From a virus (taxonomy: Duplodnaviria > Caudoviricetes): 45,210 bases of DNA. Position numbers and translations under genes: made by a program. A model generated the notes under the pieces. It was given only the letters and a program-made list of their open reading frames with translations, ran no database searches and was not told where the DNA came from. Of this stretch, positions 1 through 45,210 are shown piece after piece (positions within the stretch are counted from its first letter, which is position 1; each line of letters starts with the position of its first letter). The stretch spans positions 1 to 45,210 of IMG/VR virus record IMGVR_UViG_3300017655_000006. One strand, 5' to 3'.

Positions 1-1
1 A

Positions 2-1288
2 GGTACTGTAATTGACATCGATATCTATTCAAACGTTCCAATCGATGAAGTTCCCACAGATAAAGTTAATGAACAAACCTTGAAGTATATGAAGATGATC
101 ACCAAATACTGGCATGAACTTAGAAAAGCTCTTAGCCGTATTGTTGATAATCCTGAAAATGAGTATTCCGATCAAGTCGGTATTACTTATGCACGAGCTA
201 AAGATATCTTGAGTATCGGTAAACATACGAAGTGGGATGATGATGGTTCCATCTTCGATAATATGATTATCTATATGACTGTAGTGAATACCAAGAAAGC
301 TGTTATTGGTACTAAGCTTGTAGGACGCCATGGTAATAAAGGCGTTATCTCTGAAATAGTTGAAGAAAAGTATATGCCGAGAAGTGAAGATGGTGAATAT
401 GCTGAGATCATCTTTAGTGCTCTTAGCGTTATTGGACGATTAAATCCTTCTCAGTTGTACGAACTCGAACTTAACTGGATTGTTGATGAAATCTTGGCAG
501 GAGATGTATCCAAGAAGAAGAAATTCGAAACTCTTCTTGACTTCTTGTCTATCTGTAATCCTGATCAAGAGAAAGTTGTTAGAAGAATGTACGATTCTCT
601 CAGCAATAAAGATCAGGAAGAATTCCTGTCTCAAATTACGAAGGAATTCGTTACATTCCAGCCACCTAGTATGTCTATCAGCTTTGACAATTACGCTAAG
701 CTAATTGAAAAGGTTGAACCTAAGAAGAAGAAGTTCACGGTCATGGATGAGAAGGGCAATGTCTTCAATATCCAACGTAAGATGATCATGTCTGATTCTT
801 ATATCTACCGACTTAAGCATGAACCTATTACGAAATTCTCTGTACGGTCTAAAGGTACTATCAATCCACGTACATTTCTTCCGATTAAATCTCATGCTTA
901 TAGCAGAGGAACAGCTCTGTTCAATAACCAAGCGATTCGGATTGGGAATATGGAAATGGATATCTTGAATCTATGTAACGATCCTGCAGCTATTAACTAC
1001 TTCACAAGATTGTATTGCACATCAGTAATTGGACGAAGAGAATTCGCTCAGTTACTTGATATCAATATCTTCTCTGAAGATGTTGAAATCGAAATGGAGA
1101 ATCCGAAGTCCCGTGTTGTTGATCTGTTCAATTCCACATTTATGGTATGTGGAATGGGTCTTCGGTTCGAGTATCCTAAGCAGAGAAAAGTTGAAAACAT
1201 CCTGCTTGAAGAAATTAAAGCGATGGATAGTAAGCATATCAAAGTATTCTTCTCTGGGTGGGATAAGCTTAAAGGAAGTGTATCTTAA
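2..1288 (+). CDS. rpoB: Phage multisubunit RNA polymerase beta subunit, C-terminal part (5' end lies outside the window)
   Basis: Motifs GTKLVGRHGNKGVIS, AEIIFSALSVIGRLN, YRLKH and RIGNMEM match beta regions H and I. The frame is open from base 2 (GTVIDIDIYSNVP...), so the TTG at 80 is not the true start. Confidence 0.93.
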   Translation, partial: GTVIDIDIYSNVPIDEVPTDKVNEQTLKYMKMITKYWHELRKALSRIVDNPENEYSDQVGITYARAKDILSIGKHTKWDDDGSIFDNMIIYMTVVNTKKAVIGTKLVGRHGNKGVISEIVEEKYMPRSEDGEYAEIIFSALSVIGRLNPSQLYELELNWIVDEILAGDVSKKKKFETLLDFLSICNPDQEKVVRRMYDSLSNKDQEEFLSQITKEFVTFQPPSMSISFDNYAKLIEKVEPKKKKFTVMDEKGNVFNIQRKMIMSDSYIYRLKHEPITKFSVRSKGTINPRTFLPIKSHAYSRGTALFNNQAIRIGNMEMDILNLCNDPAAINYFTRLYCTSVIGRREFAQLLDINIFSEDVEIEMENPKSRVVDLFNSTFMVCGMGLRFEYPKQRKVENILLEEIKAMDSKHIKVFFSGWDKLKGSVS

Positions 1289-1295
1289 TAAAACT

Positions 1296-1334
1296 GGAGG
1301 AACCGGAATCTATTCGGTTCCTCTATCTTTTTTT
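1296..1334 (+). terminator. Intrinsic terminator
   Basis: GAGGAACCGGA/TTCGGTTCCTC stem followed by a T-run, just after the stop codon. Confidence 0.8.
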
Positions 1335-1336
1335 CT

Positions 1337-1350
1337 AAATATATATTATT
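1337..1350 (+). promoter_or_regulatory. Putative early promoter, AAATATATATTATT motif
   Basis: The same motif recurs upstream of many non-structural genes in the window. Confidence 0.75.
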
Positions 1351-1403
1351 ACTGTAGATAAGAAATTGATAAACCTATTAGTTATTCACTGGAGGAATGC
1401 TCA

Positions 1404-1619
1404 ATGTTGAAGGCTCCGAAACCAATGATCAATATACCATTGGATGGGCGTGAAATTGAGATTTTAAAACAACTTCTTGCTAAAGCAGCTTCTGATGAAA
1501 CCTCCAGGTTTAAGACATCTGAATACAATTTGTTATTCACAAAGCTTGAAAGTTATAGAAAACTTCATCATGAACAACATGCTAAGGCAATATTAAGACG
1601 ATTTGATAAAGGAGAATGA
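1404..1619 (+). CDS. Hypothetical protein (71 aa)
   Basis: GGAGG RBS; stop codon overlaps the ligase start (ATGA). Confidence 0.75.
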   Translation: MLKAPKPMINIPLDGREIEILKQLLAKAASDETSRFKTSEYNLLFTKLESYRKLHHEQHAKAILRRFDKGE

Positions 1620-3871
1620 AAATGGCAAAGTTTCATAAGTTGACGAAGAAACTCGTAGAGAAATTGAATAAAGGAGAGTATCTATCGGTAGTTCTTGGAT
1701 TACAGGAACCTGAAATCGTATTAACCTTGCATGAAATAACCTTCAAATCCAATGACAAAATCTCTGACGATGAAATTAGTGGATTAGAAAATGTCTTGAT
1801 ATTATGTAAATCTGTAGCTGAATTAAATGAATATATGACTGGTGTCAAATATAAACTGATGCCAAATGAAATGTATGATCGGCTTCTGGAGAAATATAAA
1901 GATTTGAATGGTGGCGATGAACCATTTCAATCTTTCATTCCAGCAGGTATGAGAAGTACGGAGCAGGATTTTCCTGAGTTATCTGGTACTTTGAATAAAG
2001 CATATACGGTTTATGATGTATCTGATAAACCATCTGTTGAGAAATGGTTAAAGAAATGTATGAAAGAATTGGAAGTTAAGAAATTAAAGTTATTGATAGC
2101 TCCTAAGTTTGATGGAACATCAGTAACCGTAACTCAACAAAGGCAAATATCCTTATACGACGGAATTACTTTCACTCCCACTAAAGCAATAACTAGGGGT
2201 GATTACGAAAACAATCTTGGCGTCGATTTGTCTAATATTCTTGTAGGAAGAGATACTATAATAGAGTTGGGTGATGGCTCTATCGAAAGACTCTTCCCAG
2301 AACAAATCGGAGTTCAATATGAAGCCATGATAACTGAATATGGTAGAAAAAGATTGTCTGAAGCTGTTGGTATAAAGTATTCCACTCGTCGAGCTGCTAT
2401 AGCTTCGGCTTTGAAAAGAATATCAAACCCTAAAACACCTAAAGAGCAACTTGAATTAATTAATGAATGCGTCTCAATGGTTCCTCTAATGATTGATATG
2501 AACACCATTCAAACATTACACCGTAACATGACCTTTGAATATATGATGCGAGCTATGCAAACGTATTTTCGACTTCCAGATTCTGGCGATTCCTTAGAGT
2601 ATAGATTTAAAATCATTGAGGGAGATATAAATTCTCTCTTGAATGAATTTGAAAGTATCACTAGAAATTATAGTGATAATAGAAGTGGAATGAATTACAG
2701 TATTGATGGATTGGTTTTAACTATAGCTAATTATGATCATATTAAAACTCTTGGACGATCCTCTAATAAAAACAAATGGCAAATAGCTTATAAGTTCGAT
2801 GCAATGGCGCAAAGAACCAAAGTTACTGGTATTATTTCGACAATGGGGAAGCAAGGATATATTGGTCATAATATAACTTTCGATCCAATCGAATTTAATG
2901 GCGTTCGATATGATAAAGCTCCAGTAAACAATGTCACAAGATTCGATCGCTTGGATCTTCACATTGGTGATGAAGTTGTAGTATCGTACAATGCTGATGT
3001 AATGGGATATATTGATAAAGATGCAGCTTGTAAAATAAATATCGATGGAAAGAAAATAGAATTACCTGAAAGATGTCCAAATTGTCAACATGAATTGGTC
3101 GTGTCTAAAGATATGCTCAAATGTGTTAATGATGACTGTCCTGGGCATAAAGTTGGTCGTATTCTTGAGGCTATTCGTATTTTCAACATCGACTATTTCG
3201 GCGATGAGACTGCTGCCTCACTTGTAGAAGATGCGAACATATCTGATGCTATTGAATTTATCCAAATGAAATATGAAGATTTATCTAAAGCTATGAAAGG
3301 TTTGAATCTGGAGAAGGCATGGGACGAATTTCAGAAGAAAATCAAAGCTCCTATTAGTTATGCAAAGGTGATTGATCTCTTGAGGATTCCTGGCCTTAGA
3401 ACCAAAACTGCTGAAAAGATTCTCGAAGACCTAGATATTAAAGAATTGATAGAGTTAATGGAAAATCGTGAACATGATAAGTTATATAAACGACTGACTA
3501 AGATTAAGGGTATTGATAAGAAAGCTGTGGATTTTGCCGAAGATCTCATCAAAGGATATTCTGACTTTGAGAAATTAGTAAGTCTACTGAATGTGGCGGA
3601 TACATCTAAAGATAAGAAGCAATACGATAAAACTATTCTGATCTCTGGATTCAGGACCAATTCTGATTTCGAGGAAATTTGTAAAAAGAATAACTTAGAA
3701 ATCATTGATTCTGGAAGTAAATTTGATCTGTTGGTAGTTACTCCTGATAGATTTGAAGGAAAGAAAGCAATTGCTGCAAGAAAGAAAAATATTCCTGTAA
3801 TGCTTCTATCCCAGTTCATAAGTCTTTATGAAAATGGAGGAAAATTAGTATGGGATACAGAAATAAAATAA
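1616..3871 (+). CDS. ligA: NAD-dependent DNA ligase
   Basis: KFDG adenylation motif, TRGD, IDGLV, IAYKF, Zn finger CPNC...C...C, HhH repeats (IPGLR, IKGID) and a BRCT-like tail. Confidence 0.93.
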   Translation: MKMAKFHKLTKKLVEKLNKGEYLSVVLGLQEPEIVLTLHEITFKSNDKISDDEISGLENVLILCKSVAELNEYMTGVKYKLMPNEMYDRLLEKYKDLNGGDEPFQSFIPAGMRSTEQDFPELSGTLNKAYTVYDVSDKPSVEKWLKKCMKELEVKKLKLLIAPKFDGTSVTVTQQRQISLYDGITFTPTKAITRGDYENNLGVDLSNILVGRDTIIELGDGSIERLFPEQIGVQYEAMITEYGRKRLSEAVGIKYSTRRAAIASALKRISNPKTPKEQLELINECVSMVPLMIDMNTIQTLHRNMTFEYMMRAMQTYFRLPDSGDSLEYRFKIIEGDINSLLNEFESITRNYSDNRSGMNYSIDGLVLTIANYDHIKTLGRSSNKNKWQIAYKFDAMAQRTKVTGIISTMGKQGYIGHNITFDPIEFNGVRYDKAPVNNVTRFDRLDLHIGDEVVVSYNADVMGYIDKDAACKINIDGKKIELPERCPNCQHELVVSKDMLKCVNDDCPGHKVGRILEAIRIFNIDYFGDETAASLVEDANISDAIEFIQMKYEDLSKAMKGLNLEKAWDEFQKKIKAPISYAKVIDLLRIPGLRTKTAEKILEDLDIKELIELMENREHDKLYKRLTKIKGIDKKAVDFAEDLIKGYSDFEKLVSLLNVADTSKDKKQYDKTILISGFRTNSDFEEICKKNNLEIIDSGSKFDLLVVTPDRFEGKKAIAARKKNIPVMLLSQFISLYENGGKLVWDTEIK

Positions 3872-3887
3872 GAAATTAGAAAATGTA

Positions 3888-3899
3888 AACATTAAATTG
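3888..3899 (+). promoter_or_regulatory. Putative late promoter AACA-N6-TG
   Basis: AACATTAAATTG fits the AR9-type late consensus; predicted +1 is G3899. Confidence 0.55.
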
Positions 3900-4200
3900 G
3901 GAGATTTCGAATCGGATTGAGTCGTACTTTCCAACCATTTATGTCGATCATCGGGTCCTGAGAATCGACTCTTTGAAAAGCTGAGCCTTCAACCCATCTC
4001 GCCATTTGACAGAGGTGGTTATAGCGATTTCATCTTGGATTTTTCTACTCGGGTTCTCCTATAAAGTTTGGAGAATCAAATCGGTGGAAAGTGAAGAGAT
4101 TCTTGCTGAAGTGTTCAGAAAGAGACGATAGTAGGGTAGATGGTAAACGCTAAATAAATCGGACGTGGACTCTAATCCAGAAACGTAATACATTCCAATA
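3899..4200 (+). ncRNA. Candidate structured non-coding RNA (~300 nt), family unknown
   Basis: No ORF in the track; more GC-rich than flanking spacers; bounded by a promoter motif and a terminator; complementary pairs 3914-3923/4168-4178, 3926-3940/4078-4092, 3964-3977/4114-4129 and 4022-4049/4130-4152. Confidence 0.6.
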
Positions 4201-4202
4201 TT

Positions 4203-4249
4203 AACGAACCGGAGGCTAAGATGCTTCTGGTTCGTTTTATTTTTTTTTT
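4203..4249 (+). terminator. Intrinsic terminator
   Basis: AACGAACCGGAGGC/GCTTCTGGTTCGTT stem with a long T tail. Confidence 0.85.
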
Positions 4250-4274
4250 GTTAAAGGGCATTGAACGGGAAACC

Positions 4275-4288
4275 AAATATATATTATT
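4275..4288 (+). promoter_or_regulatory. Putative early promoter
   Basis: AAATATATATTATT. Confidence 0.75.
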
Positions 4289-4333
4289 ATAGAGTGATAT
4301 AAACAATTACTATGAGGATGGTGTGTATTAACT

Positions 4334-4921
4334 ATGACTAACTTTACTGAAATGGCAAGAGCAGTTGCAAACAGAATATTTATGTGCGAAACTCCACAAG
4401 GTAAAATCGAAATCCAAGAACACGTTCAAGAAAAAATTACAACTGCAATAGGTAATGCCATTAAACACATGCGAAAATATCACCCCACAAGAACTCTAGA
4501 TCTTGGGCCATTTAGATATGGCGTTGATTCTTTTGACTTAGTGAATCCAATAGATTTTTGGAATTCAACCAGTCAATATAAAGAGGAACCTGGAGTAGAG
4601 ATTATTGAGAAAATAGCATCACAGATTCAAAATAAAAAGTTTATCAAACTGGTTGGTCATTATTGTCGTATGGACACATACGTCGAACTGATCGACGAAT
4701 GGACTAGAGCCGAAGATACGACCAACTCAGTTGAGATGGATAAACAATCCATCCAACTACTTATAGCTGTACATGTTATAACCATTGCAACTATTTTACT
4801 GCGTTCCGCCGATTTCAATAAGCCCAATGAAGAAGGTGCTTCATGTGAGTTACTTGAAGGTACTTACACATTGAAGCATGATATGTACCACTGGGCATTC
4901 GGGTTCACTGCCGCCCAGTAA
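4334..4921 (+). CDS. Hypothetical protein, paralogue of the next gene
   Basis: Shares GPFxYGV, QLxxAxHV, EGTYT and WxFGF with 5012..5716. Confidence 0.85.
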   Translation: MTNFTEMARAVANRIFMCETPQGKIEIQEHVQEKITTAIGNAIKHMRKYHPTRTLDLGPFRYGVDSFDLVNPIDFWNSTSQYKEEPGVEIIEKIASQIQNKKFIKLVGHYCRMDTYVELIDEWTRAEDTTNSVEMDKQSIQLLIAVHVITIATILLRSADFNKPNEEGASCELLEGTYTLKHDMYHWAFGFTAAQ

Positions 4922-4935
4922 ATATATATAATTAT
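4920..4935 (+). promoter_or_regulatory. Putative early promoter (variant)
   Basis: AAATATATATAATTAT. Confidence 0.6.
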
Positions 4936-5011
4936 AGTGTATATGACACAATATTAGTAAGTAGTATGTGTCTTACAAATAAACTACCAATTATCTAGGA
5001 GGCTATTCAAA

Positions 5012-5716
5012 ATGGCAAAGAAACTTATCGAGGTTACAAACGAAGTATCCAGCAAAGCATTCAACTGCGAGCGCAACATCGACGGCGATGCGAAAAAAGC
5101 CGAAATCGATCTTGCAATTCAAGCGATGATCGATACAGGAATTTCCAATGCAATCCCGCGTGCTCTTTACCTGATCATGGACGCCGAGCCGAAAGAAGAA
5201 GTTCAGCTGCAAGTTGGACCATTTGTATACGGCGTAGTAGCACGCAAATCCGGCGATTCGCTTTCCCTGAACCCGACGTTCAGCTTGGCGAACGAGAAGA
5301 AGTTCCTTTCGGAACTGGACAATTTCGAAGAGAAGCTGCACAAGAATGTTTCTCTCATCGAAACAATGGCAACCACTATCGAGGACGAAACGTTCCTGGA
5401 TACGGTTATGCATTGCTGCAAACTCGACGAGTACAATGTCGAGGACAGCGAGTGGGTTGAAAAGAAAACCGATGCCGATCGCGGCGTTGAGTTCGATCAA
5501 ACATCCGCACAATTGTTTACAGCACTTCACGTTGCCGGCATCATCCACGTACTGGTTAACGCCAAGTCGCCGGATGAAGTTGTTAAATACGAAGTACCGG
5601 GCGAAGGCACTTACACGATCGAGCGGAAAAAGGACAAATGGGAATTCGGTTTCATTCCGTCCAAAGAATTCAAGCAAACGATCAAGAACGACCGCCTTAT
5701 CGAAGCCCTCGTTTAA
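5012..5716 (+). CDS. Acidic protein with high-expression codon usage, possibly a tandem HU/IHF-like fold
   Basis: AGGAGG RBS and C-ending codons like the capsid gene; C-terminus VPGEGTYTIERK..FGFIPSKEFKQTIK resembles the HU beta-sheet and last helix. The CDS is solid; the fold is tentative. Confidence 0.6.
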   Translation: MAKKLIEVTNEVSSKAFNCERNIDGDAKKAEIDLAIQAMIDTGISNAIPRALYLIMDAEPKEEVQLQVGPFVYGVVARKSGDSLSLNPTFSLANEKKFLSELDNFEEKLHKNVSLIETMATTIEDETFLDTVMHCCKLDEYNVEDSEWVEKKTDADRGVEFDQTSAQLFTALHVAGIIHVLVNAKSPDEVVKYEVPGEGTYTIERKKDKWEFGFIPSKEFKQTIKNDRLIEALV

Positions 5717-5733
5717 TCATTCTGTCATACAAA

Positions 5734-5769
5734 GGCCGAAACCGGAGAATCAATCCGGTTTCGGTTCTT
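5734..5769 (+). terminator. Hairpin, probably a leaky terminator
   Basis: GGCCGAAACCGGA/TCCGGTTTCGGTT stem with a short T tail. Confidence 0.6.
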
Positions 5770-5824
5770 ACTATTGGCAGAAAATTTTTTGTCTAATAGA
5801 TAAAGGAAGGGAAGAAGTGATAGG

Positions 5825-7702
5825 ATGAATTATCTAAGCCAGATGGTTGCCACAATGTCAGATACTATGACTGAAGGCATCAACGAAGATCTATTTGATC
5901 GTCGTCAAGGTAAACAGATCTGGGAATTCATTGCGGAGGATTTAAGATCCATCGAGATGCTTCCAGATATCTTCCTTCGTAATGTGGAATATGTCAGAGA
6001 TCCTTCTAAGCTTGACATTAGGCTGAACATCAAAAATATCAAGAATAAGAAGATCTTAAAAAATAAGATCGAAAAACTTATTCCGGTGCAGCCTGATGTA
6101 TTTGATGCAATTAAATTTACTGTGGATATCGCAGGAGGTCAGAAAGTAGAAAATACGATCTTGCTTCCGAAGTATATAGATAGATATAACTTCATGATTT
6201 CGGGAAATAAAACTTTAGCTATGTTCCAGGTTGTAGATAATGCAACCTATAACCGTAAAGGCGAAGTAATCTTGAAGTCTAGAGTTCAAAAACGTCTTAG
6301 CAGAGAAGAGAAGAAAAAGAAGTATTCCCTACTCTGTGTGGAAACTGGTCAAGAATATAAGATTTCGAATCTGAATATAAATCTGTTTAAGAAAACATTC
6401 AATCCGTTATTCTATTTCGCTGCTAGAAGAACCATTCTCGGAACTATTGACTTCTTCGGTTATACAAAACTTCTTAACGTTGTTACAGAGGTTAAGAAAC
6501 CGGAACTGTTCTATTATTTTCGAGTAAATTCCAATATTCTTCTAGAAGCTGAGAAGACTCTGTTTGATGATGACTCGTTCTTCAGAACCTTTATAGGTCT
6601 TCTTGCACAACTGTTTAACACTCGTAACAAAATTGAAGACATTTATGAAGAAGAAGTTTGGGTTAAGAAACTCGGATCTCTCTTCACCTCTGCAGCAAAG
6701 AATCAATTGAATAAAGGTTATGACGTTATGAAATCATTCAGAAACGTTCTTGATGCTACAACTCAAAACGCTCTGAGAATTGATTATCGTGATAAAGCGG
6801 ATGTCTACTGTGTACTACGGTGGATGATGCGTGAATTTAACGAATTGAGAAATATGGATAATAATTCTCTTGCAAATAAACGTATTCGTGTAAATGAATA
6901 CATCGCTGCATATTTCTCAAGATATTGGAAAGATAGAGTTAACTATGCACTGAACCTCAAGCCATATGATAAAGAGAAATTGGCTAGAATTTTCAAAGTG
7001 GATGAACACATTCTTATCAAGGCTCTATTCAGAGGGAAGAAGCCTTCGCCACTATTTAGATACAATATCGATATCAATGATCTACAAGCATTAAATGGAT
7101 TGAAATTCTCCTATACAGGTATTCAAGGTTTACCTTCTGATAAGGTCAAGGATGAGCAACGGGATATTTATCCAAGCCATCTTGGACGATTTGAACTTAA
7201 TGCAATCTCTTCAAGTTCTCCGGGTATTTCGGGTATGCTTACTCCATTCTGTAAGATTTATGAAGGAGGATACTTCGGGGACTCTCAAGCTATCGAGAAA
7301 CCATATGTGAAGAAGCTTCGTAAACGGATCAAGGAAATCAAGATCAATGAGGAAGTTTACGGAGTAATCAAAGCTCACTATAAGACTCTGGAAGAGGAGC
7401 ACGATAAACGTAGATTTGCTGTGAAGTACAGAGATCTACGGAATGAACGTGGTTTCATCCAGATTGTAAGACCTAAATATATCCGTAATGAAAATGGGTT
7501 GATTAAGGTAGATCGTGTAGTCAATCCTGCAAGTTATAAGCGTAATGCTAAAGGATATATCAATGTATATCGTAACTTCCAGTTGATTCGGATAACAACT
7601 AGAATCAAACCAGAATATCAATCGGGTAATTATGTTCGTAATGAACGAGGATGTATTCAAATTACACGGAATGAGGCTGGTCCATTTGGCACAATACGAT
7701 AA
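5825..7702 (+). CDS. rpoB: Phage RNA polymerase beta subunit, N-terminal part, with a repetitive C-terminal tail
   Basis: NSLANKRIR matches D.L.NRR.R; EQRDIYPSHLGRFELNAISSSSPGISGML matches region D (RDVHPSHYGR.CP..TPEG..IGL); LLPKY..FMISG near the N-terminus. Confidence 0.88.
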   Translation: MNYLSQMVATMSDTMTEGINEDLFDRRQGKQIWEFIAEDLRSIEMLPDIFLRNVEYVRDPSKLDIRLNIKNIKNKKILKNKIEKLIPVQPDVFDAIKFTVDIAGGQKVENTILLPKYIDRYNFMISGNKTLAMFQVVDNATYNRKGEVILKSRVQKRLSREEKKKKYSLLCVETGQEYKISNLNINLFKKTFNPLFYFAARRTILGTIDFFGYTKLLNVVTEVKKPELFYYFRVNSNILLEAEKTLFDDDSFFRTFIGLLAQLFNTRNKIEDIYEEEVWVKKLGSLFTSAAKNQLNKGYDVMKSFRNVLDATTQNALRIDYRDKADVYCVLRWMMREFNELRNMDNNSLANKRIRVNEYIAAYFSRYWKDRVNYALNLKPYDKEKLARIFKVDEHILIKALFRGKKPSPLFRYNIDINDLQALNGLKFSYTGIQGLPSDKVKDEQRDIYPSHLGRFELNAISSSSPGISGMLTPFCKIYEGGYFGDSQAIEKPYVKKLRKRIKEIKINEEVYGVIKAHYKTLEEEHDKRRFAVKYRDLRNERGFIQIVRPKYIRNENGLIKVDRVVNPASYKRNAKGYINVYRNFQLIRITTRIKPEYQSGNYVRNERGCIQITRNEAGPFGTIR

Positions 7703-7913
7703 AACTACAGCAGACCAAGTAACAGCTACTGGCTGTGAGTTGGTAGAAAAGGCACAAGAAAATCTCATTAATGTAAGTAATATCGCTCCAGATGTATCGG
7801 AACTAATTCGAGAGATGCTTCAACCTAGTGTAGATGAAATGTGTCAAAAAATGGATCAAGAAATCTTTGACAAATTGAAAGAACTTGAAGCTAATAAGAG
7901 CCAAGGGGAGTAA
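7686..7913 (+). CDS. Hypothetical protein; probable start TTG 7686 (track gives 7632)
   Basis: GAGG at 7673-7676 is suitably spaced before the TTG. Confidence 0.6.
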   Translation: MAQYDKTTADQVTATGCELVEKAQENLINVSNIAPDVSELIREMLQPSVDEMCQKMDQEIFDKLKELEANKSQGE

Positions 7914-7935
7914 AATCCCCTTGGTTTTACCTTTT
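7899..7935 (+). terminator. Terminator hairpin with AGTAAAAT loop
   Basis: CCAAGGGG-AGTAAAAT-CCCCTTGG followed by T-rich sequence. Confidence 0.7.
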
Positions 7936-7952
7936 ATAAAAGGACTGATAAT

Positions 7953-8255
7953 ATGGTTAGAATTGATCTAGTAGTTTGTAGAACACCCTATAAAGGATTT
8001 GAAGTTGGTTGCGAATATTTATACAGATTATCTAAGAATGGGACACCTATGGTTCTATTAAATGATCAATGGATTGCTGTACAATCAGATCCTAGATTAA
8101 TAGTAGGATGGCAGTTCATACAGTTTAAGATATATTTCTCTTATACTGGTAAACGATTATTTGTGGATAATCATCTTCGAGCAAGATCAGTTACTAAAGA
8201 TGAATTTATATCAATTTTTAAGGATATAGAACATAACAAAACCCAAGAGGAGTAA
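7953..8255 (+). CDS. Hypothetical protein (100 aa)
   Basis: AAGGA RBS; fills the gap up to a terminator. Confidence 0.7.
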   Translation: MVRIDLVVCRTPYKGFEVGCEYLYRLSKNGTPMVLLNDQWIAVQSDPRLIVGWQFIQFKIYFSYTGKRLFVDNHLRARSVTKDEFISIFKDIEHNKTQEE

Positions 8256-8281
8256 AATCCTCTTGGGCTTCTTTTTTTTTT
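8242..8281 (+). terminator. Terminator at a convergent junction, AGTAAAAT loop
   Basis: CCCAAGAGG/CCTCTTGGG stem and T-run. Confidence 0.8.
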
Positions 8282-8286
8282 GCTTT

Positions 8287-9003
8287 TTATTCGTAACGAT
8301 GATAGAATTTCCGAGCTTTGTTCGGATATCCCTTTGTATTGAATCTATCAATGATATCTTTTCTCTCTGATTCCCCGTTTTCGAATAAACCAAGTTTAAG
8401 ATCCATATTACCGATAGGCATGGTAAGCTGATCATAATGCTTCAATTTATTGTAGATGTATATCTTTATATCTGCTGCTGCAAGATCCAGAAATTGTTCA
8501 ATTACTGAATCAGCAATCGCAGTGAATGAAGGATATGTCAATTTACAAGTTACATACAACTCACCCTCACCAAATCCTTTAAGCTTTATTCTATTAGGGG
8601 GAATAAACTTAAAGTTCCTATAGCTGTAACTGGATAAGGAAGCAAGGTTAGTCGCAGCAGAGTTGAGCAATACATCTTCAATAGTCATAGCAAATGGTCG
8701 ATAACTATCCATGAATGCATTACCTTCAACACCAGATCTGGCTTGCACATCAGCAACTGAAATGATATGCAATTTATTGAAGGTAACTTCAGGGATATCT
8801 AGATAGAATTCATTAGTAACATCAGTTTTGTGATCTGCTGGAATGAATTCATATCTTCTATAGCAAGGGAAATATTGCGAGAAGATAGGAAGAGTATTAT
8901 TAAGAAGATTCTTATGAATTTCAGGATAAAGATAATTCAATTTATATTCAACCAATCCTAATCGTTGATTGAGGAGGATATCAAGGATCGTATTGATATT
9001 CAC
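8287..9003 (-). CDS. Neck / head-tail adaptor protein (T4 gp13-like)
   Basis: N-terminal ILxxRLG...TLPIFSQYFP and C-terminal LAAADIK..KLKHYDQLTMPIGNMD..ERKDII follow the gp13 pattern; lies in the head operon. Confidence 0.6.
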   Translation of the reverse strand: MNINTILDILLNQRLGLVEYKLNYLYPEIHKNLLNNTLPIFSQYFPCYRRYEFIPADHKTDVTNEFYLDIPEVTFNKLHIISVADVQARSGVEGNAFMDSYRPFAMTIEDVLLNSAATNLASLSSYSYRNFKFIPPNRIKLKGFGEGELYVTCKLTYPSFTAIADSVIEQFLDLAAADIKIYIYNKLKHYDQLTMPIGNMDLKLGLFENGESERKDIIDRFNTKGYPNKARKFYHRYE

Positions 9004-9009
9004 ACTTCA

Positions 9010-9495
9010 TCACCCCCAATTCTTTTTTGCTTCGTCGATTTTCTCCTGCATCTTTTTATAGTCAGCATTGAATTTACCCGTAAGATTATTTTCACCACAG
9101 AATCTTTTCAGATTATCCAATTCTTTCTTAGCAGCATTAAGCACCTTAGTAATATTACCTTTAATATCAGATGAAATAACATCATTAGGATACTTAGACG
9201 CTTTGATTTGATCAATCTCTGTAGATTCAATCAGATGGAAAATATTAAATTGCTCAATGAGAGTATTGTAGTTACTGGTATTGGAGAATTCTCCTTTACC
9301 TTTACCCTCATAGTGAGCAACTTGCTGGTTATGATGTTTGATTATATATTCCATAGTAGCTTTAATTTCAGAATCGGAGTATTCTTTATTAACATGCTGA
9401 ATGAAAGCATCTTTCTTTTTAAACAAAGAAAAACCCTCATTGATATAAGTACCTTCAAGAATACACTTAAGTTGATTTTGAATATTATTGCTCAT
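9010..9495 (-). CDS. Hypothetical protein, probably a head component
   Basis: Lies between the protease and neck genes; N-terminal ILEG and INEG are possible protease sites. Confidence 0.7.
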   Translation of the reverse strand: MSNNIQNQLKCILEGTYINEGFSLFKKKDAFIQHVNKEYSDSEIKATMEYIIKHHNQQVAHYEGKGKGEFSNTSNYNTLIEQFNIFHLIESTEIDQIKASKYPNDVISSDIKGNITKVLNAAKKELDNLKRFCGENNLTGKFNADYKKMQEKIDEAKKNWG

Positions 9496-9497
9496 AA

Positions 9498-10379
9498 TTA
9501 TTTCAGCCCCCTAAGGATATTAGCATAGTTATTCTTGATGTAGGATTCTACTGGAAGATATACTTTTACCGAAGTTCCAAGATAGGAACCTTCAAGCATT
9601 ACTTGACCTTTATCATTAAAGACACCAGCAGATTCTTGAAGACCGAACAGCTCTTGAGCAATCTTAACATTGTCGGATTTTTCAAGAACGAAGTTCGTGA
9701 TTTCTTGTTGAATCGTATTGGTTTCAACCAAATATGCCAAGGAGCATTCTTGCAGCATGGAATCAGTGTATTCGTTTTTAGCTACCACGTTATTAGCAGT
9801 AGCATATGCTTCTTTGTGAGAAGGACGATTCACTTGATCATAAGTGATGATGGACAATGGATCGACTGCAGTATTGTTGGAATCGGTAGCACCAAATGCT
9901 CTGAGGGAGAAGCCCCATGGACGGCCAGCCATCAACTTATTGTACATGGAGAATCCGTAATCAAACGGAGCAGTAGTGATATGGCCTTTCAGAAGCTGAC
10001 CATCTTGCCATACTTTGTCGATATAGTGTGAGACATATGGGTCAAGTACCTGAGATTGACGAACGACATCCTTGCTATCAGGATGACACCATTCTCCAGC
10101 CCATTGTTTCATTCTCATATCGTTTTGAACTTTCGGGTTGTTGTAAATGCCGTTCATTACAACCTTCGCCGGATAGTTACGACCGTTCCAGTTAATCCGT
10201 TCAAAACTTTGAAGAATGGATTCAGCCGTAACCGTTTTAACTTTACCCTGAACTCCCTCAGGGGTAATTCCACTAACGGTGTTTTCCTGCAGGATAGTAG
10301 TCTTGATCAAATCAGGACTAATCGCTGCTTCTACGATATAGTAAATCGGGAATTCTTTCTTAGTGATCGTAGTAAACAT
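9498..10379 (-). CDS. Prohead core protease (T4 gp21-like)
   Basis: LQ..E.INWNGRNYP, GEWCHP (catalytic His), GFSLRAFG (catalytic Ser), YDQVNRPS. Confidence 0.9.
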   Translation of the reverse strand: MFTTITKKEFPIYYIVEAAISPDLIKTTILQENTVSGITPEGVQGKVKTVTAESILQSFERINWNGRNYPAKVVMNGIYNNPKVQNDMRMKQWAGEWCHPDSKDVVRQSQVLDPYVSHYIDKVWQDGQLLKGHITTAPFDYGFSMYNKLMAGRPWGFSLRAFGATDSNNTAVDPLSIITYDQVNRPSHKEAYATANNVVAKNEYTDSMLQECSLAYLVETNTIQQEITNFVLEKSDNVKIAQELFGLQESAGVFNDKGQVMLEGSYLGTSVKVYLPVESYIKNNYANILRGLK

Positions 10380-10412
10380 GATATCAACCCTTTCCTAGTT
10401 AAATAATATTCT

Positions 10413-10424
10413 TAATGTAGTGTT
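10413..10424 (-). promoter_or_regulatory. Putative late promoter AACA-N6-TA
   Basis: AACACTACATTA on the minus strand, upstream of the protease gene. Confidence 0.65.
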
Positions 10425-10460
10425 TAAATATCAAAAAGCTGGTATAAATGTACATTTCGA

Positions 10461-10472
10461 AACAATTGAATA
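10461..10472 (+). promoter_or_regulatory. Putative late promoter AACA-N6-TA
   Basis: AACAATTGAATA. Confidence 0.65.
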
Positions 10473-10506
10473 ATCTATTCATCTTATGAAGGGAAGTGTA
10501 CTATAA

Positions 10507-11202
10507 ATGACTAACGGATTCTATAGTAGCAAACTATTGTCCGATCGTAGAACTAAGATGCTTGAATCGGTTCGACCGTTTAATATCCAACAAACCGAAG
10601 AACCGTTCAAGATCAGCAAGGAACTTGCACTTGAAGCAGTAATCGTATCTTTGACTGAAACTCTGCAAGAATATATTGATGAAAATACTGAAGTTGAAGA
10701 AGTAGTATTGCAAGAAGGTGTTGCTCAAACTGTAAGAAAAGTAAAGGATAGTGTATCTAAGACTGTGGTGAAATTTACTATGGCTGATAGAGAAATGTCT
10801 GAAAGATTAAATGAGAAATTTAATAGATATATCAAAATCTTTAAGGATGGTAAGCGTGATGCTGCATATGAAACTGTAGTCAAAAACGCTATCAATCTTT
10901 CTAGAATGCTGAAGAATCTTATAGGTTCCTTCCTTATTGGTCTTCTTATTCCGGGAGGAATTCCTGTAAAAATCGTATCTGCCGTTCTTGCATTGTTGGT
11001 TAAAACAGCTTTGGATAAGAGAGCAGATTCGAAGTATAAGAATCTCGTATTTAATGATATCAAATTTGAAATTCAAGTAGTAAAAGAAAAAATTAGAGAT
11101 GCTGAATCCAGAGGTGATATCAAAGCAAAATATAAGTTGATGAGGATTGAAAATCAACTTGGTAGAGCCATGAACAGAATTCAGTACAATATTCAATCCT
11201 AA
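10507..11202 (+). CDS. Probable virion (inner head) protein with a hydrophobic hairpin
   Basis: Head-module position; several LxE sites near the N-terminus; LIGSFLIGLLIPGGIPVKIVSAVLALLV segment. Confidence 0.7.
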   Translation: MTNGFYSSKLLSDRRTKMLESVRPFNIQQTEEPFKISKELALEAVIVSLTETLQEYIDENTEVEEVVLQEGVAQTVRKVKDSVSKTVVKFTMADREMSERLNEKFNRYIKIFKDGKRDAAYETVVKNAINLSRMLKNLIGSFLIGLLIPGGIPVKIVSAVLALLVKTALDKRADSKYKNLVFNDIKFEIQVVKEKIRDAESRGDIKAKYKLMRIENQLGRAMNRIQYNIQS

Positions 11203-11216
11203 GAGGAGGTGATACT

Positions 11217-11927
11217 ATGTCGAGTGTACTTGACAAACTCCGCATTCTAATGGAGGGTGGTGTTCTATTAGAAGCTGACGATGATAATAAATATTCTATT
11301 AATGATGATGGAACTCCAGCTCAACCTGACAATACTGATGCAGCAGCTCCTGCCACATCCGAAGATCAAACCGGAAATGCTGATGGTGCAGATACTGGAG
11401 ATGGAGGCGGTGATGAACCAGCAACTACTGACGGTGATAATGCCGATGGTCCAGATGCTGGTGGAGATTATACTATTGATGGAGGTGATGATGACACAGG
11501 AGATGGCGGAGATGGAGATCAACCGGCAACTACCGATGGTGGTGGTGATGGCTCTGCTCCTGCAACTGATCCTAATCAACCAAAACCCGGAGAAGTTCTT
11601 AACATTGATCCAAAAACTAGAGCTATCTTAGCTTATAAGAACTTTGATAGGTACAGAGATCTTAGGGATGATACTGTCAGACTGATCACCGAATTATCGG
11701 AATTCGTTCCTACTAATGATGAGGTCAGAGCAGTTGTTGGTATCACTATTGAAAGAAGTACCGATCTGGTGAATAAGCTTAATGATTACATCCTGTATAA
11801 ATATTCTGATACTTCTTATGAAATGAATTACTATAACTTTATGCAATTTATTGTAGAGAAGCGCTATCTGGATGAGTTGTATGATAAAATCATCAAGACC
11901 TCTTCTCAGGCTACACAGAATAAATAA
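11217..11927 (+). CDS. Probable head or scaffold-type protein with an Asp/Gly/Thr low-complexity region
   Basis: GAGGAGG RBS; directly precedes the capsid gene; repeats of the type GDxPATTDG. Confidence 0.7.
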   Translation: MSSVLDKLRILMEGGVLLEADDDNKYSINDDGTPAQPDNTDAAAPATSEDQTGNADGADTGDGGGDEPATTDGDNADGPDAGGDYTIDGGDDDTGDGGDGDQPATTDGGGDGSAPATDPNQPKPGEVLNIDPKTRAILAYKNFDRYRDLRDDTVRLITELSEFVPTNDEVRAVVGITIERSTDLVNKLNDYILYKYSDTSYEMNYYNFMQFIVEKRYLDELYDKIIKTSSQATQNK

Positions 11928-12021
11928 AAAATTAATTTTCGAAAAAGCAACATAAAATCGAGGTTTCTAAAAAACCAACAAGATATAAATATTTTACTCA
12001 CTTTCAAAGGAGGCAATCCAA

Positions 12022-13668
12022 ATGGCACAACCTGATTTTCTTGAATTGTCGCTTGGTATGACCACGGCTTCTGACGCACAGGTTAACGGCTTCTATAGCA
12101 AGCTGTTGGAATCCTATGGCTCGAACCTGGCTAATAACCTCGGCAGCATTTTCGCCCAAAAAGAAACAGCGCAATCCTTCTTGGAATCCGTAAACGAAAT
12201 CCTTGAGCAACAAGGTCTTCAAGGCCAAGGTTACGCAAACGTGGTTCTGAAAGAAGACGCTGCGGCCCGTGCAGTTTCCATGCAAAACGTTGTAACAGAG
12301 ATGCTGACAGAAGCAACTCAGCAAGGTATCGCGGCGCTCAAGCCGATCTCGCTGACTTCTTTCGGTTTCCAAATCCGGTCTTACACGAAGGCTCAAATGC
12401 ATCGCTCTGTGAAGACGATTCAAGCCGAAAAACCTTCGTTCAAAATCACTGAGCGCAAGCAATACGTGATCGACATCGCCGGTAACAAGCACTACTTCGT
12501 TGACGCGTTCAACAAAAACTCCAATCTGGTTAACAACCTGCATCAGAAGTTCAACTTCACGGTTGATGTACCGGATACGGCGTATGATATCTTCAGCGAA
12601 AACTCGATCGACAAGCGTAACAAGCTTGCAATCGATATCGCGGTTAAATCTTTCACGGCTGTTAAAGCCGATGGCACGACTGCCGAAGCTGCTGCTGACC
12701 TGAAATTGGTTGGACGCACTCGTCAAATCGACATCGAAACTGGCCGCTTCAGTGTAGAAGTAACGATCGGTCCTGAGGCTACCAAAGCCACAATCATGGG
12801 CGAAATCGACTTCGAAGCTGCAACTGTAACAAACATCAGCGCAACATCGAGCCGTGTTAAAACGGTAACGTTTGCTGCCCGTTTGTCCGCCGAAACTCAC
12901 CTTAAAGCTCTGGTGACTGGTTTCGAGCACAAACATACAAACGTCGCTATTCCTGATGGCGCGCACATCGAAGTTAACCCTTCGGTTGAGTTCATCGATG
13001 ACGTTAGCCGCATGACCGGCGTAAACGTTCTCGAAGAATACACCAACCAAATGGGTCAATTGATCGAACAGCTCGAAGACCGCTCAATTTACGAGTATCT
13101 GAAAGAGCTGGAAGCTCAAGCAATCTTCACGAAAGAATTCAACGTAACGCCAGATGCCGGTTTCTCCCTGGGCCGCGAAGAATGGCTGCGTCGTGAATTC
13201 CACCCGTTCATGGAACGGATTTGCATCCGCTTGAAATCGGAGCTGCAGCTTGACGATTGCCATTTCCGTATCGTCGGAAATCCAATCGACATTCGTGTAC
13301 CGAACGCATCCGGCGAGCAATACATCTTCCGTCGGAATCAGGATATGACCGGTTCCTCGCAAATGAACTACGACTTCGTAGTCATGAGCACTGGTAACAC
13401 GGTATTCTACCTGTCCACGGATCGCGTACCTCCGGGTAAAATGTATGTCAACCTGATCCCGAACAGCATCCAAAACAACATCATGACGGTTAATCACTTC
13501 CGGTATGCTAACTATGTTAGCAACAAATACCGCAGCTCGACTAACCCGGCGCTTCCTGCGATCATGGTGTCCAGCCGCTACCAAACCAAGGAATACCAAC
13601 CGGTTATGGCGGTCGTTGAAATGGGCAGCAACTACTCCGACTACTACACTGGCTACTACGCTCAGTAA
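12022..13668 (+). CDS. Major capsid protein precursor
   Basis: 548 aa, strongest codon bias in the window, AGGAGG RBS, own terminator, N-terminal segment rich in LxE sites, close to the prohead protease. Confidence 0.82.
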   Translation: MAQPDFLELSLGMTTASDAQVNGFYSKLLESYGSNLANNLGSIFAQKETAQSFLESVNEILEQQGLQGQGYANVVLKEDAAARAVSMQNVVTEMLTEATQQGIAALKPISLTSFGFQIRSYTKAQMHRSVKTIQAEKPSFKITERKQYVIDIAGNKHYFVDAFNKNSNLVNNLHQKFNFTVDVPDTAYDIFSENSIDKRNKLAIDIAVKSFTAVKADGTTAEAAADLKLVGRTRQIDIETGRFSVEVTIGPEATKATIMGEIDFEAATVTNISATSSRVKTVTFAARLSAETHLKALVTGFEHKHTNVAIPDGAHIEVNPSVEFIDDVSRMTGVNVLEEYTNQMGQLIEQLEDRSIYEYLKELEAQAIFTKEFNVTPDAGFSLGREEWLRREFHPFMERICIRLKSELQLDDCHFRIVGNPIDIRVPNASGEQYIFRRNQDMTGSSQMNYDFVVMSTGNTVFYLSTDRVPPGKMYVNLIPNSIQNNIMTVNHFRYANYVSNKYRSSTNPALPAIMVSSRYQTKEYQPVMAVVEMGSNYSDYYTGYYAQ

Positions 13669-13680
13669 TGGTCGGCGAAG

Positions 13681-13715
13681 AATTCCCAGCGGTCAAAAGC
13701 CGCTGGGAGTTTTTT
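13681..13715 (+). terminator. Intrinsic terminator
   Basis: TTCCCAGCGGT/GCCGCTGGGAG stem and T6. Confidence 0.85.
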
Positions 13716-13776
13716 ATTTGTAAATTTAAGGAAAGAACTTAATATAAATCTGACTAAAATTAAGGAGGAAACGCTA

Positions 13777-14970
13777 GTGAACAAATTCGTATTCCCATTC
13801 TTGGCAGGAATGTTTGATCAGTTGAAATCCACTAATCTCAATAACTCCAAGGAAATCATTGAGCGTATCAAGAATACGTTGAACAATGAAACTTCGCTCC
13901 CTTGCATAAACGTGGTTATCAATAAATCAACTACTGCTCAAAACTTCTATGGTATGATTGTATTTCCTAAAACTATCCTGTCTGATCAAAAAGGTATTGA
14001 GATCAAGAGTTATGTGGTAGAGATTCAGGAACAATTGCTGCAACTATTGTCCGGTAAACAATTGGCCGCATTGCTTATCCATGATCTTTCTCATAACGTA
14101 TTGACGTATACGGCAGTTGAGAGATTGAAATCCTCCATCTACCATGCTTGCAAAATGACCAATATGAAAGTGATCGATGTGCTGTATAATATCGACAGCA
14201 AAACTCGTGACCTTGCTCTGTTGGATATTGCTAACCGTACCTATAAGGAACCAGTAGTTCCTGATCTGGAAATGTACGAAGCTGATAGAATCCTCATTGA
14301 TATGAATATCTACAATGAGTACAACTCTGCTATTAAAGTTATCCATGATCAGGTTGAGGAATTTAACCTGTCTAATCCTGATGATCAACACATCGCTGAT
14401 ACTTATATTGCCACTATCCTTATTAAGATTGTAATGGAAAAAGCTAAAGGTATGGTTCGTACCTTCAATTTCCATAAGAAATTCGTTGAGGATACTTATG
14501 ATACCAAAATCTTCAAGATGTTCCCTTCGATTGATATTGAATTGAAAGAGGAAAATTTTGGACAGAAAGTATCTGAAGTTGAAACATTAAAGCCGTTTGA
14601 ACTTGGTATGCTGCAAGAATCTACCATGGCTTTTATTAAAGAAAAGCAAAATTTGAATGAATCCTCTCTGATTATCGAGAGTATCTTCAAGCAGAAGCGC
14701 CCGAATATCACATCTCTCCAGAAGGAATTTGATATCATCAGCTTCAAGATGCAGAACTTTGCTTCGAACTATGAGAGATTGAATCTTTTAGATCGAGTAT
14801 ATGATAGCATTTATCTTATTGAGAAATATCATGATGAGAATCCTACTGATGAAGTGATCGCAGATTATCTGCAAAAGTTCCTTGAACTTCCTAAACTTAT
14901 GAGGGATACGAAACCTTCTAAGAAAAGATATGATGTGTTCGTGGAATACCCTGCAGGATATGAAGGATAA
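13777..14970 (+). CDS. Probable virion protein with a degenerate zincin-like motif (HDLSH)
   Basis: AAGGAGG RBS and GTG start; LSGKQLAALLIHDLSH resembles L...ElaAvl.HE.gH. Confidence 0.6.
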   Translation: MNKFVFPFLAGMFDQLKSTNLNNSKEIIERIKNTLNNETSLPCINVVINKSTTAQNFYGMIVFPKTILSDQKGIEIKSYVVEIQEQLLQLLSGKQLAALLIHDLSHNVLTYTAVERLKSSIYHACKMTNMKVIDVLYNIDSKTRDLALLDIANRTYKEPVVPDLEMYEADRILIDMNIYNEYNSAIKVIHDQVEEFNLSNPDDQHIADTYIATILIKIVMEKAKGMVRTFNFHKKFVEDTYDTKIFKMFPSIDIELKEENFGQKVSEVETLKPFELGMLQESTMAFIKEKQNLNESSLIIESIFKQKRPNITSLQKEFDIISFKMQNFASNYERLNLLDRVYDSIYLIEKYHDENPTDEVIADYLQKFLELPKLMRDTKPSKKRYDVFVEYPAGYEG

Positions 14971-14976
14971 AAAACT

Positions 14977-15006
14977 GAGATACAGCTATTATGCTGTATC
15001 TCTTTT
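14977..15006 (+). terminator. Intrinsic terminator
   Basis: GAGATACAGC/GCTGTATCTC stem and TTTT. Confidence 0.75.
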
Positions 15007-15047
15007 GCCTTTGTGTAGCTTTCCTAGATTTTACCACTTAATTAAAA

Positions 15048-15059
15048 AACATTAAAGTA
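15048..15059 (+). promoter_or_regulatory. Putative late promoter AACA-N6-TA
   Basis: AACATTAAAGTA. Confidence 0.6.
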
Positions 15060-15100
15060 ATGAGTTATCTCATTAAAATAATTAATTAGAGGGTGGAGCC

Positions 15101-16186
15101 ATGAGCAACGGTAAGCGGTCGAAAATTAATGATATAACTCTTGTTAGTATGGTTGAAGAATTTCCTGGGAAATCTTTTCAATTCTATTCTAACAAGATTC
15201 AAGAGAAGCTTGACATCTCTATATCGGCCGATACCGTTAGGAAACGTTTGAAGAAATTGGGAATCGACAAAGGGGAGTCACCTAAGACCACTACAACCCA
15301 AGAAACTCCTACTGGTGGAACAGCACCAATTTACTCCAATCGTAAGAATTCGGAGAATCCAACGGTAGAATTCATCGACGCCTTAACAGAATTTCAGGAA
15401 AAAATGATCGGTGCAGATGAGAGACAAACACAGTTAAACATCGACATTCCTGATAAAAAACCTATCGGCGTAATATTTACTGGAGACTGGCACTTTGGTG
15501 GATTGCGTACTGATCACAAGGGAATGATTGAAGATTTCAAACTCTTCAATGATACTGAAGGTTTGTACAGTGTCCTCATGGGTGATTATGGAGATAACGT
15601 TATCTCTGGCATTCACCCAGGTGCTCAATATGAACAAATTCTTAACCCTGATAAGCAACGTGAAGGAGTATTACATCTTTGTGATATGTACTTCAAAGAT
15701 CGTACTCTTGCGGTAATCAAGGGCAACCATGATAACTGGCAAGTAAGATCTACTGGAGATGACTTTGTTAAGGAACTAGCTCGTGTATGTAATGCTGGTT
15801 ATCTATGGTATGGTGGCGAAGTTATGCTCGGTCTTGGTGAACATACGTACAAGATTCATGCTCGTCATAACTATAAGTACAATTCTAGTATCAATACTAC
15901 TAACAGTCAACGAAATCTATATGCTACTACTCATGCTGACGTTATTGCATTTGGTCATATTCATACTAACGAAGTTCATGAAAAATCTGCAGGCGGTAAT
16001 GACACTATCTGGCTCAGAACCGGTAGTTATAAAATCACCGATGATTTCTCTCAATGGATCGGTGGATATATGGCTGACCCTCGTGTTCCTATGGTCGTAT
16101 TCTGGCCTGGAACGAGGAAGAAGATTGGTTTCCGTGACATTCGTGACGGAGTCTTATTCCTCAATGCTGCTCGGAAAATATATTAA
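15101..16186 (+). CDS. Calcineurin-like metallophosphoesterase with an N-terminal HTH-like segment
   Basis: GDWH, GDYGD, GNHD, H, GHIH motifs in canonical order; ISADTVRKRLKKLGI near the N-terminus. Confidence 0.88.
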   Translation: MSNGKRSKINDITLVSMVEEFPGKSFQFYSNKIQEKLDISISADTVRKRLKKLGIDKGESPKTTTTQETPTGGTAPIYSNRKNSENPTVEFIDALTEFQEKMIGADERQTQLNIDIPDKKPIGVIFTGDWHFGGLRTDHKGMIEDFKLFNDTEGLYSVLMGDYGDNVISGIHPGAQYEQILNPDKQREGVLHLCDMYFKDRTLAVIKGNHDNWQVRSTGDDFVKELARVCNAGYLWYGGEVMLGLGEHTYKIHARHNYKYNSSINTTNSQRNLYATTHADVIAFGHIHTNEVHEKSAGGNDTIWLRTGSYKITDDFSQWIGGYMADPRVPMVVFWPGTRKKIGFRDIRDGVLFLNAARKIY

Positions 16187-16199
16187 TTTCTCTATGTTC

Positions 16200-16243
16200 C
16201 AAAAAAAAAATAAGCCCAAGAGGATTTTACCCCTCTTGGGTTT
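16200..16243 (-). terminator. Terminator at a convergent junction; inverted near-copy of 8235-8281
   Basis: Minus strand reads CCCAAGAGG-GGTAAAAT-CCTCTTGGG-CTTA-T10. Confidence 0.8.
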
Positions 16244-16258
16244 GTTCTATTCATTTGA

Positions 16259-16450
16259 TCACTTCTTATCATCGGCCCATATAGCTATGGTCCATATTAT
16301 ATTCATTATAGGGATGAACATAACAACTGTGAGCACTTCATCCCATTTTGATCCCATTCTCTTCAGCATGTTATTCGCACATACATAAAATATCCATACT
16401 GAAGCGAAATATAAGAGAATGGGTATGATATAGAAGAGATATTCTAACAT
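16259..16450 (-). CDS. Small membrane protein (two hydrophobic segments)
   Basis: GGAGG RBS before MLEYLF; the track start at 16507 overlaps the upstream gene. Confidence 0.7.
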   Translation of the reverse strand: MLEYLFYIIPILLYFASVWIFYVCANNMLKRMGSKWDEVLTVVMFIPIMNIIWTIAIWADDKK

Positions 16451-16472
16451 TACATTCCTCCATGATACCAGT

Positions 16473-17045
16473 TTATTTATCAGATATTTCCATTCCCATT
16501 TGTCCAAGATAGGAATCTAAAATATTCCGTTCCCTTGTTCCCTTTTCAGGTAATGTAAATTTTTCAACGCCTTCAATGATATAAACTCTGGGCCTCCACC
16601 ATGTATATACAATTTTGTTTACTCGTTTAAGATCAAGAGCTTTCTTCGCGCGACGCATAATACGACGCTCCTGTCTAGTATTTGTTTTCTTACGTTCAAT
16701 CGATATAACACCGGCAAGCACATTTCTGAAGAAATTTATATCAATATGCTTAACTAGATAATATCCAGGATCTGCTGTACATAACATATTTAAAATCTCT
16801 AATTCATAACCGATTCGATTATATATAGCCATTGGTGAAAATAACAATTCAGCTTTAGATTCTTTAGCACCAATAGATGGCATCTCATGTTCAGGGACTA
16901 TTGATGAAACAACACCTCTGTTACCATAACGTCCAACTATTTTAGTTCCTGGAAACATTTCTTCAGCTTTAGATACACTTATTATGTGCCCATCTTCAAC
17001 GATACTTGAATCAAATACATAAATCGGTTTTTTATTTTCAGTCAT
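16473..17045 (-). CDS. Miniature RNA polymerase beta-like protein (barrel motifs only) with a basic C-terminal extension
   Basis: EDGHIIS, GTKIVGRYGNRGVVSSIV...MP, AELLFSPMAIYNR and IGYELEILNMLCTADP align with beta motifs; AAGGAG RBS favours the start at MTENKK. Confidence 0.8.
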   Translation of the reverse strand: MTENKKPIYVFDSSIVEDGHIISVSKAEEMFPGTKIVGRYGNRGVVSSIVPEHEMPSIGAKESKAELLFSPMAIYNRIGYELEILNMLCTADPGYYLVKHIDINFFRNVLAGVISIERKKTNTRQERRIMRRAKKALDLKRVNKIVYTWWRPRVYIIEGVEKFTLPEKGTRERNILDSYLGQMGMEISDK

Positions 17046-17062
17046 ATTAAACATCTCCTTTT

Positions 17063-17752
17063 TTATAGTTGTGGTTCTTCTTTGAAGAAATCATGTAAGA
17101 ATATCCTCTCACTGTTTACTATTACATATTTACCTTCATTCATTTCAGTTTGAGATGTTGCTGAATCTTCGGTACATGATCTAAATCCTACCCATCTGGT
17201 ATTGTCATTATTACGAGCATTAATTTGGTCAGCAATTTGTTTAACTTTATCAAAGATTTCTTTCAATTCAGTTTTATTAATTTCCTCTAGAGGAATTTGA
17301 ACAAAATTCATTCCTTCTCTATCAATATATTCAAACTCTCCTTCAACGTAAACATACATATCTTCTTCGTAATATATATCAATGTCCCAAATTCTTTTTA
17401 TTCCTATTATAGAATTAACACTATTTGTTTTAAACCATTCATGGAGAACATTTTGAACCTGTGTGACGAATTTCGCTTGGAATGTATCAGTATTCTCCAC
17501 AATATCTGGAAACAATTTTACATACACGGAATAGTGCACATGTTTAAGAAAATCTTCCTGATCCACAATTTCCATAATTTCTTTGTATCCAGAAACTCTT
17601 ATGATCTTATCGACACTCGGATAAGATTCTAAATATTGATCCAATTTCATACCGATATCATGAATGAGAAATGCACCATCATTCAAATCAATAACAGTTG
17701 TTAATCTGTTTCCTGTGGATCTTACATAAATTGGTTTTACTTCATTTGTCAT
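17063..17752 (-). CDS. Hypothetical protein
   Basis: GGAGG RBS before MTNEVKPIYV. Confidence 0.8.
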   Translation of the reverse strand: MTNEVKPIYVRSTGNRLTTVIDLNDGAFLIHDIGMKLDQYLESYPSVDKIIRVSGYKEIMEIVDQEDFLKHVHYSVYVKLFPDIVENTDTFQAKFVTQVQNVLHEWFKTNSVNSIIGIKRIWDIDIYYEEDMYVYVEGEFEYIDREGMNFVQIPLEEINKTELKEIFDKVKQIADQINARNNDNTRWVGFRSCTEDSATSQTEMNEGKYVIVNSERIFLHDFFKEEPQL

Positions 17753-17760
17753 AGTTAAAA

Positions 17761-18002
17761 CCTCCAATAGTTTAGTATATTAACTTACATTATTCTTCAA
17801 GCAGGTATTTCATCAAAAGGGCTTCGTTATTTTGGGGATGTTCTTTCAAAGCTTCTCTTATGCAGCTTTTATGAACATTGGTGTCGAATTCATCGTCGTA
17901 TACCAATTCTTCATTTTCATCATCAGTGTAACAAAACCAGCATCCGCCATTACTAGGATTCAACTTTGCCATTTTAAATTCCTCCAATAGTTTAGTATAT
18001 TA
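17761..18002 (-). repeat. 22-bp direct repeat (17761-17782 and 17981-18002) containing the RBS
   Basis: CCTCCAATAGTTTAGTATATTA is identical at both positions. Confidence 0.9.
17790..17972 (-). CDS. Small putative zinc-binding protein
   Basis: CWFC...HKSC; GGAGG RBS before MAKLNP. Confidence 0.7.
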   Translation of the reverse strand: MAKLNPSNGGCWFCYTDDENEELVYDDEFDTNVHKSCIREALKEHPQNNEALLMKYLLEE

Positions 18003-18008
18003 CAAGTA

Positions 18009-18022
18009 AATAATATATATTT
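18009..18022 (-). promoter_or_regulatory. Putative early promoter
   Basis: AAATATATATTATT on the minus strand. Confidence 0.75.
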
Positions 18023-18026
18023 GCAG

Positions 18027-18060
18027 AAAAAAGAAGATGCGGATGTCGCATCTTCTTTTT
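18027..18060 (-). terminator. Terminator after the HNH gene
   Basis: AAAAGAAGATGCG/CGCATCTTCTTTT inverted repeat. Confidence 0.75.
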
Positions 18061-18898
18061 ATAGAGGAATTATTTTACCATTCTCTCGTTTAAAGTATAA
18101 ATCTGAGATTTTCTTATGATTCCTCTTAGCTTTAATACCGTTTATAACATGCTTTCCTACATCGAATAGTTTTGCAATGTCTACTATTTTCATTTTATTT
18201 TTTATACATTTACAAATTTCATGCACATCTTCTTCTTTTGTATTTAGAAATTTCTCACCTCTTTTTGCTATTTTAATATCGGAGAATATATCTTTGTGGT
18301 CCACACCTTCATGAATTCTTTTAAGACATTGGGCCTTAGATTTATCTCTATCATAACCTAAATTTTCTAATATTGAATTTATAGTCCATCCTTCTACTTG
18401 TAATAATTCTTTTATCTTAAAAAGTTCTTCGATTGTGAAAACTTCTTTTCCTAATGAATTATATTTGTGCTTTTGATTTTGAGAGTTGTTTGACCATTCC
18501 AAATTATCGACATGATTAAAATCTTTAAATTCGTCGCCATATCTTTTATGATTTATTTGTGGATAATTATTGATATTTGGAATAAACACAAATGCTACCA
18601 ATCTATGAACTTTTCTTGGAAGTTTATCATATCCGGGTTCACACACATAAATTTGGGCATAACCATCCTTATCTTTCCAAGGTTTAACAAATTTATCAGA
18701 TTCGACATTCTTTATTCTTCCATAATTACTTATAATATATCTTTTACTTTGAATCATCTTTTCTTCAAAATCGAATATCAATTTTTCCCATATTTCATTA
18801 TATAAATTATCTTTAGTATAATATGAATCTTCTATAGATTTAGCATATTTTCTCTTCAGATGGTTTAATGCGTTATGATCTCGATTTATTTTGATCAT
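18059..18898 (-). CDS. Free-standing NUMOD4-HNH homing endonuclease
   Basis: YIISNYGRIKN (NUMOD4), VHRLVAFVFIPN..INHK..N.VDNLEW...QN..H, two HTH-like C-terminal repeats. Confidence 0.9.
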   Translation of the reverse strand: MIKINRDHNALNHLKRKYAKSIEDSYYTKDNLYNEIWEKLIFDFEEKMIQSKRYIISNYGRIKNVESDKFVKPWKDKDGYAQIYVCEPGYDKLPRKVHRLVAFVFIPNINNYPQINHKRYGDEFKDFNHVDNLEWSNNSQNQKHKYNSLGKEVFTIEELFKIKELLQVEGWTINSILENLGYDRDKSKAQCLKRIHEGVDHKDIFSDIKIAKRGEKFLNTKEEDVHEICKCIKNKMKIVDIAKLFDVGKHVINGIKAKRNHKKISDLYFKRENGKIIPL

Positions 18899-18926
18899 AA
18901 AAACTCTCCTTTCTTATACCTACATA

Positions 18927-18940
18927 AATAATATATATTT
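18927..18940 (-). promoter_or_regulatory. Putative early promoter
   Basis: AAATATATATTATT on the minus strand, upstream of the HNH gene. Confidence 0.75.
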
Positions 18941-19017
18941 TACGCTATAATTTATGTCTTTGAACTATTAATAAAAAATATATGCGGTAAAATCTGTATT
19001 AAAGGATGTGAGATTTC

Positions 19018-21186
19018 ATGGCATTGAAACGCCCCTATAAGAAATATGAGGAAGAATATACAATTCACTGGAACACATCAAATACATCATTTCTTAAAGT
19101 AGCTACTTTATTGAGAAATGCTGGTATTGAAAACTATCATTTTATGCTTCGATTATATGACGAAGATTTGATGGATATCGATCCGTATGATCCAGATTTA
19201 ACTCCAGAAATGATGGGTAAGGTATTGACTGAAACTACTCGAAACTTCTTTTACTTTATACGTGAAGTTGCCCGTATTCCCGAAGAAGGCGCGTCCACTG
19301 AAGTCGGTGGTGGTACGCCCTTCCAGCTTCATCGTGGAAATTTGGCCCAACTCTGGGCCTTCGAACACAATATAAGCCATTTTTTAGAGCTGCCGAGGCA
19401 GTTCGGAAAAACGACGACAGCGGTGCAGAGATATTTATGGCAATTCTCTTATGGTACTACATCCTCCACTACAATCTTTATGAACATGGATAAAGCTGCA
19501 TCAGTTGCGAACTTAACTCGTCTTAAGGATAGCCGTTCATTACTTCCTGAGTATATGCAGATGGTATTTACCCTTGATGATAAAACTGGTCAGCTCAAGA
19601 AAGATACTGATAACGTTGAGCAGATCAAGAATAAGAAACTTAAAAATAGCATCATCACTAAAGCTGGTGCTCGTAACGTACAGTCCGCAGAACGAGTTGG
19701 TCGGGGTCTTTCCGTTCCTTCCCTGTGGTTTGACGAGTTTAACTTTATTCTTCTTAATGAAACGATTCACGCTGCAGCTATCCCTGCATTTTCTAAGGCT
19801 TCTGAGAATGCTCAGAAAAATGATAAACCATATGCTATTTGTATCACTAGTACTCCAGGTGATTTGGGCACTCAACATGGTGCATATGGATATGATCTTA
19901 AAGAACGTGCAGGAAGATTCACAGAATCCCTGTATGATTTAGATCCTGAAGAAGTGGAAACATGGTTGTATAAGAATGCTAGTAACGGAATGATATATAT
20001 CTCGTTCTCATTCATGCAACTTGGTAAAACTATGGAATGGTTCGAAGAACAATGTCGTCGGATGAACCATAACTGGATGAAGATCCGTCGGGAACTTCTC
20101 CTGCAATGGAACAAAGCATCCAATAACTCCCCATTCCTTCCTGAAGACATTGATGAACTTGATACAATGGCAATTCCTTCTTTCAAAGTTCTCAAAATTA
20201 ATACTCACTATGAAGTATTGCTCTACAAAGAACTTGATCAGCATAAACGTTATCTTGTAGGCGTTGACGTTTCAAAGGGTGTAGGTCGGGATTCTACAGC
20301 AGTGGCAATCGTTGATTCCCAAACCCTTGAAGTAGTTGGTCTATTCATAAATAACGTTATACGATCTAAAGAACTCAAACGATTCTTGCATACATTGATA
20401 CTTGAACATCTACCAAATTCGGTACTGATCATAGAAAGTAATAATATTGGTGATGCAATTATTGAAGATCTTAAATCTTCTGCTCTTAAACATCACTTAT
20501 ACTATGACTTCGCTATTAGGCTTGCTGAAGAAAAACGTAAAGATGGTGTAATTCAGAAGAAAAATAAAAATAGAATGGTCTATGGTCATGAAGTAACATC
20601 TGCTACTCGTCCTAAGATGATGGAGCTATTACTGCAATTCGTATCCAAGCATAAGAAGAAAATTGCTGTCAGAGAACTTGTAGACCAAATTCGTCACTTA
20701 GAATACAAGAATGAAGAAAGAATCGATCATGCTGCAGGACATCACGATGACGCCGTATTTGCTTATCTTGCATGTATATACATCATGTTCTATGGTCGAA
20801 ATCTTGCAAGATTCGGTTTGTTCAACGCCTTTAACTTCGATGGACATGAAATCGAATCGAGGGAGAAACCTGAAGACAAAGTTGCTAAAGTATTTAAGAA
20901 AGCAAAACTCCAAAGACTCATCAAATCGAATCCATATCTTGCAGGACTTTTCGAAGACCTCGTATTTGTTGAAGATGTGGATAGAGCAATTGATAGAGAA
21001 ATGTATGAACTTGAAGATAGTGAGGATGGGCGAAGCACATTATTCCAAACTGATGGTTTAGCCGGTTCCAAAATCAAGAGGAATGCATTTAGGGAATTGA
21101 ATGCAAGAGCATCTGGAAGGTTAGATGGTTCCAAAGACTCTGTATTTGGTGTATCTGATAGACATTCTGGAGGCACTTGGTGGTAA
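19018..21186 (+). CDS. terL: Terminase large subunit
   Basis: Walker A PRQFGKTT, Walker B WFDE, ITSTP motif III, nuclease motifs GVDVSKG, IESN and HDDAVFA. Confidence 0.93.
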   Translation: MALKRPYKKYEEEYTIHWNTSNTSFLKVATLLRNAGIENYHFMLRLYDEDLMDIDPYDPDLTPEMMGKVLTETTRNFFYFIREVARIPEEGASTEVGGGTPFQLHRGNLAQLWAFEHNISHFLELPRQFGKTTTAVQRYLWQFSYGTTSSTTIFMNMDKAASVANLTRLKDSRSLLPEYMQMVFTLDDKTGQLKKDTDNVEQIKNKKLKNSIITKAGARNVQSAERVGRGLSVPSLWFDEFNFILLNETIHAAAIPAFSKASENAQKNDKPYAICITSTPGDLGTQHGAYGYDLKERAGRFTESLYDLDPEEVETWLYKNASNGMIYISFSFMQLGKTMEWFEEQCRRMNHNWMKIRRELLLQWNKASNNSPFLPEDIDELDTMAIPSFKVLKINTHYEVLLYKELDQHKRYLVGVDVSKGVGRDSTAVAIVDSQTLEVVGLFINNVIRSKELKRFLHTLILEHLPNSVLIIESNNIGDAIIEDLKSSALKHHLYYDFAIRLAEEKRKDGVIQKKNKNRMVYGHEVTSATRPKMMELLLQFVSKHKKKIAVRELVDQIRHLEYKNEERIDHAAGHHDDAVFAYLACIYIMFYGRNLARFGLFNAFNFDGHEIESREKPEDKVAKVFKKAKLQRLIKSNPYLAGLFEDLVFVEDVDRAIDREMYELEDSEDGRSTLFQTDGLAGSKIKRNAFRELNARASGRLDGSKDSVFGVSDRHSGGTWW

Positions 21187-21199
21187 AAAATATAAAATT

Positions 21200-21227
21200 G
21201 GTCTAGGAGCTAATCCTAGACCTTTTT
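21200..21227 (+). terminator. Intrinsic terminator
   Basis: GGTCTAGGA/TCCTAGACC stem and T5. Confidence 0.8.
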
Positions 21228-21304
21228 ATTTTGATATAAAAATATTATATATAAACCATAGTATTAGTATATATTTGATTAAATGGAAGAAAGGGGAAAT
21301 TTAA

Positions 21305-22078
21305 ATGAGCTGGTCGGATTTTGATGACAGTCCACATAATGATACGAATGTGCGGACGATTATAGAGTACATTGATAATGAATTCTATTCTGAAGCTATC
21401 AAGCAACAAATCTTCGAGAGTCTCGATTGTAATACTGTAGATTATATCGAACAAATTAGAATGAAAATTGAAGAGATTTCCGAGAAGTATGATGAGGCAG
21501 ATTATACCTCAATCATTCTTTTCGAAGAACAACTTTACAGAGATATTATCTCTTGGATCGAAGAACGATATAATGTCGAAATCGAGTATGATGACGACTC
21601 TCTGAAAAGAGTTGCTTATGATATGTATAAATTCTTCGTTATTGAACTGAAATTAATTACCACATCTTTCCTGCTGAATTACATTATTGAAAACTACAAT
21701 AATATTCTGTCGGGAATTGATGAGGATAAACTCAATACTCAAGTAACTGAAAAACTTGACCCTGAAGAAGATAAGAATCAATATATTGCGGTAAGCAATG
21801 TTGATGAACTTATCAGACAGGTAAGTTATCTCGATTTTGATTTCGAGGTATTTACTCGCTATGCTTCTAGATCTGGGGATCTAGAATCCTTCGAACAAAA
21901 GGACGAGGATGGAAGTCCTTCCATTTCTTGGACATTCATCGATGAAGGATCTCTTGTATATGGCATCCTTAACCAGATTGTAAATGGAGAGTATGATCGA
22001 ACAATCATCCTTTCCATTACAGATAACCTCATCAGTGCGTTCAACGTAAAAATCAAATTAGACGAGGAGAATGAATAA
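21305..22078 (+). CDS. Acidic hypothetical protein
   Basis: 257-aa ORF with RBS; no motif recognised. Confidence 0.8.
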   Translation: MSWSDFDDSPHNDTNVRTIIEYIDNEFYSEAIKQQIFESLDCNTVDYIEQIRMKIEEISEKYDEADYTSIILFEEQLYRDIISWIEERYNVEIEYDDDSLKRVAYDMYKFFVIELKLITTSFLLNYIIENYNNILSGIDEDKLNTQVTEKLDPEEDKNQYIAVSNVDELIRQVSYLDFDFEVFTRYASRSGDLESFEQKDEDGSPSISWTFIDEGSLVYGILNQIVNGEYDRTIILSITDNLISAFNVKIKLDEENE

Positions 22079-22080
22079 TC

Positions 22081-23544
22081 ATGGAGCAAAACAAAAACGT
22101 AGAAACTTCTGAAATGAAAAGCGAAGCACAAGCTGCGCAAGAAACATCCGCACCATATAACGTAATGGCCGATGTGAAAGTAAACCAGGAGCCAACTCCT
22201 GTTCGTGGATTCGACGGCGAAGGTGAAGATGAATTCGCAGGTAAAACTCGCGAAGAACTCCTCGACGAACTGGGTAAAACCGGCGTGAAATCCGAACAAG
22301 TTACAGGCGTCGTTATGGAAGATGCTATCACCGGCGAAAGATTGCCCGGCAATGCAAATGATCTGACTGCAATTACATCTCTTCAAGATATTCAGCCGGA
22401 AAACGTTAAACGTCACCTTGCTAATATCATCAAGCAAAACATTACGACACTTATTCCTGAAGATCTTACAGAAGAAGATGCTGAAGAACTCATGAACATG
22501 CTGGAGCAAAAACTTATCACTCTTGATAAGAAAGAAATCAAAATGATGGATGCCATGCAGGTTAAAAACTTCTATGGTCATGAAATCTTTAACCAAATCA
22601 AACGCTTTAACCCTATGAACTATAATCAACTTGCGAAAAAGCTCCTTGTCGATTTCAAAGACGGCATTGTGGAATATCAAGGCGTCGTGGATTCGATCGA
22701 AGAGATCAATCTTCACATGAAGTTCTTCCAAGATATCAACGTTGATCAAATCAAAGATGATATCGAAAAAGAACTTACTGATGGTCCTGAAGAATTTGCT
22801 ACTGAATTCCATAAATACAAAAGAATGTTGGAGAAATATCTGGTATACCTTGAAACTCGTGAAGATTACAAAGATGTAAAATTCATGGCAACTGAAAAAC
22901 AAGTTACCACTGAAAAGATCAATGCAATCTCTGATGCTATCGAATTCAAGCAAATCTTTGCAAAATGTGAATCCGGTAAAGATAAGCTGCTGAAAGATTT
23001 CAAAGATACCAAAATGTTGAACAAAACTATCTTTGATTTTGTTGGCAAGCTTAACAACGATAACACGATGAACGTTTCCTTCCCAATGCCGAAGAACTTC
23101 AATGTGAAATCGAATATTCCTCAAGTTCTTACATCGGTATGGATCAGCTATCTGGAAATGGCAATCATCCGCGGCAAGTTTGAAGCTGTTAAGATTTTGA
23201 GTTCCCACGAATATGTGGAAATGACTCAACTTCTCAGAGGCGAAATCAAACAGCAATCTGTTAAAGAAGATGAAGTTGTCATGGTTGATAAAATCGATCT
23301 GAAGCAATTCATTGACGATAACAATATTGCAGTCCATGAAATCGTAGAGGCTCGTAAAGCTGCTATCGCACTGGCTTATGTAATTGCAAGAACCTTCAAA
23401 TCCACAGTTCTGAACAGCCAGCAGGAAATGAAATACATCTTGTCGTATACTATGGGCATCTTGACCCAAGCAATGTATAACGACGGTTGCAATAAGCTGC
23501 TGCTTGATCTGGTTGAAGGTGTTCGTGTTCGTCTTACAACTTAA
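22081..23544 (+). CDS. Hypothetical helical protein, probably abundant
   Basis: GAGGAG RBS and biased codon usage; no motif recognised. Confidence 0.85.
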   Translation: MEQNKNVETSEMKSEAQAAQETSAPYNVMADVKVNQEPTPVRGFDGEGEDEFAGKTREELLDELGKTGVKSEQVTGVVMEDAITGERLPGNANDLTAITSLQDIQPENVKRHLANIIKQNITTLIPEDLTEEDAEELMNMLEQKLITLDKKEIKMMDAMQVKNFYGHEIFNQIKRFNPMNYNQLAKKLLVDFKDGIVEYQGVVDSIEEINLHMKFFQDINVDQIKDDIEKELTDGPEEFATEFHKYKRMLEKYLVYLETREDYKDVKFMATEKQVTTEKINAISDAIEFKQIFAKCESGKDKLLKDFKDTKMLNKTIFDFVGKLNNDNTMNVSFPMPKNFNVKSNIPQVLTSVWISYLEMAIIRGKFEAVKILSSHEYVEMTQLLRGEIKQQSVKEDEVVMVDKIDLKQFIDDNNIAVHEIVEARKAAIALAYVIARTFKSTVLNSQQEMKYILSYTMGILTQAMYNDGCNKLLLDLVEGVRVRLTT

Positions 23545-23548
23545 TAAC

Positions 23549-23600
23549 AAAAAAGGTCGCAACTGGAATAATATCCAGTTGCGATTTTCTTTTTATTTTT
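23549..23600. terminator. Bidirectional terminator
   Basis: TCGCAACTGGA/TCCAGTTGCGA stem flanked by A and T runs between convergent genes. Confidence 0.8.
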
Positions 23601-23904
23601 TCTTTGCATTAAACATCGGAGCTTCACCTTTGAATTTCCGAATTGTTTCCTCAATAAGAGGAATATCATGTTCAGTAATTTTCTTGTACTCACTATGTCG
23701 ATTGGAATCATATCGAATCATTTCCGCCCGATTCTTGAGGAATTCCAAATGGTCGGTAAATCGTTGAACTTGCTCACGAGTATACTGCATGTTATGCTTT
23801 TGTTCATTAAAACTGAATCCTTCTAAGAAAGTAATTTCCTCGTAGCTACAACCTTCTTGAATCAATCTCAACTTATCTTCAATTGTCGTGTACATAACAT
23901 ACAC
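23593..23904 (-). CDS. Hypothetical protein (start may be ATG 23895)
   Basis: AAGGG RBS; early-like motif TATATATTAATT at 23923-23934 on the minus strand. Confidence 0.7.
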   Translation of the reverse strand: MYVMYTTIEDKLRLIQEGCSYEEITFLEGFSFNEQKHNMQYTREQVQRFTDHLEFLKNRAEMIRYDSNRHSEYKKITEHDIPLIEETIRKFKGEAPMFNAKKK

Positions 23905-24095
23905 ACCCTTCTTTTTTATATTAATTAATATATAAAAATGTTAATATTTTATTGCCATATTTTTGTATTAATTATTCACTTAAAAAACAAAAATAATTAA
24001 TTTTAACACACTTAAATAACAGATGGTGACTACGATTCTACAATACAAATAATAGAGTACCTTCCTTAATAGGAGGTACTCTATTTTATTTTTTA

Positions 24096-24107
24096 AACAC
24101 TTCAATA
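24096..24107 (+). promoter_or_regulatory. Putative late promoter AACA-N6-TA
   Basis: AACACTTCAATA. Confidence 0.65.
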
Positions 24108-24133
24108 ATAGCATTAGAAAGGAGGATTTAAAA

Positions 24134-24868
24134 TTGTCTCTCTTGGACAAAGAATATTTCAAAAAAGTTGATTCAACAATTCTTTTAGATACCTATAAAT
24201 GTGAGATTTATGTACCTGATGCTTATTTTGATTCTCGTCTTGCAGTACAAGATGGAGAACTCTATAGTTTATTTTTTATTCTGAAGTACAAATTGTTTCA
24301 TTCTGCTAATGCAGAACCTAAAAACTTTGGAGAATTCTTATTTCCATCCATAGCAACAACCAGACCTGATGATATTCATACTACTGAAATAGATCTTTAT
24401 GGTGAATTGGAAAAGTTCCATGTATTCACTTACTATAAAGGATCTCCTATCATTAACAATCGTCATATCGTAAAATCTTCTATTATGGTAGAACGATTCG
24501 TTAATCTTCGAAATGATGGGAAAATTAGAGTTAATTATAGCAAAGTCCCTGATGTAGAAAATAAAGCTCAAAAAATTCATGATACTAAACTGAATGTTCC
24601 TCAATATATACAGCAGCTCACAATCTCTGAAGTTTATAGAGATAAAGCTGACTATTCAAAACCTGCTAGATTGATTATGGGTGCTAGTGATAAGGATAAT
24701 TCCAAAGTAAAAGCTCTTAATATGAGAGAAAATTCTGCATTTACTTCGACCTTGGCTGGGGTCAGTTTCGAAGATGTAAAATCTATGTTGACAGTTGCTG
24801 ATAACCGTGATGATGCAGCTAATAAGGAAATAAGTCCCATTGAGAAAGTCATCAAAGGTATACGGTAA
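24134..24868 (+). CDS. Probable virion RNA polymerase beta' extreme C-terminal subunit
   Basis: STLAGVSFEDVKSML resembles beta' region H (SF..AASF.ET..VL); SPIEKVIKG resembles L.ENVI.G; late promoter upstream; AGGAGG RBS and TTG start. Confidence 0.6.
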   Translation: MSLLDKEYFKKVDSTILLDTYKCEIYVPDAYFDSRLAVQDGELYSLFFILKYKLFHSANAEPKNFGEFLFPSIATTRPDDIHTTEIDLYGELEKFHVFTYYKGSPIINNRHIVKSSIMVERFVNLRNDGKIRVNYSKVPDVENKAQKIHDTKLNVPQYIQQLTISEVYRDKADYSKPARLIMGASDKDNSKVKALNMRENSAFTSTLAGVSFEDVKSMLTVADNRDDAANKEISPIEKVIKGIR

Positions 24869-24873
24869 TTATC

Positions 24874-24906
24874 AACACTTAGATAGTAAGTGCCAACAAT
24901 CAATTA
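24874..24906 (+). promoter_or_regulatory. Two tandem putative late promoters
   Basis: AACACTTAGATA (24874-24885) and AACAATCAATTA (24895-24906). Confidence 0.65.
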
Positions 24907-24940
24907 AATATTAACTACTCACTAAGGAGGTTTTTTGGAG

Positions 24941-26725
24941 ATGTTTGATAAAATTGTCATTGTGGATCAATCCACGATCACCACAACCACTCCGGCTGTA
25001 CTTTCGCCTGACAGACCTCGGGCATACATCCCGATCTTTTCTCCTAAAGGTTACGGGAAAGACTCCGAAGTTAAACTGTTCCAGGCATTCAACCACGGTA
25101 CTCTAGTTAGTCACTATGGCGAGCCGAATATGCTGACAACTCTTGCTCCACTCTATTATGCATACGAATTCCTTCGTGGCGGCGGCGATGTTTACATTCG
25201 TCGTATCACTTCTGCTACTGCGGCACATGCTCACGTTGTAATCGTGGCTAAATACCGTGTAGCAGCTGAAGGTGCTAACACCGGTAAAGGTGAAGTCGTA
25301 TTCGAAAACCGCGTGCTTCAAGAAGCAACGAGCCTCGACGACATGATCACCGATGCTGAAGCTCTGTTGAACGTTGTAGCAGACGCTGATGGTTACAAAG
25401 TTTACCCAATCGCAATTGCTGGCGTTAAATGGGCTGGCTCCGAGGGTAACAAATACACCATGCGTCTGATTCCTAACACTTCGTTGGACAAACAAATCGA
25501 TCAAAAAGCATACAATCTTGAAACTCGTGCTTCGTCCTCGGAAACTCCGAAGACTCTCGGGTTCACAATGGATTCGAATGCTATCCTTGACGGCCAAAGC
25601 ATTTTTGCTAATGACCTTTTTGAAGAGCATTCGCAAAATGTATTCTTTAACGTCTTGGATACTTACAATCAGTTCCTTGCTGCTATCGATGCTCAACTGC
25701 CTGCTGGTGAAAAATCCAAACCGAATATCTTCTTCGGTAAAGATAAGTTGGGTGTTGCATATCCTGATTATGTTGTCCTCGGCACTTCGGTTGACTACAC
25801 CGCTTCTGGTGGCGTAGCATTCTCCGGTGGTGGCGATGGAAACTTTGCTACAAATGTATCGGGCCGTGAAGACAACATGATGGAGCAGTATGTCAGCTCC
25901 TTCGGTGAAATCACTTCCCAAATGCTGGAAAATGAATACAAATACTTCATCGACTATGTATTCGACTTTGCTGCTCCTCAGGAGGTTAAAGACGCTCTGG
26001 TGGCATTTGCTCTGCGTCGTAAAACCACTAAGGCAATCATCGATACTGGTCGTACGAATAAAACTGTTACTGCTATCGTTAACGCTCGTACTTCCGGCGG
26101 TATCACATACAGCAATGAGAAAGTTACCATTGTTGGTGGTATCGGAACGTACCGCGATCTGTGGACGAATCGTAAAGTGGTTATGCCGCTGTCCTTCTTT
26201 GAGGCATTTGCGATTCCTAACCATATCAATACTTTCGAAGGTGGAGCGCGTCCATTTGCTGGTGCTGCTTACACTTACGGAAACATGCTGCCTGATAGCT
26301 ATCTGCCTGTTATCTATGATGAGAACAGCGATGCTGCAGCGTCCCTGAAAGATAATCAAATCAACTTCGCTATGGAAGACCAAACTGGATACCAAGCGTT
26401 CCATCAAGGTACTTCCCTCAAGACGAAGTCTCTTGGACTGGGTGAGCGTAACAACATGCACCTGCTCCATCTGATGATCCGTTCCTGCTTGCTCGAAGCG
26501 AAAGCTGAGCGTTGGAACTTTGCAGAAGATGCCGATATCGAGCGTTACGGTGCTCGTATCCAACAACGTTTGGACATCCAAATGGCTGGTAAACTCAGCT
26601 CGTTGACGATCCAAACTGCCCGTGCTGGTGTATTCGGCGAAGACCGCAACCGTGTGAATGTTGGCCTGACTGTGAAGTTCAAGGACATCAACAAAGGCAC
26701 AACGTTTACATTCACAATTATCTAA
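24941..26725 (+). CDS. Contractile tail sheath protein
   Basis: ~595 aa; IFSPKG, YGEPN, G..YIRRI, GSEGN, FSGGGDG, PFAG and a C-terminal domain typical of sheath proteins; strong codon bias; precedes the tube gene. Confidence 0.88.
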   Translation: MFDKIVIVDQSTITTTTPAVLSPDRPRAYIPIFSPKGYGKDSEVKLFQAFNHGTLVSHYGEPNMLTTLAPLYYAYEFLRGGGDVYIRRITSATAAHAHVVIVAKYRVAAEGANTGKGEVVFENRVLQEATSLDDMITDAEALLNVVADADGYKVYPIAIAGVKWAGSEGNKYTMRLIPNTSLDKQIDQKAYNLETRASSSETPKTLGFTMDSNAILDGQSIFANDLFEEHSQNVFFNVLDTYNQFLAAIDAQLPAGEKSKPNIFFGKDKLGVAYPDYVVLGTSVDYTASGGVAFSGGGDGNFATNVSGREDNMMEQYVSSFGEITSQMLENEYKYFIDYVFDFAAPQEVKDALVAFALRRKTTKAIIDTGRTNKTVTAIVNARTSGGITYSNEKVTIVGGIGTYRDLWTNRKVVMPLSFFEAFAIPNHINTFEGGARPFAGAAYTYGNMLPDSYLPVIYDENSDAAASLKDNQINFAMEDQTGYQAFHQGTSLKTKSLGLGERNNMHLLHLMIRSCLLEAKAERWNFAEDADIERYGARIQQRLDIQMAGKLSSLTIQTARAGVFGEDRNRVNVGLTVKFKDINKGTTFTFTII

Positions 26726-26758
26726 CATCGTTTAATAACGAGAAGGAGGTTAATATCC

Positions 26759-27568
26759 ATGGCTGACATTCTTCAAAACATGAGTCTTTGGTTGGGTGTT
26801 CCCAACATGAGCAAAGACCAACTGAAAAACTTCGACCCGGCTTATACTGGGTATGTGCATGTTTTCGTGGTCCGTGTACCGGAAGTGCTTACAAAGCATG
26901 ACACCGTATTCGGAACATCTTACGGTAAAAACTTCAAGGCCATCTTTGAGCGCACCTCCACGAGCTTCAGCGGTATTCCTGAACTGACGATCAACTATGT
27001 TGACCAAGTTCACGGATTTCCTGATCGCAAAATGCCCCATGCTGGTGCAATCGAAGCCAACTTCGATCAAATGACTATCCGCTGCTTGGAATTCAAAAAG
27101 CTGCCGGTATTCAACATGATCCAGGAATGGATGTACTTGGTCGGCGGTGATGAATCGTCCAAGATCAAAGACTACAAAGGAATGGCATCGAGCATGGCAG
27201 GCGGTTACTCCTTGGAGAACCATACCGCGGGCTTCATCGTGTGCAACTCCAATCCTGAGTTGACTGAAATTCAAGGTCGTGCGCACTACATCACGGCTGC
27301 ATCGCCTATCTCCCTTCCTCGTGAGTTGTACCACCTGAATCCAGGTGAAATCAACATCGTTGAAGGGCATGATATCGCAATGAAGGGCGTCCTGAAATGG
27401 GGTCCTGAAATTAACACTAAAGCTCTTTCGCTGCTCACTGAGCGTAAGACTATCATTAACTACTATGCCGGTGCATCTGTTCGTGCTGGTACAGTTATTG
27501 ATAATCCGTTCCACCCAGGTGGGTCGCTCAACGGTGAAACGATCAACGCTCAAACTACTATCATCTAA
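26759..27568 (+). CDS. Tail tube protein
   Basis: Directly follows the sheath gene; 269 aa with high-expression codons; TIRCLEF..PV...IQEW pattern. Confidence 0.75.
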   Translation: MADILQNMSLWLGVPNMSKDQLKNFDPAYTGYVHVFVVRVPEVLTKHDTVFGTSYGKNFKAIFERTSTSFSGIPELTINYVDQVHGFPDRKMPHAGAIEANFDQMTIRCLEFKKLPVFNMIQEWMYLVGGDESSKIKDYKGMASSMAGGYSLENHTAGFIVCNSNPELTEIQGRAHYITAASPISLPRELYHLNPGEINIVEGHDIAMKGVLKWGPEINTKALSLLTERKTIINYYAGASVRAGTVIDNPFHPGGSLNGETINAQTTII

Positions 27569-27570
27569 TA

Positions 27571-27615
27571 AAAGAACCCCATACTCCAAATTACTGGAGT
27601 ATGGGGATTTATTTG
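27571..27615. terminator. Bidirectional terminator
   Basis: CCCCATACTCCA/TGGAGTATGGGG stem between convergent genes. Confidence 0.8.
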
Positions 27616-27617
27616 TT

Positions 27618-30035
27618 TTAGAAAGCACCGCCACCTGCATCATCAGGTGTAGTAGTAGCATCATCAGTTCCGCCACCGGCGTTAGGTAATGCATCACCTG
27701 TACCAGATTGAGCAGTTTTGATAGCACCTCTAAGATTTTCCGAGACGATAAGTTCACGCATTTTCTTAACTTTCTTATCAATATCAGCCCAATCATAGGT
27801 GACATTATCTCGAATAAATTGTCTGGAGAATAGTTTCTTCAGGAGAGGATCGTCTTCCACGATTTGTGTTTCAGCCATAGTTTCGCCAAGTTCCTTAACA
27901 GTGTTCATCAATTCATTGACGATTTGAATCAGCATACTTCTCGAAGGAATAAGAGTTGCGAAAATCGATTCGATTTCTTCTCTAGTCAAATCAAGATCAT
28001 ATGCCATAACATGACGCAATAGTTTTGTAAGAGGGCCATTCAATTCTGCTTGAGCATGAGCACTGGAAGAAGCAATATCAAGATTTGCCATAGTCAATGT
28101 CTTAGCAAACTCGATATTTTCCGTATAATCCACTGCTACAGATGGTACGTTGAATGAAAGAATAATAGATTTAACCAACCATTGTAAGAATTGATCATCC
28201 ATATCAACCTGCTGACCAGGAACTACTTCTGGTTTAATAGGTTGCTCACCATCTTGAGATTGAGGAATGAACAAGTCAACCACAGAACCAACAGAGCCGA
28301 TGATACCAGTGATAGTACCAACGTCAGACCATCTGACTTGCGATTGTTGGATAGCTTCAATTGCTTCCATAACGGATTCTTCAATGTCGTTCGACAATCC
28401 ATTACTAATCGACCATACGGTTCTATCAGAACCTTTACGGACTTTCGTAAGGATATTGCTAAGCAAGAGAAGAAGGTATAATTTCATAAAAAACAAAGCA
28501 TTCTTCATAATGGAGCCTTGCTGACGCCGGAATTCAATTACATCATCAGGGTGAAGGATAATGATATCTCTTGCTTCCTTATGAATCTGGCGATCGCGAA
28601 GGAATTCATAGAATACATCCATACTATCGAAGTTTGCTTCAACGAATTTAGGAGAGATATTAGACAATACCGAGTTACCGATACTTCTAATAATCTGATT
28701 CTCAATCATTTTCAGATTTTGATCATTATAATCAGTGGTAGCTGTTTTATAGAAAGAGAATTGATTTTGGAAATTACCACGAAGATTCATACGCAATGCT
28801 TCATCGCGACGTTCTTCAATATAAATATAAGCAATAACCGTATCTTTAATTCTTAGAGGATATACTCGTGCAGGATCAAGACGTTCAATCTTACAACCGA
28901 GAATCTGCATTTTATCATAACCAGTTTTAGCAGCTCCTCCAACTAAACCTTCTGCAGCATCATCTCTATTTTGAGAAGGAGTTTTAACACTTTTCACATT
29001 ATCCATCATTTCGTCGTAGGAAGATTCGATAAGGAATTGTCCCTCGGTTCCAACAACAGCTTCGACAAGTGCAGCGTCATAGCTCATTCTCTTATTAGAT
29101 TTATATACCTTGATTTTGCTAAGGTATTCATTTACAGATTCATTCAATTTAGTAATAGATGATTGTCTAGCATTAGTATCCATACCCTTGAGTTTTTCTT
29201 GCAAACTCTCTTCAAATGAATCCATGATAGTAGCTTCATTTAAAAATGCAGGATTATTCTTTTTATTATTAAGATCTAAATTGATAAGAGCCGATTCCCG
29301 TACCAATTTAGCCCGACCACCTGTACTCAGTTGATCCTGTTTAATAGCTTCAACAATTGCTCGATACGGAACCACAGTGATGTATTCCATCCCGATAACC
29401 AAGTAGTTCTCTACAATTGTTTTTACTTTAAGATTGAGTTCATATTTCTCTCTGATTTTAGCTGCACCGGCTTTCTTAGCATCGGCGTCAAGACTATATT
29501 CAAGAGAGAAGATTTCAGAACTGATTGCTTCTGGAGTGATAATACTATTAATAAGAAGCTCAATAACTCTCGATACTTGAGGGATTGCTCTACGGAAGAT
29601 TTCGTAGTCTTGAAGTGTTTCATAAAGTCTATCATTCATCAAGATTTGATTTTTCAGTTCAAGGAAGATAGACTTATTGTTAGAGAGCATGTCATAGATA
29701 CTATCAGATTGAGGACCATAGATATTTTTACTATTAGAGTTCTTTTTTTGCTGCCCGTTCTGGAGTTTGTTCTTTCCAATAAGACCAAATCCATTGATTC
29801 TAGAGTTGTTATAAATGCTTCCTTGCACAGTAGAGTTTAGAGAGCTTTCATCTTTCTTAGAAATGTCAGTAACTTTATTAAGCATTCTTTGAGTGTCGTA
29901 TAAATCTTTGCTGGTCCCATATGTCGAGAAGTTGGTGATTCTCGATAACTTGGATAAATTATCGAGAACCGTGCTAACGCCTTTTGACAGAGCACCCGGT
30001 TGATTCGCTTTCTTTTTGTTATCAGCCAATGTCAT
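27618..30035 (-). CDS. Portal protein
   Basis: DY....IPQV.R.I....NSII.P, ERLDP.RV, R....DR.V, DLFIP, VVPGQ, F.VP and EFAK motifs of T4 gp20-like jumbo phage portals. Confidence 0.8.
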   Translation of the reverse strand: MTLADNKKKANQPGALSKGVSTVLDNLSKLSRITNFSTYGTSKDLYDTQRMLNKVTDISKKDESSLNSTVQGSIYNNSRINGFGLIGKNKLQNGQQKKNSNSKNIYGPQSDSIYDMLSNNKSIFLELKNQILMNDRLYETLQDYEIFRRAIPQVSRVIELLINSIITPEAISSEIFSLEYSLDADAKKAGAAKIREKYELNLKVKTIVENYLVIGMEYITVVPYRAIVEAIKQDQLSTGGRAKLVRESALINLDLNNKKNNPAFLNEATIMDSFEESLQEKLKGMDTNARQSSITKLNESVNEYLSKIKVYKSNKRMSYDAALVEAVVGTEGQFLIESSYDEMMDNVKSVKTPSQNRDDAAEGLVGGAAKTGYDKMQILGCKIERLDPARVYPLRIKDTVIAYIYIEERRDEALRMNLRGNFQNQFSFYKTATTDYNDQNLKMIENQIIRSIGNSVLSNISPKFVEANFDSMDVFYEFLRDRQIHKEARDIIILHPDDVIEFRRQQGSIMKNALFFMKLYLLLLLSNILTKVRKGSDRTVWSISNGLSNDIEESVMEAIEAIQQSQVRWSDVGTITGIIGSVGSVVDLFIPQSQDGEQPIKPEVVPGQQVDMDDQFLQWLVKSIILSFNVPSVAVDYTENIEFAKTLTMANLDIASSSAHAQAELNGPLTKLLRHVMAYDLDLTREEIESIFATLIPSRSMLIQIVNELMNTVKELGETMAETQIVEDDPLLKKLFSRQFIRDNVTYDWADIDKKVKKMRELIVSENLRGAIKTAQSGTGDALPNAGGGTDDATTTPDDAGGGAF

Positions 30036-30772
30036 TCATCCCTTTCCAGTAAGTAGAGTACATTGAAAATGTTTATTATCTGGTAATCAGATTTATTGAC
30101 TGTCGTTGTTGTTAAAAATACACTGGAATTTTCGTCCATATAAGGTGTACATCTAATTACAGCAGTATCACCTTTAGTGACATTTTGGAATGTAGACTTT
30201 GACAATCTGACGAAAAACTTCTCATCATCTATAACCATAGGAATTTCAGAAGCCGCTATATCTTCATATATTTTCAGATTAAATTCTTTACTTCTGGAGA
30301 AATCTCTTCCGCTAATAGAATTAAGAATAGAGATAATCTTCTTATGAAGTTTAGTCACTTTCAATTCTATCTTTGTGCAGAAGTATTCTTTTTTCTTATA
30401 GATGTAATCTGTCATTTTTACAAATGCCTTATCCTTATACATTTCAGTTTCATTATTACATTGAAATACAAATTCTATTTCTTTTTCAGTAAAGATTATA
30501 TCTACAATTGTGAAATGTTTATCCATGAATTTTAATGTCGCTGGATAAATATCAAATGTAAATGGAAAGAATTCAGTTACATTCTTCTCAAGTTTTTCAG
30601 AGAAGGTTAATACAGTCATAATTCCATCATGATAAGCTGAGTACACACCCTTAGAGAAATTAAACTTATCAGCCTTAAATTTATTTAAAGTATCGACAAT
30701 CTTCATAAAGTTTTTATATACAGAAATAGCTTCTATTTGTTCAAAAAGTCTTTGGGTAGACATACATATCAT
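30032..30772 (-). CDS. Hypothetical protein coupled to the portal gene (start may be a few codons later)
   Basis: ATGA overlap with the portal start. Confidence 0.8.
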   Translation of the reverse strand: MICMSTQRLFEQIEAISVYKNFMKIVDTLNKFKADKFNFSKGVYSAYHDGIMTVLTFSEKLEKNVTEFFPFTFDIYPATLKFMDKHFTIVDIIFTEKEIEFVFQCNNETEMYKDKAFVKMTDYIYKKKEYFCTKIELKVTKLHKKIISILNSISGRDFSRSKEFNLKIYEDIAASEIPMVIDDEKFFVRLSKSTFQNVTKGDTAVIRCTPYMDENSSVFLTTTTVNKSDYQIINIFNVLYLLERDE

Positions 30773-30832
30773 CCCTTCATTTTTTATTTGTCTATTAAGG
30801 GTTTAAACCCCTATAGATTAAAATTATTCGTA

Positions 30833-30844
30833 AACAGAATATTA
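30833..30844 (+). promoter_or_regulatory. Putative late promoter AACA-N6-TA
   Basis: AACAGAATATTA. Confidence 0.65.
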
Positions 30845-30879
30845 GAGATTATACTTTATCCATAAGGAGGAACTTTAAT

Positions 30880-31389
30880 ATGTCCGATACTTTGACTAAT
30901 CGTCTGAAATCGCTGCTTGAAAGCGGATACTTGCAAGAAAGTGTAAAAGATCAAGAGCCTATCGGCGAAGATGCCGTTGATGCTGAAATGATGGCAGAAG
31001 CTACCATCGCAATGGTTTTGGAAGCGACTTTGGGTTTTGCTCTTGAAGAAGCCCAAGCTTTTCTTACCGAAAATGCACACCTTTTGGTGCGTGATGGACT
31101 GCTGACCGAAGATGCTGCCGGTCAATCTTTCATGTATCTTTCCCGTCAATCGCAACGTGACAAGGCCGAAAGCCTGCTTCGTATGCAAATGGCTCGTAAA
31201 GCCAACGATCCTCGTGCAATGAAAGTTGCTGCACTGCGCCGGACTATCAAACGTCTTACTGCGGAAATCCACAATGATTCCCGTTACAGTGAAGCGAGAA
31301 CGATTGTCATGAAACGACAATTCCGCTATGCTCCTGACGCTGCCGCATTATCGGCTAAACGCTCGCAGCAAGGCATCAAACTGCGTTAA
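30880..31389 (+). CDS. Probable abundant inner-head protein (acidic N-half, basic C-half)
   Basis: AAGGAGG RBS, capsid-like codon bias, many LxE sites followed by an Arg/Lys-rich domain. Confidence 0.7.
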   Translation: MSDTLTNRLKSLLESGYLQESVKDQEPIGEDAVDAEMMAEATIAMVLEATLGFALEEAQAFLTENAHLLVRDGLLTEDAAGQSFMYLSRQSQRDKAESLLRMQMARKANDPRAMKVAALRRTIKRLTAEIHNDSRYSEARTIVMKRQFRYAPDAAALSAKRSQQGIKLR

Positions 31390-31402
31390 TTATGAAAGAC
31401 TC

Positions 31403-31440
31403 GATGATGACTGATCACAAGTCATCATCAGTTTTTCTTT
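31403..31440 (+). terminator. Intrinsic terminator
   Basis: GATGATGACT/AGTCATCATC stem and T-run. Confidence 0.8.
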
Positions 31441-31441
31441 C

Positions 31442-31455
31442 AAATATATATTATT
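31442..31455 (+). promoter_or_regulatory. Putative early promoter
   Basis: AAATATATATTATT. Confidence 0.75.
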
Positions 31456-31502
31456 ATATTGAGAAATATTTAACTTACTATATACTAGAAGGGAAGAGAA
31501 GA

Positions 31503-33602
31503 ATGGCAAAGAGAAAAGTAAAGAAACAAAAACGGAAACAGCAACTTATGCAGAAGTACAGTTACAAAGAATGGAGCCATAGTTTGGCTGCAATCGAAAA
31601 ACAATTATCCGAGCAGGGTGAATTTACTGCTATGGGTGATAGAAATCGAATCTATCCAACGATCAATGAGTTCGGAACTATCGATTCTTATGATAGCTAT
31701 ATTGAAGCATTGATTCAAGGAACCAAACGATTCTTATCCGACGGCAAAGATGAATTATCCAAACTGACTATGGCATATAAGTTCAACTCCGAGGATGAAT
31801 TCCGGGAAATGAATTATGTGCGATTCTTATTCAATATTATCATGTGGAGGCCGTTTATCGTATCCGGCATTCCAGTTACTAAGAAAGATATCTTTAATGC
31901 GGAGGTGTTCCACAATAAGAAATATGAAGATTATTTTAATAACTTCTCTGATAAGCACCGGGATAAATTTACGGCTGCCGAATATTCACAAATTCTGTTT
32001 GATATTCAAGTATACATGAATAAAATTGCGGTTGAACTTGGGCCGCTGTTCGGAAGTTCCATTTCGATTTATGATATGGTCAAGATGGCTAAAAGAAATA
32101 ATGAGATTCAAGCTCTGATGAATACTGAAGTGGACTTGGAGAATTTCCAAGTAAAACAAGTAGAAGAATTCCTCATCAGACAAACTGATAGATTCTTCCA
32201 AATCTTGATGGCTGAATCTGATAAGAATAATCCGTTGAAACCATTTATCCGTGCACAAGTTGGTGTTAACAAAAGACAAGTTCAGGAGATATTCCTGCAC
32301 TTGGGCTTTAAGCCGGATCTTTCTGGTTCAACTATTCCAGCGACTACGAATAGTAACTTTACTACGTATGGTTTGAAAGATCCTAAAGCATTGTATATTG
32401 ATGCTCAAGGTGCTCGTAAAGCTGCTATCATGCAGCTTGCTGTTAGTGAATCTGGTTACTATGGACGACATCAAAGTTTCGTGACTTCCAATGTCACACT
32501 TAATGAAGATCCTACGTATTCGTGCAACACTAAAAATCTGTTGAACGTCCATATCGAAAATGAATTGGATCTCAAACTATTCGAAGGAAGATTCTATAAA
32601 GTCTATGATAAAAGATACAAGATTATCACTCCTCAAGATTTACATTTGAAAGGTAAAATTATTCAAGTAAGAAGTCCTCAAACATGTGCAAATAAAGAGC
32701 ATAAAATTTGCAAAGTTTGCTATGGAACTTTGTATAATGTAAACTATGGTATGCACGCAGGTTTATTTGCGGCTATTGACTCAAATGAAAATAAAACTCA
32801 AAGACAATTGTCTGCTCGACATGCTTTGGCTACTGCGAGCGCATCCATTCTCTTGATCGATGAGAAGATGTTCCTTATCAATCAAAATGGTTGGTTGTTT
32901 AGTCTTAATGATGATATTGATAGAAGCAAATATTCTATCGTATTCAATTCGTCTGAAGTATTTATGGAAAATCCTGAAAACTATGAGCAATCTGATAACT
33001 ACTACGTTAACAAGCTCGTATTCAAGAATAATAAAACTGAAGAACTGTTTGAAGTTAAAGAAGAACAAAATACTCATTTGTATCTGAGCAAGCAATTGTA
33101 TCGCACATTGAGAGATAAGAAGTTCTTCAATCTCGATGCTGATGAAACTGTTGAAATCTCTTTAAAAGCATTTAGCGTTGATGAACCATTTGCATTCTTG
33201 CGTATCTCCAATGCTGAACTTGCTAAACCATTGAAAGAACTTGCTGGATTCATCCAAAAAGGTAAGAAGCAACTTGAGGATGTATCTGACTATCATGAAT
33301 TCACTGCTAAACTTAACAAACTCTACAGATATGGTGGTATGGAAATCCCATCCGTTCATATTGAAATGCTTCTGAGAAATCTTATCAGAAGATCTGATGA
33401 TGAATTACAAATTCCAGATTGGGAAGTTGAACAAACTCCTGATATGTACAAAATGGTTTCTCTCAATGACTCTGTAATTCTGTCGGATTCTGTAACTTTG
33501 GGTATGATGTTCGAGAAGGTTCGTCGTCAGTTGAAAATGCCGAGGACTTACAGAAAACGGGGAACTTCCATTTACAGTCCATTGTTTATTAATGAGCAAT
33601 AA
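31503..33602 (+). CDS. rpoC: Phage (probably non-virion) RNA polymerase beta' subunit, C-terminal part
   Basis: Bridge helix GARKA....VSESGYYGR, VRSPQTC....ICKVCYG Zn site, trigger loop TQRQLSARH, VHIEMLLRN. The track start at 31392 runs through a terminator and promoter, so ATG 31503 is preferred. Confidence 0.9.
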   Translation: MAKRKVKKQKRKQQLMQKYSYKEWSHSLAAIEKQLSEQGEFTAMGDRNRIYPTINEFGTIDSYDSYIEALIQGTKRFLSDGKDELSKLTMAYKFNSEDEFREMNYVRFLFNIIMWRPFIVSGIPVTKKDIFNAEVFHNKKYEDYFNNFSDKHRDKFTAAEYSQILFDIQVYMNKIAVELGPLFGSSISIYDMVKMAKRNNEIQALMNTEVDLENFQVKQVEEFLIRQTDRFFQILMAESDKNNPLKPFIRAQVGVNKRQVQEIFLHLGFKPDLSGSTIPATTNSNFTTYGLKDPKALYIDAQGARKAAIMQLAVSESGYYGRHQSFVTSNVTLNEDPTYSCNTKNLLNVHIENELDLKLFEGRFYKVYDKRYKIITPQDLHLKGKIIQVRSPQTCANKEHKICKVCYGTLYNVNYGMHAGLFAAIDSNENKTQRQLSARHALATASASILLIDEKMFLINQNGWLFSLNDDIDRSKYSIVFNSSEVFMENPENYEQSDNYYVNKLVFKNNKTEELFEVKEEQNTHLYLSKQLYRTLRDKKFFNLDADETVEISLKAFSVDEPFAFLRISNAELAKPLKELAGFIQKGKKQLEDVSDYHEFTAKLNKLYRYGGMEIPSVHIEMLLRNLIRRSDDELQIPDWEVEQTPDMYKMVSLNDSVILSDSVTLGMMFEKVRRQLKMPRTYRKRGTSIYSPLFINEQ

Positions 33603-33609
33603 GCTCAAT

Positions 33610-33636
33610 GGAGAAGAGAATAATTTTCTCTTCTCC
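33610..33636. terminator. Hairpin after the beta' gene
   Basis: GGAGAAGAGAA/TTCTCTTCTCC stem; no good T tail. Confidence 0.5.
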
Positions 33637-33672
33637 CCACTATATCTAAATAATATATAAATGGAGGATTCT

Positions 33673-34119
33673 ATGGAAAAGATTATAACTCCTGTAATCA
33701 ACCGCAAATTGTCTCACTCGCGTTATAATAGAAAAGAACAATTACTTGATCAAATGCAAATTCGTTTAATGTGTATTCATAAACTTGGTTATCATCTTAG
33801 TCATGCATTACGCGAAAATGCCTGGGGTGATAAAAATAAAGGTGCTAGAAATATCTTAATTATAGAAGATATGATAATATCTAATCATTACAAGACTTTT
33901 ACTGAAGTTTCAGAAATTTACGGAATGTCTCCAAATAGAATTTCTGCAATGTTTAGAAAAGCTAATATGATAATGCGATCATTTCTTCTGAATAAAATTA
34001 CAGCACAATGTAAATTTTCTGGAGCAGATATGATTATGGATATTGATGATTATATAACTCATATAGCATTGTCAGATTATAGCATTCCTGCAATCAAAAA
34101 TCTGAGTGTGAGGAGTTAA
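33673..34119 (+). CDS. Protein with a sigma region 4-like HTH
   Basis: KTFTEVSEIYGMSPNRISAMFRKA; GGAGG RBS before MEKII. Confidence 0.6.
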   Translation: MEKIITPVINRKLSHSRYNRKEQLLDQMQIRLMCIHKLGYHLSHALRENAWGDKNKGARNILIIEDMIISNHYKTFTEVSEIYGMSPNRISAMFRKANMIMRSFLLNKITAQCKFSGADMIMDIDDYITHIALSDYSIPAIKNLSVRS

Positions 34120-34120
34120 T

Positions 34121-34438
34121 ATGAAAATACGCGTCGTATCTTTAAATTACTTTGATGAAGATGACGAAGAAGAATTGGAACTATCCGACGAAGATTTTGA
34201 TCGTGGTGAAGAAGTTTATGAATCAGTATTTGAATGTATTAAAATTCTATCCGAAAATCCTGATATGGATTGGGATATCCATATAATAAATGATACTACT
34301 GATGCAATTAAATCTTCACTAGCTAGACATGACATTTATGTAAGACATCCGCATATCGTAGAACATGAGGATGGTAGTCAAACTGTTGAACAATACGAAG
34401 AATATTGGAGGATTAAACATGCAACTAAATCCGATTGA
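34121..34438 (+). CDS. Acidic hypothetical protein
   Basis: GAGGAG RBS; operon spacing. Confidence 0.75.
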   Translation: MKIRVVSLNYFDEDDEEELELSDEDFDRGEEVYESVFECIKILSENPDMDWDIHIINDTTDAIKSSLARHDIYVRHPHIVEHEDGSQTVEQYEEYWRIKHATKSD

Positions 34439-34631
34439 TTTGGTCGAGGGTGAAACGTACGTTTTAAAGTTCGATTTCATCCAATCACCAACTGTTCGCC
34501 ATAACTTTGGAACCGAGGTAACATATCTCGGAGAAATTGATAAGAATGGTGATAAGGTAACGGTGAAAATAAAGGGTTCTACTTCCGAAGGTTTTAAAAT
34601 CCCTATCAGTTTCCTGAAGCAGAAGGATTGA
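34419..34631 (+). CDS. Small hypothetical protein
   Basis: GGAGG RBS before MQLNPID. Confidence 0.7.
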   Translation: MQLNPIDLVEGETYVLKFDFIQSPTVRHNFGTEVTYLGEIDKNGDKVTVKIKGSTSEGFKIPISFLKQKD

Positions 34632-34639
34632 ATAAATAT

Positions 34640-34668
34640 GAAGACGGTAAAGCCTATTTACCGTCTTC
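34640..34668 (+). terminator. Hairpin / terminator
   Basis: GAAGACGGTAAA/TTTACCGTCTTC perfect 12-bp stem. Confidence 0.6.
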
Positions 34669-34696
34669 GATTCTTACTAAAGAGAGGAAATTTTTT

Positions 34697-35356
34697 ATGT
34701 TTAAAAAGATTAAGCAACTTTTCGAAGTAAACGCTACATTGACTGAAATGCAAACTGCAATAGACAAACTTTCTGAGCAAATCAATCAGCTTGCTACAGT
34801 AAAGAAACCAACTCGCTATCATGATATGTATATTAATAATGCTACAGATTATGTACAACTTAGAGAAATGTTTGATACTAAATATAGAAAAGATGCTATC
34901 AATAAATATTCTGGAATCAAAAACAATCTCCAAGATTGCATTGTCCAATATGACAAAGCATTGTATTTCAATAAAGAGACTATCAATGTAGTAGAAGTTA
35001 TCTCCAAAATTCATGAACTGGAAGTATTGCGTTCGTTTATTTTGAACATCCTCTTTAAAACGGAAGATGTGGAAAGTTTCTATCTATATGCTATAAATAA
35101 CAATACTTTCTATACTACTATAGCTAACATCCCTCATATTGATATGGAGAAACTATTCCTTCTTGATAAGGAAAAGGAACTTGCTCATGATTATTATATT
35201 ATCGTCAATATGCTGTATGATAAGATCATTGTTGGAACTCGTAATTTTGATCATGAAATTGAAAATAAGTATAGAAAAACTGTAGTAAGAGTATTATATT
35301 CTATCTATTTTGAAAGATTCTTTCTATATCATCTTATAAATGATAGCAGAGACTAA
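34697..35356 (+). CDS. Hypothetical protein with an N-terminal coiled coil
   Basis: GAGG RBS before MFKKIK, downstream of the hairpin. Confidence 0.75.
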   Translation: MFKKIKQLFEVNATLTEMQTAIDKLSEQINQLATVKKPTRYHDMYINNATDYVQLREMFDTKYRKDAINKYSGIKNNLQDCIVQYDKALYFNKETINVVEVISKIHELEVLRSFILNILFKTEDVESFYLYAINNNTFYTTIANIPHIDMEKLFLLDKEKELAHDYYIIVNMLYDKIIVGTRNFDHEIENKYRKTVVRVLYSIYFERFFLYHLINDSRD

Positions 35357-35415
35357 TTTAAAAAAACTCATTTGACGACCTTAAATAGAAAATAATTCGA
35401 GAGGTCGTGAGTTAA

Positions 35416-36609
35416 ATGCAAACCATCGTGCTTGGTTCAACGAAATCAGGTTATACAATGCCCATTGATGAGGCAATGAAAATGTCGTCGCATTCCGCTG
35501 GTGTCTGCTACATGAAGGAAGATATCGAAACCATTCTCAACGAGGATATTGAAAAGACTCAGAGAAGAATCGATCAAACCCTCAGTAGCGGACATCATTC
35601 AGTGTATCAACACGTTCATTATACTTTGGTATTCAAGGATATTCCTAAAATTATTGCAATGCTTATTAACAATGAAAAGCCTTACACTACATCTGAAAAA
35701 TCTGCTAGATATACTAAGATGAATAAGATTCCTATTGAAGAAAAAGAAAGATATGATACTTGGTTAGCTCGATTCAAAGAGATGATCAAGGCTGAATATC
35801 CTCTATTGTTAGATGCTCATATCACCAAATTGGCTATGGAGAATGCTCGCTACATGATTAGCGTGTTCACTCCAACCACTATGGTGTATACTACAAATCT
35901 TGCACAATTGAATTATCTGACAGAAATGCTTCTGAAGTTTATACGAGAAGGTGAAGAGAAGAGAACTCATAATCCTTTCTTCATAAAACTTCGTAAACAA
36001 ATCCTTCTATTTGTAGAATCTCTGAAACCGTTTGAAGTTGAAGGGATGAATAGAAAGGAAAAGAATCTGAGTTTATCTCTGTTTAGCATTGATAAACCGG
36101 GTGAATTGACTCATCATTTCGGTAATACCTACGAAACTTATTACTGGGCTTCGTTTGCACAAGTTGCACAGGCTCAGCGTCATAGAACTCTACATTACAA
36201 TAGCTTTATCCCTCAATATTTGGGACTGGATGCTGAACAAGTTTTCTATGTTCCACCTATCATCACTAACGATGAAATGAAACGTGATTGGCTATACGAT
36301 CTTTTAGATCTGCCAAAAGATACTTTCCCACAAGCCGGAAAGATTCTTGTTCAAGAACGTGGGCTATATGAGCATTTCATTTTGAAATGTCACGAAAGAT
36401 TGTGTTGTCAAGCTCAAAATGAAATTATGCAGCAAACTAAAGATACATTTAATTTATATCTAAAATTAGCACCAATTGGTCATAAAATCTTTTCGGAGTT
36501 TTCGAATCTCGATTGTCATCTTAAATCTAAAACACAGTTGAAGAATATCTGGTGTGCCGGAAGTTGCAATAACTTCGGTCGCCGATATGCACTGAACAGA
36601 AAGGCCTAA
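35416..36609 (+). CDS. thyX: FAD-dependent thymidylate synthase, long two-domain type
   Basis: GHHSVYQH, SEKSARY, ENARY, QAQRHR and ERLCCQAQNEI motifs. Confidence 0.88.
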   Translation: MQTIVLGSTKSGYTMPIDEAMKMSSHSAGVCYMKEDIETILNEDIEKTQRRIDQTLSSGHHSVYQHVHYTLVFKDIPKIIAMLINNEKPYTTSEKSARYTKMNKIPIEEKERYDTWLARFKEMIKAEYPLLLDAHITKLAMENARYMISVFTPTTMVYTTNLAQLNYLTEMLLKFIREGEEKRTHNPFFIKLRKQILLFVESLKPFEVEGMNRKEKNLSLSLFSIDKPGELTHHFGNTYETYYWASFAQVAQAQRHRTLHYNSFIPQYLGLDAEQVFYVPPIITNDEMKRDWLYDLLDLPKDTFPQAGKILVQERGLYEHFILKCHERLCCQAQNEIMQQTKDTFNLYLKLAPIGHKIFSEFSNLDCHLKSKTQLKNIWCAGSCNNFGRRYALNRKA

Positions 36610-36612
36610 TAT

Positions 36613-36924
36613 ATGGCTAGAATCTGGGATTTTATGGTGTATCATATAACTAGATTCTTTGAATGGTTCGTAACTGTAACTGGATTTGACAAATACTATA
36701 GTAACCTCTGGGAAAAACGTTTCGTTTACTCTGTTGCATTTATAGCAATGTCATATATAGTAATATCTGGATGGGCAAATTTCCTTATGAATCCTGAGCA
36801 ATATGCTAATGATGATTTAGCCTTTGATGCACTCATGAGACTCATAGCTGGTACTATATTGTATATATTTTTGGCAATAATTGAACTTTTATACATTATT
36901 AATTACTTTAAGGAAGAAGAGTAA
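36613..36924 (+). CDS. Small membrane protein
   Basis: Two long hydrophobic segments. Confidence 0.7.
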   Translation: MARIWDFMVYHITRFFEWFVTVTGFDKYYSNLWEKRFVYSVAFIAMSYIVISGWANFLMNPEQYANDDLAFDALMRLIAGTILYIFLAIIELLYIINYFKEEE

Positions 36925-36929
36925 TCAAG

Positions 36930-36970
36930 AGTCTATGACTACGAAGCTGTGGTCATAGACTTATATTTAT
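36930..36970 (+). terminator. Intrinsic terminator
   Basis: AGTCTATGACTAC/GTGGTCATAGACT stem. Confidence 0.7.
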
Positions 36971-36989
36971 ATTTTAAGGAGGACTAAGA

Positions 36990-37034
36990 ATGAACAAAAA
37001 TAAATTTTTTGCGATCGAGGTCGATGAATTGTGA
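36990..37034 (+). CDS. 14-codon leader ORF (MNKNKFFAIEVDEL) coupled to the helicase
   Basis: AAGGAGG RBS; its TGA overlaps the helicase GTG start (GTGA). Confidence 0.5.
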   Translation: MNKNKFFAIEVDEL

Positions 37035-38626
37035 GTGATACAATACTTGCAAACTTTTCACACTATGTAATTCCCAACTTCAAAGAAGAAGGATCTGAAG
37101 GTGATCTAACACCAATAGAGAAATATCTCAGTACATTCAATAAGAGGATCTATAGATATGTCCCTATTGGATATTATTATGATGAAGATAAAAATGAGCT
37201 GAGGATACCAAGAGGATATTCGTATAAGGATATTCTTCAACGGTTCAAATTTCAGCGTAAAATGATTACAAACATGAAACCTCAAGATCATGATAAAATT
37301 GATATGAAGCTATTTCAGCAACCTAGAGAAGCATTACAAGTAGAGATGATGTCTTTCCTATGTGGTTTAGGAAAGCATTCATATACTCAAAAATTCTCTC
37401 AGGTATTTTGTGACCTTCATACTGGTAAAGGCAAAACTTACTGTACAGTTTCTGCTTTAACTTATTTCAAAACTAAAGCTATTATCTTTATCCCCTCTAA
37501 GTTAAGTAAGCTGATTCCTCAATGGTTTGAAGCTTTAACTACTTATACTAATAAGAGGGCTAGAGATATTCTAATTGTTAGAGGTTCCGAAATGTGTGAA
37601 GATATCTTTAACGGTGAATATGCTGATAAAGAAATTTTCATCATTACTAAAGGAACCGCTTTATCTTATGCCAATACTTATGGTTGGCCTAAGTTTCAAT
37701 CTATGATAGAAAAGACTAAAGCTGGTGTTAAAATTATTGATGAGGCGCATATGGATTTAAGAACCAATGTGTTAATCGACTGCTATACAAATATCAAGAA
37801 AAATATCTATTTGACTGCATCTGCATATAGAGGTGATAGATTCGAAGATGCAATCTTCCAAAGAATCTTCAGTGGTGTTCCTATATTCGGACGCGATTTA
37901 GTAAGTCCTGAAGAAAATTATATCAATATGATTATGTATGAATTTAAACACACACCTACTACAAAGCAAAGAGCTTCCTGCAAAGTCAAAACCAATGATG
38001 GTTTTGGTCTATCTGCTGTAAAATACTCTAATTACCTTATGTCTAAAGAAGGTGCACGATTCCAATTCTTCACGGCTCTCAATAAGGCTGTAAAAGATAT
38101 ATTCGTGTACTACAGAAATAGATCTGGCTTTATCGAACATGATAAACTGGACACTGGTAAATATGTAAGAAATAAGAATGGAAATATCCAAATCCATAGA
38201 ACTCAAAAGTTTCAAGGACGATTATTGATTCTCGGAGCTACTATAGAATTTCTGAAGACTATTCAAAAATTCTTGGAGACTAACTTCCCTGAATATAGCG
38301 TAGGTTTATATACCAGCGAAATAGCAAATCTGAAAGAAAGAGAAGTTGAATTGACTAAAGATATTATCCTTGCAACTGAAAAAGGTATTGGTACTGGCGC
38401 CAATATCGATGATTTACAATTCATGTTCAATTTGATTCCGTATAGTAATAAAGTGTATGCTAACCAATTACCGGGTAGATTACGTCAACTCAAAGGAAGA
38501 AGAGTTTACTATGCAGAGATTATCAATACAGAATTTAATGAAGCTGCTGGTCAGTATCAAAGACGTATTCCCTATCTCAAGGAAAAAGCAAAAGGTGGCA
38601 AACTTATAACCGTAATTGTCGCCTAA
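37031..38626 (+). CDS. Superfamily 2 helicase (UvsW/ResIII-like)
   Basis: HTGKGKT, IIDEAH, LTAS, GTGANI and QLPGRLR motifs. Confidence 0.9.
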   Translation: MSDTILANFSHYVIPNFKEEGSEGDLTPIEKYLSTFNKRIYRYVPIGYYYDEDKNELRIPRGYSYKDILQRFKFQRKMITNMKPQDHDKIDMKLFQQPREALQVEMMSFLCGLGKHSYTQKFSQVFCDLHTGKGKTYCTVSALTYFKTKAIIFIPSKLSKLIPQWFEALTTYTNKRARDILIVRGSEMCEDIFNGEYADKEIFIITKGTALSYANTYGWPKFQSMIEKTKAGVKIIDEAHMDLRTNVLIDCYTNIKKNIYLTASAYRGDRFEDAIFQRIFSGVPIFGRDLVSPEENYINMIMYEFKHTPTTKQRASCKVKTNDGFGLSAVKYSNYLMSKEGARFQFFTALNKAVKDIFVYYRNRSGFIEHDKLDTGKYVRNKNGNIQIHRTQKFQGRLLILGATIEFLKTIQKFLETNFPEYSVGLYTSEIANLKEREVELTKDIILATEKGIGTGANIDDLQFMFNLIPYSNKVYANQLPGRLRQLKGRRVYYAEIINTEFNEAAGQYQRRIPYLKEKAKGGKLITVIVA

Positions 38627-38638
38627 CATATAATAGGG

Positions 38639-38652
38639 AAATATATATTATT
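38639..38652 (+). promoter_or_regulatory. Putative early promoter
   Basis: AAATATATATTATT. Confidence 0.75.
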
Positions 38653-38678
38653 ATTATGAATATTTAGACACTGAAAGG

Positions 38679-38942
38679 ATGACAACCATGAAGAAGATTA
38701 AAGAAAGCAAAAAGAAAAAGCTGAATATCAAATTTTCCAACATAACGCTCACTACAAAAATCGGTGACAGTATAAAACTAAAGAAAGGAGATCACATAAA
38801 ATTACAAATCGGCTCTAAGATCGAGATGTATGGATTGGTTACAAGCGATCAAGTATCATCTGAAAAGAATGTCGATAAAATCGAAGCAGATGAGGTTGAA
38901 AATGTAAGTATGTCACAGGTGAAGGAGGTGTTTACTATCTGA
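38679..38942 (+). CDS. Small basic hypothetical protein
   Basis: Follows the promoter; operon spacing. Confidence 0.7.
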   Translation: MTTMKKIKESKKKKLNIKFSNITLTTKIGDSIKLKKGDHIKLQIGSKIEMYGLVTSDQVSSEKNVDKIEADEVENVSMSQVKEVFTI

Positions 38943-38945
38943 CCT

Positions 38946-39707
38946 ATGTACAAACTAACGAAGAAGGAACTCGTCGATACACTGAGTATTCCTGTTATGA
39001 AGTTATCCAGTAATGTAATCCTATACCACAAGATCAGATTTGCACAGACTGACAAAATGGGAAATAGAGATTACTATCACAAAGAATTTACGTATGATTA
39101 CTCAAAGTATAAAGATGTGAAAAGGGTAACAACCGTGAGGTTGACTCATTCATCCATATTGTCTATTCAGTTCAAAGATGAAATTTACTCTGATGCTTTG
39201 ATACTGAATATAACCAATAGGGATTTTCTATATAAATATTTGAAAGGTATGAAGAAAGTTCTCAATAAAGATGATCTTGTTCTCAAGATCGGTGATACAT
39301 TCACACTGAATAAGAATTACATTTCAAATAATATCATCGAGTTCTATAAGGATAAGCTCATCTGCATAAATCCTGTATTAAGACTCAATGAGGAATATAA
39401 GGAGCCTGAAGTTATGGTCCAGTTATGTTTGGACTACAAGAACAAAACGTTTATAGATATTAAGGAAGATCGATTTAAAACTATGCTGAAATTCATTAAA
39501 AATTTTGATTTCTATCTTGCCGGACTATTGGGAGTTACATACTTACAATGTTCGGAGATTGGAAATCACGAATACGAATTCTCCAGAACTTTGATGGAGG
39601 ATTTCGATGACTATAAAGAGCCAGAGATTAAATTAGAAACAGAAACGACTGGGATGGAAAAATTAAAATTACAGGACTCTAGGGTTAGTAGAACCAAGGG
39701 TTGGTAA
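38946..39707 (+). CDS. Hypothetical protein
   Basis: 253-aa ORF in operon. Confidence 0.8.
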   Translation: MYKLTKKELVDTLSIPVMKLSSNVILYHKIRFAQTDKMGNRDYYHKEFTYDYSKYKDVKRVTTVRLTHSSILSIQFKDEIYSDALILNITNRDFLYKYLKGMKKVLNKDDLVLKIGDTFTLNKNYISNNIIEFYKDKLICINPVLRLNEEYKEPEVMVQLCLDYKNKTFIDIKEDRFKTMLKFIKNFDFYLAGLLGVTYLQCSEIGNHEYEFSRTLMEDFDDYKEPEIKLETETTGMEKLKLQDSRVSRTKGW

Positions 39708-39725
39708 TGAAAGGATGATCAGCCA

Positions 39726-40544
39726 ATGTCTGAATTGAAAAAATTGAATAGAGAACTGCAGGAATTGACTGACTTTACAAGAAAATTTTATGTATGGTCG
39801 GCTAATCTTTTAAGCATCAATGAGAAATTGTCTGATAAAATTGTTAAGATCGGCGAGTTCATGTATCGGGTTTATCAATTCGATGACGTTGAGGAACTCG
39901 AACTCGGTAATGCCTATGTATTCGGCGGCACTAAAGGTAATTTGAGAATTAGTTATCCATATGTATTTCCGTATATGGGTAAACTGAAGAAAAACTCATC
40001 TGATACTGGAATTTATCTGAATAAGGATGATAAGATTGTCGTCGTTTATCCGCAAAATGACAAAGAACGTAAGTTGCACCACATTTCGAGAATATTCGAA
40101 ATTACTCCTGAAACCATCAAGGAAAAACTCAATGAATACTTGAACGAAGTAACCATTGAGGAATTGAAAAGCGCAGGTAATACATTCGAACCGGAAATTA
40201 AGGATTCGGATGATACTGGGATTAAAGCAGTTCGTTTAGCTCTGATTGCCAAACAAATCGAACTTGCTTATTATCTCAATAGCAAAATGGAAAAAAATTG
40301 GGACAGAGCAAATGCGAAGAAGGCTCTCGAAAAAGGAGATTCATTGACCTTCTTCAAACTTGATGAATATAGTGACATCTTTGATTTCGGATACGGTGTA
40401 TTGGTATTCGACAAAGCAACTGCAAGAGATCCTATTTCTAAAGAAGGTAAGGCAATCCTCGTATTTAAGGATGAGCATTTTCCTATCAATGATGAAAACA
40501 TTGAAGTTATTACAACTGCTTCTGATTTAAAAAATTTAAAGTAG
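39726..40544 (+). CDS. Hypothetical protein, possible XRE-like HTH near the C-terminus
   Basis: AAGGA RBS; NAKKALEKGDSLTFFKLDEYSDIFD is weakly XRE-like. Confidence 0.75.
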   Translation: MSELKKLNRELQELTDFTRKFYVWSANLLSINEKLSDKIVKIGEFMYRVYQFDDVEELELGNAYVFGGTKGNLRISYPYVFPYMGKLKKNSSDTGIYLNKDDKIVVVYPQNDKERKLHHISRIFEITPETIKEKLNEYLNEVTIEELKSAGNTFEPEIKDSDDTGIKAVRLALIAKQIELAYYLNSKMEKNWDRANAKKALEKGDSLTFFKLDEYSDIFDFGYGVLVFDKATARDPISKEGKAILVFKDEHFPINDENIEVITTASDLKNLK

Positions 40545-40553
40545 GAGGATCAA

Positions 40554-40778
40554 ATGTATAGAGTTTGGTTAAAAGACAACTGGAAAGATTTATTCAATCA
40601 TGAAACTGACGTAGTAGTTGTCGATGAAGGATTAATAAGAAAGGACGTTCAAGAAGCACTGAGGAAGTATGGTTTTACTTCCTCAGATTCAATTTTTGAA
40701 AAAATCCTTGCAATAATGAAAATTACTGGCGAAGATGCTGAAACTACAGTCAGAGGTATTCTTAATATAACCCAATAG
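40554..40778 (+). CDS. MYRxWLKxNWK family protein, copy 1
   Basis: AGGAGG RBS; shared N-terminus. Confidence 0.8.
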   Translation: MYRVWLKDNWKDLFNHETDVVVVDEGLIRKDVQEALRKYGFTSSDSIFEKILAIMKITGEDAETTVRGILNITQ

Positions 40779-40788
40779 GAGAGTGAAT

Positions 40789-41196
40789 ATGTACAGAGCA
40801 TGGCTTAAACCTAACTGGAAACAAGCCGTTGAATTAGGCTCGTATGATTTCGATTTCACAAGCATAATTGAAAAGGTTAATGCAGAGTCTAGAGAAAGAA
40901 TCAATAATCTTATAGAAAAATTTAAGAATTTACCCATTGAATCTAAATACGCAATGGTGGAAATTTCCGGAGGTAATGTTATAGATTATGAAACATCTGA
41001 AGATGTAGAGCTTATTCTTATTGATCATGATAATCTGGAGATGGAACTGCCACAAATTATCGACGTTCTTGGATATGATGGGGATAGTTATGCATATGCT
41101 GAAGTAATTTTTGACGAAGTTATTGAAGCTATGCGCGAAGAAATGAGCGATGATGTTCCCCGTATTGTAGCAAATATTATGAATAAGAATAAATGA
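40789..41196 (+). CDS. MYRxWLKxNWK family protein, copy 2
   Basis: Shared N-terminus and DHDNLE motif. Confidence 0.8.
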   Translation: MYRAWLKPNWKQAVELGSYDFDFTSIIEKVNAESRERINNLIEKFKNLPIESKYAMVEISGGNVIDYETSEDVELILIDHDNLEMELPQIIDVLGYDGDSYAYAEVIFDEVIEAMREEMSDDVPRIVANIMNKNK

Positions 41197-41220
41197 TTAT
41201 TTATAATATGGAGGAGATAT

Positions 41221-41535
41221 ATGTACAGAGCATGGCTTAAACCTAATTGGAAACAAGCTGTTGTTGAAGCTAACTATGAAAGATTTATAATAGTAGAAAT
41301 TGAAAGGGGATGCTTCCTTGGGAGCACTCCCTCAACTGATGAACTGAATGATGTTGATATTGTAATTGTTGACCATGATAATCTTGAAGATGAAGTTTAT
41401 GAAATTTTACGAGAACTTGATTTTGAATATGATGATTTTGAGTCTATATATGAAGAAATCATTTCTCAAATAAAACTAACAGGTGGTAAAAAGAACCTTA
41501 GGGAGATATTGGAAACTATTGCAAGTAAAGATTAA
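41221..41535 (+). CDS. MYRxWLKxNWK family protein, copy 3
   Basis: GGAGG RBS; first ~40 nt nearly identical to copy 2. Confidence 0.8.
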   Translation: MYRAWLKPNWKQAVVEANYERFIIVEIERGCFLGSTPSTDELNDVDIVIVDHDNLEDEVYEILRELDFEYDDFESIYEEIISQIKLTGGKKNLREILETIASKD

Positions 41536-41543
41536 TCTGTCAA

Positions 41544-41571
41544 GGCTATGAGAGTGTACTCATAGCCCTTT
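41544..41571 (+). terminator. Intrinsic terminator
   Basis: GGCTATGAG/CTCATAGCC stem. Confidence 0.7.
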
Positions 41572-41631
41572 AAAATTAATATTTATTTCCGAAAGGAAAA
41601 AATATAAATACAATTGAAAAGAGGTTATTGA

Positions 41632-43098
41632 ATGTACGGTTTTGACATTGCAATGGAAGAAGCATTACTCGACTTGGTGAATAATCACCTCGACAAAGAC
41701 AAACGCTTGAACATCAAAAAATACCAAACTAGCATTGTTTATGTATACGATCCTGTTATCATCAAACAAATTCTGAAAGCCTGCAAATTCAAAGATGTAG
41801 GCAATATTTATGATTACCCGAAAGTGTTTCCAAAGCTGCGGATGGTTAATGGTTATGACCTCACTGCTAACTTTGAATCGTTCCAGCGCATTGCGGTTTC
41901 GAAGAAACTCAATTCTGCTGTAATATACAACTTCCAAGAGTATTCCTACTATTGTGTATTCATGCTCAGTACGAAGATGCTCAAGAAGTTCTCCAAAATT
42001 ACTAAGCCAATTCTGCAAGAAGATATATCTCAAGTTAACGTATTCCAAGATGTTGACTTCAAATGCAAATCTGGTCAATACATCGAGGTATCTAAAGCTA
42101 TTGGTAATGCTACAAAACCTGTAAACGCTGTTAAGAAAACAATCTCTGATGAAAAGCTAGTCTTTGAAGAAAAATCTATCGTAGTGGAAGTCCTAAACGA
42201 TATCACGTCTTTCTTCACTCACGAAACTAAAGACTTCTACAAACAAATGGAGATTCCTTATAAACGTGGTTCGATTCTTTACGGGCCTCCGGGAACAGGA
42301 AAATCCGCTGCTGTACGTGAATTGATTCGCAGAATCGGCACTGATGTAAGTAAAATCATCATTAGTCCGAATGTTGGATACGAGGTAACTCATATCCTTT
42401 CATCTCTGCTTCGTGCTTTGAGTGGCAAGCCTGCAATTATCGTTATCGAGGATATGGATTCCCTCATTAGCGAAGAAAATCGTTCCGAGTTCTTGAACAT
42501 TCTCGATGGTGTAGATGTCAAATCCGGCTCCTACATTATCGGTACTACAAACTACCCTGAACGTATTGACCCTGCATTCGTCAATCGCTCTGGTCGCTTT
42601 GACAGAGCATTTAAGATTGACAATCCGACTCATGACACACGGAAACTCTTCTTCGAGAGCAAAAATCTCAAGGAGATTTTCAAAACTGAAGAAGATGTGG
42701 CAGAAATCTTTGCCAAATTCACTGAAGGACTTCCAATGGCTACACTGAAAGAAGTTATCACTGCTGCTAAGTATACAATGGCAGGAAACACTAAACTCAG
42801 TATTACTGAAGCTGTTGAGCAAGCAACTAACAAACTGAAATCTGATAAACTGAAGCACATCGACTCTCACAAGAAGTTCAAGAAGGGTAAGAAGAACAAG
42901 TTCGGCAAACTCTTCAGTGGAGATGACGATGATGATGCTGAAGAATTTGACACTAACAGCATTGAAGCAGTAACTACCACTGTAGAGACTGTACAAACAA
43001 CTGAAGCAGTTAAGCTTATCGGAAATGACAAGGCTACTGGGTATATCAAGATCATCAAGAAAGAGAATCCCGAAGTCGTGTTCGCGATGTTATCTTAA
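41632..43098 (+). CDS. AAA+ ATPase (classical clade, BCS1-like)
   Basis: GSILYGPPGTGKS, IIVIEDMD, FLNILDG, TTNYPERIDPAF..RSGRFD. Confidence 0.92.
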   Translation: MYGFDIAMEEALLDLVNNHLDKDKRLNIKKYQTSIVYVYDPVIIKQILKACKFKDVGNIYDYPKVFPKLRMVNGYDLTANFESFQRIAVSKKLNSAVIYNFQEYSYYCVFMLSTKMLKKFSKITKPILQEDISQVNVFQDVDFKCKSGQYIEVSKAIGNATKPVNAVKKTISDEKLVFEEKSIVVEVLNDITSFFTHETKDFYKQMEIPYKRGSILYGPPGTGKSAAVRELIRRIGTDVSKIIISPNVGYEVTHILSSLLRALSGKPAIIVIEDMDSLISEENRSEFLNILDGVDVKSGSYIIGTTNYPERIDPAFVNRSGRFDRAFKIDNPTHDTRKLFFESKNLKEIFKTEEDVAEIFAKFTEGLPMATLKEVITAAKYTMAGNTKLSITEAVEQATNKLKSDKLKHIDSHKKFKKGKKNKFGKLFSGDDDDDAEEFDTNSIEAVTTTVETVQTTEAVKLIGNDKATGYIKIIKKENPEVVFAMLS

Positions 43099-43137
43099 CG
43101 CTTTAGATCTCTTTTCATAACTTTATTTTCGTAATAC

Positions 43138-43168
43138 GGCGGTAGGAAATCTACCGCCTTTATTTTTT
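43138..43168 (+). terminator. Intrinsic terminator
   Basis: GGCGGTAG/CTACCGCC stem and T-run. Confidence 0.8.
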
Positions 43169-43192
43169 CCAATTAATAAGGAGGAATTATAT

Positions 43193-43738
43193 ATGAAAAT
43201 CAAAATAGTATATGTTAATATCGAGAGTAACGAAACTGTACTTACATTGGATGAAAATGTTCCATATTTCCCTTTGATTCCAATTGGTGCATCAATCACT
43301 ATTGATGATAAAGAATATTCTATAGGCGATGCATCTCAAGTTACTCGCACTGATATTTCTGAAACTATTATAACTATAGACCTCAAACCTGAATTTGTTC
43401 ATCAAGAATTTACTGCAAAAGATTTTCCTTGGATAGATGCTGGATTTATAACAAAATCTTTGTATGGGTTTGAACAGATGGCTGATACCTATTTTAATGC
43501 TGTGTCCAAATTGTATAGATTTAAACAACAATCTGGCGATCCTACAGTAACTGAAGAACAATATCAACAAGGGGTTAAAGATTTTATCTGTGGTATTCCA
43601 TATCGATTTCGTATGGAGAGACATATGGTTGCTTCTCAGGTTATGGAATTCTTCGAACCATATGCAGAAGAGCAAATGGTTGGATTTTTCAATGAGCAAC
43701 TACGATTAGGTAACATTATTAAGATCAAATTAAAGTAA
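43193..43738 (+). CDS. Hypothetical protein
   Basis: AAGGAGG RBS. Confidence 0.8.
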   Translation: MKIKIVYVNIESNETVLTLDENVPYFPLIPIGASITIDDKEYSIGDASQVTRTDISETIITIDLKPEFVHQEFTAKDFPWIDAGFITKSLYGFEQMADTYFNAVSKLYRFKQQSGDPTVTEEQYQQGVKDFICGIPYRFRMERHMVASQVMEFFEPYAEEQMVGFFNEQLRLGNIIKIKLK

Positions 43739-43744
43739 AATACG

Positions 43745-43782
43745 AATGGCTACCTATTAAACTAGGTAGCCGTTTATTTTTT
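43745..43782 (+). terminator. Intrinsic terminator
   Basis: GGCTACCTA/TAGGTAGCC stem and T-run. Confidence 0.8.
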
Positions 43783-43860
43783 ACCGTAAGTAGTAGCCTA
43801 AAAGAGTATATATTATTCATATGTATAAGATAGAATATCTATCTAATACAAATAAAACTA
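43782..43860 (+). repeat. ~79-bp promoter module, copy 1
   Basis: TACCGtAAGTAGTAGCCTAAA..TATATATTATT..GATAGAATATCTATCT..AAATAAAACTA. Confidence 0.9.
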
Positions 43861-43875
43861 TATGAAAAGGATAAG

Positions 43876-44184
43876 GTGATAACAATGACAAAAGAAATCT
43901 TGAAAGTAGTGTATAAAAAATTTGGATATTTCTTAATGTTCCTATTACTAATCGGCATCATATTCAATGGATTCTCCGCTATCAATGGTTGGATTGCACT
44001 TCCACTTGTTGGATTCATGCTCTGTATCCAAATTACGGTAGCGGTAATCGTAGAGTTCAATGAAGATGGAGACGTTTTCTGGAAAACATTTCTTGGCAGA
44101 TTCATGAAGCCTGATGTACTTGGTGCATCTCTAGCTATTATTATTTACATAGGCGCTTGCAATAATTGGTTAGATATGGTATAG
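43876..44184 (+). CDS. Small membrane protein (three hydrophobic segments)
   Basis: Hydrophobic pattern; lies between the two repeat modules. Confidence 0.75.
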   Translation: MITMTKEILKVVYKKFGYFLMFLLLIGIIFNGFSAINGWIALPLVGFMLCIQITVAVIVEFNEDGDVFWKTFLGRFMKPDVLGASLAIIIYIGACNNWLDMV

Positions 44185-44192
44185 TATAAATG

Positions 44193-44271
44193 TACCGCAA
44201 GTAGTAGCCTAAAGCAATATATATTATTTTCGTGTATAGGATAGAATATCTATCTTATATAAATAAAACTA
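44193..44271 (+). repeat. ~79-bp promoter module, copy 2
   Basis: Near-copy of 43782-43860. Confidence 0.9.
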
Positions 44272-44297
44272 CACTCTGAAGGGATTGTGATTTATCT

Positions 44298-44762
44298 ATG
44301 AAACTCACTGTAAACAAAACCGAAATGACTAAAGTTACTGGCCTCGTGAAAAACATCTTTGAAAAAGCTACTGCTCAACTGGAACTTCCTTCTCCATTCA
44401 ACGGCGGCGCTCCGGATTTCGAAGAAGCATTCGAACTCTACGCTCAACAAGGAGTTATCGAATCCGATACAGCTATTATCACGGTTACAGGTGATGAACT
44501 GACTGTTGAAATTAAACCGGAATTCGTTGATGACTACCTGATGCTTATGTCCGATATCTCGAACGATCTGATCGAATTCGCTGCCGTTCATAAACAAATT
44601 CTTTCGTCCGGTTTACCTAAAGCAGCAATGTGGGTTTATAAGAAAACTAAAGCAGTTGTAATGGCTGCTATGAATTTACATCTATATGATGTGGTAGAAC
44701 CTAGCAAGGAATTACTGAACAAAATCAAAAGCAGATTCGAAGCCTTCGCCGATAAATATTAA
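44298..44762 (+). CDS. Hypothetical protein
   Basis: AAGGGA RBS, biased codons, followed by a terminator. Confidence 0.8.
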   Translation: MKLTVNKTEMTKVTGLVKNIFEKATAQLELPSPFNGGAPDFEEAFELYAQQGVIESDTAIITVTGDELTVEIKPEFVDDYLMLMSDISNDLIEFAAVHKQILSSGLPKAAMWVYKKTKAVVMAAMNLHLYDVVEPSKELLNKIKSRFEAFADKY

Positions 44763-44777
44763 TACCAAGCAATAATA

Positions 44778-44815
44778 AAAGGAGAGCGAGTAAAATCGCT
44801 CTCTTTATTTTTTTT
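44778..44815 (+). terminator. Terminator hairpin with AGTAAAAT loop
   Basis: GAGAGCG-AGTAAAAT-CGCTCTC and T-run. Confidence 0.8.
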
Positions 44816-44836
44816 CTCTGATCCGAAATCTTCTAT

Positions 44837-44850
44837 AAATATATATTATT
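44837..44850 (+). promoter_or_regulatory. Putative early promoter
   Basis: AAATATATATTATT. Confidence 0.75.
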
Positions 44851-44853
44851 ATA

Positions 44854-44945
44854 GTGTACCTTCCACATCATGCTGCCATCTTAAATCATACTTTTAGATG
44901 GACCAATAGTCCAGAGATACTGGTGAGGTTTTCGGAAGGGTACAC
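44854..44945 (+). promoter_or_regulatory. Candidate structured 5' leader that pairs with the RBS
   Basis: GTGTACCTTCC (44854-44864) pairs with GGAAGGGTACAC (44934-44945) and encloses two hairpins. Confidence 0.5.
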
Positions 44946-44950
44946 GAGTA

Positions 44951-45210
44951 ATGGATGAGGTAGAATTGGATTTTGAATATGATGGGGTTGGCTACAATAT
45001 TGATGAAGATAGGGATGAAAACGGAGTTGTTATTTACTCATGTAAAACATATGAGCGCAATTTCCCAGTTTTCATTCGTACTAATGGAGTAAATGTATTT
45101 CATTTCAAGGTCGGGGATGGCCAAGAGGATGATGACGAAGATCTATGGAGTTGCTGCACAAGTAGGTATCAATTAGTACATGATTTTACAGAATGTGCAG
45201 ATGAGCGTGA
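44951..45210 (+). CDS. Acidic hypothetical protein, runs off the window end
   Basis: MDEVELDFEYDGVGYNIDEDRDENG... is open to base 45210; GGAAGG RBS. Confidence 0.65.
   Translation, partial: MDEVELDFEYDGVGYNIDEDRDENGVVIYSCKTYERNFPVFIRTNGVNVFHFKVGDGQEDDDEDLWSCCTSRYQLVHDFTECADER

Follow-up and report, generated by a model that had tools for sequence, protein, structure and literature searches.

Few phage RNA families beyond tRNA, tmRNA and introns are well supported. The prohead RNAs (pRNAs) of the phi29 family, as treated in sections of a review (PMC5066667), keep their structure at 12% similarity and scaffold phage proteins; according to the same sections, the large terminase subunit is the equivalent of pRNA plus ATPase. 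For the jumbo phage AR9, consensus sequences of the late and early promoters were taken from parts of PMC5312081, and its non-virion polymerase is reported, in portions of PMC5449584 and bioRxiv 10.1101/2021.08.30.458274, to read uracil-containing promoters. Candidate viral structured RNAs from IMG/VR are offered in parts of PMC10690425. The literature on jumbo-phage, AR9-type or structured noncoding RNAs that was searched yielded no description of the RNA analysed here, which is located directly behind a phage ligase gene.

The window, by which we mean the whole stretch of DNA analysed, is an entire linear virus record of 45,210 nt (21% complete) and represents a piece of an AR9/PBS1-like jumbo phage genome. 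It codes for split RNA polymerase subunits, an NAD ligase, a head protease, the major capsid protein, the terminase (large subunit at 19018-21186) and ThyX, and the capsid and ligase sequences find their best matches in AR9/PBS1, BpSp, staphylococcal jumbo phages and phiR1-37 with 22-28% identity. The window also contains a short extra paralogue of the C-terminal part of RNA polymerase beta (16473-17054, minus strand; in the relative G001 at L301:13025-13492), possibly an inactive fragment or a regulator. A small hydrophobic ORF of 82 aa starting from TTG (16259-16507, minus strand) occupies most of the gap 16187-16472 and is followed by a strong hairpin, and the end of the RNA polymerase beta gene with its terminator (1051-1400) folds with a z-score of -4.8. 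G001 (L292-L304) is a complete relative of 247 kb; its genes for SpoIIID, an SLH domain and NrdEFI point to a spore-forming member of the Bacillota as the likely host. Tubulin, a chaperonin, polyphosphate kinase, a macro domain and gyrase are likewise encoded by G001. ARAGORN detected no tRNA in G001 and G003 and one in G002. Genes for ThyX, dUTPase and thymidylate kinase are found in the window (35416-36609), in G001 (L293:16692-17429, L303:8409-9203) and in G003; in G002 a dUTPase is present and the ThyX search gave no match. Judged from these genes, the DNA of the clade would appear to contain thymine, and the AACA late promoter, which is the same as that of AR9, would in this case be read without uracil.

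A first-pass annotation, made from the letters of the window, had described a gap of about 460 bp behind ligA that begins with a late-promoter match and ends in a strong terminator, and each of these elements was recovered (Table 1). The ORF-free gap extends from 3872 to 4333 (462 nt) and is the longest internal intergenic gap in the window; the AACA-N6-TG match is present, and the terminator comprises a hairpin at 4203-4236 plus a U run. A lone promoter match proves nothing, since the pattern occurs 54 times in the window compared to 65 occurrences expected by chance. The promoter call is supported by its conservation: AACA-N6-YR stands directly 5' of the RNA in 7/7 phages and is fixed to the first base of the RNA, the distance to the ligA stop ranging from -2 to 181 nt. 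The late consensus AACA-N6-TR is found nine times in intergenic positions of the window (4.9 expected), several of them 38-53 nt before structural genes, and seven of the eight copies of the early consensus AAATATATATTAT-N6-G are intergenic (0.7 expected). The terminator hairpin forms in all seven phages with 11-14 expected pairs, its U run being weak in L004 and L270, and in L007 ligA has a terminator of its own which is placed before the RNA promoter. Downstream, the ORFs 4334-4921 and 5012-5716 are tandem paralogues kept in 7/7 phages (the second at 55-90%). A confident model of this protein family (pLDDT 84.6; 30 cluster representatives) gave no matches in the PDB at E<=0.001.

Table 1. 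Features of the ligA-RNA locus in the window.
Feature	Position	Strand	Basis and remarks
NAD-dependent DNA ligase (ligA)	1616..3871	+	phrog_3869 E 1e-81; PF01653, PF03120; 5' neighbour in 7/7 phages
Late promoter match, AR9-type AACA-N6-TG	3888..3899	+	sequence; consensus from parts of PMC5312081; predicted +1 = G3899
RNA body, ~298 nt, nested Y-shaped rod	3899..4196	+	folding; predicted transcript to ~4245
Long irregular stem, 5' strand	3899..3974	+	folding helix list, alignment
Long-stem pairings	3899-3902/4193-4196; 3914-3923/4168-4178; 3937-3944/4147-4155	+	folding helix list
Long-stem pairings, inner	3947-3952/4139-4144; 3956-3960/4132-4136; 3964-3974/4119-4129	+	folding helix list
One-sided 6-nt purine bulge	3975..3980	+	GAAAA invariant in 5/5 core copies
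Helix into three-way junction, 10 bp	3981-3990/4108-4118	+	38/40 pairs kept in 4 homologues; 98% of cells paired
Junction side hairpin, 7-8 bp, variable 10-13 nt loop	3994..4018	+	28/28 pairs kept; 4/8 pairs changed on both sides
Distal arm	4022..4107	+	consensus fold, homologue pair counts
Distal arm, basal helix, then asymmetric pyrimidine loop, 3-bp helix, 4x4 loop	4023-4027/4103-4107	+	
Arm 4x4 loop, invariant GGA and GAA	4037-4039 (GGA); 4093-4095 (GAA)	+	core alignment
Arm helix (8 bp), small loop, terminal hairpin	4041-4049/4083-4091; hairpin 4052-4077	+	
Intrinsic terminator, 14-pair stem + U run	4203..4249	+	hairpin prediction
AR9-type early promoter AAATATATATTAT-N6-G of next gene	4275..4294	+	sequence and consensus from parts of PMC5312081; separate from RNA unit
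Downstream ORF, 195 aa	4334..4921	+	paralogue of 5012-5716; family without assignment

A search with the ligase yielded six IMG/VR contigs that represent four distinct phages (L004, L005, L006=L009 and L007=L008; ligase ~61-64% identical), and in all four an RNA homologue directly follows ligA (nhmmer E 4e-42 to 2e-16). The five core RNA copies are 55-71% identical among themselves and measure 299-307 nt from +1 to the terminator. A wider ligase alignment added two distant phages, L270 (G002) and L276 (G003), whose ligases are ~45% identical to that of G001. Both carry at the same site AACA-N6-TR, a 5'/3'-closed segment of 280-300 nt and a terminator; as their RNA regions gave neither an nhmmer nor a covariance-model match to the core, homology rests here on position and shape. 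The fold of L270 is near that of the core (tree distance 133 vs 261 +/- 40; 0/100 shuffles as close) and its site ranks first among five candidate sites in its own genome; the GAAAA bulge is absent. In L276 a fold other than the rod has the lowest energy (z -0.4; 30/100 shuffles as close to the core), the Y form lies 1.5 kcal/mol above this minimum, and a genome scan does not single the site out. We count five sure members, one probable (L270) and one possible (L276).

AR9 and BpSp gave no significant model match, and none of their 37 and 31 candidate sites, respectively, has such an architecture; in BpSp, the site at 126498 did not withstand closer inspection. Searches of the window, G001-G003, AR9 and BpSp with model R1 revealed no further copy. 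In a blastn search of the region against 50,697 phage records the sole match was a 36-nt stretch in Staphylococcus phage LY01 (E 0.1), located in coding-like AT-rich sequence and rejected as a chance match, and the L004 RNA region gave no match against the phage collection. Of 120 loci obtained with a loose pattern in 15/64 parts, one was genuine and already known as a homologue, and tighter viral scans gave six genuine loci out of ten and four out of five, again all homologues found before. From a metagenome scan (116 loci from 59/64 parts) five loci were genuine, namely the window's own contig, three identical copies and L251, a 2-nt variant. GTDB scans with the ligase and neighbour alignments found nothing. 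The distribution is narrow, and the RNA constitutes a well-supported new phage RNA family. Contig identifiers of the family were not found in the four supplements searched for the IMG/VR candidates of PMC10690425, and an earlier automated listing is possible.

The RNA very probably is a functional molecule with a nested Y fold, in which an irregular 5'/3' stem of ~80 nt leads via the purine bulge into a three-way junction without unpaired bases on its 3' strand. The claim that the unit folds better than shuffled sequence held for the segment 3888-4249 (z -5.2 on the plus and -3.9 on the minus strand) and was reduced to z -2.7 for the body without the terminator. The window by itself is weak evidence, because of this modest value, because its body does not stand out from 300 contig windows, each 300 nt long (residual z -1.8), and because the promoter pattern is at chance level. 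Comparison of the ligA-downstream regions of related phages, as suggested in the first-pass annotation, revealed changes on both sides in 26 of the 66 pairs. In the RNAalifold consensus 93% of 328 cells are paired, none of 500 shuffles reaches this pairing and covariation, and slid controls amount to 38-50%, the structure being derived from the same five-row alignment on which it was scored and relatedness being able to beat shuffles. Strain variants from run X3 offer a check independent of this alignment: the close strain shows ten substitutions, five at paired and five at unpaired sites, and the five at paired sites all keep pairing, one as a double change (A4047-U4085 to G-C), at a contig depth of ~3, where variants may include errors. 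Moreover, each of the five core copies folds alone to the shape [[][]], found in 0/100 shuffles of the window body, and in 5/5 the z-score of the plus strand is below that of the minus strand. The core copies contain 7-17 G-U pairs each; 59-70% of the bases take part in pairs, and conservation is lowest in the long loops. The outer stem is poorly aligned (10/40 pairs for the closing helix by MAFFT columns), but every copy closes its own ends. Synteny, conservation of promoter and length, and covariation thus bear out the earlier view that the locus holds an independent, structured non-coding unit preceded by a late promoter.

Some features of the fold deserve mention in their own right. The invariant GAAAA bulge (3975-3979) is complementary to an invariant UUUUC of the arm (4041-4045) without covariation, and their contact could be a tertiary contact or a local switch. 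The GGA/GAA loop might resemble a triple sheared G-A motif, a likeness that a comparison did not confirm.

The expectation that Infernal would assign the RNA to no known family proved correct, as Rfam 15 gave no hits in the window, and E-value scans of the region and six homologous loci returned chance-level matches only; SRP and 6S models gave nothing at E<=10 or E<=5 in the region and the homologous loci. A tmRNA was rejected on the basis of a negative ARAGORN result, the missing T-loop motif and the lack of conservation of both the CCA end and the frame. RNase P RNA was discarded as well; the signatures of the P4 pseudoknot, in the form we assume for them, occur in 0/7 copies and no pseudoknot is conserved. 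An intron of group I or II was also rejected: ligA is complete upstream of the unit, and no model matches over the RNA. The helix 8 motif of SRP RNA, which we take to be CAGG..GNRA..AGCA, and a GNRA loop are absent in 7/7 copies. A 6S RNA was rejected in view of the branched fold, the largest two-sided loop being at most 7/7 nt in 6/7 copies and 13/13 in L005. Among 221 of the 245 ORFs of G001, most of them without any match, no Pfam family of RT, Ro60, SmpB, Ffh, RNase P protein or RtcB was detected.

Several other explanations have to be weighed against a nested, protein-binding RNA. The first-pass annotation had considered three long helices that cross each other and hence pseudoknots or alternative folds, possibly of a ribozyme. 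Its closing helix 3914-3923/4168-4178 and the helix 3964-3977/4114-4129 indeed form in the predicted ensemble (9.9 and 9.6 expected pairs), as do the local hairpins 3991-4020 and 4052-4077 (7.7 and 8.1), the one at 3943-3969 being lost (0.01). For the crossing helices 3926-3940/4078-4092 and 4022-4049/4130-4152 complementarity exists (duplex -12.5 and -13.5 kcal/mol), but the ensemble, calculated with a model that excludes pseudoknots, assigns 0.0 expected pairs to both. In the four homologues they keep 17/40 (42%) and 41/80 (51%) of their pairs, the hairpin 3943-3969 keeps 14/32, and with the window row included 54% and 60-65% of the cells of the crossing helices are paired. These elements compete for nucleotides of the conserved nested helices; the X3 variants break the first crossing helix twice and the second once, and no helix of at least 4 bp common to all five copies was found between columns unpaired on both sides. 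The invariant UUUUC could pair with the GAAAA bulge or with GAAGA, but the former pairing lacks covariation and is broken in L251. Pair counts, covariation and the shared-helix search indicate a fully nested conserved fold, whereby a ribozyme loses its main argument; a pseudoknotted or switching RNA is very improbable. Least credible of all is a small-peptide message or degenerate tmRNA, read in a frame ending ...EE(I/K/V)LAEV(F/L)RK... that runs through the 3' strand. This frame is open for 40-46 codons in 3/5 copies (window, L004, L007), but the unit contains no conserved ORF: the frame is absent in L005 and L006, the stops differ, no Shine-Dalgarno site is present and the region is paired, and the rejection of a tmRNA given above applies to a degenerate one too.

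A decoy for a conserved host machine late in infection, such as RNA polymerase (the target of 6S RNA), Ffh (bound by SRP RNA), a ribonuclease or an RNA-sensing defence protein, is unlikely. It is favoured by a length of ~300 nt and a Y shape which recall large SRP RNAs, by the succession of elements in the arm (asymmetric loop, 3 bp, 4x4 loop), which presumably echoes SRP helix 8, and by the phage's own RNA polymerases, which render host transcription expendable. The negative SRP and 6S results, including the small size of the two-sided loops, speak against it, and so does the loss of the motifs in L270 and L276, because an RNA imitating a universal ligand of the host would be expected to retain its motif. 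An element acting in cis, by stabilising the 3' end of the ligA message, as a leader switch of the next gene or as a DNA origin or packaging site, would explain the fixed position after ligA in 7/7 phages; read-through from ligA is likely, given that in 6/7 no more than 34 nt separate the promoter from the ligA stop. We nevertheless regard it as quite improbable in view of the unit's own promoter match and terminator (7/7 each), the separate ligA terminator in L007, the early promoter of the next gene, the G-U pairs and strand bias in favour of RNA, and the cumulative GC-skew extremes of G001-G003, which are not at the locus; an anti-terminator test was negative. Regulation of phage or host messages by base-pairing is a common role of phage small RNAs, and conserved structured sRNAs of phiKZ-like phages are described in parts of PMC11512511. 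Such a role is highly improbable here, since most bases are engaged in pairing, the long loops vary most, and matches in G001-G003 extend over only 13-15 nt (E 0.05-0.9), none of them common between genomes.

We tentatively favour, at somewhat less than even confidence, a stand-alone, trans-acting late RNA that would serve as a scaffold on which a protein encoded by the phage docks. In this scenario, the non-virion RNA polymerase of the phage would transcribe the RNA late in infection from G3899 to the terminator, and the 5'/3' stem would confer stability. The invariant unpaired purines, i.e. the GAAAA bulge, the AA at the junction and the GGA/GAA loop, might provide protein or tertiary contacts. 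Helix geometry and a handful of unpaired purines are conserved, in contrast to the drifting long loops; this suggests recognition by shape and fits poorly with a base-pairing RNA, a ribozyme or a riboswitch. The binding partner would be a viral protein, because the distant phages carry other sequences in place of these motifs although both retain the position and size of the RNA and one of them also its architecture; this argument depends on the two distant copies, L270 and L276. Such a scaffold would probably serve in late gene expression or in virion assembly. There is a small chance that it binds either the terminase/portal or else the RNA polymerase of the virion and is perhaps packaged and delivered to the next host. 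If so, a second tailed-phage lineage, unrelated to phi29, would need an RNA to build or arm its virion.

The RNA is part of the conserved core in a clade of ~200-250 kb phages, its promoter, size and terminator are kept down to ~45% ligase identity, and it persists though the three complete genomes carry almost no tRNA. This suggests a core late-infection function that is not so far known for phages of the AR9/phiKZ type. The reach of the result is limited to five sure and two probable uncultured phages and the function is putative; an Rfam-ready model and defined targets for mutagenesis are now available.

How, then, does the RNA compare with known systems? Large SRP RNAs (Bacillus scRNA, archaeal 7S) have a similar length, a long irregular stem and a Y-shaped end; the five core folds differ by the absence of a branched Alu-like 5' domain. 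Like 6S RNA it is a rod that stands alone, is highly paired and presumably works through its shape, but it is longer and branched, has no conserved central bubble and no Rfam match. AR9/PBS1 (Takahashivirus) use the same early and late promoter consensus, whereas in AR9 and BpSp protein genes directly follow ligA and the RNA site has no counterpart. Other jumbo phages with two polymerases, phiKZ and 201phi2-1, possess conserved structured RNAs as well, which are, according to parts of PMC11512511 and bioRxiv 10.1101/2020.12.06.403469, ~100-250 nt long and largely UTR-derived, one of them at a tail gene; as far as those parts describe them, the RNA after ligA is set apart by its ~300 nt and by its own late promoter match and terminator. 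The closest working likeness is the phi29 pRNA, yet the jumbo-phage RNA is not a pRNA. It is ~300 nt long compared to a working pRNA construct of 120 bases (sections of PMC5066667), and the phage of the window has a terminase large subunit and lacks a phi29-type ATPase motor. Interlocking of loops, as in the kissing loops of pRNA, was not apparent, the Watson-Crick runs of own loop pairs being 2-3 nt and no better than those of cross-phage pairs. Nevertheless, the RNA contains a three-way junction and a bulge on the 5'/3' helix of the pRNA type, and shares with pRNA the paired ends, the bulge of the long helix, the two hairpin loops and a drifting sequence.

Follow-up and report, generated by a model that had tools for sequence, protein, structure and literature searches.

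Introduction

The non-virion RNA polymerase (nvRNAP) of phage AR9 includes the beta C-terminal (betaC) subunit gp089 (PDB 7S00 chain C), which with its orthologues is about 665-700 aa long. In beta subunits there are two conserved active-site lysines and the SBHM flap is an insert in the beta DPBB, as set out in the part of the source drawn on here (PMC7824862); the same part describes flap-less two-barrel polymerases (YonO, NCgl1702-like proteins and RDRPs), which have beta-type barrel motifs but do not carry the SBHM insert.

The DNA analyzed here, called the window from here on, is a fragment of about 45 kb (45,210 nucleotides) from an AR9-like jumbo phage, and it contains an open reading frame (ORF) of 190 aa, P0001. 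Like gp089 and its orthologues, the ORF carries the ED, GxK..GRYGN and P..R motifs and the last C-terminal block, all in the same order. Unlike gp089, it has no flap or SBHM domains, its second Lys is an Arg, and about 90 of its residues make up a predicted domain that has no match in beta. The flap-less polymerases are similar in having the barrel motifs without the insert; these enzymes, in contrast, have both barrels and DxDxD (PMC7824862, in the part used here), while the ORF contains no D[FY]DGD and no predicted barrel.

Genomic context

The nearest deposited phages to the terminase of the window are the Bacillus phages Goe21 (38%) and BpSp (36%). The phage's own betaC gene is followed by a ligase gene, the same order as in AR9; the N-terminal part of beta that is missing from the window was taken from seven IMG/VR relatives (81-88% identical to the phage's beta). 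The ORF belongs to a minus-strand cassette placed between a phosphoesterase-like gene and terL, and the features described below are collected in Table 1.

Table 1. Features of the ORF and its surroundings, in coordinates of the window; residues are those of the 190-aa ORF, beta positions are approximate.
Feature	Position	Strand	Support
Own nvRNAP betaC gene, motif donor family	2..1288	+	5' end lost at contig edge; AR9 gp089 orthologue; E 8.7e-47 to 7s00_C
Terminator-like hairpin at cassette end	16215..16240	both	sequence scan
Whole ORF, 190 aa, P0001	16473..17045	-	intact; dN/dS 0.28 vs L023
Block 4, residues 169-190, copy of last conserved betaC block (beta ~636-660)	16476..16541	-	clear in just two members, P0001 and P0003
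Predicted folded alpha/beta domain, residues 71-161	16563..16835	-	pLDDT 82-95 over 81-160 (family alignment) and 89-98 (beta fragments added); best VIA Z 3.5-3.6
Family signature helix, residues 120-133, K-x-N-[TS]-R-x-x-RR-[IL]-[LM]-RRA, basic	16647..16688	-	11/11 members
Residues 77-93, third block of the first-pass annotation, predicted first helix of the folded domain	16767..16817	-	alignment tests and both AF2 models
Block 2b, residues 64-78, AE..FSP....NR (beta ~403-417)	16812..16856	-	8/11 members at p<=0.02; residues 50-78 dN/dS about 1
Block 2a, residues 31-58, GxK..GRYGN(R)GV..I.P..MP (beta ~370-396)	16872..16955	-	10/11 members; residues 12-49: 8 synonymous/1 non-synonymous
Block 1, residues 5-30, copy of nvRNAP betaC ED region (beta ~168-194)	16956..17033	-	hhalign E 1.5e-7; 7/11 members at p<=0.02
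Ribosome-binding site AAGGAG	17055..17060	-	9 nt before ATG at 17045
Repeated upstream motif, copy 1, candidate promoter	17766..17781	-	sequence scan
Repeated upstream motif, copy 2, candidate promoter	17986..18001	-	sequence scan

The 16-nt upstream motif AATATACTAAACTATT has two copies in the cassette, against a chance expectation of 0.17 for a pattern derived from these very sites, and with one mismatch it also precedes the homologue in locus L013, as a candidate early promoter; a scan for sigma-70 promoters gave a result no better than chance. A further hairpin, at window 18027-18060, is common to other contigs in all four runs and has loose ends on both sides. A short repeat, YVRN.[RN]G.I, was seen in the window (5825-7702 and 37031-38626) at the betaN C-terminus and in the helicase-like gene, and also in a 125-aa ORF of genome G001.

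The slot from a core gene to terL (window 14970-19018) is variable, measuring 4 kb here and between 10 nt and 1.7 kb in relatives. The gene is present in this slot before terL in the window and in loci L023 and L013, and absent from L014-L021 (8 loci, about 6 distinct phages); genomic neighbours are known for three of the 11 members of the family described below. In L013 the protein is 36% identical, while terL and the capsid are 85% and 83% identical, a turnover as expected of conflict genes. In L023 the immediate upstream neighbour is an HNH gene; in the window such a gene is found two genes away.

Other differences among these loci were recorded. The ORF and the gene next to it stand in reverse order in L013 relative to the window; the DNA of the core gene tail is identical between L023 (3048-3515) and the window (14501-14970) while the adjoining phosphoesterase has a dS of 0.26, a sign of recent recombination; and directly behind terL, L018 (4574-5674) encodes a 366-aa paralogue of the terminase's N-terminal portion (37%).

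Integrity and selection

The ORF is a genuine and uninterrupted gene that evolves under purifying selection. The first-pass annotation had described an intact frame with a good ribosome-binding site, and indeed the 190 codons are uninterrupted and AAGGAG precedes the ATG (Table 1). One Logan contig, possibly from the source sample, covers 16269-17061 with no differences; runs X3 and X4, with small shares, cover parts of the 3' half, with a variant. Among RNA runs none was listed as containing the sequence, a result that has no bearing on expression. The block junctions are identical in L023, which comes from a different assembly; together with the spanning contig, this contradicts an assembly artefact at the motif junctions, which the first-pass annotation had named as something that would overturn its interpretation.

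Selection was assessed against L023, the closest homologue, and the test is thus built on one close pair. Codons 12-190 contain 41 synonymous and 49 non-synonymous changes (dN/dS 0.28), non-synonymous changes being 49/90 where 78% would be expected (P 1e-6). Constraint is uneven along the protein: residues 12-49 have a dN/dS of 0.03 (P 6e-5), residues 50-78 evolve neutrally (1.05) though the homologues are close, residues 116-160 are again constrained (8 of 21 changes non-synonymous, dN/dS 0.15, P 1e-4) and residues 161-190 have a value of 0.20. When the comparison was made with L013, the beta blocks proved eroded (dN/dS >1 for residues 12-49), so they are dispensable in some lineages, and residues 116-160 were still constrained (0.26). 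Homologues and dN/dS had been proposed earlier as a check; the 11 members and the purifying selection found support the view that this is not simple decay.

Motifs shared with RNA polymerase beta

Blocks 1, 2 and 4 can be traced, by sequence comparison, to motifs of RNAP beta. Residues 24-79 are beta-like according to Pfam Rpb2_6 (E 1.7e-4) and to AR9 nvRNAP chain 7s00_C (E 1.9e-11), with a match also in PHROGs; the similarity to PF00562 (RNA_pol_Rpb2_6) and PHROG 3295 involves residues 22-80, but the Pfam score of 21.2 bits, over 54 of 373 model positions, is below the gathering cut-off of 23.4, which is passed by two of the ten other family members. With hhalign and an alignment of 27 betaC sequences, E was 1.5e-7 for residues 4-31 and 1e-19 for residues 29-80, and no match was obtained for residues 77-162. 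The ED motif, DPAIVED[GA]FR[IT]S in the full betaC of close relatives, is matched here by D[SP]SIVEDGHIIS, and betaC is the top match of the ED block among 749 proteins.

The beta flap (~194-367) is missing between blocks 1 and 2; the earlier observation that the ED strand and GxK are joined without it holds. The ED pair, the first Lys (K35) and the Arg (R77) are kept, also as described before; we take the ED pair and the Arg to have catalytic roles. Of two substitutions called in the same annotation, Lys to Arg at the second lysine is correct, while Tyr in place of His is no degeneration, GRYGNKG being native in AR9 gp089 and many betaC.

Sliding 22-column HMMs of beta were applied to the 11 proteins of the family, with 1,202 background pieces for comparison; among the ~1,200 tests made, stray matches at p 0.01-0.02 are expected by chance. 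In block 1 the best three of the 27 betaC are of the phage's own lineage, and for the P..R and C-terminal blocks the highest scores come from betaC outside it (lineages were assigned by similarity, without a tree). Such block-specific preferences fit several donors or retained ancestral states. At the DNA level, identity of the ORF to the phage's own beta gene is only 72% over 53 nt.

A third block had been assigned to beta by the first-pass annotation, and here the assignment was not confirmed. Similarity between RIGYELEILNMLCTADP and RIGNMEMDILNLCNDP has a p of 0.04-0.06 by shuffling, and against natural segments a p of 0.16 with standard gap costs and 0.002 with cheap ones. No match to the beta-window HMMs 577-600 was found in any of the 11 members, and for residues 80-109 the fit to AR9 beta 244-274 is equally good or better (p 0.003). 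The candidate sources of residues 77-112, namely beta 582-597, AR9 244-274 and beta 521-548, are inseparable; the RIGNME block would be colinear with the remaining blocks, and its likeness to beta is borderline, appearing weak and lineage-specific.

The basic C-terminus, formerly taken as unrelated, is not wholly so: its residues 175-190 resemble the final betaC block, with 11.0 bits in P0001 and 12.1 bits in P0003, two proteins of one lineage, the best of the 1,202 background pieces reaching 5.5. Block 4 scores 48 against outside-lineage betaC and at most 16 against the own lineage. No donor for residues 112-165 was found in four related genomes or contigs. The KxxxN[ST] stretch may be readable as PolB motif B.

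An 11-member family

The family was assembled from P0001, P0003 (77% identical), the syntenic L013 protein (36%), four proteins obtained with a three-sequence profile and four from a search with representatives, giving a total of 11. The representative search returned 45 matches, nine of them family; 13 new ones were inspected, of which four were members and nine were beta-like without the family signature. Scans of IMG/VR revealed no member beyond L013 (in one scan, among the best 80 of 362 matches), nor was a full member found in the complete genomes G003, G004, G005, G010, G011 and G012.

Residues K120, R124, R128, R131, R132 and A133 of the signature helix are invariant in all members, and judging from the alignment the core of the family is precisely the basic part once considered unrelated. 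The beta residues K35, R39, G41 and N42 are kept in 10-11 of the 11 (K35, R39 and N42 in 10), a count that is biased since the family was found through these motifs. The position of the second Lys is K in four members, and P0006 has lost the first Lys. In 7-8 of the 11 divergent members the ED block comes ahead of the GxK block, with a linker ranging from a few to ~30 residues; the helix that follows the ED motif is missing from P0007, and no ED block is seen in P0009 and P0010.

Other cargo appears in the latter two: P0010 carries the beta' motif NADFDGD, and P0009 a stretch like the PolB motif A of relatives (E 0.003 against the relatives' PolB window), located on the catalytic motif; with 562 windows, single snippet matches at E 0.003-0.005 come close to what chance would give, and two matches outside the motifs had comparable scores. 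P0008 and P0011 share an extra N-terminal domain of ~150 aa with no Pfam match.

The modules were also detected apart from each other. A 160-aa ORF of G005 (L160:808-1290) has the RRILRRA helix followed by likely strands and no beta motifs. Two ORFs of G001 carry polymerase motifs: one of 156 aa (L045:1477-1947) has N-terminal beta GRYGNKG and P..R blocks (Rpb2_6, 34.8 bits) followed by an unrelated acidic C-terminus, and one of 275 aa (L050:7935-8762) opens with FNPL...YNADYDGDE, a beta' active-site snippet, the rest having no Pfam family. In G011, a 57-aa ORF right behind the betaC gene (L161:392-571) contains a worn GxK block ending in IPSR.

The gene is an accessory one, kept under selection and occurring patchily among AR9-like jumbo phages, with variable cargo and a variable genomic slot. 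The family is real and undescribed, recruitment of gene fragments being in itself of a known kind; a literature search that reached few subscription papers, and main texts without supplements, yielded no published description of such proteins.

Predicted structure

AF2 models were built with two alignments, and in both the N-terminal part is poorly ordered, bearing in mind that shallow alignments can hide a fold. With the 11 family sequences, pLDDT is 38-45 at residues 1-70 and high in the C-terminal domain (Table 1), whose elements follow the order helix-strand-helix-strand-helix-strand-strand. With 50 beta fragments and six family members, the N-terminal part reaches 38-73 and forms a small sheet, and helix 171-182 becomes ordered. 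Both models make residues 77-93 the first helix of the C-terminal domain, and GYY.V, the candidate for the sixth strand of a barrel, sits in this domain as well.

Using whole-protein models, Foldseek at E 0.001 returned nothing from the PDB (two models) or from viral structures (one model), and in wide VIA searches no RNAP or DPBB was present among the rows listed (best Z 3.5 and, among 50 rows for the model with beta fragments, 3.6). In the ESM Atlas the whole protein led to Rpb2_6-like clusters only, and residues 88-165 to scores <0.9. These searches matched the C-terminal domain to no known fold, with the proviso that a match may be missed when whole-protein models are used. A strand like the sixth of beta (Y..LKH) was seen at p<=0.02 in one of 11 members (P0016, p 0.005), and hhalign of residues 88-112 against the betaC alignment gave no match. 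Complex prediction for the protein (11-row alignment) with the nvRNAP beta'N of a relative scored 0.03 against a mark of 0.32, which counts neither way.

Discussion

As the leading functional idea, we consider a bait or decoy. We tentatively propose an inactive accessory protein of fast turnover that displays polymerase motifs as bait for a factor otherwise engaging the phage polymerase. It is likely to be catalytically dead, a mimic rather than a miniature enzyme: lacking DxDGD, and with its patchy retention of lysines, the protein should be unable to make RNA alone. Short copies of beta active-site motifs flank an arginine-rich domain that is predicted to fold, and the pieces would have been acquired through non-homologous recombination, with at least two polymerases as donors. 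The motif region would become ordered only on a partner, which may be a host defence or competitor factor, and the basic helix might bind nucleic acid or an acidic surface.

A bait fits best with three features taken together: strong constraint, at the protein level, on a segment predicted not to fold by itself; catalytic cargo that can be exchanged; and rapid turnover in a slot that is itself variable. It is favoured by the constraint on residues 12-49 and 116-160 with K35, R39, G41 and N42 retained, and by the occurrence of the modules apart, the basic one in G005, the beta motifs in G001 and G011, and the DxDGD snippet in G001. The erosion in L013, the neutrality of residues 50-78 and the near-chance snippet matches weaken it. 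Such a protein would resemble phage anti-defence decoys against Avs in exploiting the recognition of conserved core phage proteins. Nevertheless, in the sections of that study used here, Avs sensors recognise core folds independently of catalytic residues and no RNA polymerase is among their targets (PMC13581612), whereas the ORF shows short motifs; this argues against short motifs as Avs bait. By extension, and with more doubt, AR9-like jumbo phages might possess a modular 'motif-display' class, in which the most conserved catalytic snippets from the RNA and DNA polymerases of the phages themselves (beta ED, GxK..GRxGN and C-terminal helix, beta' NADFDGD, PolB motif A) are carried on small folds as interchangeable baits against undescribed host sensors of polymerase active sites.

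The copies could also be recombination debris from break-prone conserved sites, targets of introns or homing endonucleases, which would have been fixed as the leader or the stabilising ends of a basic domain that is independent and holds the actual function. We regard this as nearly as likely as a bait. Introns or breaks in related betaC fall near AR9 positions 173, 370, 406, 533 and 575 (approximate, from tblastn ends), inside these very motifs; moreover the HNH gene is nearby, the basic module exists on its own, the blocks prefer different betaC lineages, and the motifs erode in L013. A dN/dS of 0.03 over residues 12-49 and the recurrent order of the ED and GxK blocks among divergent members speak against debris, and the junction from beta ~194 to ~368 is off the mapped intron sites. 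Exon shuffling via introns was considered separately as the origin of that junction, and was rejected on the mismatch with these approximate sites.

The first-pass annotation preferred a minimal closed double-psi barrel. In its surviving form, blocks 1 and 2 with the GYY strand would make the barrel, perhaps as a dimer or on a partner, and would poison or divert RNAP assembly, block 4 providing a second contact to beta'; we find this unlikely. Half-barrel homodimers are known, as is the barrel topology without a flap insert, and in the ORF the flap is removed where an insert-free barrel requires it, five strand-sized elements are present, P0016 has its sixth-like strand, and blocks 1, 2 and 4 are colinear with betaC. 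Against it, the low pLDDT of the N-terminal part, which forms a small sheet only when the 50 beta fragments are supplied, and the searches free of DPBB or RNAP matches point to a protein predicted to have no self-contained closed barrel; furthermore, both models allot the GYY strand to the C-terminal domain, the linker is variable, and barrel elements are missing in P0007, P0009 and P0010.

Constraint acting on the DNA is improbable. The motif copies would in that case be decoys or operators for the homing endonucleases cutting the polymerase genes, and such sites tolerate third-position changes; an HNH gene is near and the blocks are centred on intron sites, but the low DNA identity to the own beta gene, and pieces that lie in frame within an intact ORF in all 11 members, speak for the protein. 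Even less credible is that the ORF encodes one half, the beta side, of a minimal polymerase, an idea of the first-pass annotation that we hold very unlikely; the ED pair, K35 and R77 would suit it, but the second Lys is kept in so few members, P0006 has no first Lys, and there is neither DxDGD in the ORF nor a short ORF with DxDGD in the 45-kb window, the genome being incomplete. Finally, pseudogene decay or mis-assembly, to which the singleton clusters might have pointed, was rejected and has practically no likelihood given the selection figures, the gene-spanning contig and the junctions shared with L023.

For annotators, a short 'RNA polymerase beta' match in a jumbo phage need not be a broken gene. 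Should a barrel form after all, nature would provide in it a polymerase barrel free of inserts, bearing on the origin of the fold; if the copies are debris, they would be a clear natural case of new genes made from non-adjacent active-site motifs and kept under selection. If, as we tentatively favour, the protein is a bait, then its family draws attention to host factors by which the catalytic centres of polymerases are recognised, and the family members would offer 190-aa probes to pull them down.
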